From Haliotis rufescens (taxonomy: Eukaryota), in NCBI RefSeq assembly GCF_023055435.1, contig NW_025964223.1, positions 60,388,001 to 60,452,000 of the forward strand: a DNA stretch of 64,000 nucleotides, written 5' to 3'. Under the pieces are notes generated by a model that saw only the letters and a list, made by a program, of their open reading frames with translations, was not told where the DNA came from and did no database searches. A program made the position numbers and the translations under genes. Numbering within the stretch: the stretch's first letter is position 1; the number at the start of each line of letters is the position of its first letter. Positions 1-64,000 of this stretch are shown here, piece by piece.

Positions 1-1646
1 TGAAAGACAAGACGAACCTTCCCTACGTGGAGGCCACCATTATGGAAGTGTTGAGACACGCTGACATTGCCCCCGTCAGTGCCCTGCACACTGTTCCCCA
101 TGATGTCCACTTCAGGGGATTCAACTTCCCCAAAGGCGTCCCAGTTGCATTGATGCTTGATTCAGTCCTTCAAGACCCGGATGTATGGGGAGATCCAGAT
201 CGTTTCCGCCCTGACCGTTTCCTTGACGACACAGGCAAAATCCAAAAGAAAGACGAGTTCATCCCATTTTCTCTTGGTAAGTTTATTCTCTTGGTAAGTT
301 TGTAATGGTAAATGTTCAGCAAAGAGAAAAGCCAAGATGTTCAGAAGCTGAAAACTTAAACTTGAGAACCTTTGCAAACAAAATATTTAAAGGTTTCTTT
401 CCTTTTTCCTTTCTTTGTTGTTTAACGCCGCACTAATTTCCAGCAATAACATAGCGGTCTGAATAATCGAGTTCGGACCATCCAGACCTTAGCATCATGG
501 GCATCGATCTACGCAACTCTGATACGATGACATGATAACCGCCAAGTCAGCGAGACTGACCACCCCATCCCGTTAGTCACCTCTCACGACAGGCATGGGT
601 TGCTGCAATGGTTCCTCAATTACTTGTATGTACCATGTCCCCCGGACCATATTTAGTCAATGTCACTAATGTTATATTGTTTTATGAAGCTGACGGCAGT
701 GTAGAGAACAAATACATGCAAGTGATTCCGTGACATTTGATTGGCTAACCAAGCTATTTTTATGTGCGTTTATGGATCCATAAACCGAAAAATATAGGCC
801 ACGTCCTGATTGGCTCACAAGAAAATGGGAGGGGCTTGTATTGCATTATTGCGCTGAACGTAGTCACTGAGTTTTTGTGTTGATGATTGTATAGTCAGTG
901 AAAATATTGTTGTTTACGTATTTATTTATAAGAATTGATTTTGGGTAAAGGAATTATGAACATATAAACCGGTGTGCACAGTTAAATAAATAGTGTGTAC
1001 ATCTGGTTTCACATTTATATTTGCATGAAGGTAAAAAATATTGAAGTCAATTTATAAATATCACTGCGGTCTGGTAATGAGTGAGTGAGTATGGTTTTAC
1101 GCCGCTTTTAGCAATATTACAGCAATATCACGGCGGGGAACACCAGAAATGGGCTTCACACGTTGTACCCATGTCGGGAATCGAACCCGGGTCTTCGGCG
1201 TGACGAGAGAACGCTGTAACTAATAGGCTACCCGACCGTTCCGGTCTGGTAATGATAAGGGTCTTGGTCAAGGAAACCTAGAATGGTGGTATGAACAGCA
1301 TCAACATGGTGGGTACGGTGACACACAGCCAGGTTGCATATTGTAATGTGGCTTTAAGCGACAAACAAACAAACAAACAAACACATCTCATATTGTGAAA
1401 CATCCGAATATAAATTCAAATTAATTAATTGTTCCAGGTCGAAGAGTTTGTCTTGGTGAGGCGATGGCCCGGATGGAGCTCTTTCTCTTCCTCACCACCA
1501 TGCTTCAGAGGTTCCAGTTCGTCCCGGTGAATGGGCAGATGCCATCCCTACAGGGAAATATAGGGTTAACGCACTGCCCGAAACCATTCCTGATAAAATC
1601 CATTCCAAGGGTTCAATCTTTATACAGTCAAAAGAGTAACAAGTGA
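1..1646 (+). CDS. Cytochrome P450, CYP2 clan, paralog A (5'-truncated by the window edge); exons <1..276 and 1438..1646
   Basis: ExxR (EVLR), PDRF and the heme motif FSLG|RRVCLG split by a GT-AG intron (277..1437); stop TGA at 1644-1646. Confidence 0.93.
1081..1241 (-). mobile_element. tRNA-derived SINE, family 1 (~165 bp)
   Basis: A box TAGCCTA.TAG, B box GGTTCGATTCC, (ACTC)n tail, 14-bp TSD CGGTCTGGTAATGA. Confidence 0.88.
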
Positions 1647-3077
1647 CAAAATATGTAAATGAGTTAAACTCAGCGACACTTCCACGTGCACATGATGTGG
1701 CGCATTGCAAATTCTGCAATCGACCGAAAACTGCACGACAGTTTACGAACCGGATTTCGATTTCGGTGCGCGATTTTGATTGGACTATGCATAGACTAGT
1801 TAGTCCAGCCAAAATGTGGCGCATGACTTGCAAACATCTGACACGCGTGTATGAATCACAATCAAATGGTGTTCGCGAATAGATGAGCGTATCCTACCCG
1901 ACTCGTGGCACCCTCACAAACACATGCAAAAAACATGTTCACCTGTCCATTAATCCTGAACGTATACATAGTATAGCAATCGTATAAGATTAGTGTTAGT
2001 CTCCAGCAAACTTATACTTCACTTCAATGACAGGTTACTCTCTTAGCAAACCATTTTCTATCAAACAAATAAAGCAACGAAACCCTTTCCATGTCCAACA
2101 GAAATCTCTGCATAAAGCAGAGTCGATAGTACGATTCCGACTATATCATGAGCATGTGTTTATGAATCACTATCAAATAGTAATGATACCAGGTGTTCGC
2201 GAAAAGGTGAGCGTATCCTGACCCACATGTGGCACCCGTCACAAACACATGAAAAGGCAAGTCAATTGTTTACCTCAAAAGACACGGGATCATGTGGTAC
2301 AAGTCAAAATAGGAAATAGCATCGGACATCAGTTTGTCACTGATGCGTCAAATTTGAAAATGTCCTCCACATGTCTACCATTAAACGTTTTAAAAGCTTT
2401 ACTGAGGCCTTGAATGTTGTCACCTTGTACAAACAACTTCTGAGCAAGAGTCGTATGACGCTCTTTAAAATCTTGGTAGGAAGAGCATGCTCAATTGTAT
2501 CTCAAAATAATTGTTCTGTATATTCTGTTTGGAATAAAGTCATACTGTTAAAGCGCAATCCTTTTCACTCAATTTGTTCACAGGTCGAACGGTTTTGAAG
2601 GTGACTGAAGACGTACGATAACCAGTGAGTGATTGAGTGAGTTAGGTTTAACGCTGCTTTTAACAGTATTCCAGTTATATCACAGCGTGTCAGCTTGATG
2701 GAAGCCCGAAATGATAAGAGATAACAAGAGATATTCTAGACTGAATCACAGGAATAAGTAGCTCATAGAAAATGAAAAGCACGAAGGATAATGGATTAAT
2801 ATTTTATAAATGTTTTTGTTTAAATGAATGAATGGGTCTCCTGAGAATACTGGTAATTCCAACACTTAATACACTGGGGATGTGTGTCAGCTGTAGCTTC
2901 CAGCTTCCCTTCCACTGACGGGAGCCAGCTCGGAGTCGACACGAACGACCGACATGCGCACTGTTCAGCTGACTCAGTCTATACATATTGATAACCCAGT
3001 GGTGTTTGGAATCAGTAGTTGAACTCATTCTCGCTCTTGTGTCGTGTTATAGACGAATTGGAAACTAGCGTAAGACA

Positions 3078-6000
3078 ATGTGGGAGTGTGGAGTTACAAC
3101 AGTTGGCTCATTTCTAGCTGTTGTGCTGGCTGTGTCGTGGCTGTTGACGCGGCGGCGTTCTGGACTTCCCCCAGGGCCCCCTCTCCTCCCGTTTTTGGGG
3201 AACGCCCTGTCTATGGGCTCTGATCCCCGGGTCACGTTTAAGAACCTCCGACAGAGGTATGGCGACATCTTTAGTGTGTATGTCTTCCACCAGCCCCTCA
3301 TAGTCCTCAACGGCTACAATGTTATAAAGGAAGCCATTGTCAAGAACGCCGACGTCTTCTCAGATAGACCACATTCTTTTATAACTGAGTTTATAGCACG
3401 GGGAAAAGGTACGTTTTTTATATTGAAACCGAATTCAAGGTGTCATAATTGCGATTCTAAAAATTTATTAACACTTCTGATCCGATTTCAAACATGGCCG
3501 GGGGCGGTCGGGTAGCCTAGTGGTTAAAGCGTTCGCTCGTCACGCCGAAGACCCGGGTTCGATTCCCGACATGGGTACAATGTCTGAAGCCCATTTCTGG
3601 TGTCCCCCGCCGTGATATTGCTGGAAAATTGCTAAAAACGGCGTAAAACCGTACTCACTCACTCAAACATGGCCGGCACGTCGACGCCTGCCATGTTCAC
3701 AAGAAAGGACGACGGCCAAATGATACCATGCATATGGAAGAGGTTGTGCCTAGCAAGGCTATACTCTGTGTCATTTAAAGAAATTAAACGACCCCAGCAA
3801 CTATTGCTGATGGGTGGGTCTACAAACAGTAAGAGCCCACAGTATCAACTGGAGAGTATAGTTCTTGATATCGCTTTGAAACGTAAGGCCCGACCAGGAA
3901 CAGACTCCACTAAATCAGGTAAAGGCTGCATGTTCTTGAAATTAAAATTTGCAAACAAGGGAATTGATGTCTTAATCACTTTCCCAAAAAAGCCCACAAT
4001 ATTTCACATTTCAGGAACCACCAACATTTTCCTATACGAACACCATTTCATCCAGGTTGTTCAATTATAGGAACGTGTTGCAGGACGTGGACTTGGCAGC
4101 TCGTGATGTACATTCCACTACTTGTGGCTGCCAAGACTCAACCTGTAGGTCATATAATCACACGTGACATCTCTAGATCTAGTGTTGACAATGACAACCT
4201 TCGTCTGTTATTCAAGTATGGACCAAAATATCGAGAGCAATCTCCTAGCAATTGAAATCACAACTTTAAAATCATTATAGATGCAGTTAAAGCATACATG
4301 TATGCCAAGTGGTCCAAAAGAGAAGAGGAATCTGTTGAATGTATTTTAGAGTGGGTTAAGTCAGTGTGTGATGTTGTCATTTGTAGAAAGCACAAACTTA
4401 GAAAGAGTGATGGTTCAATCTGTCGCTACCGGTCTGGTTCCCGGATCAATGTGCGCTGCGACAACTAGTGACATCTATAGGCGGAACCAATCTTAAACGT
4501 TGCCGTTTCACCTTCATTCGAAACCGGTCTTTACACCTGAATTTTTTTATCGAGCACATATTTTGTAGATTATTAGTATAGAATATCAACATTTGTTCAG
4601 TCTTCAACTAAAACACAAACTGACACGATGGCAGATAGCGGGAAAAGTCCATGATATTTTGCCACGGCATTTTCTACGTCAGAAAACAGCGAGGCATTGT
4701 AATTTATTTATCAGCCTTTGTGTTATTTCGCTAGTTAGTCCTTAACTATTGCAGCATTCAAATATAACAAATAGTTTTACATACTACCTTGAATGAATTC
4801 AATTCCAAAAAATTGGAGATACCATGCCTACATTTGCAGAACACTGACATCTTTCACAGGTCTTCACCAGGGGTCTAATAATATTATACATCCGTGCCTT
4901 TACTACCAATTGAAGAAGAAATAACATTCAGAATAAAAACAAATGATTTTAAATGTTTCTTTTATATCAACATTTCCACTTACATCTGATTTTCTTTATT
5001 TTTAATTCTGACAATATTGTTTAGAAATATACCATATCAAAGTCTACAATGCATCCAACAACCAATCACCTGCTCAGTTGCAATAGACATACCTGTAATC
5101 ATAATTTGAAATGAAAAATACCTATATTATTCTGCCCTTTAAAAAACGTATCCCCTCATTTGGTGCTGTGAGTCATCACTGGTGCTAATTTATTGACCAA
5201 TATCTTACAACATTCTGATACTCATGCTTTTAAAATAGTAGTAAATTACAGAGACCTGTCCCAACAAACAACAAATCATACTGACTACCCCACAATATGT
5301 GTATGATTCATAAATAGATGTAAATGATAGTTGTATCATCTTGTTTTGGTAACATATGTCGACGAGTTATCTAAAACTATGCACTATCCTGCTATACTTG
5401 GTCGCCGTATGTTGATGTAGGCAATCGGGTCCTTGCTACATGGGTGTGACTGACATGCTGTTTGTTTGTTTGTTTGTTGTTGTTTAACGCCGCACCCAGA
5501 CAATCCAGGGATTTACATCATGAACATCGATCCACGCATTTGGGATTGTTGACATGTATCAACCAAGTCAGCGAGCTTGACCACCCGATCCCGTTAGTCG
5601 CCTTTTACGACAAGCATAGTCGCCTTTTGGTTGCTGAAGCATGGGTTGCTGAAGACCTATTCTAGCCCGGTTCTTCACGGGTCTTACTGACATGTATGTA
5701 CAACGCGAGCTGTATCATCAGTACCTGCTGAGATAATATTCTACTTTCGAGGGACGCGGAAACTAATCCCGGACCTAATGGTAAAGGTGTTGACAGGTCT
5801 GAACTTACTGCGTTAAAATCAGAGATTATACAGGAACTTCGTTCAATGACAAGTGAGCTTGCACGTGATATTAGGGACATTAAAACCCAAACTCGCAAAC
5901 TCATTGGTACCGTGGAAGACATTAAGCGAGATATGGAAGACCTAAAGGGTGAACAGACTATATTACGTTTAGATATTGAGGCAGTAAACGAACGTTTGGA

Positions 6001-9000
6001 CCAAATAGAGCAGACTCACAGTATACCTGCAGAACCCACAGCTACAGTGATACAGTTACAGAACGAGTGAGTGAGTGAGTATGGTTTTACGCCGCTCTAG
6101 CAATATTCCAGCAATATCACGGCGGGGGGACACCAGAAATGGGCTTCACACATTGTACCCATGTCGGGAATCGAACCCGGGTCTTCGGCGTGACGAGCGA
6201 ACGCTTTAACCACTAGGCTACCCGACCGCCCCAGTTACAGAACGAAGTAGAAAGACTAGAACAATATAGCAGAAAGAACAATGTTTTGTTATTTGAAGTT
6301 TCGGAAAACAGTGAAGAAAACAAAACTGGTTGTAAAGATGTTGTTTGTGACATTCTAAATTCGGGGAAAACAACAGCTGACATCGTTGAGATACGTGTCT
6401 CTTCTAAATGGTCGCTGTGATACGGATTTAGGTATAGGTGATTATACTTACATCGGTCACTCAGGCTCCAGTGTAATTGACTACATTATTGTATCCAATA
6501 GTCTATTCTTCCACTGTAACACATTTGATATTGTGTCGAGGGCAGAATCCTCACACCTTCCACTATCTTGTTCATCTCAAGCACGTGACCTGGAGATTCC
6601 CGTTGAGACAGCAGGGGCCGCACGTGCGCCTCGTGAAAACTACCACTACGTGTGGGACATGGCGAAACTACAACAGTTCAGGGATAATCTTGTATTGCCA
6701 CACGTGGTTGATTGTTTTGAACAATGTACTCTGTTACTACCAGATAATATATATGGTGCACGGACGCCATTTATACAGCTGCTCAGTGCATGAAAAGGAC
6801 TTGTAAGTCTCGCGACAGCCACTCACAACCCTGGTGTGACAGTGTGTGTCGGTACTACAGGTGGGAGAGAGAGAGAGGTGTTTCAGAATATATAGACATC
6901 TTAAGAATGATAGCACCTTAGTTAGTTATTCAAAATCAAGAAATACTTATACACGTTAATTAGTGATAAAAAGAAAAGTTATAATGAATATATGCGTAAT
7001 AAGGTTTTATCTTGTCTTCCAAATAGTAAATGTTTCTGGTCTACCATAAGAGCATTATTTTTAGAGTGTGGCAGCTCTTTTACCTAACATATCACTAGAA
7101 CAATGGGTCGATCATTTTAAAGATGTGTTTGACAATCCAACAGATGAAGATATGGTTATCACCGATACAACTATTAATGATAGTCATGATGATATGAGTT
7201 GCTATATTCTGGACTCCCCAATTTCACAAGAGGGGGTGCTATGTGCCATCAACTCTTTGAAATGTGATAAATCCGCAGGAAATGACCACCTCATTTCAGA
7301 ATTTGTTAAATATGCGAGTGATATTTTTGTCCCGTATCTTACAGTGCTGTTTAATAAGTTGTTTGATAATGCATACTTTCCTGAATCTTGGTCTTTGGGA
7401 ATTATTGTTCCGATACATAAGCGAGGAGACATCCATTCCCCATCCAACTATAGGGGTATATCAGTCCTTAGTGCACTGAGTTAGTTGTATCTTTCTATTT
7501 TGAACGGAAGGGTCACGTCTTGGTGTGAGGTCTATGGTAAAATTGCAGAGTCCCAAGCTGGTTTTCGTCGTGATTACTCCACCATAGATAATATCTTTAT
7601 ATTACAGTGTATTATACAGAGATATATCAGTAAGCGTAAGGGTAGGGTATATGGTTTGTTTGTCGATTTTGCAAAAGCCTTCGACAGTGTAAACCGGATG
7701 AAATTATGGTCAATACTAGTCAATAAAGGTGTCTCTGGCAAAATGATAAAAGCTATACAGTCTATTTATACAGCTGTTAAGGCCAGTGTTAAATTTTAAC
7801 ATTCATTTTCTGAAATGTTTCAAAGCGTATTGATGTTCTAGAAAAGTATTGTAATGATTATGATCTAGGTGTCAATTTGGATAAAACCAAGGTTGTTTTT
7901 AAGAAAGGTGGAGTGTTGTCAAGAAAAGAGATTTGGTATTACAAAGGTCTAAAGTTGGAGTATGTGTCTTCCCATAAATATTTGGGCGTTACTTTTACGA
8001 GAAGCCTGTCCTGGTCAAGTCATTTCTCTAATGCTGGTTTACGATGGAAAAAAGCAATGTTTGGAATTTTAAAGTCATTAATAAAATTACATCCTCTTCG
8101 ACATGACTTATATTTTAAAATATTTGATATGAGTGAGTGAGTTTGGTTTAACGCCGCTTTTAACAGTATTCCAATTATATCGCGGCGTGTCAGCTTAATG
8201 TGGGAGGAAAGCTCAAAGTGATGCAGGTCTCAGACGTATACCACTTCGGTGAAACCCACGAGCACGGGTATGGTGCTGACAAACCTAGAAACATAATCGG
8301 GGCCAGCCGGAATTTCGAACCCACAATCATAGGTTTCTGGCGTGCCCAAGGGACGCAACTCTGCACAGCGATCAACGATCAATGCATTTACCAGTATTTA
8401 TGTTATTTGTTTGTACAGATAACAGATTAAATACGTATATATAGTGACTGCTAAAAAGTCATGTATGTGTAATCTTATACCAGTACATATGCAAAATTAT
8501 AAAAATATATCAAATAAAGTAAGAACATTGTGCAATGCAGGTAATTATTACTTTTTATGTTAAGAGAAAAAAGAATGACATAAATTCGTTTGCGTGGGAA
8601 TTTGAAACATATCAGTTTAGAACAAGGAACATAAAAAAGCAAGGTCTGACGAAATTAAGAATGAGTTTGATTTATTACAATCATCTGATCATTGTCAAAG
8701 CAAACTGGATGTAGGCGATGTTCATACAATCATCAGTATTGAGATTGAAAATTAGTTTTTTTATTTCCAAGATCCCATGAAACGTTATCATCGTAGTGTT
8801 TGGCAACAAACAGCCACCATTCATCCATAAAATCTGTTTATACACCATCCACTAATTAACCCCAACAAAAATCAAAATGGATTTCAGTGATTTCACTTTC
8901 ATTTTTGTAATTTGTATTTTGATATGTAGTTGATGAGAATTTGTCAGTGCCTGTCTTTTCACAATGTTTTGAAATATGATGCTCACCTCTTTCAGTTATA

Positions 9001-9358
9001 TACCTGATAAGTACTTGTGTTGCTGTCAAAATTCACAGCATTTACTGGCAAACTTTATGTTGCATAAGACCTTCACATTTCGCGTACCTCATCGCCTTAC
9101 CGCTGTACTGAAATATAGTCTGATCGGCGATAATACAACATCGATATGGGTACGTGTACAATGAAACTAAACCTCATTTTTAAAAAGTGTGATATTCAAA
9201 CATCAAGGGCAGCACTTTCAGTACCGATTGCAAAACGTCAACAAAGCGACTTGTAATGAACGATCAGCTGATCCCACAGACTCGCGTCGAACGGCAGCTA
9301 GTGGTCTATTATTACAATGTAAGCAGTCGTGTTCATCCCTGGTGTATCATTCAATCAC

Positions 9359-9420
<62 letters not shown>

Positions 9421-12400
9421 GACATGACAATAGATAGATCATTGTTTAGGCGAAAAGATATACTGCGCATACACCATAGTGAACGTTACCGATTGATGTG
9501 AAGCTGGTTAACTATCTAAAGGATCGTAACACGTATCGCTCGTATCGCGCATACCACATGCGCTGTCAGTTTAATGTTTGACCGGCCGGGTCAGCGCACC
9601 AAGCGGGTTAGTGAAGGGAAGAGAAATTGAAACGATCGCCCATTGGCTGAGAAGGCGCATCATAGTTTTATCATAAGTTTCGGACAAATTTCAAAAATAG
9701 AATCTTCATGCAGACGCAGTCCAATCACATTAACATCAGATCTTAGCGCTCGCTGCCGCAAATAACTAAGATCGGATTGTAAAGGGAAACAACGCTCTAA
9801 GTTTGAAAGTCTCGAAATATAGATCGGCTTTTTCTTCGGGGATTGAAAATTTGCTTATTATGGACTGCATGTTATGTTATGTTATGTGCGAAAATACGAC
9901 AAACCAATCAGAATGCGCTTATGATTTCGAGTTCTATGTCAAATAATCTCTCAGAAATATTTTTTGATTTGTACATATGTCTTGCATCTAAAATAAACCC
10001 AAGACACAGTTATATGTCTTCAATCATACTGTATAATTCCGCACTTCCCGATGTGCTTTAAATTGCATCTGAAATATATATGAACCATTACGCAAAGTGT
10101 TGACATTTGTTTTAGGTATGCCCGTTTGCGCTAAGACGGAACCCAGTCGCAAAAATGGCCATGAGAGGGGCACGAGTCGCTATTCGGCTTGTCCTGGAAT
10201 AAACACATGCTCATGATATTGTCGGAATCGTACAATCGACAGATTTTGGCAGAGATTTCTATGGAATATGAAAAGAGTTTTGTCGCTTTTATTTAACACG
10301 TGTGTTTTATTTTGACGTATAGGGGGCACGGGTGTCATCTAAGGCGCCGCAGTTGCCTGTACAGAGTCCATTCCCTGAGGTATGCCAAAAACCGCAGTTG
10401 CCTGTACAGAGTCCATTCCCTGAGGTATGCCAAAAACCGCAGTTGCCTGTACAGAGTCCATTCCCTGAGGTATGCCAAAAACCGCAGTTGCCTGTACAGA
10501 GTCCATTCCCTGGGGTATGCCAAAAACCGCAGTTGCCTGTACAGAGTCCATTCCCTGGGGTATGCCAAAAACCCTATGATCATAGATTCGCCCTGATTGT
10601 GTTTCTAGTTTTGCACTTCACCCTACCCGTACCCATGGTTTTCACAAAGACCTGCTCCCACATCAAGCTGACACGCCGTGATAAGACTCAAGATTCACTC
10701 ATTATTTTGTCATGTCAATGATTTTGTTTGTTGAATTCTTCCGACAGGAGTTGCCTCAACCTCCGGGGAAGTGTGGCACGAACAGAGGCGATTTGCTCTC
10801 AACACTCTGCGAGAGTTTGGGGTGGGAAGAACCGTCATGGAAGACAAGATAAACCAGGAAATCGCAGAGTTTGTGGCAGCCGTGGAGGAAGAGAAAGGCC
10901 AGGGTTTTGACATTAAGCGTCTTGTGCATAACGCCGTGTCAAATGTCATCTGTTCCACTGTCTTTGGCAAACGTTTTGAATATACAGACCCTCTCTTCGT
11001 CACATTCCTGACAGCAATGGAAGAGAATTTTGAAAACATTCCAGCATATGGATTATTGAACGTTTTCCCACTTGTTCGATTTTTGCCTGGAGATCCGTTC
11101 CTGTTCAGGAAAACAATGAACAATATGAATTGGGTGGTTAATCTATTAATAGATCCTTCAATTAAAGATCACATAAACAATCACGATGACGACAACCTGG
11201 ACGACTTTATCCACGTATACTTGAAAGAGATGCGACTTCGCCAACAGAAACAAGACACCACCACGTTAGACTGTAAGTTTTAATTGTACTTAAAGGTACT
11301 TATAGGATAAACATTATGTTTTTCCGTAGCTCAGGGTGTTGTTGGATATTTACAGCCGAGGCTTTATTGCTTCTGACACTATTTAAAAAACAAAGGTTAT
11401 CAGTACTTTTGCTTTGATTTGATTTAAACATATTTTATTGCGGAAAACCAAATGGATTAGGCACAAGTGACACACTTACGAGGCCTTCTCCTATATACAT
11501 TTCATTACGTTGTGGTATGTGAATTCTGTGGTGCAGAATAAATGTACAGTGCATAGGAATTACAAGTAATGAGAAAATATAATAACACACACATATTCAT
11601 AGATATACAGTATTACACACAAACACATATACCTACATACACTCACACATACATCTACATATATACATATGATGAATTTACATTTTTGGTATACAATGGT
11701 ACATGATATATTTATAGAATAACATAGTACCTACATGTAATAGACATTTTAAATGTATGTGAAGGGCGGGAAATCTAGAATGTAACTAAGCTGTGATAGT
11801 AACAAGGAATGCTATTGTTTTACATCAAAATCAAAATACTTTTGCTTTGTTGATGCAACATTTCGAAATAGACTCGTATCAGCACAAAATGTTACTTTTC
11901 TTGTGACATAAATACCATAATATGTATTCGTGTGGGGTGAGGTATTATATCCTTAACTTATTCAAACATAGTATTATGTAAAGTTTTATGTATAGCTGCA
12001 TATGTGAGTGTCTGAAAGTCAAGTGGGCTTATGCCACAGTTTATGCCGTGTGTAAATATCTTGACATACGAGTAGTCGGTAGTGGGATTCAATATATATT
12101 TTACTTATTAATTTATTTGACCCTTGTACTTTGATATGCTCCTAACGTCTTTCTAACTTCATTTCCTCGCATTGTAAACATCATCTCCAATGAAGGTGAA
12201 ATTTCATATGCATATTCCCGTCAAACATGTCATCTGTATTTGTTCGAGAATTTTGAATTTTCATGTAGCGACAAAGGTAGCCATGATGTAAAACCTATTT
12301 ATGGTTAAAAATCAGATATTGTTGATCAAGGTGTGAGGAATTGAGTATATATGTAGTGTTTGGATTCAATCTATATCGTTTCTCTTAATATATACTGTGT

Positions 12401-13384
12401 ATTAAGTTTGACCTTCAGCTGGCCCTTGTGTTTTACCGTGTTCTTAAAAACTATCCAAATGCATCGTTGATTCAGTGAACATGTCTGAAGTTGCCAGATC
12501 GAGGAGTGAGTGAGTGAGTATGGTTTTACGCCGCTTTTAGCAATATTCCAGCAATATCACGGCGGGGGACACCAGAAATGGGCTTCACACATTGTACCCA
12601 TGTCGGGAATCGAACCCGGGTCTTCGGCGTGACGAGCGAACGCTTTAACCACTAGGCTACCCGACCGCCCCCGCCCCTCCAGATCGAGGAAACTGAATTT
12701 TCTTTCAGAATCTGCATTGATTCAATTTTAAAAAATGTTCATCTCCTTCTGCATATTAACCTTTCAACATGCCTTTCGTAGGTATATTACTGTCTGGCTT
12801 AAGTTTTTGTCTGTCTCATGGTACATCTGTCGCGGCATTGACATTTGGTTCCTGTTGGCAGTGGAGAATCTGGCTCGGACCATTGCTGATCTGTTCAATG
12901 CTGGCACAGAGACAACGGCCACCACAATACCCTGGACACTGGTCTACTTCCTGAACTACCCGGATGTTCAGGAGAAGTGCTTTCAAGAAATCCAGGAGAA
13001 CGTTGGTCAGAGCAGACGGCCCTCCATGAAAGACAAGACGAACCTTCCCTACGTGGAGGCCACCATTATGGAAGTGTTGCGATATGGTAACATTGTCCCT
13101 ACTGGTGTCCCTCACGCCGTTCCACATGATGTCCAGTTCAGAGGCTACACCTTCCCAAAAGGAGTCACAGTTATCACGAACCTTGATTCAGTCCTTCAAG
13201 ACCCGGATGTATGGGGAGACCCGCAAACCTTTAGACCAGACCGTTTCCTTGACGACGCAGGCAAGATTCAAAAGAGGGATGAATTCATCCCCTTTTCTCT
13301 GGGTGAGTTACAATAAACGTGACATATCTTAATCCATAGACTTGTAACATCTTGCACGCATACACGCACGCACGCACACAGATA

Positions 13385-13461
<77 letters not shown>

Positions 13462-13686
13462 CATACATACAATATTGACATTGTACTTTCTGTTGACATA
13501 TTTCAAGGTCGAAGAGTTTGCCTGGGAGAGTCGATGGCCCGGATGGAGCTCTTCTTATTCCTCACTACCATGATCCAGAGGTTCCAGTTCCTCCCGGTGG
13601 ACGGCCAGAAGCCGCCATTAGATGGGAAAATGCGCTTTACACTTTCTCCAAAACAATTCGAAGTAAAAGCAATTCCCCGAAACTAA
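3078..13686 (+). CDS. Cytochrome P450, CYP2 clan, paralog B, complete (~491 aa); exons 3078..3408, 10748..11272, 12862..13302, 13508..13686
   Basis: N-terminal TM anchor plus PPGPP hinge, WxxxR (WHEQR), I-helix AGTETT, EVLR, PDRF, FSLGRRVCLG. All introns are GT-AG and the joined length of 1476 nt keeps frame. Confidence 0.92.
3500..3664 (+). mobile_element. tRNA-derived SINE, family 1
   Basis: A and B boxes, tail, TSD TCAAACATGGCCGG. Confidence 0.9.
3830..4410 (+). mobile_element. Degenerate retroelement coding fragment, possibly a Penelope-like N-terminal region
   Basis: Frameshifted peptides FLKLKFANKGID and LRLLFKYGPKYREQ..NFKIIIDAV..KWSKREE..EWVKS resemble recalled invertebrate PLE ORFs. 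No search was run. Confidence 0.4.
5700..8130 (+). mobile_element. Decayed APE-type non-LTR retrotransposon (ORF1 fragment, endonuclease C-terminus, RT) in CYP-B intron 1; clade unresolved
   Basis: Coiled coil followed by LEQYSRKNN (ORF1); NGR..YTY..SVIDY..SSHLP (APE); KSAGND, W..GIIVPIHKRGD..PSNYRGIS, QAGFR..STIDNIFIL, FVDFAKAFDSV, KYLGV (RT). Contains stops, frameshifts and internal deletions. Confidence 0.9.
6067..6231 (-). mobile_element. tRNA-derived SINE, family 1, interrupting LINE ORF1
   Basis: TSD CAGTTACAGAACGA; the ORF1 frame resumes after it. Confidence 0.9.
9362..9417. repeat. (TA)n microsatellite
   Basis: Seen directly. Confidence 0.95.
10347..10573. repeat. 45-bp tandem repeat x5 inside a family 4 element
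   Basis: Unit CCGCAGTTGCCTGTACAGAGTCCATTCCCTG(A/G)GGTATGCCAAAAA. Confidence 0.95.
12506..12678 (-). mobile_element. tRNA-derived SINE, family 1
   Basis: TSD CCAGATCGAGGA. Confidence 0.9.
13388..13455. repeat. (TA)n microsatellite in CYP-B intron 3
   Basis: Seen directly. Confidence 0.95.
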
Positions 13687-14297
13687 AACTGTCCTGACCA
13701 GCACAATCTGAACAAGAAACAAAGTATACACGCTATAAAAGTGTCAGATTCAGATTAATTTATTTACTTAAAACCACCCAAGCTGATACAATATATCATT
13801 AACACCAGATAAATATACATAGACTAATTTAAGATATTGTGTACAAACGTAAATTAAAGAAAAGGTATGACAGTTTCCCCTGTAGCGTGTGCCACAATAT
13901 GCCATCCCCCGAACCTATTTACTTCCATGGCGAACAATGCAGTGTTCGCTAATTCTGCATAAACCTTGAGCCGGCCATCATCACCATTCACATTGAAACT
14001 GGATTCGTCAGTTTAAAAAACATGTCAGTGGAACTGTCGAGGAAACTGCCTAGTCGGACCCGGTTTCGAAGGGCTTCGGTACGGATAAAGCCATGTTGTT
14101 GAATAGACAACCCATTTGAATGCGACTGCGAGGATGATCAGGGCTGTGGCGTTCATGTCTCAGGTTTCATAAGAGATGGGTTGTTGCTCAGGTGGCGTCA
14201 GAGGTTGTCATCGAGTGGGCATTTCACAAACGGTTTGTATACAGGCTATATTAAATATATACTGAATGTATATTAAATATTTACTCGTTTAAACAGG

Positions 14298-14782
14298 GTG
14301 ATGTACCGCTAGCGAGTGATGAAGTACTGCTGGCGAGTGTTGGCGGGTGATGATGTTCTGCTGGCGGTTCGCGAGTGATGATGTTCTGATGGCGAGCGTT
14401 GGCGAGTGATGATGTACTGCTGGCGAGTGTTGGCGAGTGATGATGTACTGCTGACGAGTGATGATGTACTGCTGGCGAGTGTTGGCGAGTCATGACGTAC
14501 TGCTGAGGAGGGATGATGTACTGCTGGCGAGTTTTGTCGAGTGATGTTGTACTGCTGACGAATGATGATGTACTGCTGGCGAGTGTTGGCAAGTGATGAT
14601 GTACTGCTGACGGGTGATTATGTACTGCTGGCGAGTGTTGGCGAGTGATGATGTTCTGCTGACGAGTGATGATGTACTGCTGGCGAATGTTGGCGAGTGA
14701 TGATGTACTGCTGGCTAATGTTGGCGAGGCATGACGCACTGCTGGCGAGTGTTGGCGAGTGATGATGTACTGCTTGCGAGTG
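14298..14782. repeat. Minisatellite of mixed 21/31-bp units
   Basis: GATGATGTACTGCTGGCGAGT(GTTGGCGAGT) repeated. Confidence 0.92.
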
Positions 14783-16688
14783 CCGAAAGGGAGTAAATGA
14801 CAGACAATGCACGTGCATGATGTGTAGTGCTGGCATGGTTCTCGCAATATTGTCAATCAAAACATGAATATGGTAGAGCTTTTATGTGAATGTTCATACC
14901 ATGTATACTCTCTTGTTTTGTTGAATATAATAACCGAAGATGCTGTCTAAAATGAAATATCGATAACATGATTGACCTTAGATATAGACTTCCACGTGCT
15001 TTCTTGCTTTGGTGATGTAACTGCTTTGTCATTGGAACGTCATAACCAAACTGATGATGGATTTAATCATATTCAGATAGTAGGAAATGAATCAACGTAA
15101 AACACTCGGTATAATGTCATAAATCCAACTCCATTTCACAAATATATTGTATGTATTCTGCACGTCATGTAATCAAACGAAACAATGGGCCGTTGGCCTA
15201 CATTTACCGAAATAACACAATATGAGATATGTGAAAATGCATATGTAATTAAAATAACATTAAAAATGTGTTTATACCTATGGGATCAAGTTTACATTAT
15301 GATATAAGATAGCTACGCGACAAATTGTAAAGAACAATGAACAACGAAACGTGGTTTATTTCACGATGAAACATTGTTCTATCTGGATATTCGCTCGCAG
15401 CTTTATGACGTCGTAAATTAGACGATATTATTTTGAGAGGAAAGAATCTAGTGAGTTGTTCCCCATAGATGTAGCTGGGTAACGTATATAAACGCCATGG
15501 CCGAACGATCGCTACCAAATTTGTTTGTCTGTTGTTTAACGACGCACTCAGCAATGTTCCAGCTATAAGACGGCGGTCTGTAAATAATCGAGTCTTGACC
15601 AGACAATCCAGTGATTGACATCATGAGCATCGATCCACGCAATTGGGGCCGATGACATGCATCAACCAAGTCAGCGAGCCTGACCACCCGATCCCGTTAG
15701 TTGCCTCGTACGACAAGCATAGTCGCCCTTTACGGCAAGCATGGATTGCTGAAGACCTATTCTACCTCGCATCTTCACTGGTCGTTACAGCCTTCAAGGT
15801 TTTCAATAACATTTACGGTAGACACGTGGGTACATTTCCAAATTTGAAGCATCAGTGACAAAAATTAGGTCAGATGCAATTTCTTATTCTAACGTGTACA
15901 GTATGTCACAGAGTTTCTTCAGGTGAAAAACAATTGACTTGCTTTTGCGTATGTGTGTGACGGGTGTCACCGGTGGGGCAGGATACGCGCACCTTTTCGC
16001 GAACACCAGTCCTGGTATCATCACTATTTCATAGTGATTCATAACCGCATGTCCATGCCCTATAGCCGAAATCGTTTAATCGACTCTACTTTAACAGAAA
16101 TTTCGAACGAATATGGAAAGGGGTTTGTCGCTTTTACTTACATATACAGGCAAAGTATAAAGAAAGTTTCAAGGAGGCTGGCTGTACCTACATGTATAGA
16201 AGAGCGAGAAGAGGGCAATCAAGGACTTTTTTTTACCCGACTTGTGTCTTATCTATTTGGATACCTAGTAGTTAACACCATATTCCTGCCAGATTCCAAC
16301 ACTATTCCGTATTCAAGACATTCGACAGTGATAAAATACCGAACGTTCGTGAGCGTGCTTTCACTAATTCAAGTGCCTGTTACTTAATGGTGGTGCCACT
16401 TACTTGACCCATGGTACAATCTCATTAAAATCAGATCTAAGTTCTCGCTGACGACAAGATCTGAGGACATCCCATTACGGGAGATTGTCCATGGTATTGC
16501 CTTTTTTCATTGAAAACGTAAAACTGTATGTTGGAATATAATTTATTGATATTTCATTGATATTTAATCGTTATTTACTGATTTTACAATAAGGCTTGTA
16601 CATACCGAGTTCTGTCTTAGCCTTGGTGTTTCAATATGGAAATCACTCGTAACAATGACTGACTGATCCTGTGCTGATCCGAACAGTA

Positions 16689-19600
16689 TTAGTTGCGGGG
16701 AATTGCTTTTACTTGGAAGTTATTTGGCGAATGTACTAAGCCCATTATTCCATCTGTTGGTGGCTTTCGTCCGTTCACGGGGACGAACTGGAACCTCTGA
16801 ATCATGCTAGTGAGGAATAAGAAGAGCTCCATCCGGGCCATTGACTCCCCCAGGCAAACTCTCCGACCTGCAATAAGTCCAACATATCCCCATCATTATA
16901 GTTATAATCAACCAGTAAATCACTACTCCATCTTTACGATCATCGTCATAATATACTATACAAGAATTGCGATAATCAAAACTTCCTAGTAGTTTATGTG
17001 TTTGAAACAGATGTCACAAGAAAACATTTGATGCGATGCAACAACAAGGCGGCAAACTCTGTGTTCGTCAAAATATATTTACAATAAAATAATTCCCCAA
17101 AATATTTAATGAAGATATTCAAACGAAATATTTCGAAATTTGTAAAAGAAAACCCTCGCCCTATCATGCAGTACACTATCGTACACATATCAGCATTAAG
17201 TACTTACAGAAACTCTTAATGGAAAATGAAGGCATTATATATTAGAGGTCTCAAACAATCTAAATGGATCACGTACATATATTCTGCATTAAACCTGTAA
17301 GGGACTATGCTATTCTAACACAATTTCTTCAGTTAAATACCAACTATACCAAAGCTGTTGTATTTTAAAAGCAGCATATGTTTAGTATTCAGCTTCATGT
17401 CTTTACTTGAGTGGATAATCGAGACTTGATCAGGCAAACTGTCAACGATCAGCATCGTGGAGGCACGATGGCACGCAATGAACCCATGCACCAAACCTGA
17501 CCACCCCACCAATAACGACAAGCAGAGGCTACTTGGGAATCCCCACAAAGTTCGAACATTAAAATGGTCTTACTATTTTGTTTGTCTGTATTTAGAAATA
17601 CTTCTGTACAGATAGTGGATATGACATTCCGTCATAAAGTTATTATAATGAACATATATCAAATGTGTATACTATTTGTTAACATTATCCATGAAAGGAC
17701 AAATTCAGTCATGACAGCTTAGAATGAATGAGTGTTATTGCTTACCAAATATATATTTTTTTCTAAATGATAGAATCTCTACTTTGACAACAGGAATAAG
17801 CGAGCGCTGCTATAACGCCACATTTTACTGTAAGACGAGGGAAGATAGAACAAGAGTTATCGTTCTTGTTTGAAGTACTTCTTGTGTTCATACGCCAATA
17901 CGAAACCTTCGAGAGGGGCACATCTTGTCCCGAGTGGACACGAGTTGGTCACGCATAAGTCAAGAACGTCGTGGCGTATGCGGCACGCAGACTAAAACCT
18001 TTTAAACACTTTCCCTGATCATGAAAGAATGCGATTTAAACAACTGAAAAAATATAGAAAATATAGAACAGATAACAAATAAAATGTGACATGTTATGCA
18101 TGTACTTTCTATTCAATTACCCACAAGTCCTATAGATCTTTCAGAAAACTGTTACAAATTGAAAAACAGAGTTGTTCAGATTGTTATATGAACACAATTA
18201 GAAGTAACAAAATAATACTCGTTCGAAAGCATTATGCGTTCCGTAGTTCCACTTTGATATGCTTCACTATTGTGTTGTCTAATATACGGTTACCTTCCGT
18301 ACCGTGAATTCGGAAACACCATTGAAACCATGTGGAATAAGCACTGAAGACTATACAGGGTCCCCTTTTAATAACTGTGACAAATTTTGCAACACATTTT
18401 AGGAATTTAGGGTTTGATTAAATTAAAAAAGAATGAACAACTACCAACACATATACCAAAAATGAATTGTCACAAACAAATGGAGACAAAATTAGAAATG
18501 CATGAATTGCATATACAATTACCCATAAACCACCATGTCCCCAAAGACTTTTAACAGAAGTATTACAAATATGTCATGGCGGCAAAGCCGCCGTCGAATG
18601 ATCAAGAACCTATGCTAACCTAGAGAAAAAGCAATGAATTCTTCTTTCTTTTGGAGTTTTCCTTCATAGTCAAGAAAACGCCCAGGTCTGAAGTTTTCCG
18701 GGTCACCCCAGACATCTTCGTCTTTGAGGACAGAATCTAGGTTGGGGATGATAAAGACATCTTTAGGGAAAGTGTATCCTCGGAACTGGACATCGTGGGG
18801 AACGGTATGGGGAACGCTGAGGGGAGCAATGTCAGCGTGTCTCAGCACTTCCATAATGGTGGCCTCCACGTAAGGAAGGTTCGTCTTGTCTTTCATGGAG
18901 GGCCGTCTGCTCTGGCCGATGTTTTCCAGGATCTCCTGGAAGCACTTCTCCTGAACATCCGGGTAGTTCAGGAAGTAGACCAGTGCCCAGCGTATTGTAG
19001 TGGCTGTTGTTTCTGTCCCGGCAACGAACAGGTTGGCGATAACTCTCTTGAGATTTCCCACTGTAAGGTTAAGCAATATAGCTTGAACTAAATGATTCCG
19101 TTATAGAAAGATGATTTGTTAAACAATACATAGAAAATGTGCGACTGTTAAGGAAAAACCTTGACATTACAGAAGAAACGCTTCACTCTAAAGGTGACGG
19201 GGACATTGACAGGTACTTACAATCCATTGTCGTGAACTCCTTCTGTTGTTGACGCTGTTGCATTTCCTTGATGTATGCACTCATTACGTCGTCCACGTTC
19301 CCATCATCACGCTGTTTCAAGTGTTCTTCTAACATTGGTTTCAATAGCAGAGACTCCATTAGGTCATCGTTGTGTAAGGCTCTCTTCGCCTTGAAAAGAT
19401 CCCCAGGCAAGAACCGTAAGAAGGGTAAAAAGTTTACGACGTTTGTGGCTGCTGAAACTGCCATGATGTCATCCAGAATGTCCAGAAATGTGATAAATAG
19501 AGGATCCGTATATTCAAAGCGTTTTCCAAACACTGTGGAACAGATAACATTGGACACTGAATTGTGTAACAAGCGCCTGCAGTCAAACCCCAGTCCTTTC

Positions 19601-21817
19601 TCTGATTCAAAGGCTGCGAGAAGATGCGAGACCTCCTGGTGTATTTTGTTTTCCATAACAGGCCTTCCTACACCAAATTCCCTCAGAGTATTAAGGGTGA
19701 ACTTCCTCTGTTCACGCCAGACGTCACCGGAGGTTCCAACTATTCCTGGAAGTTTTAATAATAAGACTGTGAAATCAGACCCCAATGGCGTGGGAATGTT
19801 AATCAAGCTTGGTTACTGGTGGGCCATAGCCCGTGTTTTAAAATTGTTTACATGATATTGTTATGCTCAAATATGTTTCATAAATTGTTTTTAAATATAA
19901 CTTTGCAAAAATGACTAAATTGTAAACATATTAACTAGGTCTCGTCGGTATATGGCTGAAAAAATGCCGATGCGACATTAAATTTAAATCACTCACTGTG
20001 TGGTTCAGACTGGAGTACCTGCAGTCAGACATATAATCGGCGATAATCTGTTTAATCCATGAATATTTGCTGAAGATATGCTGATGTGGATTAACCACCT
20101 TCATGTATCTCTTGTGATGAAAGTGTTATTTTGCAGTGTAATTTATTGTTAAACACTGTTGTAATTGTATTATTACATCACTTCTGTTACGATTCAGTAG
20201 TGGTTTATATCATTTTGTTTTGACATTGGTTAGTTGTGAGGCATCTAGCATTATCTAATGTAAGCAGTGGTGTGGAAGTTACTATAGTTAGATGGTTTGG
20301 GAAAATCTCGACGAATCCAGCGTAGGATAGAACCTTGCAGGATGTTTTAGACAACATGAGAGAGGGTTAGTTGTCAGGAATCTAGCATTATCTAATGTAA
20401 GCAGTGGTGTGGAAGTTACTAGATTTAGATGCGTTTAGAAAGGCTCGACGAATCCAGCGTAGGATAGAACCTTGTCGGAGGTATTAGACAACATGAGAGA
20501 GGGTAAGTTGTCAGGAATCTAGCATTATCTAATGTAAGCAGTGGTGTGGAAGTTACTAGATTTAGATGCGTTTAGAAAGGCTCGACGAATCCAGCGTAGG
20601 ATAGAACCTTGCCGGAGGTATTAGACAACATGAGAGAGGGTAAGTTGTCAGGAATCTAGCATTATCTAATGTAAGCAGTGGTGTGGAAGTTACTATATTT
20701 AGATGCGTTTAGAAAAGCTCGACGAATCCAGCGTAGGATAGAACCTTGCCGGAGGTATTAGACAACATGAGAGAGAGTGCCTCACAGATCCCACGTTACA
20801 TATTTCATTACATCAAGGTTGTGTGAAGATCATTGTTTTCACTCTAGATATCCAGCCAATTGGAAGCTTTACCACTGTTGCTGCTAGGCGGATACTACCA
20901 CTGATATTATATTTTATACTGCCATTGTAATTGTACTGACATTGAATTTGGCACTGTCACTCTATTGTGTGCAGTATTTTGTATTGATTTGTAAACCTAG
21001 TTATAATACAATTATTATTTGGATAGCATTCCTTTGTTGTTTGTTAGATTCACACTGAAGTCTTTTCCCATAAACTGTGTGGGTTAACTTATTGACTCAA
21101 CAAGTAACAAAAGCATATTACTTAACGCGATCAGGTTAAACTCGTTATAACGCAGGAAATCTGGTTATTTTATTTGAACGTCATTTGAAATTGGTTTGTA
21201 AATTATGTCAAATATTATTGCTGTTTTAATTAGGTAACAAATACATGAATAAATTAAATAATTCTGGCAGTTCATATTGTTGTCTAGATATGTTTTGGTC
21301 TTTGTTTTTTTTAGTTTGATATATATATTATACCTGTGGTATTTCTCCTACTGTTTTATAGTCCATGTTTTTGTCCCAATGTGTAGTTTACTCTGGTTGA
21401 CATATTACCGTTTATACTTTAGAAAAATACATAATCAGAGACTTTGTGTGTAATTGTTTGCTTTGTGGAATGGTACAGGTGATTTGACAATTTGAACAGC
21501 TTACCTTTCCCTTTTGAGACAAAGTCGTTGATGAAAGAATGCGGCCTGTCCGAAAATATATCACCGTTCTTGACAAATGCGTCTCTCAGAGCGCTGTAGC
21601 CGTTGAGAACGATGACTGGTCTGTTGAAAACATAGAAACTGAATATGTCACCGTATTTCTGTCGGAGGTTCTTAAACGTGACCCGGGGATCAGAGCCCAT
21701 AGACAGGGCGTTCCCCACAAACGGGAGCAGAGGGGGGCCGGGGGGAAGTCCAGAACGCCGCCGCGTCAACAGCCACAACACAGCCAGCACAACTACAGTC
21801 ACAAGAAGCACGAACAT
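16689..21817 (-). CDS. Cytochrome P450, CYP2 clan, paralog C, complete and inverted; exons 21817..21505, 19745..19221, 19060..18620, 16867..16689
   Basis: Exons 2-4 match paralog B in size (525/441/179 nt); PPGPP, WREQR, AGTETT, EVLR, FSLGRRVCLG; first in-frame ATG at 21817. Confidence 0.92.
20243..20775. repeat. 137-bp tandem repeat x~4 in CYP-C intron 1
   Basis: TCTAGCATTATCTAATG recurs at 137-bp spacing from ~20244. Confidence 0.92.
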
Positions 21818-21946
21818 TGCTGTTGACAACACACTGTATGGGCCGATGCGTCGAGATTACTTATGGCGGAAGTGGACGCATGGCTGACTGTATGTAGTCA
21901 TGTGACTGGACAGCTCGTTGTGAAAACAAAACCGGTTTCAACACTA

Positions 21947-22298
21947 GACCGCCTCCGTGGTCTAATGGTAGAGCGTCAGCCCGGAGAGCGGAAGGTCCTG
22001 GGTTCGATCCCCGGCCGCGTCATACCAAAAGACGTTAAAAGATGGTACTTGGTGTTACCCTGTCTGGCGCTCGGCATTAAGGGGCTAAAACAAGGACTGG
22101 TCGGCTCGGAGTCAGTATACTGTGTCTGAGTGAGATATTCATGTTAAACTGCGGCATGGTATCTCAGTGAGCTAGCACTATAAATCGGCATCAGTCTGGA
22201 CTAGTACAAGCAGCCACACAAACACACACACGTACATGCACGTCGCTATATAAGTGCAATAATCTTGGACGCGACGTTAAACCCCATTTCACCTCACC
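21947..22298 (+). mobile_element. tRNA-derived SINE, family 3 (~350 bp; other copies at ~49185-49530 + and ~52359-52714 -)
   Basis: A and B boxes, shared body, (ACCTC)n tail, TSD TTTCAACACT; lies ~130 bp upstream of the CYP-C start codon. Confidence 0.85.
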
Positions 22299-24845
22299 TT
22301 TCAACACTGGATCTCTCTGCACAGTTTGTGTTGTTTATGCATGTCTATTTCACTTGGTTGAGGTTTCTTTCTACATATTGCTGAATGTTTCAAATGATAC
22401 CAGATCACTCTCTCAGCCTCAAGATTGTGTCTCCAGATGTTGTGTGTTGACCCCTTTTATCGAAGGTCGACCGTCACCGTGTTTTGTTGTACATTCTTCA
22501 GTTTGTCATTTGATCACCTCATATTACCTGCTTGTAATTGTGGCTGGCATCCTTCCGTGTCATTATATCACACTATGAATGCCTCCTTGACATTCCCCAG
22601 TTATTCACACCCAAAAGGGTGAAACCTGTTTCAGGCAAAACAATCGCATCCTGATGGACCCGGGTTAGAATAACTCCCTCGCACACGAATGCATGCGTGA
22701 TACTTTTGCTCATCATGTCGACCATCGGTTTATCTGGCCCAGGCTCAGGTATTTACAGAGCGGCGTGATATTGCTTTAACATTGCTGAATGCGGCATTTA
22801 ACAAAATTCGTAGAATAGGTCTTCAGCAACTAATGCCTGCCGTGAAAGGCGAATATGCTTGTCGAATAAGAGGCGACTAACGGGATCGGGTGGTCAGCCT
22901 CGCTGACTTGGTTGATGCATGTCAACGTATCTCAATTGCGTGGATCGACGCTCATGATGTCAATCACTGGATGGTCATTCGATGGTGATACATTTAATAT
23001 TGCAGTGTTTTAGCTACTGTTTACAGCCTAACAACATTTTGATAGCTTTATCAATTTTATGGTCAAATCTAATTTTCAGGTGAAAACTTTCTTTTGCCTG
23101 GCAGTTTATACTAATTGTATTATATATTCGTCATTGTGGAGGTACACTGAACTATGTACAGTTACTCTATACTTTAACAGCAGCGTCCCATGTAGGCATT
23201 ACTTTGCTTGGAGCCGTTTTAAACCGTTTGTTGTTTAACGCGGCACTCAGCAATATTCCAGCTATGTGACGGCAGTCTGTAAATGATCGCGTCTGGATCA
23301 GACAATCCATTGATTGACATCATGAGCATCGATCTCAACAATTGGGATACAATTATATGCGTCAGCATTGTCAGCGAGCCTGGCCACCCGATCCGTTAGT
23401 CGCCTCTCATGAAAAGCATGGATTGCTAGCATATCCTTCACGGGTACATTTGCTGGGAGTCATGACCATGCAGCTTGTCGACAGGGGCATATGGAATATT
23501 TGAAATAAACAGTACAGTGAAGCTGTGTAACTATCCAGTGGCCCGAGGCTGTGTGGCGAGATGGGCTTGTGACCTCACATGAAATGGACAGTCGACGACT
23601 AGTTTAATATAACGATGAAAGGGACATCCTTCTTACGTCAGGAATACTCGCGGAGGCTGATTGGGGTGTTTTTGTGTCGACCCCCAAATGAGGGTCACAA
23701 TTTGAAAAGTTACAAACTGGCAGTTGTTTTGTTATGACCACTGGCAGAGATACATATTCAGGTTTTTATTATTCATGAAGATTGTTTATTCACATTAATT
23801 TATTGGTCGCAACCTTCCCCTGATAACCAGGCCCAAGAACAAGGTATCACCTAGGCTGCAAACGAGATCAATATAATCTCATTTCCACGCTATCCGATCG
23901 CTGAATTCCGTCACCAATTCGGCTACCGTAGCTTTGGTGACGAATTATCACGATATAAATAGTGTAATTTTATGTATGCTTCTTTCAGCATTCATATGTG
24001 AACTCAAAACGTGATGTGTAGTCGATCGGCGACCATACTCAACTGATCAAGACATTTCTAAATAGTGTAGCGCATGTTCCTGCACGTTATTTTCAACCTT
24101 GCAACAAGTCAACTAATTAACAAGTCCTGCAGTTACCTACATCATCTTAAATGTTCTCCATGAATATCATTTAAACAGTTCGGAAATTGTCCTTCCCGTC
24201 ATCGCCTTCAGCCAAGATCATGTTGAAACACACCGAACAAGTAAACCTTGGACTCATGTTGGACGCCACTCTGCAAACACTAGCTATGATAGAGCCTGTA
24301 AAGGTCTTGATAAAGGAGCCACCGTATTCGCCTCTTACGAAAACAAATTAAGGTCACTTTCATATTCCAAGAAATCGTATTTGCCCTTCCCACACTATTT
24401 TGAAATAAATCATGTTGGGAACAAATACTTTGCCTTCATCTCTCGAAGAGATTCAGCAGCATCAATGTTCATGGAATGTTCAGAATACCCAAGTTGAAAA
24501 ACATGGTGTGGTGCAAGCAAGTGAATGGCTTATGCAGCAGTCTTCAACATAAGCTACACATTACAAGAACATGAAATGATCTTTGATCAATACTACTGGT
24601 AGATTTCAGGAGCCACGCTCCGGCATCAGGGTACTTATGATAACATGTTCAGAGGGATTGTTGGACTATTGGTAACCTATTCCTTGATTGTTTGTTTAAT
24701 GCCAGCTAAATAATGTTGGCCTGTATATAATCCCTGTCTGGACCAGACAATGCAGTGCTTGATATTGTAAACAATGATTCACGTTGTCAAAGTACGATGA
24801 CCTGCTATCAACCAAGTGACCTTACCACCTGATCCATTTGGTCGC

Positions 24846-25490
24846 TCAAAGACCAGCATAGGTTGCTGGGAACATGTTCAAAGACCAGCATAGGTTGCTG
24901 GGAATATGTTCAAAGACCAGCATAGGTTGCTGGGAACATGTTCAAAGACCAGCATAGGTTGCTGGGAACATGCTCAAAGACCAGCATAGGTTGCTGGGAA
25001 CATGCTCAAAGACCAGCATAGGTTGCTGGGAACATGTTCAAAGACCAGCATAGGTTGCTGGGAACATGCTCAAAGACCAGCATAGGTTGCTGGGAACACG
25101 CTCAAAGACCAGCATAGGTTGCTGGGAACACGCTCAAAGACCAGCATAGGTTGCTGGGAATATGTTCAAAGACCAGCATAGGTTGCTGGGAACATGTTCA
25201 AAGACCAGCATAGGTTGCTGGGAACATGTTCAAAGACCAGCATAGGTTGCTGGGAACATGCTCAAAGACCAGCATAGGTTGCTGGGAACATGCTCAAAGA
25301 CCAGCATAGGTTGCTGGGAACATGTTCAGAGACCAGCATAGGTTGCTGGGAACATGCTCAAAGACCAGCATAGGTTGCTGGGAACATGCTCAAAGACCAG
25401 CATAGGTTGCTAGGAACATGCTCAAAGACCAGCATAGGTTGCTGGGAACATGTTCAAAGACCAGCATAGGTTGCTGGGAACATGTTCAAA
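24846..25490. repeat. 32-bp minisatellite x~20 derived from a family 2 SINE segment
   Basis: Unit TCAAAGACCAGCATAGGTTGCTGGGAACATG(T/C). Confidence 0.95.
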
Positions 25491-25639
25491 CCCCATGGCG
25501 TTTGTCAAGTTTCCACATAGAAGAGTATTGAAGACATGAATATTGTTATGTCCAGTTTAATTTGTATCGTCTGAAATTAGTGTCGAATAACAAAAACATG
25601 AACATTCCCCACAGAAATTTATTTCTCTTTTTACATGTC

Positions 25640-28410
25640 TCACTGGTACCCAAAGCTCTCGATAAGTTGCTGCTCTTTCTTGACTCTGGGCAGGACATTT
25701 TTCTTGGCTTGTTCTCTGAGACGCTGTAACACAAACAGAGAACTTATCAAACCTGTCTGGTCTGCAACAACTCTGGCAGCTGACCACAATGGAAAGCTCT
25801 ACATCACATCTGATTAAGGCAGGGGGCACTGTAGCTCAAAAACTATATCTGCCAATATCTATGGGTTTTACAGGTTAAGAAATGCATCAACAGTCCCGAA
25901 AGTTCTGGTGTATTTTATTCAAAATGAAAGAATTATCTGACAATTTTCACAATGCAATATTTATTTGTCTCTTAAATTTGCTTTTTGTCTGCAAAAGAAG
26001 CTTATAACTATGTGACTAATGTTACAAAATAAAGGGTCACAGCTACAGTGATAGAACAAAGGGACACTATTTATCTACACATAATTTTGAACTAAAAATC
26101 TAAGTGCACTGATAAACTAAATGCTTATTTAGTACACCCGTCCCTGTCAGTCTCAGCTGGTAGTGCATGTTGCTATTTTCATCAATATCAATACCAGGTT
26201 TTTTTATCATCACTGACCGACAGGATCAACTTCGGATGTGGTACACATGAGTAACGAAACAACCAAGAGCTACAGATAAGCAGCATAGTTGCGTAAAATA
26301 CCCCGCCAAAATAATCAAAACCCAATTACTTTCAATTAACTCGCGTACAGATACAAATGCATTACATGACAAACTCAAATTATAAAAACAGCATCCGTAA
26401 ATACCCAAAGAAAAAGCTTTTTCAGCATGTGAACAAAGGAGCTAATTTCGGGAAACACAATTACGAGCTAATTTACTTTCCAAGTCAAGCCAATATATTT
26501 AGAACCATTAAATACTCTTAAAACATTATTTCGGTTTTCTTAAATCTTAAAATGTTCACCAATTTTGGGAAATACACAAAAGAGTGATGAATAGATGAGT
26601 GAAAAAATATTGGTTACCCAATAAATAATGTTATAACCCAATTAAAATAGAAACCCTAGAGTAAAAACTCGATTGCTCAAAAAGTTATCTGGAGCTCTGC
26701 AACCTCAGCTCTTTAGTTCTTCTAGATCTTTACGAGTGTTTGGCATGTTAAAACCAGCAGACTGGACGCTATATCTGAACCTACTCTGCCACAGGATTCA
26801 ACACAGTATCAGTAACAAACTTTATGACCAAGGTTCTCTTCTCAAACATTAGGACCATAAATGCAAACTAAATTTCCCTCATGCCAATTAGTTTCCGCAA
26901 GATAAAGGCATGCTTCTTTACCTCTGTTCAATTTGAATTATGTTATGGACTTGGGCCTATTAACACTTAACAGAAGCAGCCAATCAATAAAAAGAAGAAT
27001 ACTCTATTGTTAAAGACTATTAATAAGATTGTAGACAAATTGTTTTCTTCAAAAGTTTGTAAAAAAATTTCAAACGGTTTCTTTCAAAACTATGAAAAGG
27101 TGTATTTCCAGGTCATTCAACTGAGATGGAGATTTTTGGAGACTTTTCAAGCCTGTCCAAAATGTGCTTAAGCGAAAATATAATTCTGATACTTGTCTTG
27201 CTCAAACCCACAATGATACATTCATTCTGATTAATAATCAGAAAAGTCACTCTGTGTGGGATCAAACCTGCCATCAGCAGATCCTGGTACAGTTACAATA
27301 GATAACTCTACTAAACTGGTGAGTTAGTTTGGTTTTGAGCCGCTTTTAGCAATATTCCAGCAATATCACGGCGGGGGACACCAGGAATGGGCTTCACACA
27401 TTGTACCCTTGTCAGGGATCGAACCCGGGTCTTCGGCGTGATGAGCAAACGCTTTAACCAGTAGGCTACCCGACCGCCCCTCTACTAAACTGTGACAACT
27501 TACAAGTGTTGACTTCCTCCTCTTGAAGTAATCATTTGATTTGACCTTCCTCTTTTCTTCAAGCTTGGCCACCACTCCCTGGTACATCCAGCCAACCTCC
27601 TTCGACAGGCGGTCCAGCTGACAGAACTGGAACACAACCACATCATCACCACGTGTCTTCACTGGCACGAGAACAGTGTCAAAAGCCTGTGCTTGTCTCA
27701 GATGGTAGTGCATGTAAAAGCTTTTTTCATCAGCTTCAAAACGCTATGGGATGAGTAAACATCACAGACAAGCTCACATAGAAACCATTACCTTAATGCA
27801 TCAGACTTTTGACAAGGATGAAAAATGAGGTGACAAGCTAATCAGGGATGCATACACCTTGAATTATTGCTAATTACTTCACGAACTATATTTTAGGAGA
27901 GAGTAGTCCCTCAATCTTTGCTGGGGGACTTCATAACCTGTTAATGATAGGGATATTTACCATCAGCAATATCCCAGCTGTATCGCAGAGCACAGTTATT
28001 GTTTTTGGTCTGGATCAGGTAAACCAATGAAGATCAAAATCATGGCAGGGGACACCAGAAATGGGCTCCACACATTGTACTCATGTGAGAAATCAAACCC
28101 AGATTTTCGGTGTGACGAGCAAACACTTTAACCACTAGGCTACCCACCGCCCCTCTTAACAAGTGAGGATTACAGAAGGCACCAATGTCTTACCCTGCTT
28201 GTGGGCTTCAGGCGGAGCACTTTGAGAGCAGAGGGAACAACCTGCCTCTTCATCTTGTCATAGGGTCCGGGGATCCCCTCAAACATCTTCAGCTTCCTGA
28301 GGGCAGCTTTGCCACGAGGCTGCTTGTGGGGGAGCATACCTGCAAGACAACACGTCGGTCAGTGAGGGGCAGGCAGTGGTTACTGGAGTGAACCTGGTTG
28401 GGAGGGGTGA

Positions 28411-28449
<39 letters not shown>

Positions 28450-31400
28450 CTTCAGTCATGGGACCATGACTAACTGGTTGGTTGTTTAATGCCCCACACA
28501 GCAATATTCCAGCTATATTAATCGAGTCTGGACCAGACAATCCAGTGATTGACATAAGCATCGATCCACCAAATTGGGATCGATGATATGCATCATCAAA
28601 GTCAGAGTGACCACCCAATCCTGTCAGTTGCCTCTTACGACAAGTATAGTCGCCTTTTACAGCAAGCATGGGTTGCTGAAGACCTATTCTAACCCGGATC
28701 TTCACGGGCCGAGTGATCTTAGTAATAAGCTGTCTCAGATGGTAGTGCATGTGAAGTGGTTTCATCAACTTCAAAACGCTATGGGATGGTATAAACATCA
28801 CTGACAAGCTTCAAGTTTATAACAGACATCACTGAATACATAGTAATCAGCATGGGACCCTGTTTTGTTTTGTAGGAACATGGTTGCTGGTAAACAAGAT
28901 TACCATCAAAGTCAGGGCTAGAAATAATGTACTTTCTCAAAAGTCAACCTTTACAGAATCAGCACTGGTTACATTTGATCAACTAAGTTTGACACTTATT
29001 TTGCTTTGATTCATTCAGCACGTAATTTGACTTGCAAACGACTTCTAATTTTGATTGCCTATATAGACCTCTGTCTACCTAACGTCTATGAAGTGCCTAC
29101 TCGTACTTCAACCACACAGGGTCTACCTTGGCAATACATTATAAATGGCACCACTGAGGACAATGTGACAACAGTTTTCGGGTTTGGTACAGGCATGTTT
29201 TACAGGGGTGTTCAATAGCTGTCTCAGATGGTAGTGCATGTGAAGTGGTTTCATCAACTTCAAAACGCTATGGGATGGTATAAACATCACTGACAAGCTA
29301 TATATCTAAACAATGACAGCACAAAGGAAATAAAGAAATAAATACTGATAATTCAGTTACCTCAACCTGTGAAAACTCAGTATTTCAAACAATCTATAAA
29401 GGGTCTCAAGGAGCTATTTAGATAATAGACTAAAGAGGATTGTGAGCGAGATACCCAAACACTGAATAGCTTCAAATAATGACAGTGGCAGTAGCAGCCA
29501 TTACAGGGGTGTTTAACAGCTGTCTCAGATGGTAGTGCATGTGAAGTGGTTTCATCAACTTCAAAACGCTATGGGATGGTATAAACATCACTGACAAGCT
29601 GTATTTTCACAACGACAATTAGTTTGATTAATACCCCAACAGCATCACCTGCTTAAGTTCACAACAGACATCCCTGAACATTGGTGAATGCTCTCCCCTG
29701 TGGGACACATTTCCAACATGATTTCTGGTGAGCACAAGACAAACCTCCAAAATCAGCTGAGTTTGACATTTACCCTTGGTTTCAATGTGTGCATGACACA
29801 ACCTATTCTTTATTTTCAATCATTATCTAAAACTCTGATATTGGAAAATGACTTTAATACATAGTGATTGAAAGTAAGAGGGGGCCTCAAGATCTATGGT
29901 ATTTTAATCTAGTGACCCCTGACATTCATGCTTATTTCGAACACTGTACATAAATATTCAGGTAAAATTTACTTGTACATATATATTCAGGTAAAATTTA
30001 CTAGTGCATATATTTTTCACTCTTTATCTAACTAGTTTCTTCTATGTTGAATCTGATATCTACCTTACTGTCTTAATGTGCATACAGCTTTAAATATTAA
30101 TGATTCATACTGTGACATTTATAATTTGACCTGGAAACTACTTCAATTCTGACTGATTAATGTAGCCTTCAGCTACTATTACCTCAAACCTAGGAAATGT
30201 CTACATGTTCTTCATTTGTTTTATGCCGAAGTCTGCAATATTGCAGCCATATCACAAAATGCCAAAAATAATCAAGTCTGGATCAGACAAAATAGTGATT
30301 AGTATAAGAGCAACATCATGTCCTCAGATCAGAATGACACAATCAACCCAAGGCGTCAAGACGACAGACCACCTGTCTAAACTTATATCGCCTCTTACAA
30401 AAAGCAACAGAGAAGATAATTAGGTGAAAGATTAAAGATATCAACACCGAGACATGACAATAGTGGCACAAGCGTGTGCTTATGGGGGTGGGGGTTGTTC
30501 ATGGCGATTGTTCTATATAGCTGTCTCAGATGGTAGTGCATGTGAAGTGGTTTCATCAACTTCAAAACGCTATGGGATGGTATAAACATCATTGACAAGC
30601 TATATATGTAAATAATGACATCACCTTATAAGAAATGAAGAAAAAGAAATAGCATTAACTCATCTATATGTCCAAAGCAGGGGAGGAATGCTCAGCAGTT
30701 TCTATCAGAAAAAGAATATTTTCACAAGTATTCAATGTAGGTAAGGATAATCATCACATAGAAACTGCTCTGTTCATAAGATGGATCACACTCAGACAAA
30801 CTCTTACTAAACTCTATTCTCATTCTACAGACACAACTTTGAACATCTGACATTAAATGATTTCACATACCAGGATAAGACTTGAAGTAACCAGTCTTAA
30901 ATGGAAAGAAAAGAACATTTAGGAACCATTCCTATGAGAACTTAAAGTATGATTACATTTTCCTATCTTACAAATTAAATTCTTTATTCAACGCAAATTA
31001 CTTGCATCTTAATCACTAACTTCACAATGAAGATGGTCACTGAATTGATTAACATCCTTATTTTAATGACTCGTTGACTTCATTTCCTCAGTTTTGTGTT
31101 TGTCTTCAGGTTTCGGACAATGTAGGTAAAGTCATCACTGGAAATGATAAGATGGTAGTAGAAATATAAATTACAATTAGTCACCACTTTAGACTTCCAT
31201 ATTCTAAGGTTTGTTTCTATTTACTTCTAGAATCCTGTGAGACTGTCGTCTCATCCCTGCAAAACAGTGTGTGATGAGATATGATCATGATTCTTTGAAA
31301 GTGACATACACCTCAGACCTGTCATCAAATCCTACAAATAAAGCGCCCATAATACCATAGAAAATTAACCTTGTTCAAGTTTGGTTGTACCATTTCTCCT

Positions 31401-34400
31401 TCAGATACCTTAACCTCTGACACAATGTGACAACTCCATTCTGACTGCCTCATTAAACCTCCGGCCACCCTAAAGTCACACCTAGGAAATGCCTACTCAT
31501 AACTTAACCCTTGGGGTCCACCAAGACAATACACTAAAGGCAAACATAGCACAATATGACAACAGTTTAAGTGTGTTGTACAGATAGGTTTTTTGGGGGT
31601 GTTCTATAGCTGTCTCAGATGGTAGTGCATGTGAAGTGGTTTCATCAACTTCAAAACGCTATGGGATGGTATAAACATCATTGACAAGCTATATATCTAA
31701 ACAATGACAGCACCTTCTAAGAAACAAAGAAATATCAATAATTCAAATACCTCAGTGTTCCCGTTTACCGTTAATTTCACATTTTTAACCAGCAAAATTA
31801 GGCTTGGACTGGTAATTCATGTGACTACCAGTCCCTGTGGACCGGCAAAGTATCTCATAAATCTTTGTTGTTGAACAAGACGTCAGCGATATTCATATAG
31901 GTAAGTATATTTTTCGAAACGAAGCCTGCTTGTCTGTTAGTTAACTATCAGGATTTCTCCTTTTCTGTTTTTAGTGCAATGACATAACATTTCAGTTGTT
32001 TCGAGGTTAAATATATATTTGTAGCAACTTAGTCTCAAAACATTTGAAAATCAGAAAATTGTGACTGAACTTTGTGTGAATGATGTGTAGATCGAACTAA
32101 GTTACTCCAGAGATGTCGTCATTGCACTGAACATGATGTTGGAAGAATTAAAACCAGATTATTTCTATACATTTTTTTAATTGTTAAAAATTGGGACTGA
32201 CAAAAATGGGGGGAGAGAGAGGGAGAGGGAGAAGGAAGAACTGTTAAATTTTTACTGGCAGTTTCAAAAGCCAGTGGGAACACTGTCAACCTGTGAAACA
32301 ATGTGAAAGCACAGTGTTATAAACAATCTATAAGGGGTCACAAGGAGCTATTTAGGGAATACACTGAAGATACCGAAACACTGAATAGCTTCAAATAATG
32401 ACAGTGGCAGTAGCGGCCGTTACAGGGATGTTCAATAGCTGTCTCAGATGGTAGTGCATGTGAAGTGGTTTCATCAACTTCAAAACGCTATGGGATGGTA
32501 TAAACATCACTGACAAGCTATATATTTACCCAATGACAATTAGATTTGCAGCATCACCTGCTAAGAAGACACTTCATCAATAGAGGGTTGTAAATTTAAC
32601 AGTCGGGATGCAAAATGCCAGTAATTTATAGAGTTCTGTAGCTGCCTACTTAGACAAACCCATCTAAAAGTCCTTCAAATTATGACTTCTGGACATGCAA
32701 CTTAACAGCCACAGCATTGCCCATGAGCAAATGTTTCAATTACAAACACCATGGCTGGATTTTCTAGTAAACACAAGACTGAACTGTCAAGATGTGTCAT
32801 CACAATTTGATAGGACGTCTATTTTTAGCATGTCAATAAAAGAATGGATCCAGAGTATATATATATCATATTAGAATTGAGATATGATACACTGGATAAT
32901 TGAGAATAGAGGTCCAGATAGACATACTGGAAGTAGATATTTTAACAAGGTTTAGTTGATCAGCAGTTTCTATCAGAATAAGAATATTTTCACAAGTATT
33001 CAATGTAGGTAAGGATAATCATCATTTAGAAACTGCTGTTTGTTATATGTAACACAATGAGACACTGCAACAAAAACTTCTCAACAATGCCCATACTCTT
33101 TTCTTCAAATGTAACGGATAATTGAATGATACTTATGTGCACAATAGATCCATATCAAAGTTAAAGAATTTGGTCAAATTTCCTAAAACCTAACTTAAAA
33201 GAATCATTATTTAAATTGCAAGACCCAGTAATGAAAAACTACAAGCATTATCAAGCACAATATTTTTTTGAATGAAACAATGTTAACCTGTTAACCACCA
33301 GGAGAGACAACTGTCATGTATTTCAAATTTTTAAAACACTATTCATGGCTTGATGTTAGGATCTTGATTTAACTTACTTGCACCAAGTGCATGTTGACAA
33401 ACAACCTTGTTGCACCAGAAAAAACAGGTTGCCCCCTGGTCCAAGAAAACTATCAAATAATCCTGAAGTACCTGCAGTTTGATGTCAAGCCCCAAAAGCA
33501 TGACAAGTTACACATAACAGGGATTATTAACGTAGGAAAAGAAGGTTTAGAGGTATAAAATGTGTTCAGAGAGACAAATATTAGGTTGCACTGGTGCATA
33601 TTTTATATAGCTAAATCAAGCCCGGCTATCTGTAATTTCAAATACTTCCTACACAATTGAGGTAAGCTTATCTTAAATCCACACAGATATCTAGTTCATA
33701 TCATCGTATTGCATACCTATTTGTTAGCTACTAACCTACTATAGAAGAATGCACAAAGATGGCCAGTGAGTGGATCAAATGTCCTTTAAATAATGTCATT
33801 TCCTCAGTTTTGTGTTTGTCTTCAGGTTTCAGACAATGTAGGTAAAGTCATCACTGGAAATGACGTAGTAGTAGTAGTAGTAGTAGTAGCAGTAGTAGTA
33901 GTAGTAGTAAGATATATTACAAGTTAGACAATTCTTCAACACTTCGTTTATGGGAGGATTCTGCTCATTTAAATCTTACATAAAAATATATTTGGAACAA
34001 TGCCTGCAAATGAATCATTTAAGCCATGGTTTCAGTTGAGCACGTAAATGTTTAATGGTACCTCGGACAGTCCTCCAGAAGATCATCCTGGGAGCCCGGA
34101 AGTGGAATGGGCCGCGAGCAGGGTTCACGTTGCATCGCTTCTTTAGGAAGTCCAGGTACTTCACTGTAAACATACAGGTCAATCAGGGTAAGAACGGGTC
34201 AGTATCACTATTACACCACTATGATATATCCATAAACGTATACAATGGTATTTATAAGTACATGTGTAATATTTACATAGATTCCATCATGGATTCAGCA
34301 GAATTTTAAAACACACAATAGTTTGTCTAAAAATCTAAGCAAAAATTCTTTGAAAGCTTATTGCATTCATATTGTAATATACAACTTAACATTTGCTAAG

Positions 34401-36420
34401 GGCCAAAATAGGCTCCAAAATAGTGTGGTCCTCAGAAAATGTTTAGTCTTTTATCAATGTAATATTCATATGACATACACTTGAACAAAATATGTTAATT
34501 ATAACAAAGGTACTGCCATTAAAACAGCAATATACCACATGCATTCCAGATGCAACTTGAAAATCACTAAATTCAAGAACTTGTGTTTATAACAAGGATG
34601 TTAGTGAAATGGACACTATTACAGCAACGTCATTATTACAACAAATTGGATCAAAAACTTACATTTGTTTCTGTAGAAGTTGCCAGATATGCAGATACCT
34701 TCACATCTTACAATAACAACTCGCTGACCTGGAAAAAACATGTTAATAAATTTAATACTCTATCCATCCAACGTTTGACAAGTGATTTTTGTGTGGTGCT
34801 GGTTCGGTTTCAGTCTGACAACTGAAAATTCTACATTAGTTTGTTCTAATGAAGTATGCTACTATAAACATTTTTATGCATTTTCTAGTTTATGAAAGTA
34901 TATTTCTCTAATGCAATACCAGGGCAATAGGCATAGCACTAATATCAAAAAATGAAAATATATTCACTCTTTCAATAAAATAAACAACTTCAATGAAGAA
35001 TTTCTATACTGAATAATCACATTTCCTCAGGTCATAGGTGTCGTCATGGTTTCAGACAATGTAGGTAAAGTCATCACTGGATGGGATATTCAGTTTTGTA
35101 TACCATACAACTTCTGTCAGCGTTAAATATCAAGATTGTTGTAGGTCACAGTTATGAAAATAGCAGCAGAGATGTAAAAAAAGTTAAATGACTTGACCGC
35201 TTGTCGAACTGATGAATATTTACCTTGTAGTAGTGTCTTGGCAACAATTGAGGCCAGACGCCCGAGCAGATGCCCTCGGGCATCAATCAAAATGGGCTGA
35301 AAGCAAAACAATCAACCATCAGTTTCATTACCACAATATTAATAAAAGTGCATGAGGTGTATTGGTCATAATCTAGTGGCATGGACAAATCTTTCAGGTT
35401 TGGGGACTTCAACTTGAATTATTTTTTTAAAAAAGACACAAGTTTGTAATCAAATTAATGTTATCAAATAGTTGACCACTAAATATGATTCATGTTCATA
35501 CAGCCCTACAGGTAAAAACAAGACCCATTATGACTTCCACTACTCTATGACCATATAAAAATTAAGGTATCCTGAGTGCCAACATTATCATTCAGGCAAA
35601 TAAATGCTTCAGTTGAAGCTGCATCAATGTTGGTAAAAATTCACTTTGAATTAAAAAATAAACATATGTTGTGATAAGTGATGAAAAATGAGGTTTGAGC
35701 ATTAATATACTCACAAAAAATGTTTGGGATCATTAATATTTTATGGGAATTTGTTTTATGAAATTTTGAACTGTTTCACTACAAAAAAATATCCCCAAAA
35801 GTATTCAGGATACAAATAAAGAGCGATAAATATAAAGCTTGAGGTTAAGACATCCATTCAAATAGACTTTATGTTCCTGTTTTGCAAGGATTTCTCGAAC
35901 ATCTTGTTCGCTCAAAGGTGAAGATTTCAGCAGTACATATGGTAAACGGATTCTGCTACAGATAACTGCTATGACCGATAGGTATGGGATGTCTTATAAC
36001 ATGTCCAGCTGAAATAGCACAAGTTACCTCTCCTTTATAAACTGAGGCATCTCATTTGTGAAACGTATTCGGACATTCACATTAACCCTTCATCAAAGCT
36101 AACTGACGAAAAGGTGATCTGATTTATACACTTTCTGTGTGATACACACTTTGGGAAGAAATATTGCTCTTCTATTCCTGACAAAACCATTTTATGTGTA
36201 AAACACACTCATATCATTCTGTATCTTAAATACACGTGGGTTAGAATGCCTTTCACCGAGCATTACACGTAAGACGGAGCTTTCATATTAACATATTGCA
36301 CTAGAGCAGATCATAATGTTGATTTGCTGTGTACGGGACAACTTTTCTCGGTTCCTTTGGCTTCCAAACTGACAAAAATGGTAGCACACTGCCGTCATAT
36401 ACCTTGTTCTGAAAACCCAT
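25640..36420 (-). CDS. RPL13A: 60S ribosomal protein L13a (uL13), 203 aa; exons 36420..36403, 35296..35224, 34728..34663, 34163..34062, 28339..28194, 27626..27504, 25723..25640
   Basis: Translation [77 protein letters not shown]...GMLPHK...[10 protein letters not shown]...IESFGYQ*; 612 nt in frame; AATAAA just 3' of the stop (25618-25623). Confidence 0.97.
26143..26224 (-). ncRNA. SNORD33: Box C/D snoRNA, SNORD33 (U33)-type, divergent copy in RPL13A intron 6
   Basis: Minus strand: C GTGATGA, D' TTGA, C' TTGATGA, guide ACATGCACTACCA, D CTGA, terminal stem CCTGTC/GACAGG. Confidence 0.8.
26266..26700. mobile_element. MITE (~430 bp), same family as 44081..44512 in opposite orientation
   Basis: TIR AGAGCT.CAGATAA/TTATCTG.AGCTCT; the interior is the reverse complement of 44081..44512. 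Confidence 0.75.
27319..27480 (-). mobile_element. tRNA-derived SINE, family 1 (further copies at ~28044-28153, ~39513-39678, ~59850-60003)
   Basis: Same consensus; TSD CTCTACTAAACTG. Confidence 0.88.
27691..27773 (-). ncRNA. SNORD33: Box C/D snoRNA, SNORD33-type, RPL13A intron 5
   Basis: C GTGATGT, guide ACATGCACTACCAT-CTGA, stem GCTTGTCT/AGACAAGC; ends ~65 nt upstream of the acceptor, the usual position for intronic C/D snoRNAs. Confidence 0.87.
28728..28810 (-). ncRNA. SNORD33: Box C/D snoRNA, SNORD33-type, RPL13A intron 4 copy 6
   Basis: 83-nt unit AGCTTGTCA-GTGATGT...TTGA..TTGATGA...CACATGCACTACCAT-CTGA-GACAGCT; the 3' guide matches recalled vertebrate U33 and pairs with 18S UGGUGGUGCAUG. 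Confidence 0.88.
29217..29299 (-). ncRNA. SNORD33: Box C/D snoRNA, SNORD33-type, intron 4 copy 5
   Basis: Identical 83-nt unit. Confidence 0.88.
29518..29600 (-). ncRNA. SNORD33: Box C/D snoRNA, SNORD33-type, intron 4 copy 4
   Basis: Identical 83-nt unit. Confidence 0.88.
30519..30601 (-). ncRNA. SNORD33: Box C/D snoRNA, SNORD33-type, intron 4 copy 3
   Basis: Same unit with C box ATGATGT (change at the R position only). Confidence 0.88.
30694..30769 (-). ncRNA. Box C/D snoRNA, U34-related variant with guide CCTTACCTACA(TTGA)
   Basis: 11-bp terminal stem AGCAGTTTCTA/TAGAAACTGCT, C GTGATGA, D CTGA, and a 28S-complementary tract. Confidence 0.78.
31080..31147 (-). ncRNA. SNORD34: Box C/D snoRNA, SNORD34 (U34)-type, intron 4
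   Basis: Stem TCATTTCC/GGAAATGA, C GTGATGA, guide TTACCTACATTGT complementary to 28S ACAAUGUAGGUAA, D' CCGA, D CTGA. Confidence 0.85.
31608..31690 (-). ncRNA. SNORD33: Box C/D snoRNA, SNORD33-type, intron 4 copy 2
   Basis: Same unit with C box ATGATGT. Confidence 0.88.
31753..32285. mobile_element. TIR element inserted in a snoRNA spacer
   Basis: TIR CAGTGTTCCC/GGGAACACTG; the empty-site homolog is at 29350-29380; no clear TSD. Confidence 0.65.
32437..32519 (-). ncRNA. SNORD33: Box C/D snoRNA, SNORD33-type, intron 4 copy 1
   Basis: Identical 83-nt unit. Confidence 0.88.
32961..33038 (-). ncRNA. Box C/D snoRNA, U34-related variant, second copy
   Basis: Near-identical to 30694..30769; C ATGATGA; 12-bp stem. 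Confidence 0.78.
33795..33864 (-). ncRNA. SNORD34: Box C/D snoRNA, SNORD34-type, intron 4
   Basis: Near-identical to 31080..31147, with D' CTGA. Confidence 0.86.
33865..33909. repeat. (GTA)n microsatellite abutting a SNORD34 copy
   Basis: Seen directly. Confidence 0.9.
35021..35083 (-). ncRNA. SNORD34: Box C/D snoRNA, SNORD34-type, RPL13A intron 2
   Basis: C GTGATGA, guide TTACCTACATTGT-CTGA, C' ATGACGA, D CTGA; the 3' half has diverged from the intron 4 copies. Confidence 0.83.
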
Positions 36421-36480
36421 GATGGCTAAAAGGCCGAGTTAGGGGGTTACACGTGGTTTTCCAGGGACAAAACGGAAGTT
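36421..36480 (-). promoter_or_regulatory. RPL13A 5' UTR/promoter with a TCT/5'TOP-like pyrimidine tract and an ETS-like site
   Basis: Minus strand CTCGGCCTTTTAGCCATC-ATG; CGGAAGT at 36473-36479. Both are typical of ribosomal protein gene promoters. Confidence 0.5.
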
Positions 36481-36995
36481 GACTGGGGCCTTGTCTACTA
36501 AAATGTGTAAAAGCGGTGCGCTTGCGTTGCGTACCAACAGTGGAACCAGTTTAAAACGGAAAGAAAATCAAAGGGAGGCTATCCGCATTCAGTGTCTAGG
36601 AAACCCGCTCGAACTTAATAACGTATCACCATGACCTGCATATTGACACTTTTTGTTTTATTCTTTCTAAAAGAAAGAAATAGCAAAACTTAAATGGGAC
36701 AATGAAATATATAGACAGCCAACATTCATGTTTGCCAGGAAATAAATGGTCTTCATTATTTAATTCCCGTGAAGATTCCGGGCTAGAATTGGTTTTCAGC
36801 AAGAGAGCAAAAGGCGACTAGCGGGATCGGGTGGTCAGGCTTGCTGACTTGGCTGATTCATGTCATCGTATCCAATTTGCGTAGATCGATGTTCATGGTG
36901 TCAATCACTGGATTGTCTGTTCGAGACTCGATTATTTACCGACCGCCGTCATATAGCTGGAATATTGCTGAGTGCGGCGTAAACAACAAACAAAC

Positions 36996-37417
36996 TAGGG
37001 CTGGGACGTGTCCAAATTTACTACCCGGGTACCCCCCTCCCTATTACCCGACCCTACCCGGGTACCCGCTGTAGATATCTAGAGATAAGTACAAACTGTC
37101 AGATTTGGAAAAGTTTGACCGTAGCCCTGGCAAAATGTATTTAGATACACGTGTAAAACAATCTGGTCATGCACACACTGAAGTTTACTGCGTGTAGTTT
37201 TACCTTTATTTAGACATAAAAAAGTCAGAAGGAATGGGTGCATAGTCAGAAAGAAATAGGAGCGCTAGTGACTTATAGTGTAACCACAGTGTTTTAGATA
37301 AAAAAAAAGTTCCTCAAACAATATATCACTTGACTAACCACGGGTCCGGGTATAGTCCTGTGGGTACCCGGGTCCTATTCAGGACCCACCCGACCCGAGT
37401 TACCCGTCCGAGCACTA
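36996..37417. mobile_element. hAT-like MITE inserted in a SINE tail
   Basis: Imperfect TIR TAGGGCTGGGACG/CGTCCGAGCACTA, 8-bp TSD AAACAAAC, subterminal ACCCG repeats. Confidence 0.75.
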
Positions 37418-37929
37418 AAACAAACGTATGCAAATCTACGCATGTTGCATGGTCGAATTATTACAGGTTTATTCTGGAAGAAGGTCACCAATCTTCAGTT
37501 TCTGTTATAAGTCATCCGGACATGTCCCGTCCAGTGGGTGACAGAGTCTGAACGAACCACACGGAGTTCTTAGTAAAAACAAACAACCCATATAGCTAGC
37601 CAAATCGGACACAGATAAATGTTCTTTTTGGTCGAATACTTAAATTAACAAACTTTCATTGATCTGTATGTGAAATTTGCTTATCGATCCGATATTTGTT
37701 ACGTAGACAAGAAAAGCGCATTTACCTAGCAATTGCTATAATATATCAAGATCAGTAAGATAAAATAACGGCCAAAAACATTTTACCATAGTTTTTATTA
37801 ACTCTAGTTTAGATAGATGCATCAAGTAAAAAGTATTGAAAAGATTAAAACCTCAACGAAATCAACAGCTATACAACATCCGTTATTGGTATGACAGTTG
37901 CCCTAATTGAGATGGGATAGCATCTGAAG

Positions 37930-38655
37930 TTCTGAAGGCTGGGACAGGTTTCATCTGGACAGCTCTGATGGGCGTGCAAGGGTTTACATGCGTACACGAG
38001 TATGTTTTAGCGACGCATGTGTTCCTCAGGGGCGTCAGTTTGGGGGTGGAATGGTAATGGTATGGGGCGGCATCACAACTCATGGGAGAACACAACCCAT
38101 CATTGTAAATAACAGTTTGAATGGGGTACGCTACAGGGACGACATCGTTGACATCATGCTCTACCCGTTGTGCAAATTCTGGGACATAGCTCACGTTGCA
38201 GTAGTATAATGCCCATGGGCGGATACAGAGAGGGGGGTGGGTGGGGGTGCGCGCAACCCCCTTTTTTATTTCGAAAAAAATCTTTATTTCTGTATAGATT
38301 ACCACCAAAGAAAATAAATAGATCTTAATTGTGCACCCCACCTTTTCAAAAAGCTGTATCCGCCCATAATGCCCCACCCACATGTTGCACGTTTTGTAAA
38401 GGACTTTTGTCACAACATAACATTGCTGTACCTCATGGCCGGCTGTTTCTCCAGACCTCTCCCCCATGTAACATGTCTGGGATGAGATGGGTTGATGTCT
38501 ACGACAGGACCAGAACCAGCCCCTAACACTAGCTCTGTTGGGCCAATCTTGGAATTTGGCACATCATCCAGGCCGTTTTCAATCTCTGGTGTCTTCAGTG
38601 ACCCCAGCTGCCTCGCACCTATCAACGCAAATGGTGGCCATACACGATATTGACA
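37930..38655 (+). mobile_element. Decayed Tc1/mariner transposase remnant
   Basis: SSDGR.RVY, GGGMVMVWGGIT..GRT, SLNGVRYRDDI, SPDLSP..HVWDEMG, ANGGHTRY* across frameshifts. Confidence 0.85.
38215..38367. mobile_element. MITE nested in the Tc1 remnant
   Basis: TIR ATGGGCGGATACAG/CTGTATCCGCCCAT; flanking duplication AATGCCC. Confidence 0.8.
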
Positions 38656-40148
38656 TTGTTAATTGAGTTAGTTACACCGCCCCTCTTTTAGGGCGTCTCG
38701 CTCTGTCAATGAATTTGTTGTAATCAAACATTGATCAGACGAATGACCAAATATTATGATTTCAATCACTTGATTGTCAGGGCCAGACTCGATTATTTAC
38801 AGACCTCCATGATGTAGGTGGAATGCTGCTTAGTGCAACAAACAAGTCATATGAAGCCTAGTTACTTTTCCCGCTAGTACAGATTTACAATAGTTGCAGA
38901 ACTAAGTTCGCGTTGTGCTTGTGAGACCTGGGGCCAAAGGTCACGAGATAGAAAAGACTAAGAATACATGTAGTTTGTCATTAGACATCCTCTAAAGGTT
39001 GGGATACATTTGTCATTAACTTGGTTAATATCTCCTGTTTTGAAAAGTTGTAGATAAATCAAAGGTCAAGGTCAGCATTCTGTTTATTGTACTGAATCTT
39101 GTTGTTTACGTTTTTTTTTAACAAATCTGACCGTATAACAGGTCAGCCGCAGTTTTTATACTAAAGGTCAAGGTCACCTGAGTTAATTGTGAAATGCAGT
39201 CGTAATATTCTTCCTCTTGAATACAACGCAAATAATATTGGCATTAGAGGATTTATGCAATGGACTTATTCTTCATGAACCTGTGTGATTGTTTTGCCAC
39301 ATTTTGATAAGGTCAAGGTCATGAGATAGAAACATTTCACTCACACCTTTGTGGTTACTCTTTCTAAAGAAAATAGCTAACACAAACATCTCAAAACATA
39401 TGGTGCTATCACTATGCTGTTGTTTTCTGGTCACATTCCAAACATACCTAGTCTAATGTGAGCCCTTGTAATTGTGACAAGGTACAAGGGTGGTAAGTCA
39501 AACCAAACCCTCAGTGAGTAAGTGAGTGATTTTACGCCACTTTTATCAATATTCCAGGAATATCATGGTGGGGGGACACCAGGAATAGGCTTCAACATTG
39601 TACCCATGTTGGGAATCGAACCCAGGTCTTTGGTGTGACGAACCAATGCTTTAACCACAAGGCTACCCGACCGCCCCCAAAACCTCAGTAGTTGATATTG
39701 GCAGTATAGACTCTTGTACATTAATTAACTTCATCCACATCAAATTGCAGTTCCTCTCAGGTGATCCTCTATAAAATATATGAAAACACTCAAGCCCTTG
39801 TGACCACCAATAATATTCACCCAAGGTTCTTCTCCGTCTCGCCAATTCCTCTGACCCTCCAACAGTGGACAGTACCAATTGCCTCCTTTCTGCAGCCTGA
39901 ACCTCCCAAGACTGCCCCCTTCTTCTTCATTTTTTATTTCTACTCAGAACAGCTTTCTTATTAAATAAGCTTCTTGGTTATTCTCCAGGTATTTCCTCTT
40001 CATCTAGCTGCTGCTGCACATGCCCCTTATTCATCACACTGCAGGGCAGTTATCTCTCTCAACATGAAGGAGCAATGGGGTAGCCCAGTGGTTAACGTAT
40101 CTGCTTGTCACACTGGGTTCGATTCCCAACATGGGTACAATGTGTGAT

Positions 40149-40332
40149 GACATTGCCATCTTCCCGAGGCAAGGGAGTTAACTGACTATAAAAGACCAGG
40201 CCAGTTTCCACCCTTCCGAAATAGGCTGGAATTATGAAGTTATACTTTGGCAGGACTAACTAGTCTATGCATAGTCCTATCAAAATCATGTACCGAAATC
40301 GACATCCAGTTAACTCCCTTGCCTCGGGAAGA
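40149..40332. mobile_element. MITE with ~26-bp perfect TIRs
   Basis: TCTTCCCGAGGCAAGGGAGTTAACTG/CAGTTAACTCCCTTGCCTCGGGAAGA; the interior resembles the reverse complement of ~1750-1810. Confidence 0.7.
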
Positions 40333-41367
40333 CGGGTTATTGCATGAAACCATAATCCCTCACTTGGTCAAAATAAATTAAATCGAGGAAACAAAAACTA
40401 TTTGATATACTTTATTTGCAATATATATACTAAAATTAAAATGCTCACAAAAACTTCAAGTCTTTCACATGGTCTTACACTTAAATGTAAGAGAGTAATA
40501 ATAATCTAATTCATAATTTACAAAAGTCAGACAACTGTCTCGACTTAGAAACCACAACAAAACCGAACAGAAAAAAGCATCCTGAAAAATTACAGTCTCT
40601 CTCACAGTCACACATCCTTCATCCAGCTCCCCAAGCTCCAGTCTGTTTACAGGGAAAGCTGTCCGTATCATGCAAACAATCTTTGTACAAGTGAGTTATT
40701 AACTTATTTGTGCGCTGACAGTACAGAGATCACCCACAATCTTCCTTCCCTACATCTGGCCAGGAGACTCAGCATGACTCTCAGAGGAATAACTGTTTAC
40801 CCCTGCACCAGAGTAGGGCATTCATTCGGTATAATATATATATTTAATTCATGATGCCATACAGTAGAAAGGAAAGTAATATGTAATACATTCTTGGTAC
40901 ATTCTTTGTAAGTCTCTTCCTAAAATAGTACACGATTCAAAAAGAGTATCAGAAAAATCAGAAGTAAATGATTGAAATCTACATCATGTATGATTGTGTT
41001 CATATAATACACTACATGTTCAAAAGTAAATAGACTATATACATGAGATTTCATTTTTCAGATTTTTTTAATTGTTTTTTTTTTCAATATCAATAATCAA
41101 TTCTAATTTGACAAAGGTTTGAAGCAGGATTCTTATAACATACAAAACAACTTAAGACTTCCCAAGCTCTCAAGTATTTACTGGTCACCATACAATCTTT
41201 TCAGAGACTCTACAATTAAACAAGGAAGAATTCTCTGCAATTAAACAAGGAAGAATATTATTCTCTGTGTAAAGTTGACATCAAAAAGAGGCTAAACTTC
41301 AGCCCAAACAATGTTTCAAGGGCACTCATTTATGACACACATGACAACAACTGGATTGGTGTGGAGC

Positions 41368-44300
41368 TCAGTTGGTAGCAGCTGCCTTCTCCCCATCAGG
41401 GGAGTTCTTCACCTTGTAGTCATTTAAGGCAGCCTTGATAGCATCTTCCGCCAACACTAAAATATGAACACATTTCAGTCAGTAAAAGAGTGGACTATCA
41501 TCTATCTGGAGTTAGCCGCCTCACATTATGCAACAAAAACAATATGCAACCAAACTTTGTCCTATAAGATTCAGTCTGAGTGACACTGCAATATCAAATT
41601 CAACATCTTCAACACAAGCGTCATCAGAAGATGACAGATCCCCCGGCTCCCCAAAATTCGGAAGAACAAATCATCTGACTGTTACTTTAAGTCTAATTTC
41701 TATCTAACCTATCCGTAAACAAGAGTAGTTATTAAGCTAACAAAACAATACCTTGGAATTGGGATTTGGAACTTTGTAATTTTATGTCAGGTACACGCCA
41801 CTATGAACTAAATTTCTAAGAATCCCTAAATAGCAAAAGGCACCAGTTGACAACCTGGTCTTGTGTGCGCACAGTTTCAAGCAAGTGTACCTGTTAGTAT
41901 AAGAGATACAGTCCACACAAACACACCACTATGATCAGAGTCTAAGTCAAACTCGTTGTCATGGAAACAAGAATTATTTTTTTTAAACTTCCTCAATAGC
42001 AAAAGGCACCACTTCAGGATCTGTATGACATATCTGCCAAGTTATATTGAAAGATATTTAACGTTTTTTTAGTTGCAATAATAACAATCAGAACAAATTT
42101 ATGAAGGGAAATAACCTACTAGAGCAGTGCAGCTTGACTGGTGGAAGAGACAGTTCCTTAGCAATGTCTGTGTTCCTGATTTTCAAAGCTTGATCCAACT
42201 GCAAAAAAATGTGATGGGTACACAAGGGATATTAGGGATACTGATATGAGAAAAGCACATTATTTGTATCTAGGTTGGTGTTCAAGAACTAGTTCAGGGT
42301 CAGGGTCCTTTGGAACAGAATAGGTACAAAAAATGTCAAGCCCAGTGACAATATTTTCACGTAATGACAGCAGTAGCACAATGATAACACTCTTGTCCAT
42401 TAAAACACCAATATCTTCATTCTTGACAACATGGACAAAGCTTCAGTTGGCAACTTACAGTTTTCCCTTTGATCCACTCTGTAGCAAGAGAGCTGGAAGC
42501 TATCGCTGATCCACATCCGAAAGTCTTAAACTTAGCCTCAACAATCTTGCCATCATCATCAACCTTGATCTGCAAACACAGAAAGTCATGTGAAACATAT
42601 TCAAACAGTACAACAGTTATTGTGAAGTTGATGGAGTAAAGAGAGTTTGTTACACACTATGTCTGTCAACAGTAAGCATACAAGTTTACAATTCAATAAC
42701 CAATGTGACAATGAAAGTTTGAAACTTGCCATGTTACCATGGTTACATAACCAAATTCCATCACCAAAGTGAATGAATAGAGAGTAAGGACAAACAAAAC
42801 CTAAACTAAACAAGAAGAGTAAGTCATCTATATCTCCCTCACATTGTCCAATCTTACAGACAATGATCTGTACAATCAAATGTGACAGTGTAAATTATCG
42901 GTTTGTCCACCTGCATGTCTATCATGGTCTATGTCTAGATCAGAGCAATTGTGTAACAGGGGGTTTCAAATGTGAAAAGATTATTGTTCTCTTATTGTTA
43001 TGGCCTTGTAGTGAGTGAGTTGGGTTTAACGCCGCTTTTAACATTATTCCAGTTATATCACGGCGTGTCAGCTTAATGTGGGAGGAAAGTCAAAAGTGAT
43101 GCAGGTCTCAGACGTTTACCACTTCGGTGAAACCCACGAGCACAGGTATGGTGCTCACAAACCTAGAAACATAATCGGGGCGAACCAGGATTCGAACCGA
43201 CAATCATAGGTTTTTGGCGTGCCCAAGGGATGCAACTCTGCACAGTGAACCCGTGCCCCCTGTTATGGCCTTGTATGGATCTCAAGAGAAATTGGTGATG
43301 AATCTTACTTTTAAATAACTTTGTATAAAGATTAAGAGATTGTAATCAGCAAGACTGGTATTCAAACGTTGGTGAATCTGTAAATTGAGTATTCATGAAA
43401 TAACTGAAGATAAGTACCACTTTATATTGGTTTGCCCACATTTCACTGCCTAAAGATCAAAGTATATACCTAAATTTATTGGACTTACCCTAACATGAGT
43501 AAACTAGAGATGTTATTATCTTGTAATGTGAAAAATATCTTAATGAACAGCAACAAGTTTGTGAAAGAAGCTCTTGTATTATGAAATGTCAAATTGTTAA
43601 ATTAACGTATTCACTATATCATGCTATATGGTGAATGTGTGTACCAAGTTTCATAAACATTTTTCGAATAGTTTTTTAGTTCTGCTCCGGAAATATAACC
43701 CACTGCTTCCATTCAGTTCAGAGACTAAGTCAAAATTTAAAAAAATTATGTAAAACATATTACAAATGCAGAGGGAACCTAAAAAACAAAAGACACATCT
43801 ACACCGAATGGTGAATGTGTGTACCAAGCTTCGTAAAGTTTCTCTTTAGGTTTCCGAGTTCTGCTCTGGAAATGAAACGTTTCTATATCCACCCCCAACT
43901 TTGTTGGGGCCGGGGATATTAAACAAGGGCTTCAGACCTCAAGCACATTCATATAACATGTCCTCCTAACATGCTTGGATATGTGTACATGATAATATGT
44001 GAATGTCTGAACCAATGACACATATCTTGGCACATAGATTTTGAATAGCTTCGACACCTACTCCTGATTGATTTGCAAATGCAGAGCTCTAGATAACGTT
44101 TCGAGCAATTGAGGTTTTACCCTAGGGTTTCTATCTTATTTGGGTTATTACATTTTTCATCGGGTAACCAATATTTTTTCACTCATCTATTCATCACTCT
44201 ATTGAGTTTTTCGCAAAATTAGTGAACATTTTAAGATTTAAAAAAAGGAAATAATGTTTTAGATGTATATAACTGTTCTAAATATATAGGCTGACTCAGA

Positions 44301-46772
44301 AAGTAAATTAGCTCGTAATAGTGTTTCTGAATTAGCTTCTTTGTACGCATCCTGAAAAAGCTTCATTGGGTATTTACGCATGCTGTTTTTATACATTTGA
44401 GTTTTTCATTTAATGCATGCGTTTCTGTACACCAGTTAATTGAAAGTAATTGGGTTTTGAATATTTTGGGGGGGGTATTTTGTGCAAATACGCTTCTTAT
44501 CTGTAGCTCTGCAAATGCATCTTGGAAAGGCAACCTCAGTTGATAATACTTGATGTGTGAAATATTCAGGTGTGTTGTCAAGGATTACGAAAGTGTTATT
44601 AACATACCTGCAGTTTCATTACATCACCGCATGCTGGGGCTCCAACTAGGCCTGTTCCAACCTTCTTGTCAGCCTTATCCAAAGACCCGACATTTCTCGG
44701 ATTCTCATAGTGGTCAATCACCTACAAATATAGATTGTGCTTGTCAGGATCAAAATCACTCTGGACTTTCACACCAAACTAACAAGAGCTATTTTCCATT
44801 GTTAATCAGGATACTGAGAAACTCTTAGTCTTATGTGTATGGGAAACGACATATAACGTTTGATGAAGACAACTTGACAACTGACTCTTGTCTGAGGAAT
44901 GGAGCTATGGTACAAGTCAAAATGGCCACATATGAAGAGTGTGTGCCAAAATAGTCATCAAAACATCAAAGTGTCCATGAGTGAGTGAGTAAGTATTAGG
45001 GATGTCATGACACAGGTGTCACACGATACGATACATATCATGATACAGAACCTCAAACATGCATATATCACATTTTGTCCAGAAAACCCTGTCATTAGAC
45101 TTTAAACATGGTACATAGATTCACTCATAAAGGTAAAAAAGGACAACTGACAACTGACTAATACCCATCAACTTGACACTGAGTCAAGTCAGCTATTCTG
45201 TATGAGAAAAATAACAAGAAACAAACAAGTTTACATACTGTATTATGGTTTCGCATCCGAAAGACGACCATGAAAGATGAGGATTTAATAATATAGTTTG
45301 TACTTGCTTAATGATATCGATGCAAGATCAACATGGGACAATCCATATATGGGGTTAAAAGTGAATCAATGCCAAGTTAAGTGTATCGGTAATCGTATCG
45401 TGCAAAGTTTGCAGACAATGCACCAGTGTACTAGTGAATTGTGACATCACGATGTGGTATACTTATAATCCGTTTTTTAGCAACACTCCTCAATATCACA
45501 GGTGGACACCAGAAATAGGTTTCCCAACCTGCACCCACGTGGTTAATCAAATCCAGGCATTCAATGTTATGGGAGAATACCTTGAACACTTTGCTACCAG
45601 ACACCATTAATTAATTTACTTCCATATATTGGATATTGTTGAATAAATATTACATGTGAAAAAATAAACAAAAGAAGAAATAGTGTTTAAGTCTAAAGTC
45701 CTGCAACCTCAGCTCATAGATTTCAATGTCTATGATTTGTTTTCATATGTAGTCAATTCTTAGATGAAAGTAAAACTATGTACGGTAAGTGTCAAATATC
45801 TCACACCATTTCTCCACGAGGGATAATCCACACTTCCAAGTTTTGAGTAGGTTATTCTGTGTTAATCCTTATAATTTTATGAAGGTGTAAACAGAAAAAT
45901 CATTGAACGTCAACCCTACAGAGAAACTTAGGCGAAGTCATCCTATTGTTAATAAACCATATCATACAATAAATTACTGACATTATGAACAAATGGGCAA
46001 AGTCATATGAAACTGTTCTCAACAGTGAAGCAATGTTGTATCACATTCTTTAAAGTTCAACTGACGAATCAACATGGAGAATTTTTAAACATGCTGAAAT
46101 ACATGTGCAGATAGATGAAATTTACTACACTCAATCTTTCCACATTTATGCATATTTGTTGATACATACACCCTAGTTCCAAATACATCTTTTACATCAC
46201 CGATATGTGCAACAAATATTTCAATTGAAAATGGATCTGTCAAAAGTTTGAACCTGTAAACACGTCTCTATTAAAATGTTACAGCAGGAGAATCGTACAA
46301 TGTACTAGCGACCAGTAGGGCCTAGAGGGTTGACAGCAAAAGCAGTGCAGTACACTGGTGCAATTTTGCAGTTAGTCTACACTACAGGATGATGAAATTT
46401 ATAGATATTCTCTGAATCAACTGATCCTTTCACATCAATTTTGATTAGTTCTAAGATTAAATCGGGGGTATTGGCTAATGCTTAGGACAGTTGTCACATC
46501 GAAACTGAATGGTAACTGTATTTAACCGTTTGATTAGCCCAAGACGGAGTAGATGAAGATCAAGCGGACATAGGACAAGTTACATAACGACGTTTCTTTG
46601 CACATAAATTACGATTGTAAGCCACATGCATCTTCCATCAACTGATTGTGTAACCGTTTAAACTGTTATCAAAATCAGTTCTTACATTCTTATGATAAAG
46701 TGCAACTGGGGTGGCATCAAACACAGACTTCAACGAATTTCCCACACGAGACGTTACTCTGAACAGCGCCAT
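41368..46772 (-). CDS. ISCU: Mitochondrial iron-sulfur cluster scaffold ISCU; exons 46772..46686, 44721..44608, 42569..42459, 42198..42120, 41456..41368
   Basis: Presequence-like N-terminus, [63 protein letters not shown]; three conserved Cys; GT-AG introns keep frame. Confidence 0.97.
43011..43260 (-). mobile_element. SINE-like family 4 (copies at ~8130-8370, 10320-10680, 53365-53645, 53782-54083)
   Basis: Shared body, (ACTC)n tail, TSD TGTTATGGCCTTGTA. Confidence 0.8.
44081..44512. mobile_element. MITE (~430 bp) in ISCU intron 2
   Basis: TIR GCAGAGCTCTAGATAA/TTATCTGTAGCTCTGC; second copy at 26266..26700. Confidence 0.75.
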
Positions 46773-47544
46773 GTTGTTAAGCTGGTTCTCGGCTACCTAT
46801 GCGCGCTGTCAACTTGCGCTAAGCTCATATTGCGGTATGAGAGACGGGGCCCAGCTTATCTTGTTAGCAGGGGAGAAATGTGTACATTGTTTCAAATCGA
46901 ACTTCGTAGAATAGGACATTATATTTTTTTATACAAACAATCCGAACCATAATTCCTATATTTTATTTATTTATGCATTAATTTATTTATGTATGCATTT
47001 ATGCGTTACGTTTTCCGAAAAGGCAGTAATATGATATTGTGTTAAAAGTTGAAATGAATTTAGTTACGGAAATCCTTCTAACAAAAGTTTACTTCCTTAC
47101 TGGTATTATTTCCAAGAAGGTGGTTCTTTTATTTACAGAAACATACAGTGACACTATGACCATAGTTAAGTATATAAATATTGCCACATTAAGATATAAC
47201 TTGCAATGCTCAATACTCATTGTACGTGATTAATATATTTCACATTTTGATACCGCATGTCAAATAACAACAAAACAAGTGACAAGCACGTGTAGTCCTG
47301 TTGACACAGGCGAAGATTTTCTTGTGTTTCTATTTATTAGATGTTTACTGCACGACACCAAAATAGTCCAGGGTGCTCGTTTCTCTGACTGCATGCAGAT
47401 GACAAGTCTGTCAAGTGAATGCGTGTGATCGTGTGATCAAGTTAAAACAGATTCAGGAAGTTGACAGTGACACTTTACACATCACGTTATGTGTTTGTAA
47501 ATGGACATGTCGTTGGTGTAATCTTATCTACATAAACTTGCATC
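46773..47544. promoter_or_regulatory. Probable bidirectional promoter between ISCU and PRKN
   Basis: Divergent start codons with 772 bp between them and no recognisable SINE in the interval. Confidence 0.55.
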
Positions 47545-50500
47545 ATGATTACCGTGAATGTGAAATTTCACAGCAACTGTGCAGTCCTTGTTGAAATTAA
47601 CCCAAACAGCAGTTTACCTGAAATCAAACGTGAAATATCAAAGAAGGTCAATTTGCCACTGGAAGAAATCAGGATTATTCTTGGTGGAAAATTGCTGACA
47701 GATGATTGTGTGTTTCAAGTAAGCATCCTTTCTTATACTTTTATTGTTTCAATAACATGTCTTCACTTTTCACAGCCATGGGTGAAGTAACACACACGTA
47801 CACACACACACCCACACATACTGCACTCTACCATTTATTAACGGGACAGGACCATTCTGAAGTTATGTTTGTAAACAAGTTAAACAACAGCTGATAGCCC
47901 CCGAGCTTGCTCTGCTCCGCTCGCCCTCCTCCAATGACCACACCACCATAATTTGGGGCCATTTCCTCCAAATTGTATGTGGCCGTTTTAGCAAGGGGCC
48001 TTTTCCCTATAACCTGTTATGAAGCACAAGACTCAACTGAAGTATTTTTATGTACCCTTATATATCGTTATCTCATTTTTGTGTTTGTATTATTAGGTCA
48101 TCTGAACATTCAGGGCCTATTTAGCTGAAACCTTGCCAGGATCATCAAGTTATTTTGTCTCCACGACGTTCTCACGCCAAAATTCCAATCTGAATATAAA
48201 CATGGCTACCACACTCGCCATATCAAAAACTTCATATCTGCCGTATTAGTTTTTTGGCATATAAATATTTTGTGTATCATTTTGACTGTGTACCATTTGC
48301 CTTCTCATGCCCCTGGTTATCTGGACAAGGTACATTCTTCACATCTCCTTTGAAATGGCCATGTCTCTAATTTGTGCTCATTGAATTCCAATCCAATTTG
48401 GAAAATAATTTAGTAGTTATTCTTTTATTTAAGAAATAAGCTATGAGTGGGAGTTGTTTGTCGTACAATAAAACACTTCGGAAGAAAAAAACACTCGGCG
48501 CAGTCAGGGCGCACACGGTTTGAATAATGACGATCCCAATGAATACAATCTGCAATGAAAAACTCGGCAATCAGGCAATGTCAAACTAGTCCATTTTATG
48601 ATCAGGGTGGTCAAGTTTGGTATTTCCACGATATTCTCACAAATTTCACGTCGATTATCAGTATCTTTTCTCCCAATACTGATTGTTATATCTCTCCCAC
48701 TTTTGGATGCGATCTGGTTGGACTCTGGTTTTATGTTTTTTGGCTTTGGTTTGGTTTGTTGTTTAACTCCGCACTCAGCAATATTCCAGCTTTATGACGG
48801 CGGTTGGTAATAAACGAGGCTGGACCAGACAATCCAGTAATTGACATCATGAGCATCTATCCACACAATTGGGATCGATGACATGCATCAACCAAGTAAG
48901 CGAGCCTGACCACCCAATCCAGTTAGTTGCCTTTTACGACAAGCATAGTCGCCTTTTATGGCAAGCATGGGTTGCTGAAGACCTATTCTACCCCAGAATC
49001 TTCACGGGTCAATGTTATTTGGCAACAAGTTGATGAGTTTGTCAGTTTAAAGTGGAAGAGGATGCTATTGTTTAGTATCGTTACAGTAACTCATTAAGTT
49101 TAACTTTGGAGAATACATACAACATACATGTACAATACTTTGATCTATTGTTATTTAGTCACTATAATATTTTAAGACCTTTGTGACTGCCCCCGTGGTC
49201 TAGTGGTAGAGTGTCCACCAGGAGACTGGAGGCTCGTGGTTCGATCCTTGGCTGCATCATACTAAAAGATATTAAAATGTGGTACTTGTTGTTACCCTGC
49301 CTGGCGCTTGGCATTAAGGGGCTAAAACAAGGACTGGTCGGCTCGGAGTCAGTATACTGTGTCTTAGTGGGGTATTCATGTTAAGCTGCGGCATGGTATC
49401 TCAGTGGGCTAGAAATATGATATAGGCATTAGTCCAGACTAGTACAAGCAGCTACACATACACGTGTATGCACGTCACTATTTAAGTGCAATATCCTTGG
49501 ACGTGATGTTCTACTTCATGTCACCTCACCTTAAGACTTTTGTAGTTGTATCTCTCAATTTGTAATCAACCAAAGCTGGAGAAGTCACATTAATAGAAAT
49601 TATATTTTCATGTGGCTTTTGGCTTCAGTCAGTGGAATCCACGGACTAAAATATAAAAAAACAGTGTGTCTATCACATCGTGATGTCATGTTGATTTTAA
49701 TTAAAAAATGTTTTATCACTCAGGATTTGGATATTGGTGATCAAAGCACTCTTCACATCTTCCGACAGATTTCAGGGCGTGAAAAAACTCTAACATCAGA
49801 AGGTAAGATTTATATTTGTACTGTTGACATTTAACTGCAGTCACTTAACCAAGCAATTATTTGATCAACGGTTCAGCCCCTTGAGATTACGCAAGAGGAG
49901 TTGGTTCATGCCTACCGGTACATTAGCAATGATTAGGGACTGCATCAGGAACCTGCTTTGTGACTCAGGCTTGCCTAAACTACTTCCTTAAGTTACATTG
50001 CTGAAAGGATATTTGTACACTTGTAGAATACAGAAATTGCAGATTTTTCCACTTTTCATTATTTTTAGTTGGTGGAATCCATAAGCCAAATTTAAGAAAT
50101 GTAGTTTTTTCTTGCAGCAGGGTAATATTGTGTTTTATCTTACACTAAATACAGCAGGGTAACATATATAGAATACTAAACGAGCTCCCGTGTAATACCA
50201 ATGTTATGAAACTCGTGAATAGTTGTGGTATCTGACTCGCTTTCGCTCGTCAGATACCACAACTATTCACGAGTTTCATAACATTGGTTTTACACGAGAG
50301 CGAGTTTAGTATTTTATTTATTACTTGTCATTTATAAGGGTTTTAGAATTATACTGTTGAGTGTAAATAGGCTGACACCTACACGATCCATGGCATAATC
50401 CAATTGAGTTTAACAGAATAATACTTCAAACACGTCAAAAGTTGAAACGTATGAATTTAATATCATACAATGGTCCAACTTTAGAATTCAGGCGTTCGTC

Positions 50501-53500
50501 CCACAAAATTATCGTAGTGCTAAGGCTATCACAACTCACATAATTTAACTTAGACTAAAGACTCTCGTTGCGCTAGAGTACGATCACCTGGTGGAACGGG
50601 GCCTTGCAGCTCAAAGTTTACAATGACATCACAATACCCGATGACGTCATTTGTTGAATTTTGTTGCAAGATCCATCGGCGAAACAATGCCATGTGACGT
50701 CAGCCTAGCAACAAGGTTGCTGGGGTCATCGAGTGTGCATAAGCTCCTCCCAGTGATCTATCATCTCCACACACAATGTCGTTGAATACGCCAAGGGATG
50801 TTGAGAGCTTTCAATATTTGTTCGTGAAACGTGTTCCGAGAGTACATAAGCACGTGTTTTGGTATTACACAGTGTGTAATAAAGCTGTATCTTCACGGGC
50901 AAGTAATAAAGTGTTTTTTCTTGCAGCATGGTAATATTGTGTTTTATCTTGCAGCAGGGTAATATTGTGTTTTTTCTTGCAACAGGGTAATATTGTGTTT
51001 TTCTTGCAGCAGGGTAATATTGTGTTTTATCTTACAACAGGGTAAAATAGTGTTTTTTCTTGCAGCAGGGTAATATTGTGTTTTATCTTGCAGCAGGGTA
51101 ATATTGTGTTTTATCTTGCAGCAGGGTAATATTGTGTTTTATCTTACAGCAGGGTAATATAGTGTTTTATCTTGCAGCATGGTAATATTGTGTTTTTTCT
51201 TGCAGCAGGGTAATATAGTGTTTTATCTTGCAGCATGGTAATATTGTGTTTTTTCTTGCAGCAGGGTAATATAGTGTTTTATCTTGCAACAGGGTAATAT
51301 TGTGTTTTATCTTGCAGCAGGGTAATATTGTGTTTTATCTTACAGCATGGTAATATTGTGTTTTATCTTACAGCAGGGTAATATAGTGTTTTATCTTGCA
51401 GCAGGGTAATATTGTGTTTTATCTTGCAGCAGGGTAATATTGTGTTTTATCTTACAGCAGGGTAATATAGTGTTTTTATCTTGCAGCAGGTGAGGGGAGT
51501 GAGCTGAAAAACCAGTACTACGTATACTGTAAGGAATGTCAGTCTATACAGCCGGGCAAGCTTAGAGTCAAGTGTGCTGTGTGCAAGGATGGGGCCTTTG
51601 TTCTGAGCAGGGTTAGTATGGCATTTGTATATTCTAGGCCTAAAAAAATTACTTAGTGGCATGGCTCCTGTTACCTCTCATTTGAGGATTTCAGGTTAGA
51701 ATTTATCCGCAGCAATCCAAGCTGGTCTTGAAATGTGTCTGAATGAATTGGGGAGGTAGTGACTTGGTGTGTCCTTGTACCCAAACAGTGTTGATCATTT
51801 ATCACATATTGTCCTGATTCGATTATTATATATAAGATAGCTACGTGATAAACAGGATAAATCGCAAAGAACAATGAAGAATGAAGCATGGTTCATTTCA
51901 CAATAAAACATTGTTCTCATGATGTTATTTCTGGTGATTTGAATAAGTGCTCACAACTTGATGACATCATATATTGGTTGTCGTTATTTTTTTACAGAAA
52001 AGTGTCTAGTAAGTTGTTCCCCATAGTGGTAGCTGGGCTACGCAGATAAACACAGTGACCGAATGATCTCATCCAAGAGTGGGAGAGATGTGACAAACGG
52101 TATTAGGGGTAAAGGTACTGACAATCGATATGAGAATTGTGAGAATATACGGGAATTACCAAACTTAACCCATCTGTTCGTAAAATGGACTTGTCTGACA
52201 TTTCCGAGGTCGGATTCTGTTCAGGGTGTCATCATTATTGAAATTTTGGTAAATATTTCTAAAATTTGTACATTTTATCAACATCCTTGAAGAGGCTGTA
52301 CACAATGTTGATATCTCATGTAAGAAATAAACGATTCACAGTTGTTTATCGTACAATAGGTGAGGTGAGGTAAAATTGGGTTTCACGTTGTGTCCAAGAT
52401 TATTGCACTTATATAGCGACGTGTATGCACGGGTGTGTGTGTCTGTGGCTGCTTGTACTAGACCGGACTGATGCCAATTTATAGTGCTAGCTCACTGAGA
52501 TACCATGCCGCAGTTTAACATGAATACCCCACTCAGACACAGTATACTGACTCCGAGCCGACCAGTCCTTGTTTTAGCCCCTTAATGCCTAGCGCCAGAC
52601 AGGGTTTCAACAAGTATAATCTTTTTACGTCTTTTGGTATGACGTGGCCGGGGATCAAACCCCGGACCTTCCGCTCTCCGGGCGGACGCTCTACCACTTG
52701 ACCACGGAGGTAGTCTTATCGTACAATAAAACACGGCTGGGAGAATAAACCACTCGGGGCTGCACAACTCATGGTTTGTTCTCCCTGCAGTGTTTTATTG
52801 TACAATAAACAACTCTCACTCGTCAATTATTTCTTAATTCCACTGTCATTTTGTATTCTTTTTCTGAAATTCAGACTAATTTTGTTGTTGTTGACAGAAC
52901 AGGGTTAAATATGTATAGGCTCAGTGCTAAAAATCCTGAACTATTAATAGCAAGTTTGTTCCATTCATTTTGATGTAGACTGCACTGTATTGCAGGACCC
53001 TGAGGGCTGGAGCGATGTGCTGCAGTCAAGGAGCATGGGTGGGGAGTGTAAGAATGGCAGCTGTGAAGCGACTGCTGCAGTAAGTGGATTCCAGAGAGAT
53101 ATTCCTCCCAGATTTAGCATCACATGACATGACAGGGAGCAGACTATTACAAAGCCTTGTAGAAGTTGAGGTCATTACAATCAAATTTGGTAGGTTCAGT
53201 GAGTGAGTGAGTTGGGTTTAACGCCGCTTTTTCCAGTATCCCAGTTATATCACGGCACGCAACAATGGCATCATTAGTCATACAGAGACAAAATTTATTC
53301 AAACAACACTGCAAAACAACAGCTTGGTTGAGAAATGTTGTCTGGTCTTTTCATTGTATACAAGGGGGCATGGGTCGCCCTGTCGTCTAAGGAGCCGCGA
53401 TTCGCTGTGCAGAGTTGCGTCCCTTGGACACGCCAGAAACCTATGATTGTGGGTTCGAATCCCGGTTCACCTGGATTATGTTTCTAGGTTTGTCAGCACC

Positions 53501-56500
53501 AAACCCGTGCTCATGGGTTTCACCGAAGTGGTAAACATCTGAGACCTGCATCACTTGGGGCTTTCCTCCAACATTAAGCTGACATGCCGTGATATAGCTG
53601 GAATACTGTTAAAAGCCATGTTAAACCCAACTCACTCACTCACTCATTGCATACAAATGCTTTTCCCTCGTCATGCTGGTGAACATTGGTCTTCTTCTCA
53701 TTCCCAAATTTGAAAATTGTGATATTTTGCAAAGTGACGTGCATAATTTTTATGTACTGTTTATCAATGAATGCATAAGGTTGAGTGAGTGAGTGAGTTG
53801 GGTTTAAAGCAGCTCTGAACAGTATTCCTGTTATATCGTGGCGTGTCAGCTTGATGTGGGAGGAAAGCCCGAAGTGATGTAGGTCTCAGACGTTTACCAC
53901 TTTGGTGAAACCCATGAGCACAGGTATGGTGCTGACAAACCTAGAAACATAATTGGGCGAACAGCAATTCTAGCCCGAACCGCAATTCGAGCCCACAATC
54001 ATAGCTGTTTCTGGTGTGTCCAAGGGTGCAACTCTGGACAGCGAATTGCGGCGCCTTAGACGACTTGGCCACCCGTGCCCCCTAGTAGGCTCAGACCTGT
54101 AAATGATGAATTTTCAATATAATGAAGGAGAACGTATGTACCTATGTTACTCTGATTCAATATACGTTATTGTGAGTTTTCTTGTTGACTAGTTACATGT
54201 GATTAAGACTTCAGGGTAACAAATGACTTGATTGGTTGGTCAGCTTACAGAAACATTTTGAGGAGTGCCTGTAGCTTAGCGGATTTTAAGGGATATTTCT
54301 GATGGTCATTTTTTTATCAACAGCTATATTTAGTGATAAATGTTGATTAGATTATGACACAGCTAAGGGAGCATCCATTTAACTTGTAGTCAACGAACTA
54401 TTTAATTACTGAGCATCATCAAACAATCTTTTCATTTTCTGTATTAACACGAACAAATTGATGTTTGGGTATTTTCCACGACAATGTTTTTTTACCACTT
54501 CCAACACTATATGTTTAGTACATATTTCTGAACAAAATATTCATTTTAAAAATCGGCCCCATCATTGGCGCCCACCCCCAATAGAAATCGAATGGATGCA
54601 CCCTTATTGGACCTTGTCAAGGAAGTGAAGATAGATTCGTGTGTGTGTCGGAGCTGGTTCTGATGATTACGTGGTAACATGTCTGAATTTAGGATATAAT
54701 CATTTCAGGAGTTTGTGTTCAAATGTGTGCAGGCCCACCCAGACGGCCTATCAGCTGCCAGTCTACGACATGTCCGACCAAACAGGCGGGAAGTTGAGTG
54801 CATAACCTGTGCAGATGTGAGGTGACGTGGGTTAAATTATGGTCTTGGTGTGATGAAAGTGGAATATTTCAGAATATCTCAAAAGCTATGTTTGCAAACT
54901 GTTTGAAATAACTCCAATATGTCACTGGTCAGGCAGGACAAAACCTGTTTTGCTCCAACAGACATTAAATGTGACAGTAAGAAGAATTGGGTAGAGTAGA
55001 TATCACAAAAATCAATCAATATTTATTAAAAATATTCCGGTACTAAACAAAAAGGTTACGGATCATGAGTAATTTGGGGGATATTACTGATGAAATTGTG
55101 TGCTCTTCACTGCAAAAAACATACCCCTAAAAATATTCATGATCCCTGACCTTATTTGTTCAGACAACTCAAATGGCTTCTAGTTCATCTGAAAAATATT
55201 ACCGACCACAGTACAACGGTTGGTTGGTTGGTTTGTTGTTTAACGCCACACTCAGCAATATTCCAGCTATATGACGTCAGTCTGTAAATAATCGAGTCTG
55301 GACCAGCATCCAGTGATTAATATCATGAGCATCGATCCACGCAATTGGGATCGATGACATGCATCAACCAAGTAAGCGAGCCTGACCACCCGATCCCGTT
55401 AGTCGCCTTTTACGACAATCATAGTCACCATTTACGGCAGAATCTTCACCGGTCCACTGTACAACGGACAGTTTCTAATTGTGCAATCATGACTTTGTTT
55501 GACATATCGCGAGAGTACAGATATATGAACCAGGAAGGGTTTCCGGGTTAGAATTGTTCCCTAGCAACCTGTGCTGGTCATAGGAATTGACTTGTTTGGT
55601 TATGTTGTCCTATCCTGACTCCATAACTGGGTTACCTAGCCCAGACTTGATAATTTACAGGTCACCGTCATACGGCTGGGATATTGTGCACAAGTGCAGC
55701 ATTAAACACTTTACCTTTGTACTATTATCTTTTTTAAAACAGAAATATTTCCGCAGATCTCCAGTGCTCGTGTTTCCTTGTGAGTCGGGACATGTGATGT
55801 GCATTGAATGCTTCAAGTTCTATGGAATAACACAGCTGAGTGAACGCAGGTTCATTAAGCACCCCGAGTATGGGTACACCCTGCCTTGCCCAGGTCAGTA
55901 AAACATTCAGGGCAAGATACACCCTGCCTTGCCCAGGTCAGTAAACCATTCAGGTCAAGATACACCCTACCTTGCTCTTTGTCAGTAAAACATTCAGGGC
56001 AAGATACATCCTACCTTGCTCAGGTCAATAAACCATTCAGGTCAAGATACACCCTGCCTTGCCCAGGTCATTAAACCATTCAGGGCTAGATACACCCTGC
56101 CACACCTGGTCAGTAAAACATTCAGGTCAAGATACACCCTACCTTGCCCAGGTCAGTAAACCATTCAGGGCAAGATACACCCTGCCACACCTGGTCAGTA
56201 AAACATTCGGGAATAGATACATCCTACCTTGCTCTTTGTCAGTAAAACATTCAGGGCAAGATACACCCTGCCTTGCCCAGGTCAGTAAAACATTCAGGGC
56301 AAGATACACCCTACCTTGCCCAGGTCAGTAAAACATTCAGGGCAAGATACACCCTACCTTGCCCAGGTCAGTAAACCATTCAGGTCAAGATACACCCTGC
56401 CTTGCCCAGGTCAGTAAAACATTCAGGGCAAGATACACCCTGCCTTGCCCAGGTCAGTAAAACATTCAGGTCAAGATACACCCTGCCTTGCCCAGGTCAG

Positions 56501-59500
56501 TAAAACATTCAGGGCAAGATACACCCTGCCTTGCCCAGGTCAGTAAAACATTCAGGGCAAGATACACCCTACCTTGCCCAGGTCAGTAAACCATTCAGGT
56601 CAAGATACACCCTGCCTTGCCCAGGTCAGTAAAACATTCAGGGCAAGATACACCCTACCTTGCCCAGGTCAGTAAACCATTCAGGGCAAGATACACCCTG
56701 CCTTGCCCAGGTCAGTAAACCATTCAGGTCAAGATACACCCTGCCTTGCCCAGGTCAGTAAAACATTCAGGGCTAGATACACCCTGCCTTGCCCAGGTCA
56801 GTAAACCATTCAGGGCAAGATACACCCTGCCTTGCCCAGGTCAGTAAACCATTCAGGGCAAGATACACCCTGCCTTGCCCAGGTCAGTAAACCATTCAGG
56901 GCAAGATACACCCTGCCTTGCCCAGGTCAGTAAAACATTCAGGTCAAGATACACCCTGCCACACCTGGTCAGTAAAACATTCGGGAATAGATACATCCTA
57001 CCTTGCTCTTTGTCAGTAAAACATTCAGGGCTAGATACACCCTACCTTGCCCAGGTCAGTAAAACATTCAGGGCTAGATACACCCTGCCTCACCTGGTCA
57101 GTAAAACATTCAGGGCCCTGATGTTTCAGTAATTAGACATTTTCTTTTCTGGTATAAATCAAAAGCAGATAAATATGATCCTCTTTACAACTCCACATAA
57201 ATATCTGCAAGGTGTTGTATCAGACATGGTATTTTTCAGCTGGCTGTCCCAACTCAGTGATCCAGGAGAGCCACCATTTCCACCTTCTGGGAGATGTGCA
57301 GGTGAGAAGGGTTCACGTCACACAGGGGAGAGGGGCTCATGTCACACAGGGCAGAGGGGTTCACGTCATACAGGGGAGAGGGGTTCATGTCACACATGGG
57401 AGAGGGGTTCACGTCACACGGGGAGAGGGGTTCATGTCACATAGGGGAGAGGGGTTCATGTCACACATGGGAGAGGGGTTCACGTCACACAGGGGAGAGG
57501 GGTTCACGTCACACAGGGGAGAGGGGTTCATGTCACACAGGGGAGAGGGGTTCACGTCACACAGGGGAGAGGGGTTCATGTCACACAGGTGACAGGGGTT
57601 CACGTCACACAGGGTAGAGGGGTTCATGTCACACAGTGGAGAGGGGTTCACATCACACAGGGGAGAGGGGCTCACGTCATACAGGGGAGAGGGGTTCACG
57701 TCACACGAGTGAGAGGGGTTCACATCAAACAGGTGAGAGGGGTTCAAATCACACAGGTGAGAGGGGTTCATGTCACACAGGTGACAGGGGTTCGCGTCAC
57801 TCGGGTGAGAGGGGTTCACATCACACAGGTGAGAGGGGTTCATGTCACACAGGTGAGAGGGGTTCGCGTCACTCGGGTGAGAGGGGTTCACATCACACAG
57901 GTGGGAGGGGTTCACATCACAGGTGAAAGGGGTTCATTTCACACAGGTGACTGGGGTTCATGTCACACAGGTGAGAGGTGTTCATGTCACCCAGGTGAGA
58001 GGGGTTCACATCACACAGGTGAGAGGGGTTCACGTCACACAGGCGAGAGGGGTTCACATTACACAGGTGAGAGGGGTTCACATCACAGGTGAGAGGGGTT
58101 CATATCACACAGGTGAGAGGGGTTTACATCACAGGTGAGAGGGGTTCACATCACACAGGTGAGAGGGGTTCAAATCACACAGGTGAGAGGGGTTCACATC
58201 ACGCAGGTGAGAGGGGTTCATATCACAGGTGAGAGGGGTTCAGATCACAGGTGAGAGGTGTTCACATCACACAGGTGAGAGGGGTTCACATCACACAGGT
58301 GATAGGGGTTCAAATCACACAGGTGAGAGGGGTTCATGTCACACAGGTGAGAGGTATTCACATCACACAGGTGAGAGGGGTTCACATCACACAGGTGAGA
58401 GGGGTTCACATCACGCAGGTGAGAGGGGTTCATATCACAGGTGAGAGGGGTTCAGATCACAGGTGAGAGGGGTTCCCGTCACACAGGTGATAGGGGTTCA
58501 CATAACACAGGTGAGAGGGGTTCACATCACACAGGTGAGAGGGGTTCAAATCACACAGGTGAGAGGGGTTCACGTCACACAGGTGAGAGGGGTTCACATC
58601 ACATAGGTGAGAGGGGTTCAGATCACACAGGTGAGAGGGGTTCATGTCACACAGGTGAGAGTGGTTGACACACACAGGTGAGAGGGGTTCATGTCACAGG
58701 TGAGAGGGGTTCATGTCACAGGTGAGAGGGGTTCAAATCACACAGGTGAGAGGGGTTCACGTCACACAGGTGAGAGGTGTTCACATCACACAGGTGAGAG
58801 GGGTTCAAATCACACAGGTGAGAGGGGTTCATGTCACAGGTGAGAGTGGTTGACACACACAGGTGAGAGGGGTTCAAATCACACAGGTGAGAGGGGTTCA
58901 TGTCACACAGGTGAGAGTGGTTGACACACACAGGTGAGAGAGGTTCATGTCACAGGTGAGAGGGGTTCATGTCACAAAGGTGAGAGGGGTTCATGTCACA
59001 CAGGTGAGAGTGGTTGACACACACAGGGGAGAGGGGTTCAAATCACACAGGGGAGAGGGGTTCACATCACACAGGTGAGAGGGGTTCAAATCACACAGGT
59101 GAGAGGGGGTACACTGAAGATAACTAATTATGGTGTAAAATTTTCCCCTTTTCAAACTATGAACCAACAAGTGAGTGAATAAATGTTGTTCATTGCCACA
59201 GGCATTGTAGATAGTAGGGTCTGGACCAGGAAAACCAGCGACACACACTCAGGAAAGTCACAGAGCCTGAGCCCCTGATCCAAAGTTTAGTCATGTCAAA
59301 AAAGCAAGAGGTACTTGGGACATATTCATACCCAAAAACTCTCAGGAAAGACAGGCATGGTTTACTGGTGACCTATTCTAACCCAGAATCCTCTCAGAGA
59401 AATGGGGAAGAAATTAAATCATGTAATTCCACCAATATCAGCTTGTGAAAATGTATTATGTGGTGTTGCAGTATGAGCGGTTCAACACGTTCGCAGCCGA

Positions 59501-62238
59501 GGAGTATGTGTTACAAGATGGCGGCGTGCTGTGCCCGGGACCAGGATGTGGGATGGGATTCGTCCTTGACGCAGCAGGGAGAAAAGTCACCTGTGTTGCC
59601 AAAGACTGTATGGTAAGAATAATTGTGTCCTTCTGATTGGTTATTAAGAAATTTTAGATCAACTGTTTTCATGCATAGGTAACAGGTGTTGCAAAATGTC
59701 TGCCTAACAACAGTGGCATTGGCCAGGAGTTGTCTGACCTTTATACGATCAGTAGGCAAAATATTCTTATAGGCTCTGTCGTGGACAGTACACTTATTCA
59801 GGAACTTTTCGTAAGCTGACTGTTTATCAGCCTCCCACAAGTGTGACATGGGGTGGTGGAGTAGCCTAGTGGCGAAAGCGTTGGCTCGTCATGCCGAAGA
59901 CCGGGTTCGATTCCCCACAATGTGTATAGACCATATTCCAGTGTCCCCCGCCGTGATATTGCTGGAATATTGTCAAAAGCGACATAAATCCATACTCACT
60001 CACTAGTGTGATATGGGTACAATGTGTGAAGCCCATTAAGGCCCTCTGGTGGCCCCTGCCATATTGCTAGCATACTGCTACATCTCTCATCACTAATGTT
60101 ACAGGGGCGGTCAGGTAGCCTAGTGGTTAAAGCGTTCGCTCGTCACGCCGACGACCCGGGTTCGATTCCCGACATGGGTACAATGTGTGAAGCCCATTTC
60201 CGGTGTCCCCCGCCGTGATGTTGCTGGAATATTGCTAAAATCGGCGTAAAACAATTCTCACTCACTCACTCACTAATGTTACAGATGACATTTTGTCGTG
60301 ACTGCAAGAATGAGTACCATGATGGCCCCTGTGATGTCAATCCTCTCCTCCAACTTCCGACTCTGGTAAGTGACGAAGATGCTGCCAGTGACAGGATGCT
60401 GTATATTTTAGGAACTTAGGGCAACCTTTAAAATGGCTGTGTTTAACCCTGTTCAGATGTGTGTTCAACACAGATACACTGAGAGCCGTGTGAGATCAGG
60501 CATAAAAAGGTCTTGTGTTAGTTTTAATTATTCAGTCCTTGTTTGGATTCAAGTAGAGCTGTTGACATGTACTGTACGGTACAATGTGAATCTTAATAAT
60601 AATTATGATAATGGACATTTCTACTGCGCCATATTCATGCATGAGTGCCTGCTCAGGCTACATATAACATGATAGCAAAGGTAACGAGTGGGAATTAGAA
60701 GTAGTGACGCAGAGAAGGGTTTCCAGGACTGATTTTTAAGACCAGGGAGGAGATTGCTAGATGCAATATCTTGACAGTAAGGCTGCCACATGATACACAG
60801 TACATGATAGACAAGGTCTTCAGCAGTCGCTGCTTGTCATAAGTGGCGACTATGCTTGCCATAAGAGGCTACTAACAGGATCGTTTGGTCAGGCTCGCTG
60901 ACTTGGTTGATGCATGTCATCGTATCCGAATTGCATGGATCGATGCTCATGATGTCAATCACTGGATTGTCTGGTCCAGACTCAATTATTTACAGACCGC
61001 CGTCACATAGCTGGAATATTGCTGAGTGCGCGTTAAACAACAAACTTGTGTGAGGACTTCCTGCTGTGTTGTAAGTGTGGTGTTACTGGCTATGGTGTAG
61101 AGAGCTGGTTCAGTGTTTGTGTGGTGCCTGTCTCCCCAGGACTACTCCGTGGACCCGCTCCAGGCCGACCGGTCCCGGTGGGAGGACCAGTCCCGGTCCC
61201 TGATAGACCGCACCACCAAGCCCTGCCCCAAGTGTGGCACCAGGACAGAGAGAAACGGTCAGTAAGGAACCCAGAGGAGTCTACATATACATATGTATCA
61301 ATAAACCAAGTCTTAAGTAATCCATATTGGCACCCCAATGGCATGTCATATTTTAAAGGGACCAAAATTTAATGGCCTTGTTTGGGTTGCTTACCTATCC
61401 CATAAGCCCCCTGGAATATATCTTCTGGAGGAAGTGGTCAACATCTCATCGTTGTGAGGTAACTATATTATTAGTGGTATGCAAGAAGGGCCACAAGAGT
61501 TATGCCCCTTTGTAAACAGATGTTGAGCTCCTTCCCAGCACGTGACACCTTCGTTACACTCTCGGTAACCACCAGTGTGGGTGTGGCCATTACAAGAATC
61601 TTGAAAACAATTGCCCCATAACCCCAAATGTAGTAATGTTCATACTTTTGTTTATGTCTTTGGCAATGTCATCATAGTAAATTTTGAAAGGGTTCACGAC
61701 TGATTTTATTTCCTAGATGAATTAAACTTTTTGTTTGTTTGATTGGTTTGGTTCGAGATTACAGACGAACGAGAATCAACCAACTTCCCCCTTACATTCT
61801 TACTATGTCAACTACATGATAATTGTAATGAAATAGAAATTCAAATTGACAAACAAATACATCAGTTTGCTAACAGTCATCAAAACAGTTAGTCGACTGA
61901 GAGTTCAACTCCAAGCATGGTTGTGGCCACCTATCACAGTGGGGAGCTTTTTCGGTGGCAGCGATTGTATAGAGAGCTCTGCAAATGGGATATAGCTGTG
62001 AGGAGCATGACCGACGCACACAGTGTAGAAACTGGAGTAGGACCACAGTCACACTTGCCCCACGCCAACATGTTGACCTAATAATGACTGACGCACTCAC
62101 GCACTCACGCTCTCACTCACTCACTCTGTTCCAGGCGGCTGTATGCACATGCTGTGTCCACGGTGTGGGGAGGACTGGTGCTGGGTGTGCGAAAAGGTTT
62201 GGGACCGAGACTGTCAAGGCCAGCATTGGTTTGGATAA
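47545..62238 (+). CDS. PRKN: E3 ubiquitin ligase parkin (Ubl-RING0-RING1-IBR-REP-RING2); exons 47545..47718, 49724..49802, 51487..51611, 52996..53079, 54709..54821, 55757..55893, 57240..57301, 59472..59612, 60285..60365, 61140..61257, 62135..62238
   Basis: Ubl with DQSTLH (Ser65 equivalent), [81 protein letters not shown], catalytic NGGCMHM, terminal HWFG*. An upstream non-coding exon cannot be excluded. Confidence 0.96.
48750..49010 (-). mobile_element. SINE-like family 2 (~260 bp; copies at ~413-607, 5460-5684, 15519-15783, 22810-22975, 23225-23445, 28475-28708, 36765-36995, 55218-55455, 60815-61045)
   Basis: Recurrent core GCTTGTCGTAA.AGGCGACTAACGGGATCGGGTGGTCAGG and (AAAC)n tail. Confidence 0.8.
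50168..50316. repeat. Long near-perfect palindrome (~68-bp arms)
   Basis: ...GAAACTCGTGAATAGTTGTGGTATCTGAC-tcgctttcgctc-GTCAGATACCACAACTATTCACGAGTTTC... Confidence 0.9.
50911..51490. repeat. 28-bp minisatellite x~20 ending in the parkin exon 3 acceptor (two more units at ~50101-50165)
   Basis: Unit TTGCAGCAGGGTAATATTGTGTTTTATC. Confidence 0.95.
55875..57115. repeat. 43-bp minisatellite x~29 starting inside parkin exon 6
   Basis: Unit TACACCCTGCCTTGCCCAG|GTCAGTAAAACATTCAGGGCAAGA. Confidence 0.96.
57299..59110. repeat. 24-bp minisatellite x~75 starting at the parkin exon 7 donor
   Basis: Unit CAG|GTGAGAGGGGTTCA(C/T)(A/G)TCACA, with some 22-bp variants. Confidence 0.96.
60105..60270 (+). mobile_element. 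tRNA-derived SINE, family 1, inserted at a parkin splice acceptor
   Basis: TSD CACTAATGTTACAG at 60091-60104 and 60271-60284. Confidence 0.9.
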
Positions 62239-64000
62239 TGTCCGAATCCTCCCACGTAGTAAATAGAATAATATGCACCTGAAGTTAAACACCAAGCTGC
62301 CTTAGTGTTCCCCAGACTTCCATCATTGGAAAATATGTAAATATGTATAAATGATGTTGATCTCATGTTGTTTAATGCCTAAGATACCCCAGAGATCGTG
62401 GACACAGGAGTACAAGAAAACTATTCCCATCAGACATTTGGACCAATCTCTTGAGACCTACAGCAGGTACCCGGGTAGAGTAATGAGGGGGGGTACCAGC
62501 CCTAGGTCAATTCCAGACGGTTTGCTGGCAACTACGACCTGCTTGATAATGGTAATGGACAATCTCCAGATTTACAATAATTGTCCACCAAATCCAATCC
62601 AAGAGAACTGTTTGTGTGTGCGTATATTTAGATAAGTTCATTTGATAATGGTTTTGCTGTTAGTTAGATATTTGCTGTAAGCTTCATTAGGCTTGATGTA
62701 GGATAGAACTGGTTGTATATCGGTTCTACTCAGTAGGGTGATCAAAGATCTACCAGGTAATTGTTTTTGATTTAATGACCTACAATGTGTCTACCTGTAG
62801 TTATAAATCTGGAAATGTAATGGCCATCTTTAGAAAGTTCTAAGAGTATTTTGGTTTCTTCTTGAGTGAGTGAGTTGGGTTTAAGTCTTATTTGGGCCAA
62901 ATATATTTTGGTTATGTCAAGATGTGTCAGCCTAGAGGGTGCAAGTAGCCTGAAATGATGCAGGTGATTGATGTCTACCACTGATGAAAGCACCTGACCT
63001 TTCTACTGCTGACATATTGTTGTGCCACCATGCCCTCTGCTTCTTCCTGACATCCATTTCTAACATAATCATATAATTGAATAAGCCTAAAATGTTGAGA
63101 GTTTTCAATATTTCGTTACTAACTATAGCATGCAGTGGTGCATATTATATGAAAGCGAATTCATAACAGTATTGGTAAAAGCTGGACATGCTGACCCCCC
63201 CACCCCCCGATTATTATAATGGTTGCCTCCTTAATAACAGTAAAATGTTTTGAGCTAAGGGTATTTTCATTTGCATGCTTAAATATGTGATTTGATTTCT
63301 CTAAACAATGGCAAATATGTATTATTGTATGATAAAATCGATTGTGTTACTTGGATTGTAAATTGAGCTTTACCAGAACACTTTTGTTGTGAGGAAAACA
63401 ACATTTTAAACTCCACTGGTAAGTTGGTCAACAGTGGTCTACATGTTTTCACATTTTTATTGTCAGTTTACTTGGAAGTAGTTCGAATTTTGAGTGAACT
63501 AGAAAAATGACAAATTTGATGTGACGTTTTGAATGTGGATGATCTACATCGTAACCAATGGAATAATGCTGGAATTGAATTTTGAGTGACGGTACATTTC
63601 CAGTGGACTTTGCTTGTACCTTGGCCTCTAAAGTCAGGGCTTTGTGTGTTATGGTGTGCTGTATGTTATATATACTGTTGTTGATTTTATACAAGAAGAT
63701 ATCCTTTGATTGATGAAGATGAAATAAACTATTTTATTTTTCATTTGTTCTTTCAGATTACATACACTCTATTTACCGTATGTGTGGAGTGTTCAGTAAT
63801 CTATGCCATGCTTCCAGTCTTGTTTGTAGGTGTATTGACTGAAACACCTCTCCTTTTTGTTTTTAAGTGTTGTTATTAAATACACCTACACTTCTCATTT
63901 GGCTAAGTTAAGACTATCAATGTAACTTATTACTTACAATTGTCTACAGGAAGTCCAATGAAAGCCAAGAGAACATTGACATTTACCCAGCTGGATATGA

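Follow-up and report, generated by a model that had tools for sequence, protein, structure and literature searches.

Double-guide prediction for SNORD33-type snoRNAs encoded in introns of RPL13A in Haliotis rufescens

The window, the whole 64,000-nucleotide stretch of Haliotis rufescens contig NW_025964223.1 that was analyzed, contains the gene RPL13A (uL13) on its minus strand, running from start to stop codon over 25643..36422 in seven coding exons, with outer exon limits taken from translation only. Exon 5 (28194..28339) is identified by a phmmer match to uL13 chains (E 1.5e-18) and by spliced contigs, and exon 6 (27504..27626) by spliced contigs and translation. Intron 4 occupies 28340-34061 and intron 5 occupies 27627-28193, the splice joint of the latter being present in RNA contigs from three of four runs. 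Eight SNORD33-type snoRNA genes are found in this gene, all intronic and all sense to the host. Six reside in intron 4: copy a (32438..32517, 54.5 bits to Rfam model RF00133), copy b (31609..31688, 52.8 bits), copy c (30520..30599, 52.8 bits), copy d (29519..29598, 54.5 bits), copy e (29218..29297, 54.5 bits), and copy f (28729..28808), placed by the model and by the shared element described below. A seventh, of divergent type, is in intron 5 (27692..27772, 53 bits), where box D (27698-27701) precedes the 3' splice site by 71 nt; a contig from another organism that spans this copy, covered in one of the four runs, differs at one position in 201 nt and is too close to be informative. The eighth is in intron 6 (26147..26220, 48.7 bits), beyond the span first noted. 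All eight thus score above the gathering cut-off of 44 (48.7 to 54.5 bits), and the first seven fall between 52.8 and 54.5 bits.

Those seven share a feature that the intron 6 copy lacks, an exact 14-nucleotide element before box D', located at 32484-32497, 31655-31668, 30566-30579, 29565-29578, 29264-29277, and 28775-28788 in copies a through f and at 27740-27753 in the intron 5 copy. The original observation, that the element is kept in every intron 4 copy and in the divergent intron 5 copy, is borne out by seven exact 14-mers. They are its only occurrences in the window, all on the minus strand, and the count does not change when two mismatches are allowed; 0.29 occurrences are expected by chance, and none of 100 shuffles reached seven. 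The snoRNA bodies in intron 4 are 99-100% identical to each other, so these six copies must be viewed as one independent observation, while the intron 5 type shows 84-86% identity to them. In all seven carriers box C is one mismatch off consensus, box D is CUGA, and a terminal stem of 5-7 bp is present; D' is UUGA, not CUGA, and C' is one mismatch off consensus. For copy f, the boxes are C (28795-28801), D' (28771-28774), C' (28762-28768), and D (28735-28738), and the D guide is at 28739-28751. The intron 6 copy keeps the 18S guide and has no guide for the 28S site, its best upstream match to 28S being 9 nt with three G-U pairs.

A 28S segment had been proposed as the partner of the element, and it exists in this animal's own genome, where each of the 19 matches to the pattern has the sequence GGCGCTGTGGGATGAAC; the target segment is kept in both rDNA types examined. 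Pairing of the D' element with 28S covers positions 3-14 upstream of D', a core of 12 bases with one G-U pair, far beyond the 10 nt that had been set as the least complementarity for the claim. Two further G-U pairs are available at guide positions 1-2, and the intron 5 copy gains a pair at position 15. The second element is therefore 12-15 nt long, is Watson-Crick at its fifth position, and stands ahead of a recognizable D' with a C'. That fifth position forms a G-C pair with 28S C1338, in numbering counted from the Rfam LSU start, and so the register falls, as claimed, on the equivalent of human C1881 (1868 in older numbering). Homology of C1338 with the known methylated site is supported by its distances from A1328 (10 nt downstream) and G1000 (338 nt downstream), which equal those in yeast (1133/1143 and 805/1143). 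Over the animal's own 18S, 5.8S, and 28S rRNA this site is the top match, with a runner-up of 10 nt, and the 28S duplexes of the two types reach -24.7 and -26.1 kcal/mol, compared with -22.5 for the accepted 18S guide. The box D guide pairs over 13 nt (two G-U) with the animal's own 18S, placing its fifth position on U1306 (human U1326). Because both antisense elements match the animal's own rRNA, each of these RNAs is expected to direct ribose methylation at two sites. Judging from the sequences, we consider it likely that these intron-encoded SNORD33 orthologs are double guides, for 18S U1306 from box D and for 28S C1338 from box D'.

The match might instead be fortuitous or a decayed relic, its identity among copies owing to recent duplication, gene conversion, or internal RNA pairing. 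About 1-2% of random 20-mers score as high somewhere in rRNA (54 of 3199 taken from the window), the six intron 4 copies are near-identical, the protein-free fold has four guide bases (positions 2-5) paired to the D guide, and the intron 6 copy manages without the element. However, a known site must also be met in register, with roughly 200 listed sites over about 5,700 positions by our estimate, and shuffled guides equaled the observed score in only 31 of 3000 and 9 of 3000 trials (0.3-1%). Internal pairing, moreover, accounts for just 4 of the 14 guide bases. Between the intron 4 and intron 5 types the flanks cannot be aligned (41-54%) and the spacers differ in 9 of 20 columns, whereas none of the 14 guide columns differs (Fisher P=0.003, a test on one independent pair of types whose shared tract gene conversion could homogenize). 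One of the differences in the intron 5 type adds a pair to 28S. We therefore regard a chance or relic origin as quite improbable.

SNORD48 (U48, RF00282) has the same target nucleotide, human 28S C1881 (1868), in the same fifth-position register, and in human it sits in a different host gene. That it is the human guide of this site, as had been stated, is confirmed in published work (Krogh 2016, PMC5027482), where the validated duplex has just nine pairs (PMC5027482). The seven RNAs had been called a double-guide chimera. The first part of that description is supported, as two antisense elements match the animal's own rRNA in register, but a fusion, with recombination having put a U48 gene into the 5' half of U33, appears highly improbable. 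Such an event would account for a guide that shares both its target C and its register with Xenopus SNORD48, and for the failure to find a separate U48 in the genome. However, Xenopus SNORD48 carries its C1881 guide at box D rather than D', and by eye has nothing in common with these RNAs beyond the stretch dictated by the target. The whole RNA is SNORD33 by Rfam (model positions 1-85), no RF00282 match occurs within the window, and, by eye, there is resemblance to zebrafish SNORD33 at the 5' end and in the segment preceding the D guide.

The search for a separate U48 ortholog combined Rfam with guide-plus-box patterns, and found no convincing SNORD48-like gene or second guide carrier in the genome. 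Model RF00282 gave eight genome matches, none above cut-off (best 23.3 bits, cut-off 36), with 66 of about 130,926 candidates scored, which makes this null result weak by itself. The patterns, which reach guides of at least 8 nt, without bulges, in assembled DNA, yielded no convincing carrier among 15 inspected matches of 15 for one, 8 of 8 for another, 28 of the 37 lying outside the window for a third (44 in total, 7 in the window; the remaining 9 all belong to a single tandem array), and 19 of 22 outside for a fourth (29 in total, 7 in the window; the rest are 3 units of a tandem array). The single match of a further pattern has no terminal stem. A script requiring both box C and a stem with at least 4 Watson-Crick pairs flags the seven window copies and one other locus, L067; this is unlikely to be a second carrier, as it belongs to a 1.5-kb inverted duplication (78% identity) in which box C is disrupted in the second copy, and it has no Rfam match.

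Double-guide box C/D RNAs are well known, and guide elements often move between carrier RNAs; as a kind of system, the one described here is ordinary. SNORD32A (18S G1328 and 28S A1524) and zebrafish SNORD52/202 likewise join two rRNA sites on one RNA, and known double guides have single-guide paralogs, comparable to the intron 6 copy (PMC7668251). A relic of a U32-type guide was considered and rejected: a 6-nt complement of the A1524 region is seen by eye in the intron 4 type and is absent from the intron 5 type, a U32-type guide pattern has four genome matches, none snoRNA-like, and a G1328-type pattern, with 112 genome matches, is too loose. The combination of 18S U1326 with 28S C1881 on one RNA was not found in the literature searched. 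The family to which these RNAs belong, SNORD33 or U33 (yeast snR55; fly Me18S-U1356/CD38), offers the closest comparison. Zebrafish SNORD33 has a box D guide core identical to that of the copies here, aimed at the equivalent of 18S U1326, and is likewise hosted in an RPL13A intron with U34-type RNAs adjoining, but it has one listed target and lacks, by eye, the AGCG core of the 12-15 nt 28S guide carried here at D'. Fly CD38a and CD38b, in the table rows compared, have one listed target each and a different host, Uhg8. None of the SNORD33 systems compared resembles this gene in having eight copies, six of them in one intron. A scan of metagenome contigs for a second species with both guides gave one match (L053), inside a bacterial coding gene and attributable to chance; the collection contains little animal DNA, so the scan does not argue for absence.

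On the minus strand, small-RNA reads have their 5' start at 28804, 3 nt before box C, in two of three libraries (6 and 5 molecules); they represent the intron 4 type and are not assignable to a single copy. For the intron 5 copy, none of the three libraries contains reads. The spacer between D' and C' is 2 nt, compared with about 10 nt in the Rfam consensus and 3 nt in the U34-type copies of the same gene. Protein-free folding of both types gives a 6-bp internal hairpin (-4.4 and -4.9 kcal/mol) in which the GA of D' is buried, and folds compared by eye show this hairpin common to both with one double-sided change. RNAalifold on three sequences did not recover it and found double-sided changes in 0 of 21 pairs. 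Such a tight or hairpin-masked C'/D' would suit an element that pairs with 28S without methylating it, as a pre-rRNA folding chaperone or tether. Antisense elements of this kind are documented (PMC5389715, PMC8522698), and predicted guides can be inactive (PMC8522698). Folds of naked RNA, however, leave out protein binding, and position 5 meets precisely the nucleotide that human, mouse, and frog methylate, a register that a tether does not need. We judge this non-methylating role unlikely.

Under the double-guide reading, the RNA would be freed from the spliced RPL13A intron and then trimmed to the 5' end seen in the reads. Snu13, Nop56/58, and fibrillarin, whose assembly is established for the class, would presumably assemble on C/D and C'/D' here as well. 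In 28S, the D' element would bind nucleotides 1334-1347, which form part of the base of helix 39, and fibrillarin would methylate the nucleotide paired to guide position 5, the D' guide doing here the job of SNORD48 in human and frog.

Among the published maps compared, the C1881-equivalent mark is called in human, mouse, and Xenopus and not called in zebrafish, fly, planarian, yeast, Arabidopsis, or Dictyostelium; no rRNA methylation map was found for the group to which this animal belongs. The mark is fractional in human (score 0.63 in HeLa; PMC5027482), and in Xenopus it stands at about 0.90 and drops to 0.51 late in development (PMC8797249). A constrained invertebrate guide would imply either an independent gain of the mark, which would argue for repeated usefulness of a position at the base of helix 39, or an older origin followed by several losses. 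One version of the latter, which we offer tentatively and think rather unlikely, is that methylation at C1881 is ancient in bilaterians and was first placed by the second guide of a double-guide U33 in RPL13A, that tetrapods handed it to SNORD48, and that fish, fly, and planarian lost it. If this version is true, a vertebrate mark that is variable and developmentally regulated would have an invertebrate counterpart, coupled on one RNA to a near-constant 18S mark. The finding yields one exact prediction, methylation at 28S C1338.

The host gene lies on the minus strand and encodes ribosomal protein L13a (uL13): its exon-5 peptide matches uL13 chains with an E value of 1.5e-18, and two of three exon peptides match Pfam Ribosomal_L13. 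Intron 5 (27627-28193, minus strand) is defined by sequence and by spliced RNA contigs, the joint 27626/28194 appearing with GT-AG ends in three of four runs; intron 4 (28340-34061, minus strand) is defined by sequence. Rfam finds eight SNORD33-family genes here, the only ones reported genome-wide (60 candidates scored). A 14-mer upstream of box D' is exact in seven of the eight (0.29 expected by chance), namely all six copies in intron 4 and the divergent copy in intron 5, just as the original prediction described. The eighth, in intron 6 (26147-26220), is a single-guide paralog, with the 18S guide retained and the 28S element absent; its small-RNA depth is low in two of three libraries. The intron-4 bodies are 99-100% identical to one another, with 80-nt flanks that align at 42-81%, while their identity to the intron-5 body is 84-86%, and the seven therefore count as two independent types, not seven. 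Intron 4 (5.7 kb) carries ten genes for box C/D RNAs, six of U33 type, two of U34 type and two shifted U34-like, where one per intron is usual; local duplications of 100-320 nt, 79-97% identical, gave rise to the cluster.

Every candidate box was scanned against the 18S, 5.8S and 28S (3,719 nt) of rDNA unit L007 from the 1.33-Gb H. rufescens genome. The box D guide pairs with 18S over 13 nt, placing the +5 position on U1306, the equivalent of human U1326. The D' element pairs with 28S over 14 nt (intron-4 type) or 15 nt (intron-5 type), with G-U pairs at positions 1, 2 and 7 and a G-C pair at the +5 position, C1338; the complementarity and target cytosine originally proposed thus hold for the species' own rRNA. 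The second-best D' target in rRNA reaches only 10 nt, and the D' guides form duplexes of -24.7 and -26.1 kcal/mol, compared with -22.5 for the guide to 18S. Both target sites are kept in both rDNA units taken from the genome, and all 19 genome matches to the 28S target pattern share one sequence. At least two rDNA types (L007 and L008), just 93.5-93.8% identical, are present in the assembly and represent either divergent rDNA classes or foreign DNA; unit lengths among the arrays are about 10.0, 10.4, 14.9 and 16.0 kb.

C1338 follows the counterpart of human Am1871 by 10 nt and the counterpart of Gm1522 by 338 nt, anchors that were placed by short motifs. Because both offsets agree with those in yeast (1133/1143 and 805/1143, in the consulted part of PMC11014333 Table S4), C1338 is the equivalent of human C1881 (1868 in older numbering). 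The GCUG in which it lies is the fragment that Krogh 2016 (PMC5027482) names; that paper reassigns SNORD48 to C1868, with nine pairs, fractional methylation and mass-spectrometry support, in agreement with the human guide originally named; CLIP chimeras captured the same interaction (PMC5389715). The consulted rows of Table S4 mark the site in human and Xenopus, list a mouse position, and leave fly, yeast, Arabidopsis and Dictyostelium unmarked. Twelve of the 17 supplementary files of a zebrafish catalogue (PMC7668251) have no entry for it. In planarian, C1276 is absent from the lists of methylated sites in the text of PMC11649923; its scores in controls (3' end, 0.38-0.57; 5' end, about zero) are below the bar of 0.65 used there. 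In Xenopus, methylation at the site drops from about 0.90 to 0.51 by the final stage (PMC8797249 supplement).

A score as high as the observed one, at any place in rRNA, was reached by shuffled guides in 31 of 3000 trials for the intron-4 type and 9 of 3000 for the intron-5 type, and by 54 of 3199 20-mers from the window; alone, these statistics are modest evidence. We estimate the joint chance of such a score and an in-register fall on a site methylated elsewhere at a few in ten thousand, taking the listed sites as roughly 200 and the positions as about 5,700 (our own estimate). The two types differ at none of the 14 paired positions and at 9 of 20 spacer positions (P=0.003), which may reflect constraint on the guide, although this is one comparison of types and gene conversion could also explain it.

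The SNORD48 model found nothing over its cut-off among the 66 genome candidates scored. Five exact guide-plus-box patterns were run on the genome, and among the matches inspected outside the window only one, L067, had both a box C and a stem. It is unlikely to be a separate guide: it sits within a 1.5-kb inverted duplication whose twin copy has a broken box C. That duplication (L082 1473-2911 / 6596-8151) is 78% identical, and its open frames would encode a short peptide rich in cysteine. The search for a separate U48 ortholog having thus produced none that convinces, the seven U33-type RNAs with the D' element are, as far as exact patterns can show, the only convincing candidates to guide C1338.

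The original prediction called these RNAs a double-guide chimera. A literal U33-U48 fusion is unlikely, because the guide sits at D' and in Xenopus SNORD48 at box D (PMC8797249 supplement), and because the SNORD33 model fits the RNA over its full length. The guide may have been gained independently in a free D' slot, or an old double guide may have been retained. Zebrafish SNORD33, within rpl13a, has a single listed target in the consulted files of PMC7668251, whereas seven of the eight abalone copies have a predicted second guide. One scan of metagenome contigs for both guides together gave one chance bacterial match only. Our literature search, with subscription papers and snoRNA databases outside it, found no U33 with this second guide, no molluscan methylation map and no nematode maps. 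We regard the feature as real, the prediction as sound and the kind as already known; new are the pairing of this guide with this carrier and a predicted mark outside tetrapods.

Three small-RNA libraries filed under the species (about 60% of each read) placed 6, 19 and 4 reads on 26100-28850. In two of the three, 6 and 5 molecules start at 28804 on the minus strand, 3 nt before box C, as expected of a mature snoRNA; these reads fit any of the near-identical intron-4 copies rather than one in particular. The intron-5 copy has no reads in the three libraries. Its distance from the 3' splice site, 71 nt, is the one that intronic box C/D RNAs favour. D' and C' are 2 nt apart, and in the protein-free fold of both types the GA of D' is buried in a 6-bp hairpin, which four guide-guide pairs extend. 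One hairpin pair, judged by eye, changes on both sides between types; RNAalifold did not recover the hairpin. Hairpin and short spacer could reduce or block D'-guided methylation, and core proteins could displace the hairpin. The portion of Deryusheva 2021 (PMC8522698) consulted describes non-functional elements overlapping this very 28S site in vertebrates. On balance, the U33-type RNAs probably methylate C1338 through the predicted D' guide.

Ordinary U34-type copies in intron 4 (33804-33854 and 31088-31138) and intron 2 (35027-35078), all on the minus strand, pair with 28S over 15 nt, with +5 on U2149 (human U2837). In the two shifted U34-like RNAs (32973-33025 and 30705-30757, minus strand; 12-nt pairing, without an Rfam match at cut-off) the D' box is 4 nt closer, so +5 falls on G2153; for its human equivalent, 2841, the two occurrences displayed, of three in the PMC11014333 supplement, include no site-table row. 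Beside the eight U33-type matches, 25600-36500 has no SNORD35 or SNORD32 at the Rfam cut-off, and one exact pattern gave no snoRNA-like guide for the 28S A1524 equivalent. Copies of a tRNA-derived SINE lie at 27320-27480, 28040-28150 and 39570-39680, with four more tRNA-like matches; Rfam tRNA matches near the cut-off are most likely SINE heads. A tandem array of a 32-nt unit (24850-25490) lies downstream of the RPL13A gene.

What the first reader, a model, noticed from the sequence alone, without database searches (positions are those of the whole stretch)
28340..34061. Ten box C/D snoRNAs packed in one RPL13A intron: an amplified intronic snoRNA array
Seen: in transcription order, intron 4 holds U34, variant, U33, U33, U34, variant, U33, U33, U33, U33, and three more copies sit in introns 2, 5 and 6 (13 in total). 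The six 83-nt U33 copies differ at one position, while their spacers are visibly diverged and have collected insertions. Known: vertebrate RPL13A hosts SNORD32-35 at one snoRNA per intron, because exonucleolytic trimming of a debranched lariat yields a single snoRNA. Inference: host synteny is deeply conserved here, but the copies look selected or homogenised. If most are expressed, they need endonucleolytic polycistronic processing or hidden splicing between units.
Basis: partly seen in the sequence, partly recalled or inferred. Interest (0 to 1): 0.9.

Follow-up and report, generated by a model that had tools for sequence, protein, structure and literature searches.

The report
Ten-snoRNA array in one RPL13A intron
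One 5.7-kb intron of the ribosomal protein gene RPL13A really does carry ten methylation-guide snoRNA genes whose cores are kept almost identical while the DNA between them has decayed. At least four or five of them are made, so this animal breaks the usual "one snoRNA per intron" rule in a way so far described mainly in flies and plants.

Summary
On the minus strand lies a seven-exon RPL13A/uL13 gene, and intron 4 is 34061-28340, 5,722 nt.

**What the gene holds**
- Rfam places 13 box C/D snoRNAs in it, ten of them in intron 4.
- In transcription order these are U34, a U34 variant, U33, U33, U34, the variant, then four U33.
- The six U33 units share an 83-nt core that differs at one base.
- Their flanks are only 72-78% alike, or cannot be aligned at all.
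- Guides match the genome's own rRNA: 18S U1306, 28S U2149, 28S G2153 and possibly 28S C1338.

**Evidence the array is real and used**
- Contigs from independent DNA runs and from a sister taxon cover every unique spacer, so this is not an assembly artefact.
- Small-RNA reads on the gene strand start 3-4 nt before box C of units 1, 2 and 6, and reads also lie on unit 5.
- The intron-2 snoRNA is also read. U33 reads are few.
- Internal units are therefore processed.

**Mechanism**
The route is unproven. I favour snoRNP assembly on the terminal stems, then cuts in the spacers and exonuclease trimming.

A rival is recursive splicing. Copies of the intron-4 acceptor (AG|GT) lie upstream of four U33 units.

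**Context**
- A metagenome contig holds an independent array of at least six U33 units in another RPL13A intron.
- Unchecked notes from this scan report other multi-snoRNA introns elsewhere in this genome.

Verdict: a new variant of a known kind.

The parts
25640..36420 (-). RPL13A/uL13 host gene. Exons: e1 36420-36403, e2 35296-35224, e3 34728-34663, e4 34163-34062, e5 28339-28194, e6 27626-27504, e7 25723-25640 (includes the stop).
   Evidence: All introns are GT..AG and the frame runs 203 codons without a stop. The exon-5 peptide matches residues 87-133 of 60S L13a/uL13 chains at E 5e-17. Exon 2 hits Pfam Ribosomal_L13 weakly. An RNA contig shows the e4-e5 junction.
28340..34061 (-). Intron 4, 5,722 nt, carrying the ten-unit array.
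33797..33862 (-). Unit 1 (a): U34/SNORD34. The D' guide points to 28S U2149. It lies 199 nt from the donor site.
   Evidence: 38.5 bits against a gathering score of 38. Guide match. Small-RNA reads begin at 33856: 138 reads, of which 78 belong to the intron-2 copy.
32966..33033 (-). Unit 2 (b): U34-derived variant with D' box UUGA. Its guide is shifted 4 nt and points to 28S G2153. It has an 11-bp terminal stem.
   Evidence: 31.8 bits, below the gathering score. Guide match. 292 reads begin at 33028.
32438..32517 (-). Unit 3 (c): U33/SNORD33. The 83-nt core is 32437-32519.
   Evidence: 54.5 bits. Core identity. The D guide points to 18S U1306 and the D' guide to 28S C1338.
31609..31688 (-). 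Unit 4 (d): U33, with A instead of G before box C.
   Evidence: 52.8 bits.
31081..31146 (-). Unit 5 (e): U34 with D' box CCGA instead of CUGA.
   Evidence: 34.6 bits, below the gathering score. Differs from unit 1 at one base. Small-RNA depth is 10.8 in its bin.
30698..30765 (-). Unit 6 (f): U34-derived variant.
   Evidence: 31.1 bits. 59 reads begin at 30760. Its 5' end differs from unit 2 at two bases, so the two are told apart.
30520..30599 (-). Unit 7 (g): U33, A variant, with a 12-13 bp extended stem.
29519..29598 (-). Unit 8 (h): U33. The outer stem pair is C-G.
29218..29297 (-). Unit 9 (i): U33.
28729..28808 (-). Unit 10 (j): U33. The outer stem pair is A-U. It lies 389 nt from the acceptor site. 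Its flanks share only a short upstream GTGATGTC-type element with the other units.
35020..35083 (-). Intron-2 U34-like snoRNA. It has the same D' guide as U34 but a different 3' half.
   Evidence: 30.6 bits. 78 reads carry its private 17-nt continuation, which is found only at 35047.
27692..27772 (-). Intron-5 U33-like snoRNA with the same two guides. It lies 65 nt from the acceptor site, the canonical position.
   Evidence: 53 bits.
26147..26220 (-). Intron-6 U33-like snoRNA with the same 18S guide and a different D' guide.
   Evidence: 48.7 bits.
32550..32575 (-). Copy of the intron-4 acceptor plus the first bases of exon 5 (..CTTAGCAG|GTGATGCT). It lies 41 nt upstream of U33 unit 3.
   Evidence: Local alignment to the true junction scores 25, against a null 99th percentile of 25 that includes this site itself. 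Listed as a Yn-AG|GT site.
29641..29666 (-). Same acceptor copy upstream of U33 unit 8.
   Evidence: Score 22.
31700..31735 (-). Pyrimidine tract followed by AAG|GTGCTG, 26 nt upstream of unit 4. This is a recursive-splice-site-like motif.
30611..30646 (-). Pyrimidine tract (18 of 20) followed by AAG|GTGATG. It lies 73 nt after unit 6 and 26 nt before unit 7.

Best explanation
Intron 4 of RPL13A is an old, tandemly amplified array of ten functional box C/D snoRNA genes. There are two U34, two register-shifted U34 derivatives and six U33.

All are transcribed as part of the RPL13A pre-mRNA. Each unit keeps C, D', C' and D boxes, rRNA-complementary guides and an 8-13 bp terminal stem that reaches beyond the mature ends.

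I propose the following route. The stems let the core snoRNP proteins assemble on each unit wherever it sits in the intron; this is the stem-dependent, splicing-position-independent mode. The excised intron, or the pre-mRNA, is then opened by endonucleolytic cuts in the spacers. 5'-3' and 3'-5' exonucleases trim to the protected snoRNP ends, as in plant and fly intronic clusters and yeast polycistrons.

The 83-nt U33 cores are kept identical by gene conversion and/or dosage selection, while the spacers drift and collect transposons.

- Shown: the array, its reality in other individuals and a sister taxon, guide-target matches, core-versus-flank contrast, and defined 5' ends for several internal units.
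- Inferred: the assembly mode, the endonuclease step, the conversion, and actual methylation.
For: - Covariance-model hits for all 13 units.
- Guides pair with the genome's own rRNA with the fifth-nucleotide rule giving 18S U1306, 28S U2149 and 28S G2153 at 10-11 Watson-Crick pairs, and 28S C1338 at 9. The sequence around U1306 (UGGUGGUGCAUGG) fits the site that U33 is reported to guide, Um1326 in human (PMC3511168). I did not align the two rRNAs.
- The 83-nt cores are identical while flanks are 72-78% alike or unalignable.
- The intron-5 paralogue differs at about 14 non-guide positions. Those positions can change, yet they are identical among the six.
- The terminal stem pairs in 91.7% of cells. 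One pair is U-A in four copies, C-G in one and A-U in one. Sliding the partner drops pairing to 15-52%.
- Stems of 8-13 bp are found in the 11 units the script handled. For the two variant units it anchored on the wrong D box, and I read their 11-bp stem by eye.
- Only the intron-5 unit lies at the canonical 65 nt from an acceptor. The expressed intron-2 unit lies at 291 nt, so position-independent processing exists in this species.
- Small-RNA reads on the gene strand start sharply at 33856, 33028 and 30760, that is 3-4 nt before UGAUGA of units 1, 2 and 6. There is also depth on unit 5.
- Single-copy-depth DNA contigs from another study and from organism B abut the snoRNA cores on every spacer.
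- An independent 168-nt tandem array of at least six SNORD33-like units sits in another RPL13A intron on metagenome contig L074.
Against: - U33 units are barely seen in the one small-RNA library: depth 0.5-1 in two bins and none in the others. Size fractionation against an RNA of about 80 nt may explain this, but low output is equally possible.
- No endonuclease site or processing intermediate was observed.
- The compensatory evidence rests on one base pair. 28 of 500 shuffles reach the observed score.
- No methylation data exist.
- Gene conversion and selection cannot be separated.
Confidence: 0.6

Rival explanations
1. Hidden recursive or nested splicing. The 5.7-kb intron is removed stepwise at internal Yn-AG|GT sites. 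Several of these are duplicated copies of the true intron-4 acceptor plus the GT-initial start of exon 5. Each lariat would then carry one or a few snoRNAs, and the ordinary debranch-and-trim route would suffice.
For: - Upstream of U33 units 3 and 8 lies a near-copy of the real intron-4/exon-5 junction, with 22 of 24 aligned bases identical in the unit-3 copy.
- Units 4 and 7 have a pyrimidine tract followed by AAG|GTG(C/A)TG.
- AG|GT sites lie 61, 73 and 91 nt after units 1, 6 and 9, near the canonical snoRNA-to-acceptor distance.
- Zero- and one-base-exon recursive splicing processes snoRNA clusters in Candida and relatives, including the U33 homologue snR55 (PMC5033589).
Against: - Yn-AG|GT sites are not enriched in the intron: 11 observed against 7.6 +/- 2.8 in Markov-1 simulations, P = 0.14.
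- The motif is lost upstream of units 9 and 10.
- The shared motif may be plain inheritance between paralogous units.
- The GTGATG could be a degenerate box C remnant.
- The donor halves are weak, matching 2-5 of 6 positions of GTRAGT.
- Among the listed joints of the RNA run only exon 4 to exon 5 appears. However, 385 rows were not shown, and contigs rarely keep intermediates.
Confidence: 0.2
2. Only a minority of units are productive. Most U33 copies are silent passengers of unequal crossing-over, kept alike by gene conversion. Alternatively the intron mainly yields snoRNA-capped long RNAs (sno-lncRNAs) rather than ten monomers.
For: - Very few U33 reads.
- Two snoRNAs in one intron are known to give sno-lncRNAs (PMC11028025).
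- RNA contigs cover the spacers at depth 5-30, against 145-326 for the flanking exon bins.
- Unit 5 carries a D' box change.
Against: - The sharp edges of the identical core coincide with the terminal stem.
- The outer stem pair is compensated in two units.
- Boxes and guides are intact in all ten units.
- Both variant copies, and U34 units 1 and probably 5, are expressed as separate RNAs with defined 5' ends.
- Reads were placed on both the G-type (unit 3) and the A-type (unit 4) U33 copies (weak, few reads).
Confidence: 0.15
3. Assembly artefact. The array would be a collapsed or expanded repeat that does not exist as written.
For: Identical 83-nt cores are hard for assemblers.
Against: - Eight runs from four studies hold 61-77% of the sampled words.
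- Contigs at single-copy depth (9-21) from X1 span every unique spacer except the one between units 8 and 9, which contigs of X12 and X13 span. Each contig ends in or within about 10 nt of a snoRNA core or at a repeat.
- X12 and X13 (organism B) show the same spacers with 3-6% differences.
- The spliced RNA skips exactly 5,722 nt.
Confidence: 0.02

Closest known systems
Vertebrate RPL13A locus hosting SNORD32A, SNORD33, SNORD34 and SNORD35A (U32-U35)
   Same: The host gene (uL13) is the same, and so are the snoRNA families (SNORD33 clan, SNORD34). The 18S target context is that of the reported human site Um1326 (PMC3511168). Papers on the Rpl13a snoRNAs are listed.
   Different: Vertebrates have one snoRNA per intron and four in all. 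Here there are 13, ten of them in intron 4. The intron-by-family assignment differs. No clear U35 is seen. A U34 derivative with a 4-nt register shift is added.
Intronic snoRNA gene clusters of Drosophila melanogaster and rice
   Same: Several snoRNA isoforms lie in tandem inside one host-gene intron, which implies processing of a polycistronic intronic precursor. This is stated in PMC3089462, which cites Huang 2004/2005 and Liang 2002, and in PMC11028025.
   Different: The fly clusters are described there mainly for H/ACA snoRNAs. This is a box C/D array of ten units in a ribosomal protein gene of another, undetermined animal taxon. It has decayed kilobase spacers and homogenised cores. I could not read the primary fly and rice papers.
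Fungal snoRNA polycistrons spliced by nested or recursive splicing (Candida, Debaryomyces, Neurospora; the snR57-snR55-snR61 cluster)
   Same: Many snoRNAs lie on one transcript, including the U33 homologue snR55. Zero- or one-base exons keep one snoRNA per intron (PMC5033589). AG|GT sites between the units here could work the same way.
   Different: The fungal hosts are non-coding. Recursive use of the sites here is untested, and they are not statistically enriched.
Mammalian sno-lncRNAs (two snoRNAs in one intron)
   Same: More than one snoRNA in one intron blocks exonucleases from both ends (PMC11028025).
   Different: Here monomer-like reads with defined 5' ends exist for internal units. 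Long capped species were not examined.
Metagenome contig L074 (Ga0224511_10189848)
   Same: It is an RPL13A gene with the same intron positions around the exon 4, 5 and 6 equivalents. It carries at least six SNORD33-like units with the identical 18S guide in one intron.
   Different: The array lies after the exon-6 equivalent, not in intron 4. The units form a tight 168-nt tandem repeat with 91% matches, so it is young or homogenised over the whole unit. The organism is unknown. The hits score 40.2-43.7 bits, just under the gathering score of 44.

Membership tests
Box C/D snoRNA, Rfam SNORD33/SNORD32/Z195 (RF00133) | Covariance-model score at or above the gathering score of 44 bits | tested here: met
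   Eight hits at 48.7-54.5 bits: six in intron 4 and one each in introns 5 and 6.
Box C/D snoRNA, Rfam SNORD33/SNORD32/Z195 (RF00133) | C box (RUGAUGA-like) near the 5' end, D box (CUGA) near the 3' end, and a terminal stem | tested here: met
   GUGAUGU or AUGAUGU, plus CUGA, plus a 10-pair stem.
Box C/D snoRNA, Rfam SNORD33/SNORD32/Z195 (RF00133) | Guide upstream of box D pairs with 18S so that the fifth nucleotide faces the U homologous to human Um1326 | tested here: met
   10 Watson-Crick pairs and 1 G-U pair over positions 2-12. The target is U1306 of the genome's own 18S, in the context UGGUGGUGCAUGG. Homology to human U1326 rests on PMC3511168 and sequence context. The two rRNAs were not aligned.
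Box C/D snoRNA, Rfam SNORD33/SNORD32/Z195 (RF00133) | Accumulates as a stable RNA of about 80 nt | tested here: inconclusive
   Only about ten reads in a size-fractionated miRNA library with 50-nt reads.
Box C/D snoRNA, Rfam SNORD34 (RF00147) | Covariance-model score at or above the gathering score of 38 bits | tested here: inconclusive
   Unit 1 scores 38.5 and meets it. Unit 5 scores 34.6, the variants 31.8 and 31.1, and the intron-2 copy 30.6; these do not meet it.
Box C/D snoRNA, Rfam SNORD34 (RF00147) | D' guide to the conserved 28S segment ACAAUGUAGGUAAGG, methylating the U | tested here: met
   11 Watson-Crick pairs; target U2149 of the genome's own 28S. The variant units use D' UUGA and target G2153 instead, so they are derivatives and not U34 proper.
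Box C/D snoRNA, Rfam SNORD34 (RF00147) | Expressed with a defined 5' end | tested here: met
   Read starts at 33856, 33028 and 30760. The intron-2 copy is identified by its private 3' half.
Intronic snoRNA cluster (polycistronic intronic precursor) | Two or more snoRNA genes on the host strand within one spliced intron | tested here: met
   Ten units lie between the exon-4 donor and the exon-5 acceptor. The junction is seen in RNA.
Intronic snoRNA cluster (polycistronic intronic precursor) | More than one unit of the intron yields mature RNA | tested here: met
   Units 1, 2 and 6 have sharp read starts, told apart by private bases. Unit 5 has read depth only, and its start position was not among the listed rows.
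Intronic snoRNA cluster (polycistronic intronic precursor) | Release by endonucleolytic cleavage between units | not testable with these tools
   Needs 5'-end mapping of intermediates or nuclease depletion.
Recursive splice sites | Pyrimidine tract followed by AG|GT that is used first as an acceptor and then as a donor | tested here: inconclusive
   The motif is present at 11 places, four of them just upstream of U33 units. It is not enriched (P = 0.14). No junction data were obtained.
Ribosomal protein uL13 / L13a host gene | Exons encode uL13 in one open frame | tested here: met
   The exon-5 peptide matches L13a residues 87-133 at E 5e-17. The frame runs 203 codons with no stops. The joined model was used only for this frame count inside a script and was not searched.

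The most novel reading that the evidence does not exclude
Each round of tandem duplication copied the intron-4 acceptor together with the GT-initial first bases of exon 5. Every new snoRNA unit therefore arrived with a ready-made recursive splice site (Yn-AG|GT). On this reading the array is removed as a chain of sub-introns, one or a few snoRNAs per lariat. That would be a self-propagating way for an animal protein-coding gene to multiply intronic snoRNAs without breaking the one-per-lariat logic.
Probability: 0.15. Interest if true: 0.8.

Novelty: new variant of a known kind. Interest (0 to 1): 0.55.

Why it matters
In animals, intronic box C/D snoRNAs are thought to depend on one-per-intron placement about 70 nt from the acceptor. 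Here one gene contains, side by side:
- a canonical unit, 65 nt from an acceptor;
- expressed units hundreds of nucleotides away from one;
- a ten-unit array.

Together with the miRNA-seq data, this makes the question [quoted passage not shown] directly testable in one locus.

The contrast between identical cores and decayed spacers is also a clean case for measuring gene conversion against dosage selection in small RNA genes. The duplicated acceptor gives a concrete history of how the array grew.

A second, independent RPL13A array (L074) suggests a recurrent and under-described mode of snoRNA gene organisation in invertebrates. So do unchecked notes of other multi-snoRNA introns in this genome.

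Tried and rejected
- **Assembly artefact.** Rejected from independent DNA and RNA contigs.
- **snoRNA retroposition for the isolated unit 10.** Rejected. The shared core extends past the expected mature ends into the stem, and no A-tail follows.
- **Global alignment of 150-nt flanks.** Uninformative, because random intron pairs give 76% identity over partial coverage. Replaced by blastn self-comparison.
- **Enrichment of AG|GT recursive-like sites.** Not significant.
- **Pfam on single short exons.** Gave only weak hits, so host identity rests on the PDB sequence search.
- **L074 units.** They fall just under the Rfam gathering score.
- **Second guides of U34, the variants and the intron-2 and intron-6 copies.** No convincing rRNA target was found.
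- **Huang et al. 2005 (fly clusters).** Not held in the paper library.
- Internal junctions beyond the 15 listed rows could not be inspected.

Full report
**Observation**

Rfam at gathering thresholds finds eight SNORD33 hits (48.7-54.5 bits) and one SNORD34 hit (38.5 bits) on the minus strand between 26147 and 33862. A permissive scan adds four SNORD34-like hits at 30.6-34.6 bits.

Reading the minus strand and mapping splice sites gives a seven-exon gene. All introns are GT..AG, and the frame runs 203 codons without a stop. I joined the exons only inside a script to count frame and stops.

The exon-5 peptide matches residues 87-133 of 60S ribosomal protein L13a/uL13 chains at E 5e-17. A contig of run X12 joins exon 4 to exon 5 across it (skips 5,722 nt, GT..AG on the gene strand, depth 475), which also shows that X12 is RNA.

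In transcription order the intron holds U34, variant, U33, U33, U34, variant, U33, U33, U33, U33. Introns 2, 5 and 6 hold one unit each.

**Anatomy of the units**

All 13 units have a C box, a D box, internal D' and C' boxes and a terminal stem.

The six intron-4 U33 units are invariant over 83 nt, from AGCUUGUCA to GACAGCU, except for one G/A column just before box C. The identity stops abruptly at the edges of the terminal stem.

I tested the guides against the genome's own rRNA genes:

| Unit type | Guide | Predicted target (own numbering) | Pairing |
|---|---|---|---|
| U33 | box-D guide | 18S U1306 | 10 Watson-Crick + 1 G-U |
| U33 (also intron-5 copy) | D' guide | 28S C1338 | weaker, 9 + 2 |
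| U34 | D' guide | 28S U2149 | 11 Watson-Crick |
| Variant | D' guide, using UUGA as D' | 28S G2153, four bases on | same 28S segment |

The context of U1306, UGGUGGUGCAUGG, fits the site reported for U33, Um1326 in human (PMC3511168). I did not align the two rRNAs. No target was found for the other second guides.

**Is the array real?**

Eight runs from four studies hold 61-77% of the sampled words of the interval.

Contigs at single-copy depth (9-21) from DNA run X1 span each unique spacer. Each ends in or within about 10 nt of a snoRNA core or at a repeat, as expected when 31-mer assembly breaks at identical 83-nt repeats. The one spacer X1 misses, between units 8 and 9, is covered by X12 and X13.

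X13, labelled as another organism (B), shows the same spacers with about 3-6% differences and small indels. The array therefore exists in other individuals and predates the split from a sister taxon.

SNORD33 hits were found at this locus alone in the 1.33-Gb genome. This is a lower bound, because only the best candidates are scored.

**Evolution**

blastn of the intron against itself finds homology beyond the cores only for some pairs:
- unit 3 with unit 8: 260 nt at 85%;
- unit 4 with unit 9: 323 nt at 79%;
- unit 4 with unit 7: 143 nt at 92%.

Removing the identical core leaves flank identity of about 72-78% for the two longest pairs, by my own arithmetic. Unit 10 shares only the 83-nt core in that comparison.

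The two U34 units share 68 nt at 98.5%. The two variants share 110 nt at 87%.

High-copy repeats fill 28400-28800, 30200-30400, 31600-32400 and 33400-33800 (depths).

The intron-5 paralogue keeps boxes and both guides but differs at about 14 other positions. Those positions are therefore free to change. Their identity in all six intron-4 copies points to homogenisation by gene conversion, possibly together with dosage selection, rather than to purifying selection alone.

The outermost variable stem pair is U-A in four units, C-G in unit 8 and A-U in unit 10. Overall 91.7% of stem cells pair, against 15-52% when the partner is slid. Only 28 of 500 column shuffles reach the observed score. This is suggestive, not strong.

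**A duplicated acceptor**

About 41-47 nt upstream of U33 units 3 and 8 lies a near-copy of the true intron-4/exon-5 junction. The copies read ..CTTAGCAG|GTGATGCT and TGTTGTGAACTTAAGCAG|GTGATGCT; the true junction reads TGTTGTCTTGCAG|GTATGCT. Their local scores are 25 and 22, against a null mean of 12.8 and a 99th percentile of 25 that includes the site itself.

Units 4 and 7 have a pyrimidine tract followed by AAG|GTG(C/A)TG at the same relative place. Units 9 and 10 have lost the AG|GT.

The simplest reading is that the duplication unit ran from about 45 nt upstream of U33 to a few bases into exon 5.

**Expression**

In a size-fractionated miRNA-seq run of the same species label (X21; raw reads, 50 nt), 546 reads fall on the interval, all on the gene strand.
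- Molecules begin sharply at 33028 (292 reads, unit 2), 33856 (138 reads, unit 1) and 30760 (59 reads, unit 6). These starts lie 3-4 nt before UGAUGA.
- Units 2 and 6 differ at two of their first four bases, so both are expressed.
- 78 of the reads starting at 33856 continue with a 17-nt string found only at 35047. They come from the intron-2 copy and are at least 49 nt long.
- Unit 5 has depth 10.8 in its bin.
- U33 units have only about ten reads, placed on unit 3 (G type) and unit 4 (A type). A library cut against RNAs of about 80 nt could explain this, but I cannot show it.

The best-seen units are the first, second, fifth and sixth.

**Mechanism**

Distances to the acceptor are 65 nt for the intron-5 unit, which is canonical. 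They are 291 nt for the expressed intron-2 unit, 423 nt for intron 6, and 389-5,457 nt for the array. This species therefore processes box C/D units far from a branch point, and all units carry 8-13 bp stems.

I favour stem-dependent snoRNP assembly on each unit, endonucleolytic entry in the spacers and exonucleolytic trimming. This is the logic described for polycistronic and splicing-independent snoRNAs (PMC10557570, PMC11028025). No intermediate was seen, so this is inference.

The rival is recursive or nested splicing at the AG|GT sites.
- It has a precedent in fungal snoRNA clusters that include the U33 homologue snR55 (PMC5033589).
- Sites lie 61, 73 and 91 nt after units 1, 6 and 9.
- However, such sites are not enriched: 11 observed against 7.6 +/- 2.8, P = 0.14.
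- No internal junction was among the 15 listed joints; 385 rows were not shown.

**Comparison and novelty**

Reviews state a predominant one-snoRNA-per-intron rule in animals, acknowledge intronic clusters, and note that two snoRNAs in one intron give sno-lncRNAs (PMC11028025). Intronic clusters are described for Drosophila, mainly H/ACA, and for rice (PMC3089462). A full-text search brought up no paper on mollusc snoRNA organisation among the 15 listed.

I scanned metagenome contigs for the 17-nt U33 guide plus box D. This gave 120 loci, six of them with RPL13A exons.
- In three related contigs the guide sits in introns 2 and 4.
- In two contigs it sits in intron 2.
- L074 carries at least six SNORD33-like units (40.2-43.7 bits). 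They form a 168-nt tandem array with 91% matches, in the intron after the exon-6 equivalent, and the array runs off the contig.

Amplification of U33 inside RPL13A has thus happened at least twice.

Notes of this scan (unchecked) list other multi-snoRNA introns elsewhere in the same genome, in SF3B3, EPRS and others. They also give two parallel readings of this stretch: a second U33 guide, and a variant target 4 nt away. The scan has therefore seen this kind of thing before on other DNA of this genome.

I rate this a new variant of a known kind.

**Limits**
- The taxon was not determined.
- Methylation and processing intermediates were not observable.

Noticed in passing
window 32550-32575 and 29641-29666 (minus strand): Near-copies of the true intron-4 acceptor plus the first bases of exon 5 lie upstream of two U33 units. 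They show that the duplication unit reached into exon 5, and they leave AG|GT motifs inside the intron.
   Followed up: partly
L074:1-2019 (metagenome contig Ga0224511_10189848): This is an RPL13A fragment of an unknown organism with the same intron positions. It carries at least six SNORD33-like units in a 168-nt tandem array in the intron after the exon-6 equivalent, and the contig ends inside the array.
   Followed up: partly
window 27692-32517 (U33-type units): A D' guide (CAUCCCAUAGCG followed by UUGA) is conserved between the intron-4 and intron-5 copies. It pairs with 28S 1334-1347 and predicts C1338. The same idea appears in scan note s1-816435, which calls it SNORD48-like. That equivalence was not tested here.
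   Followed up: partly
window 31081-31146: The second U34 unit has CCGA instead of CUGA as its D' box. This is the only difference from the first unit within the Rfam hit.
   Followed up: no
window 24844-25490: A 32-nt minisatellite with 20 copies and 96% matches begins about 150 nt downstream of the RPL13A stop codon.
   Followed up: no
window 28035-28145 and 27361-27471 (introns 5 and 6); 28400-28800 (intron 4): tRNA-like, SINE-type repeats. The first two are 84% alike. The intron-4 one reaches word depths of 10^5 to 10^6 in DNA and RNA contigs, and it produced most of the spurious joints in the read table.
   Followed up: no
window 3506, 6156, 12595, 39601, 60109: Rfam tRNA hits sit only just above threshold (30-35 bits). 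ARAGORN finds no tRNA in 24000-40000, which covers the 39601 hit only; the other four were not scanned. They are probably SINE-borne tRNA-like heads and not genes.
   Followed up: partly
window 33865-33909: A (GTA)15 microsatellite, read as (TAC)n on the gene strand, abuts the 5' side of the first U34 unit.
   Followed up: no
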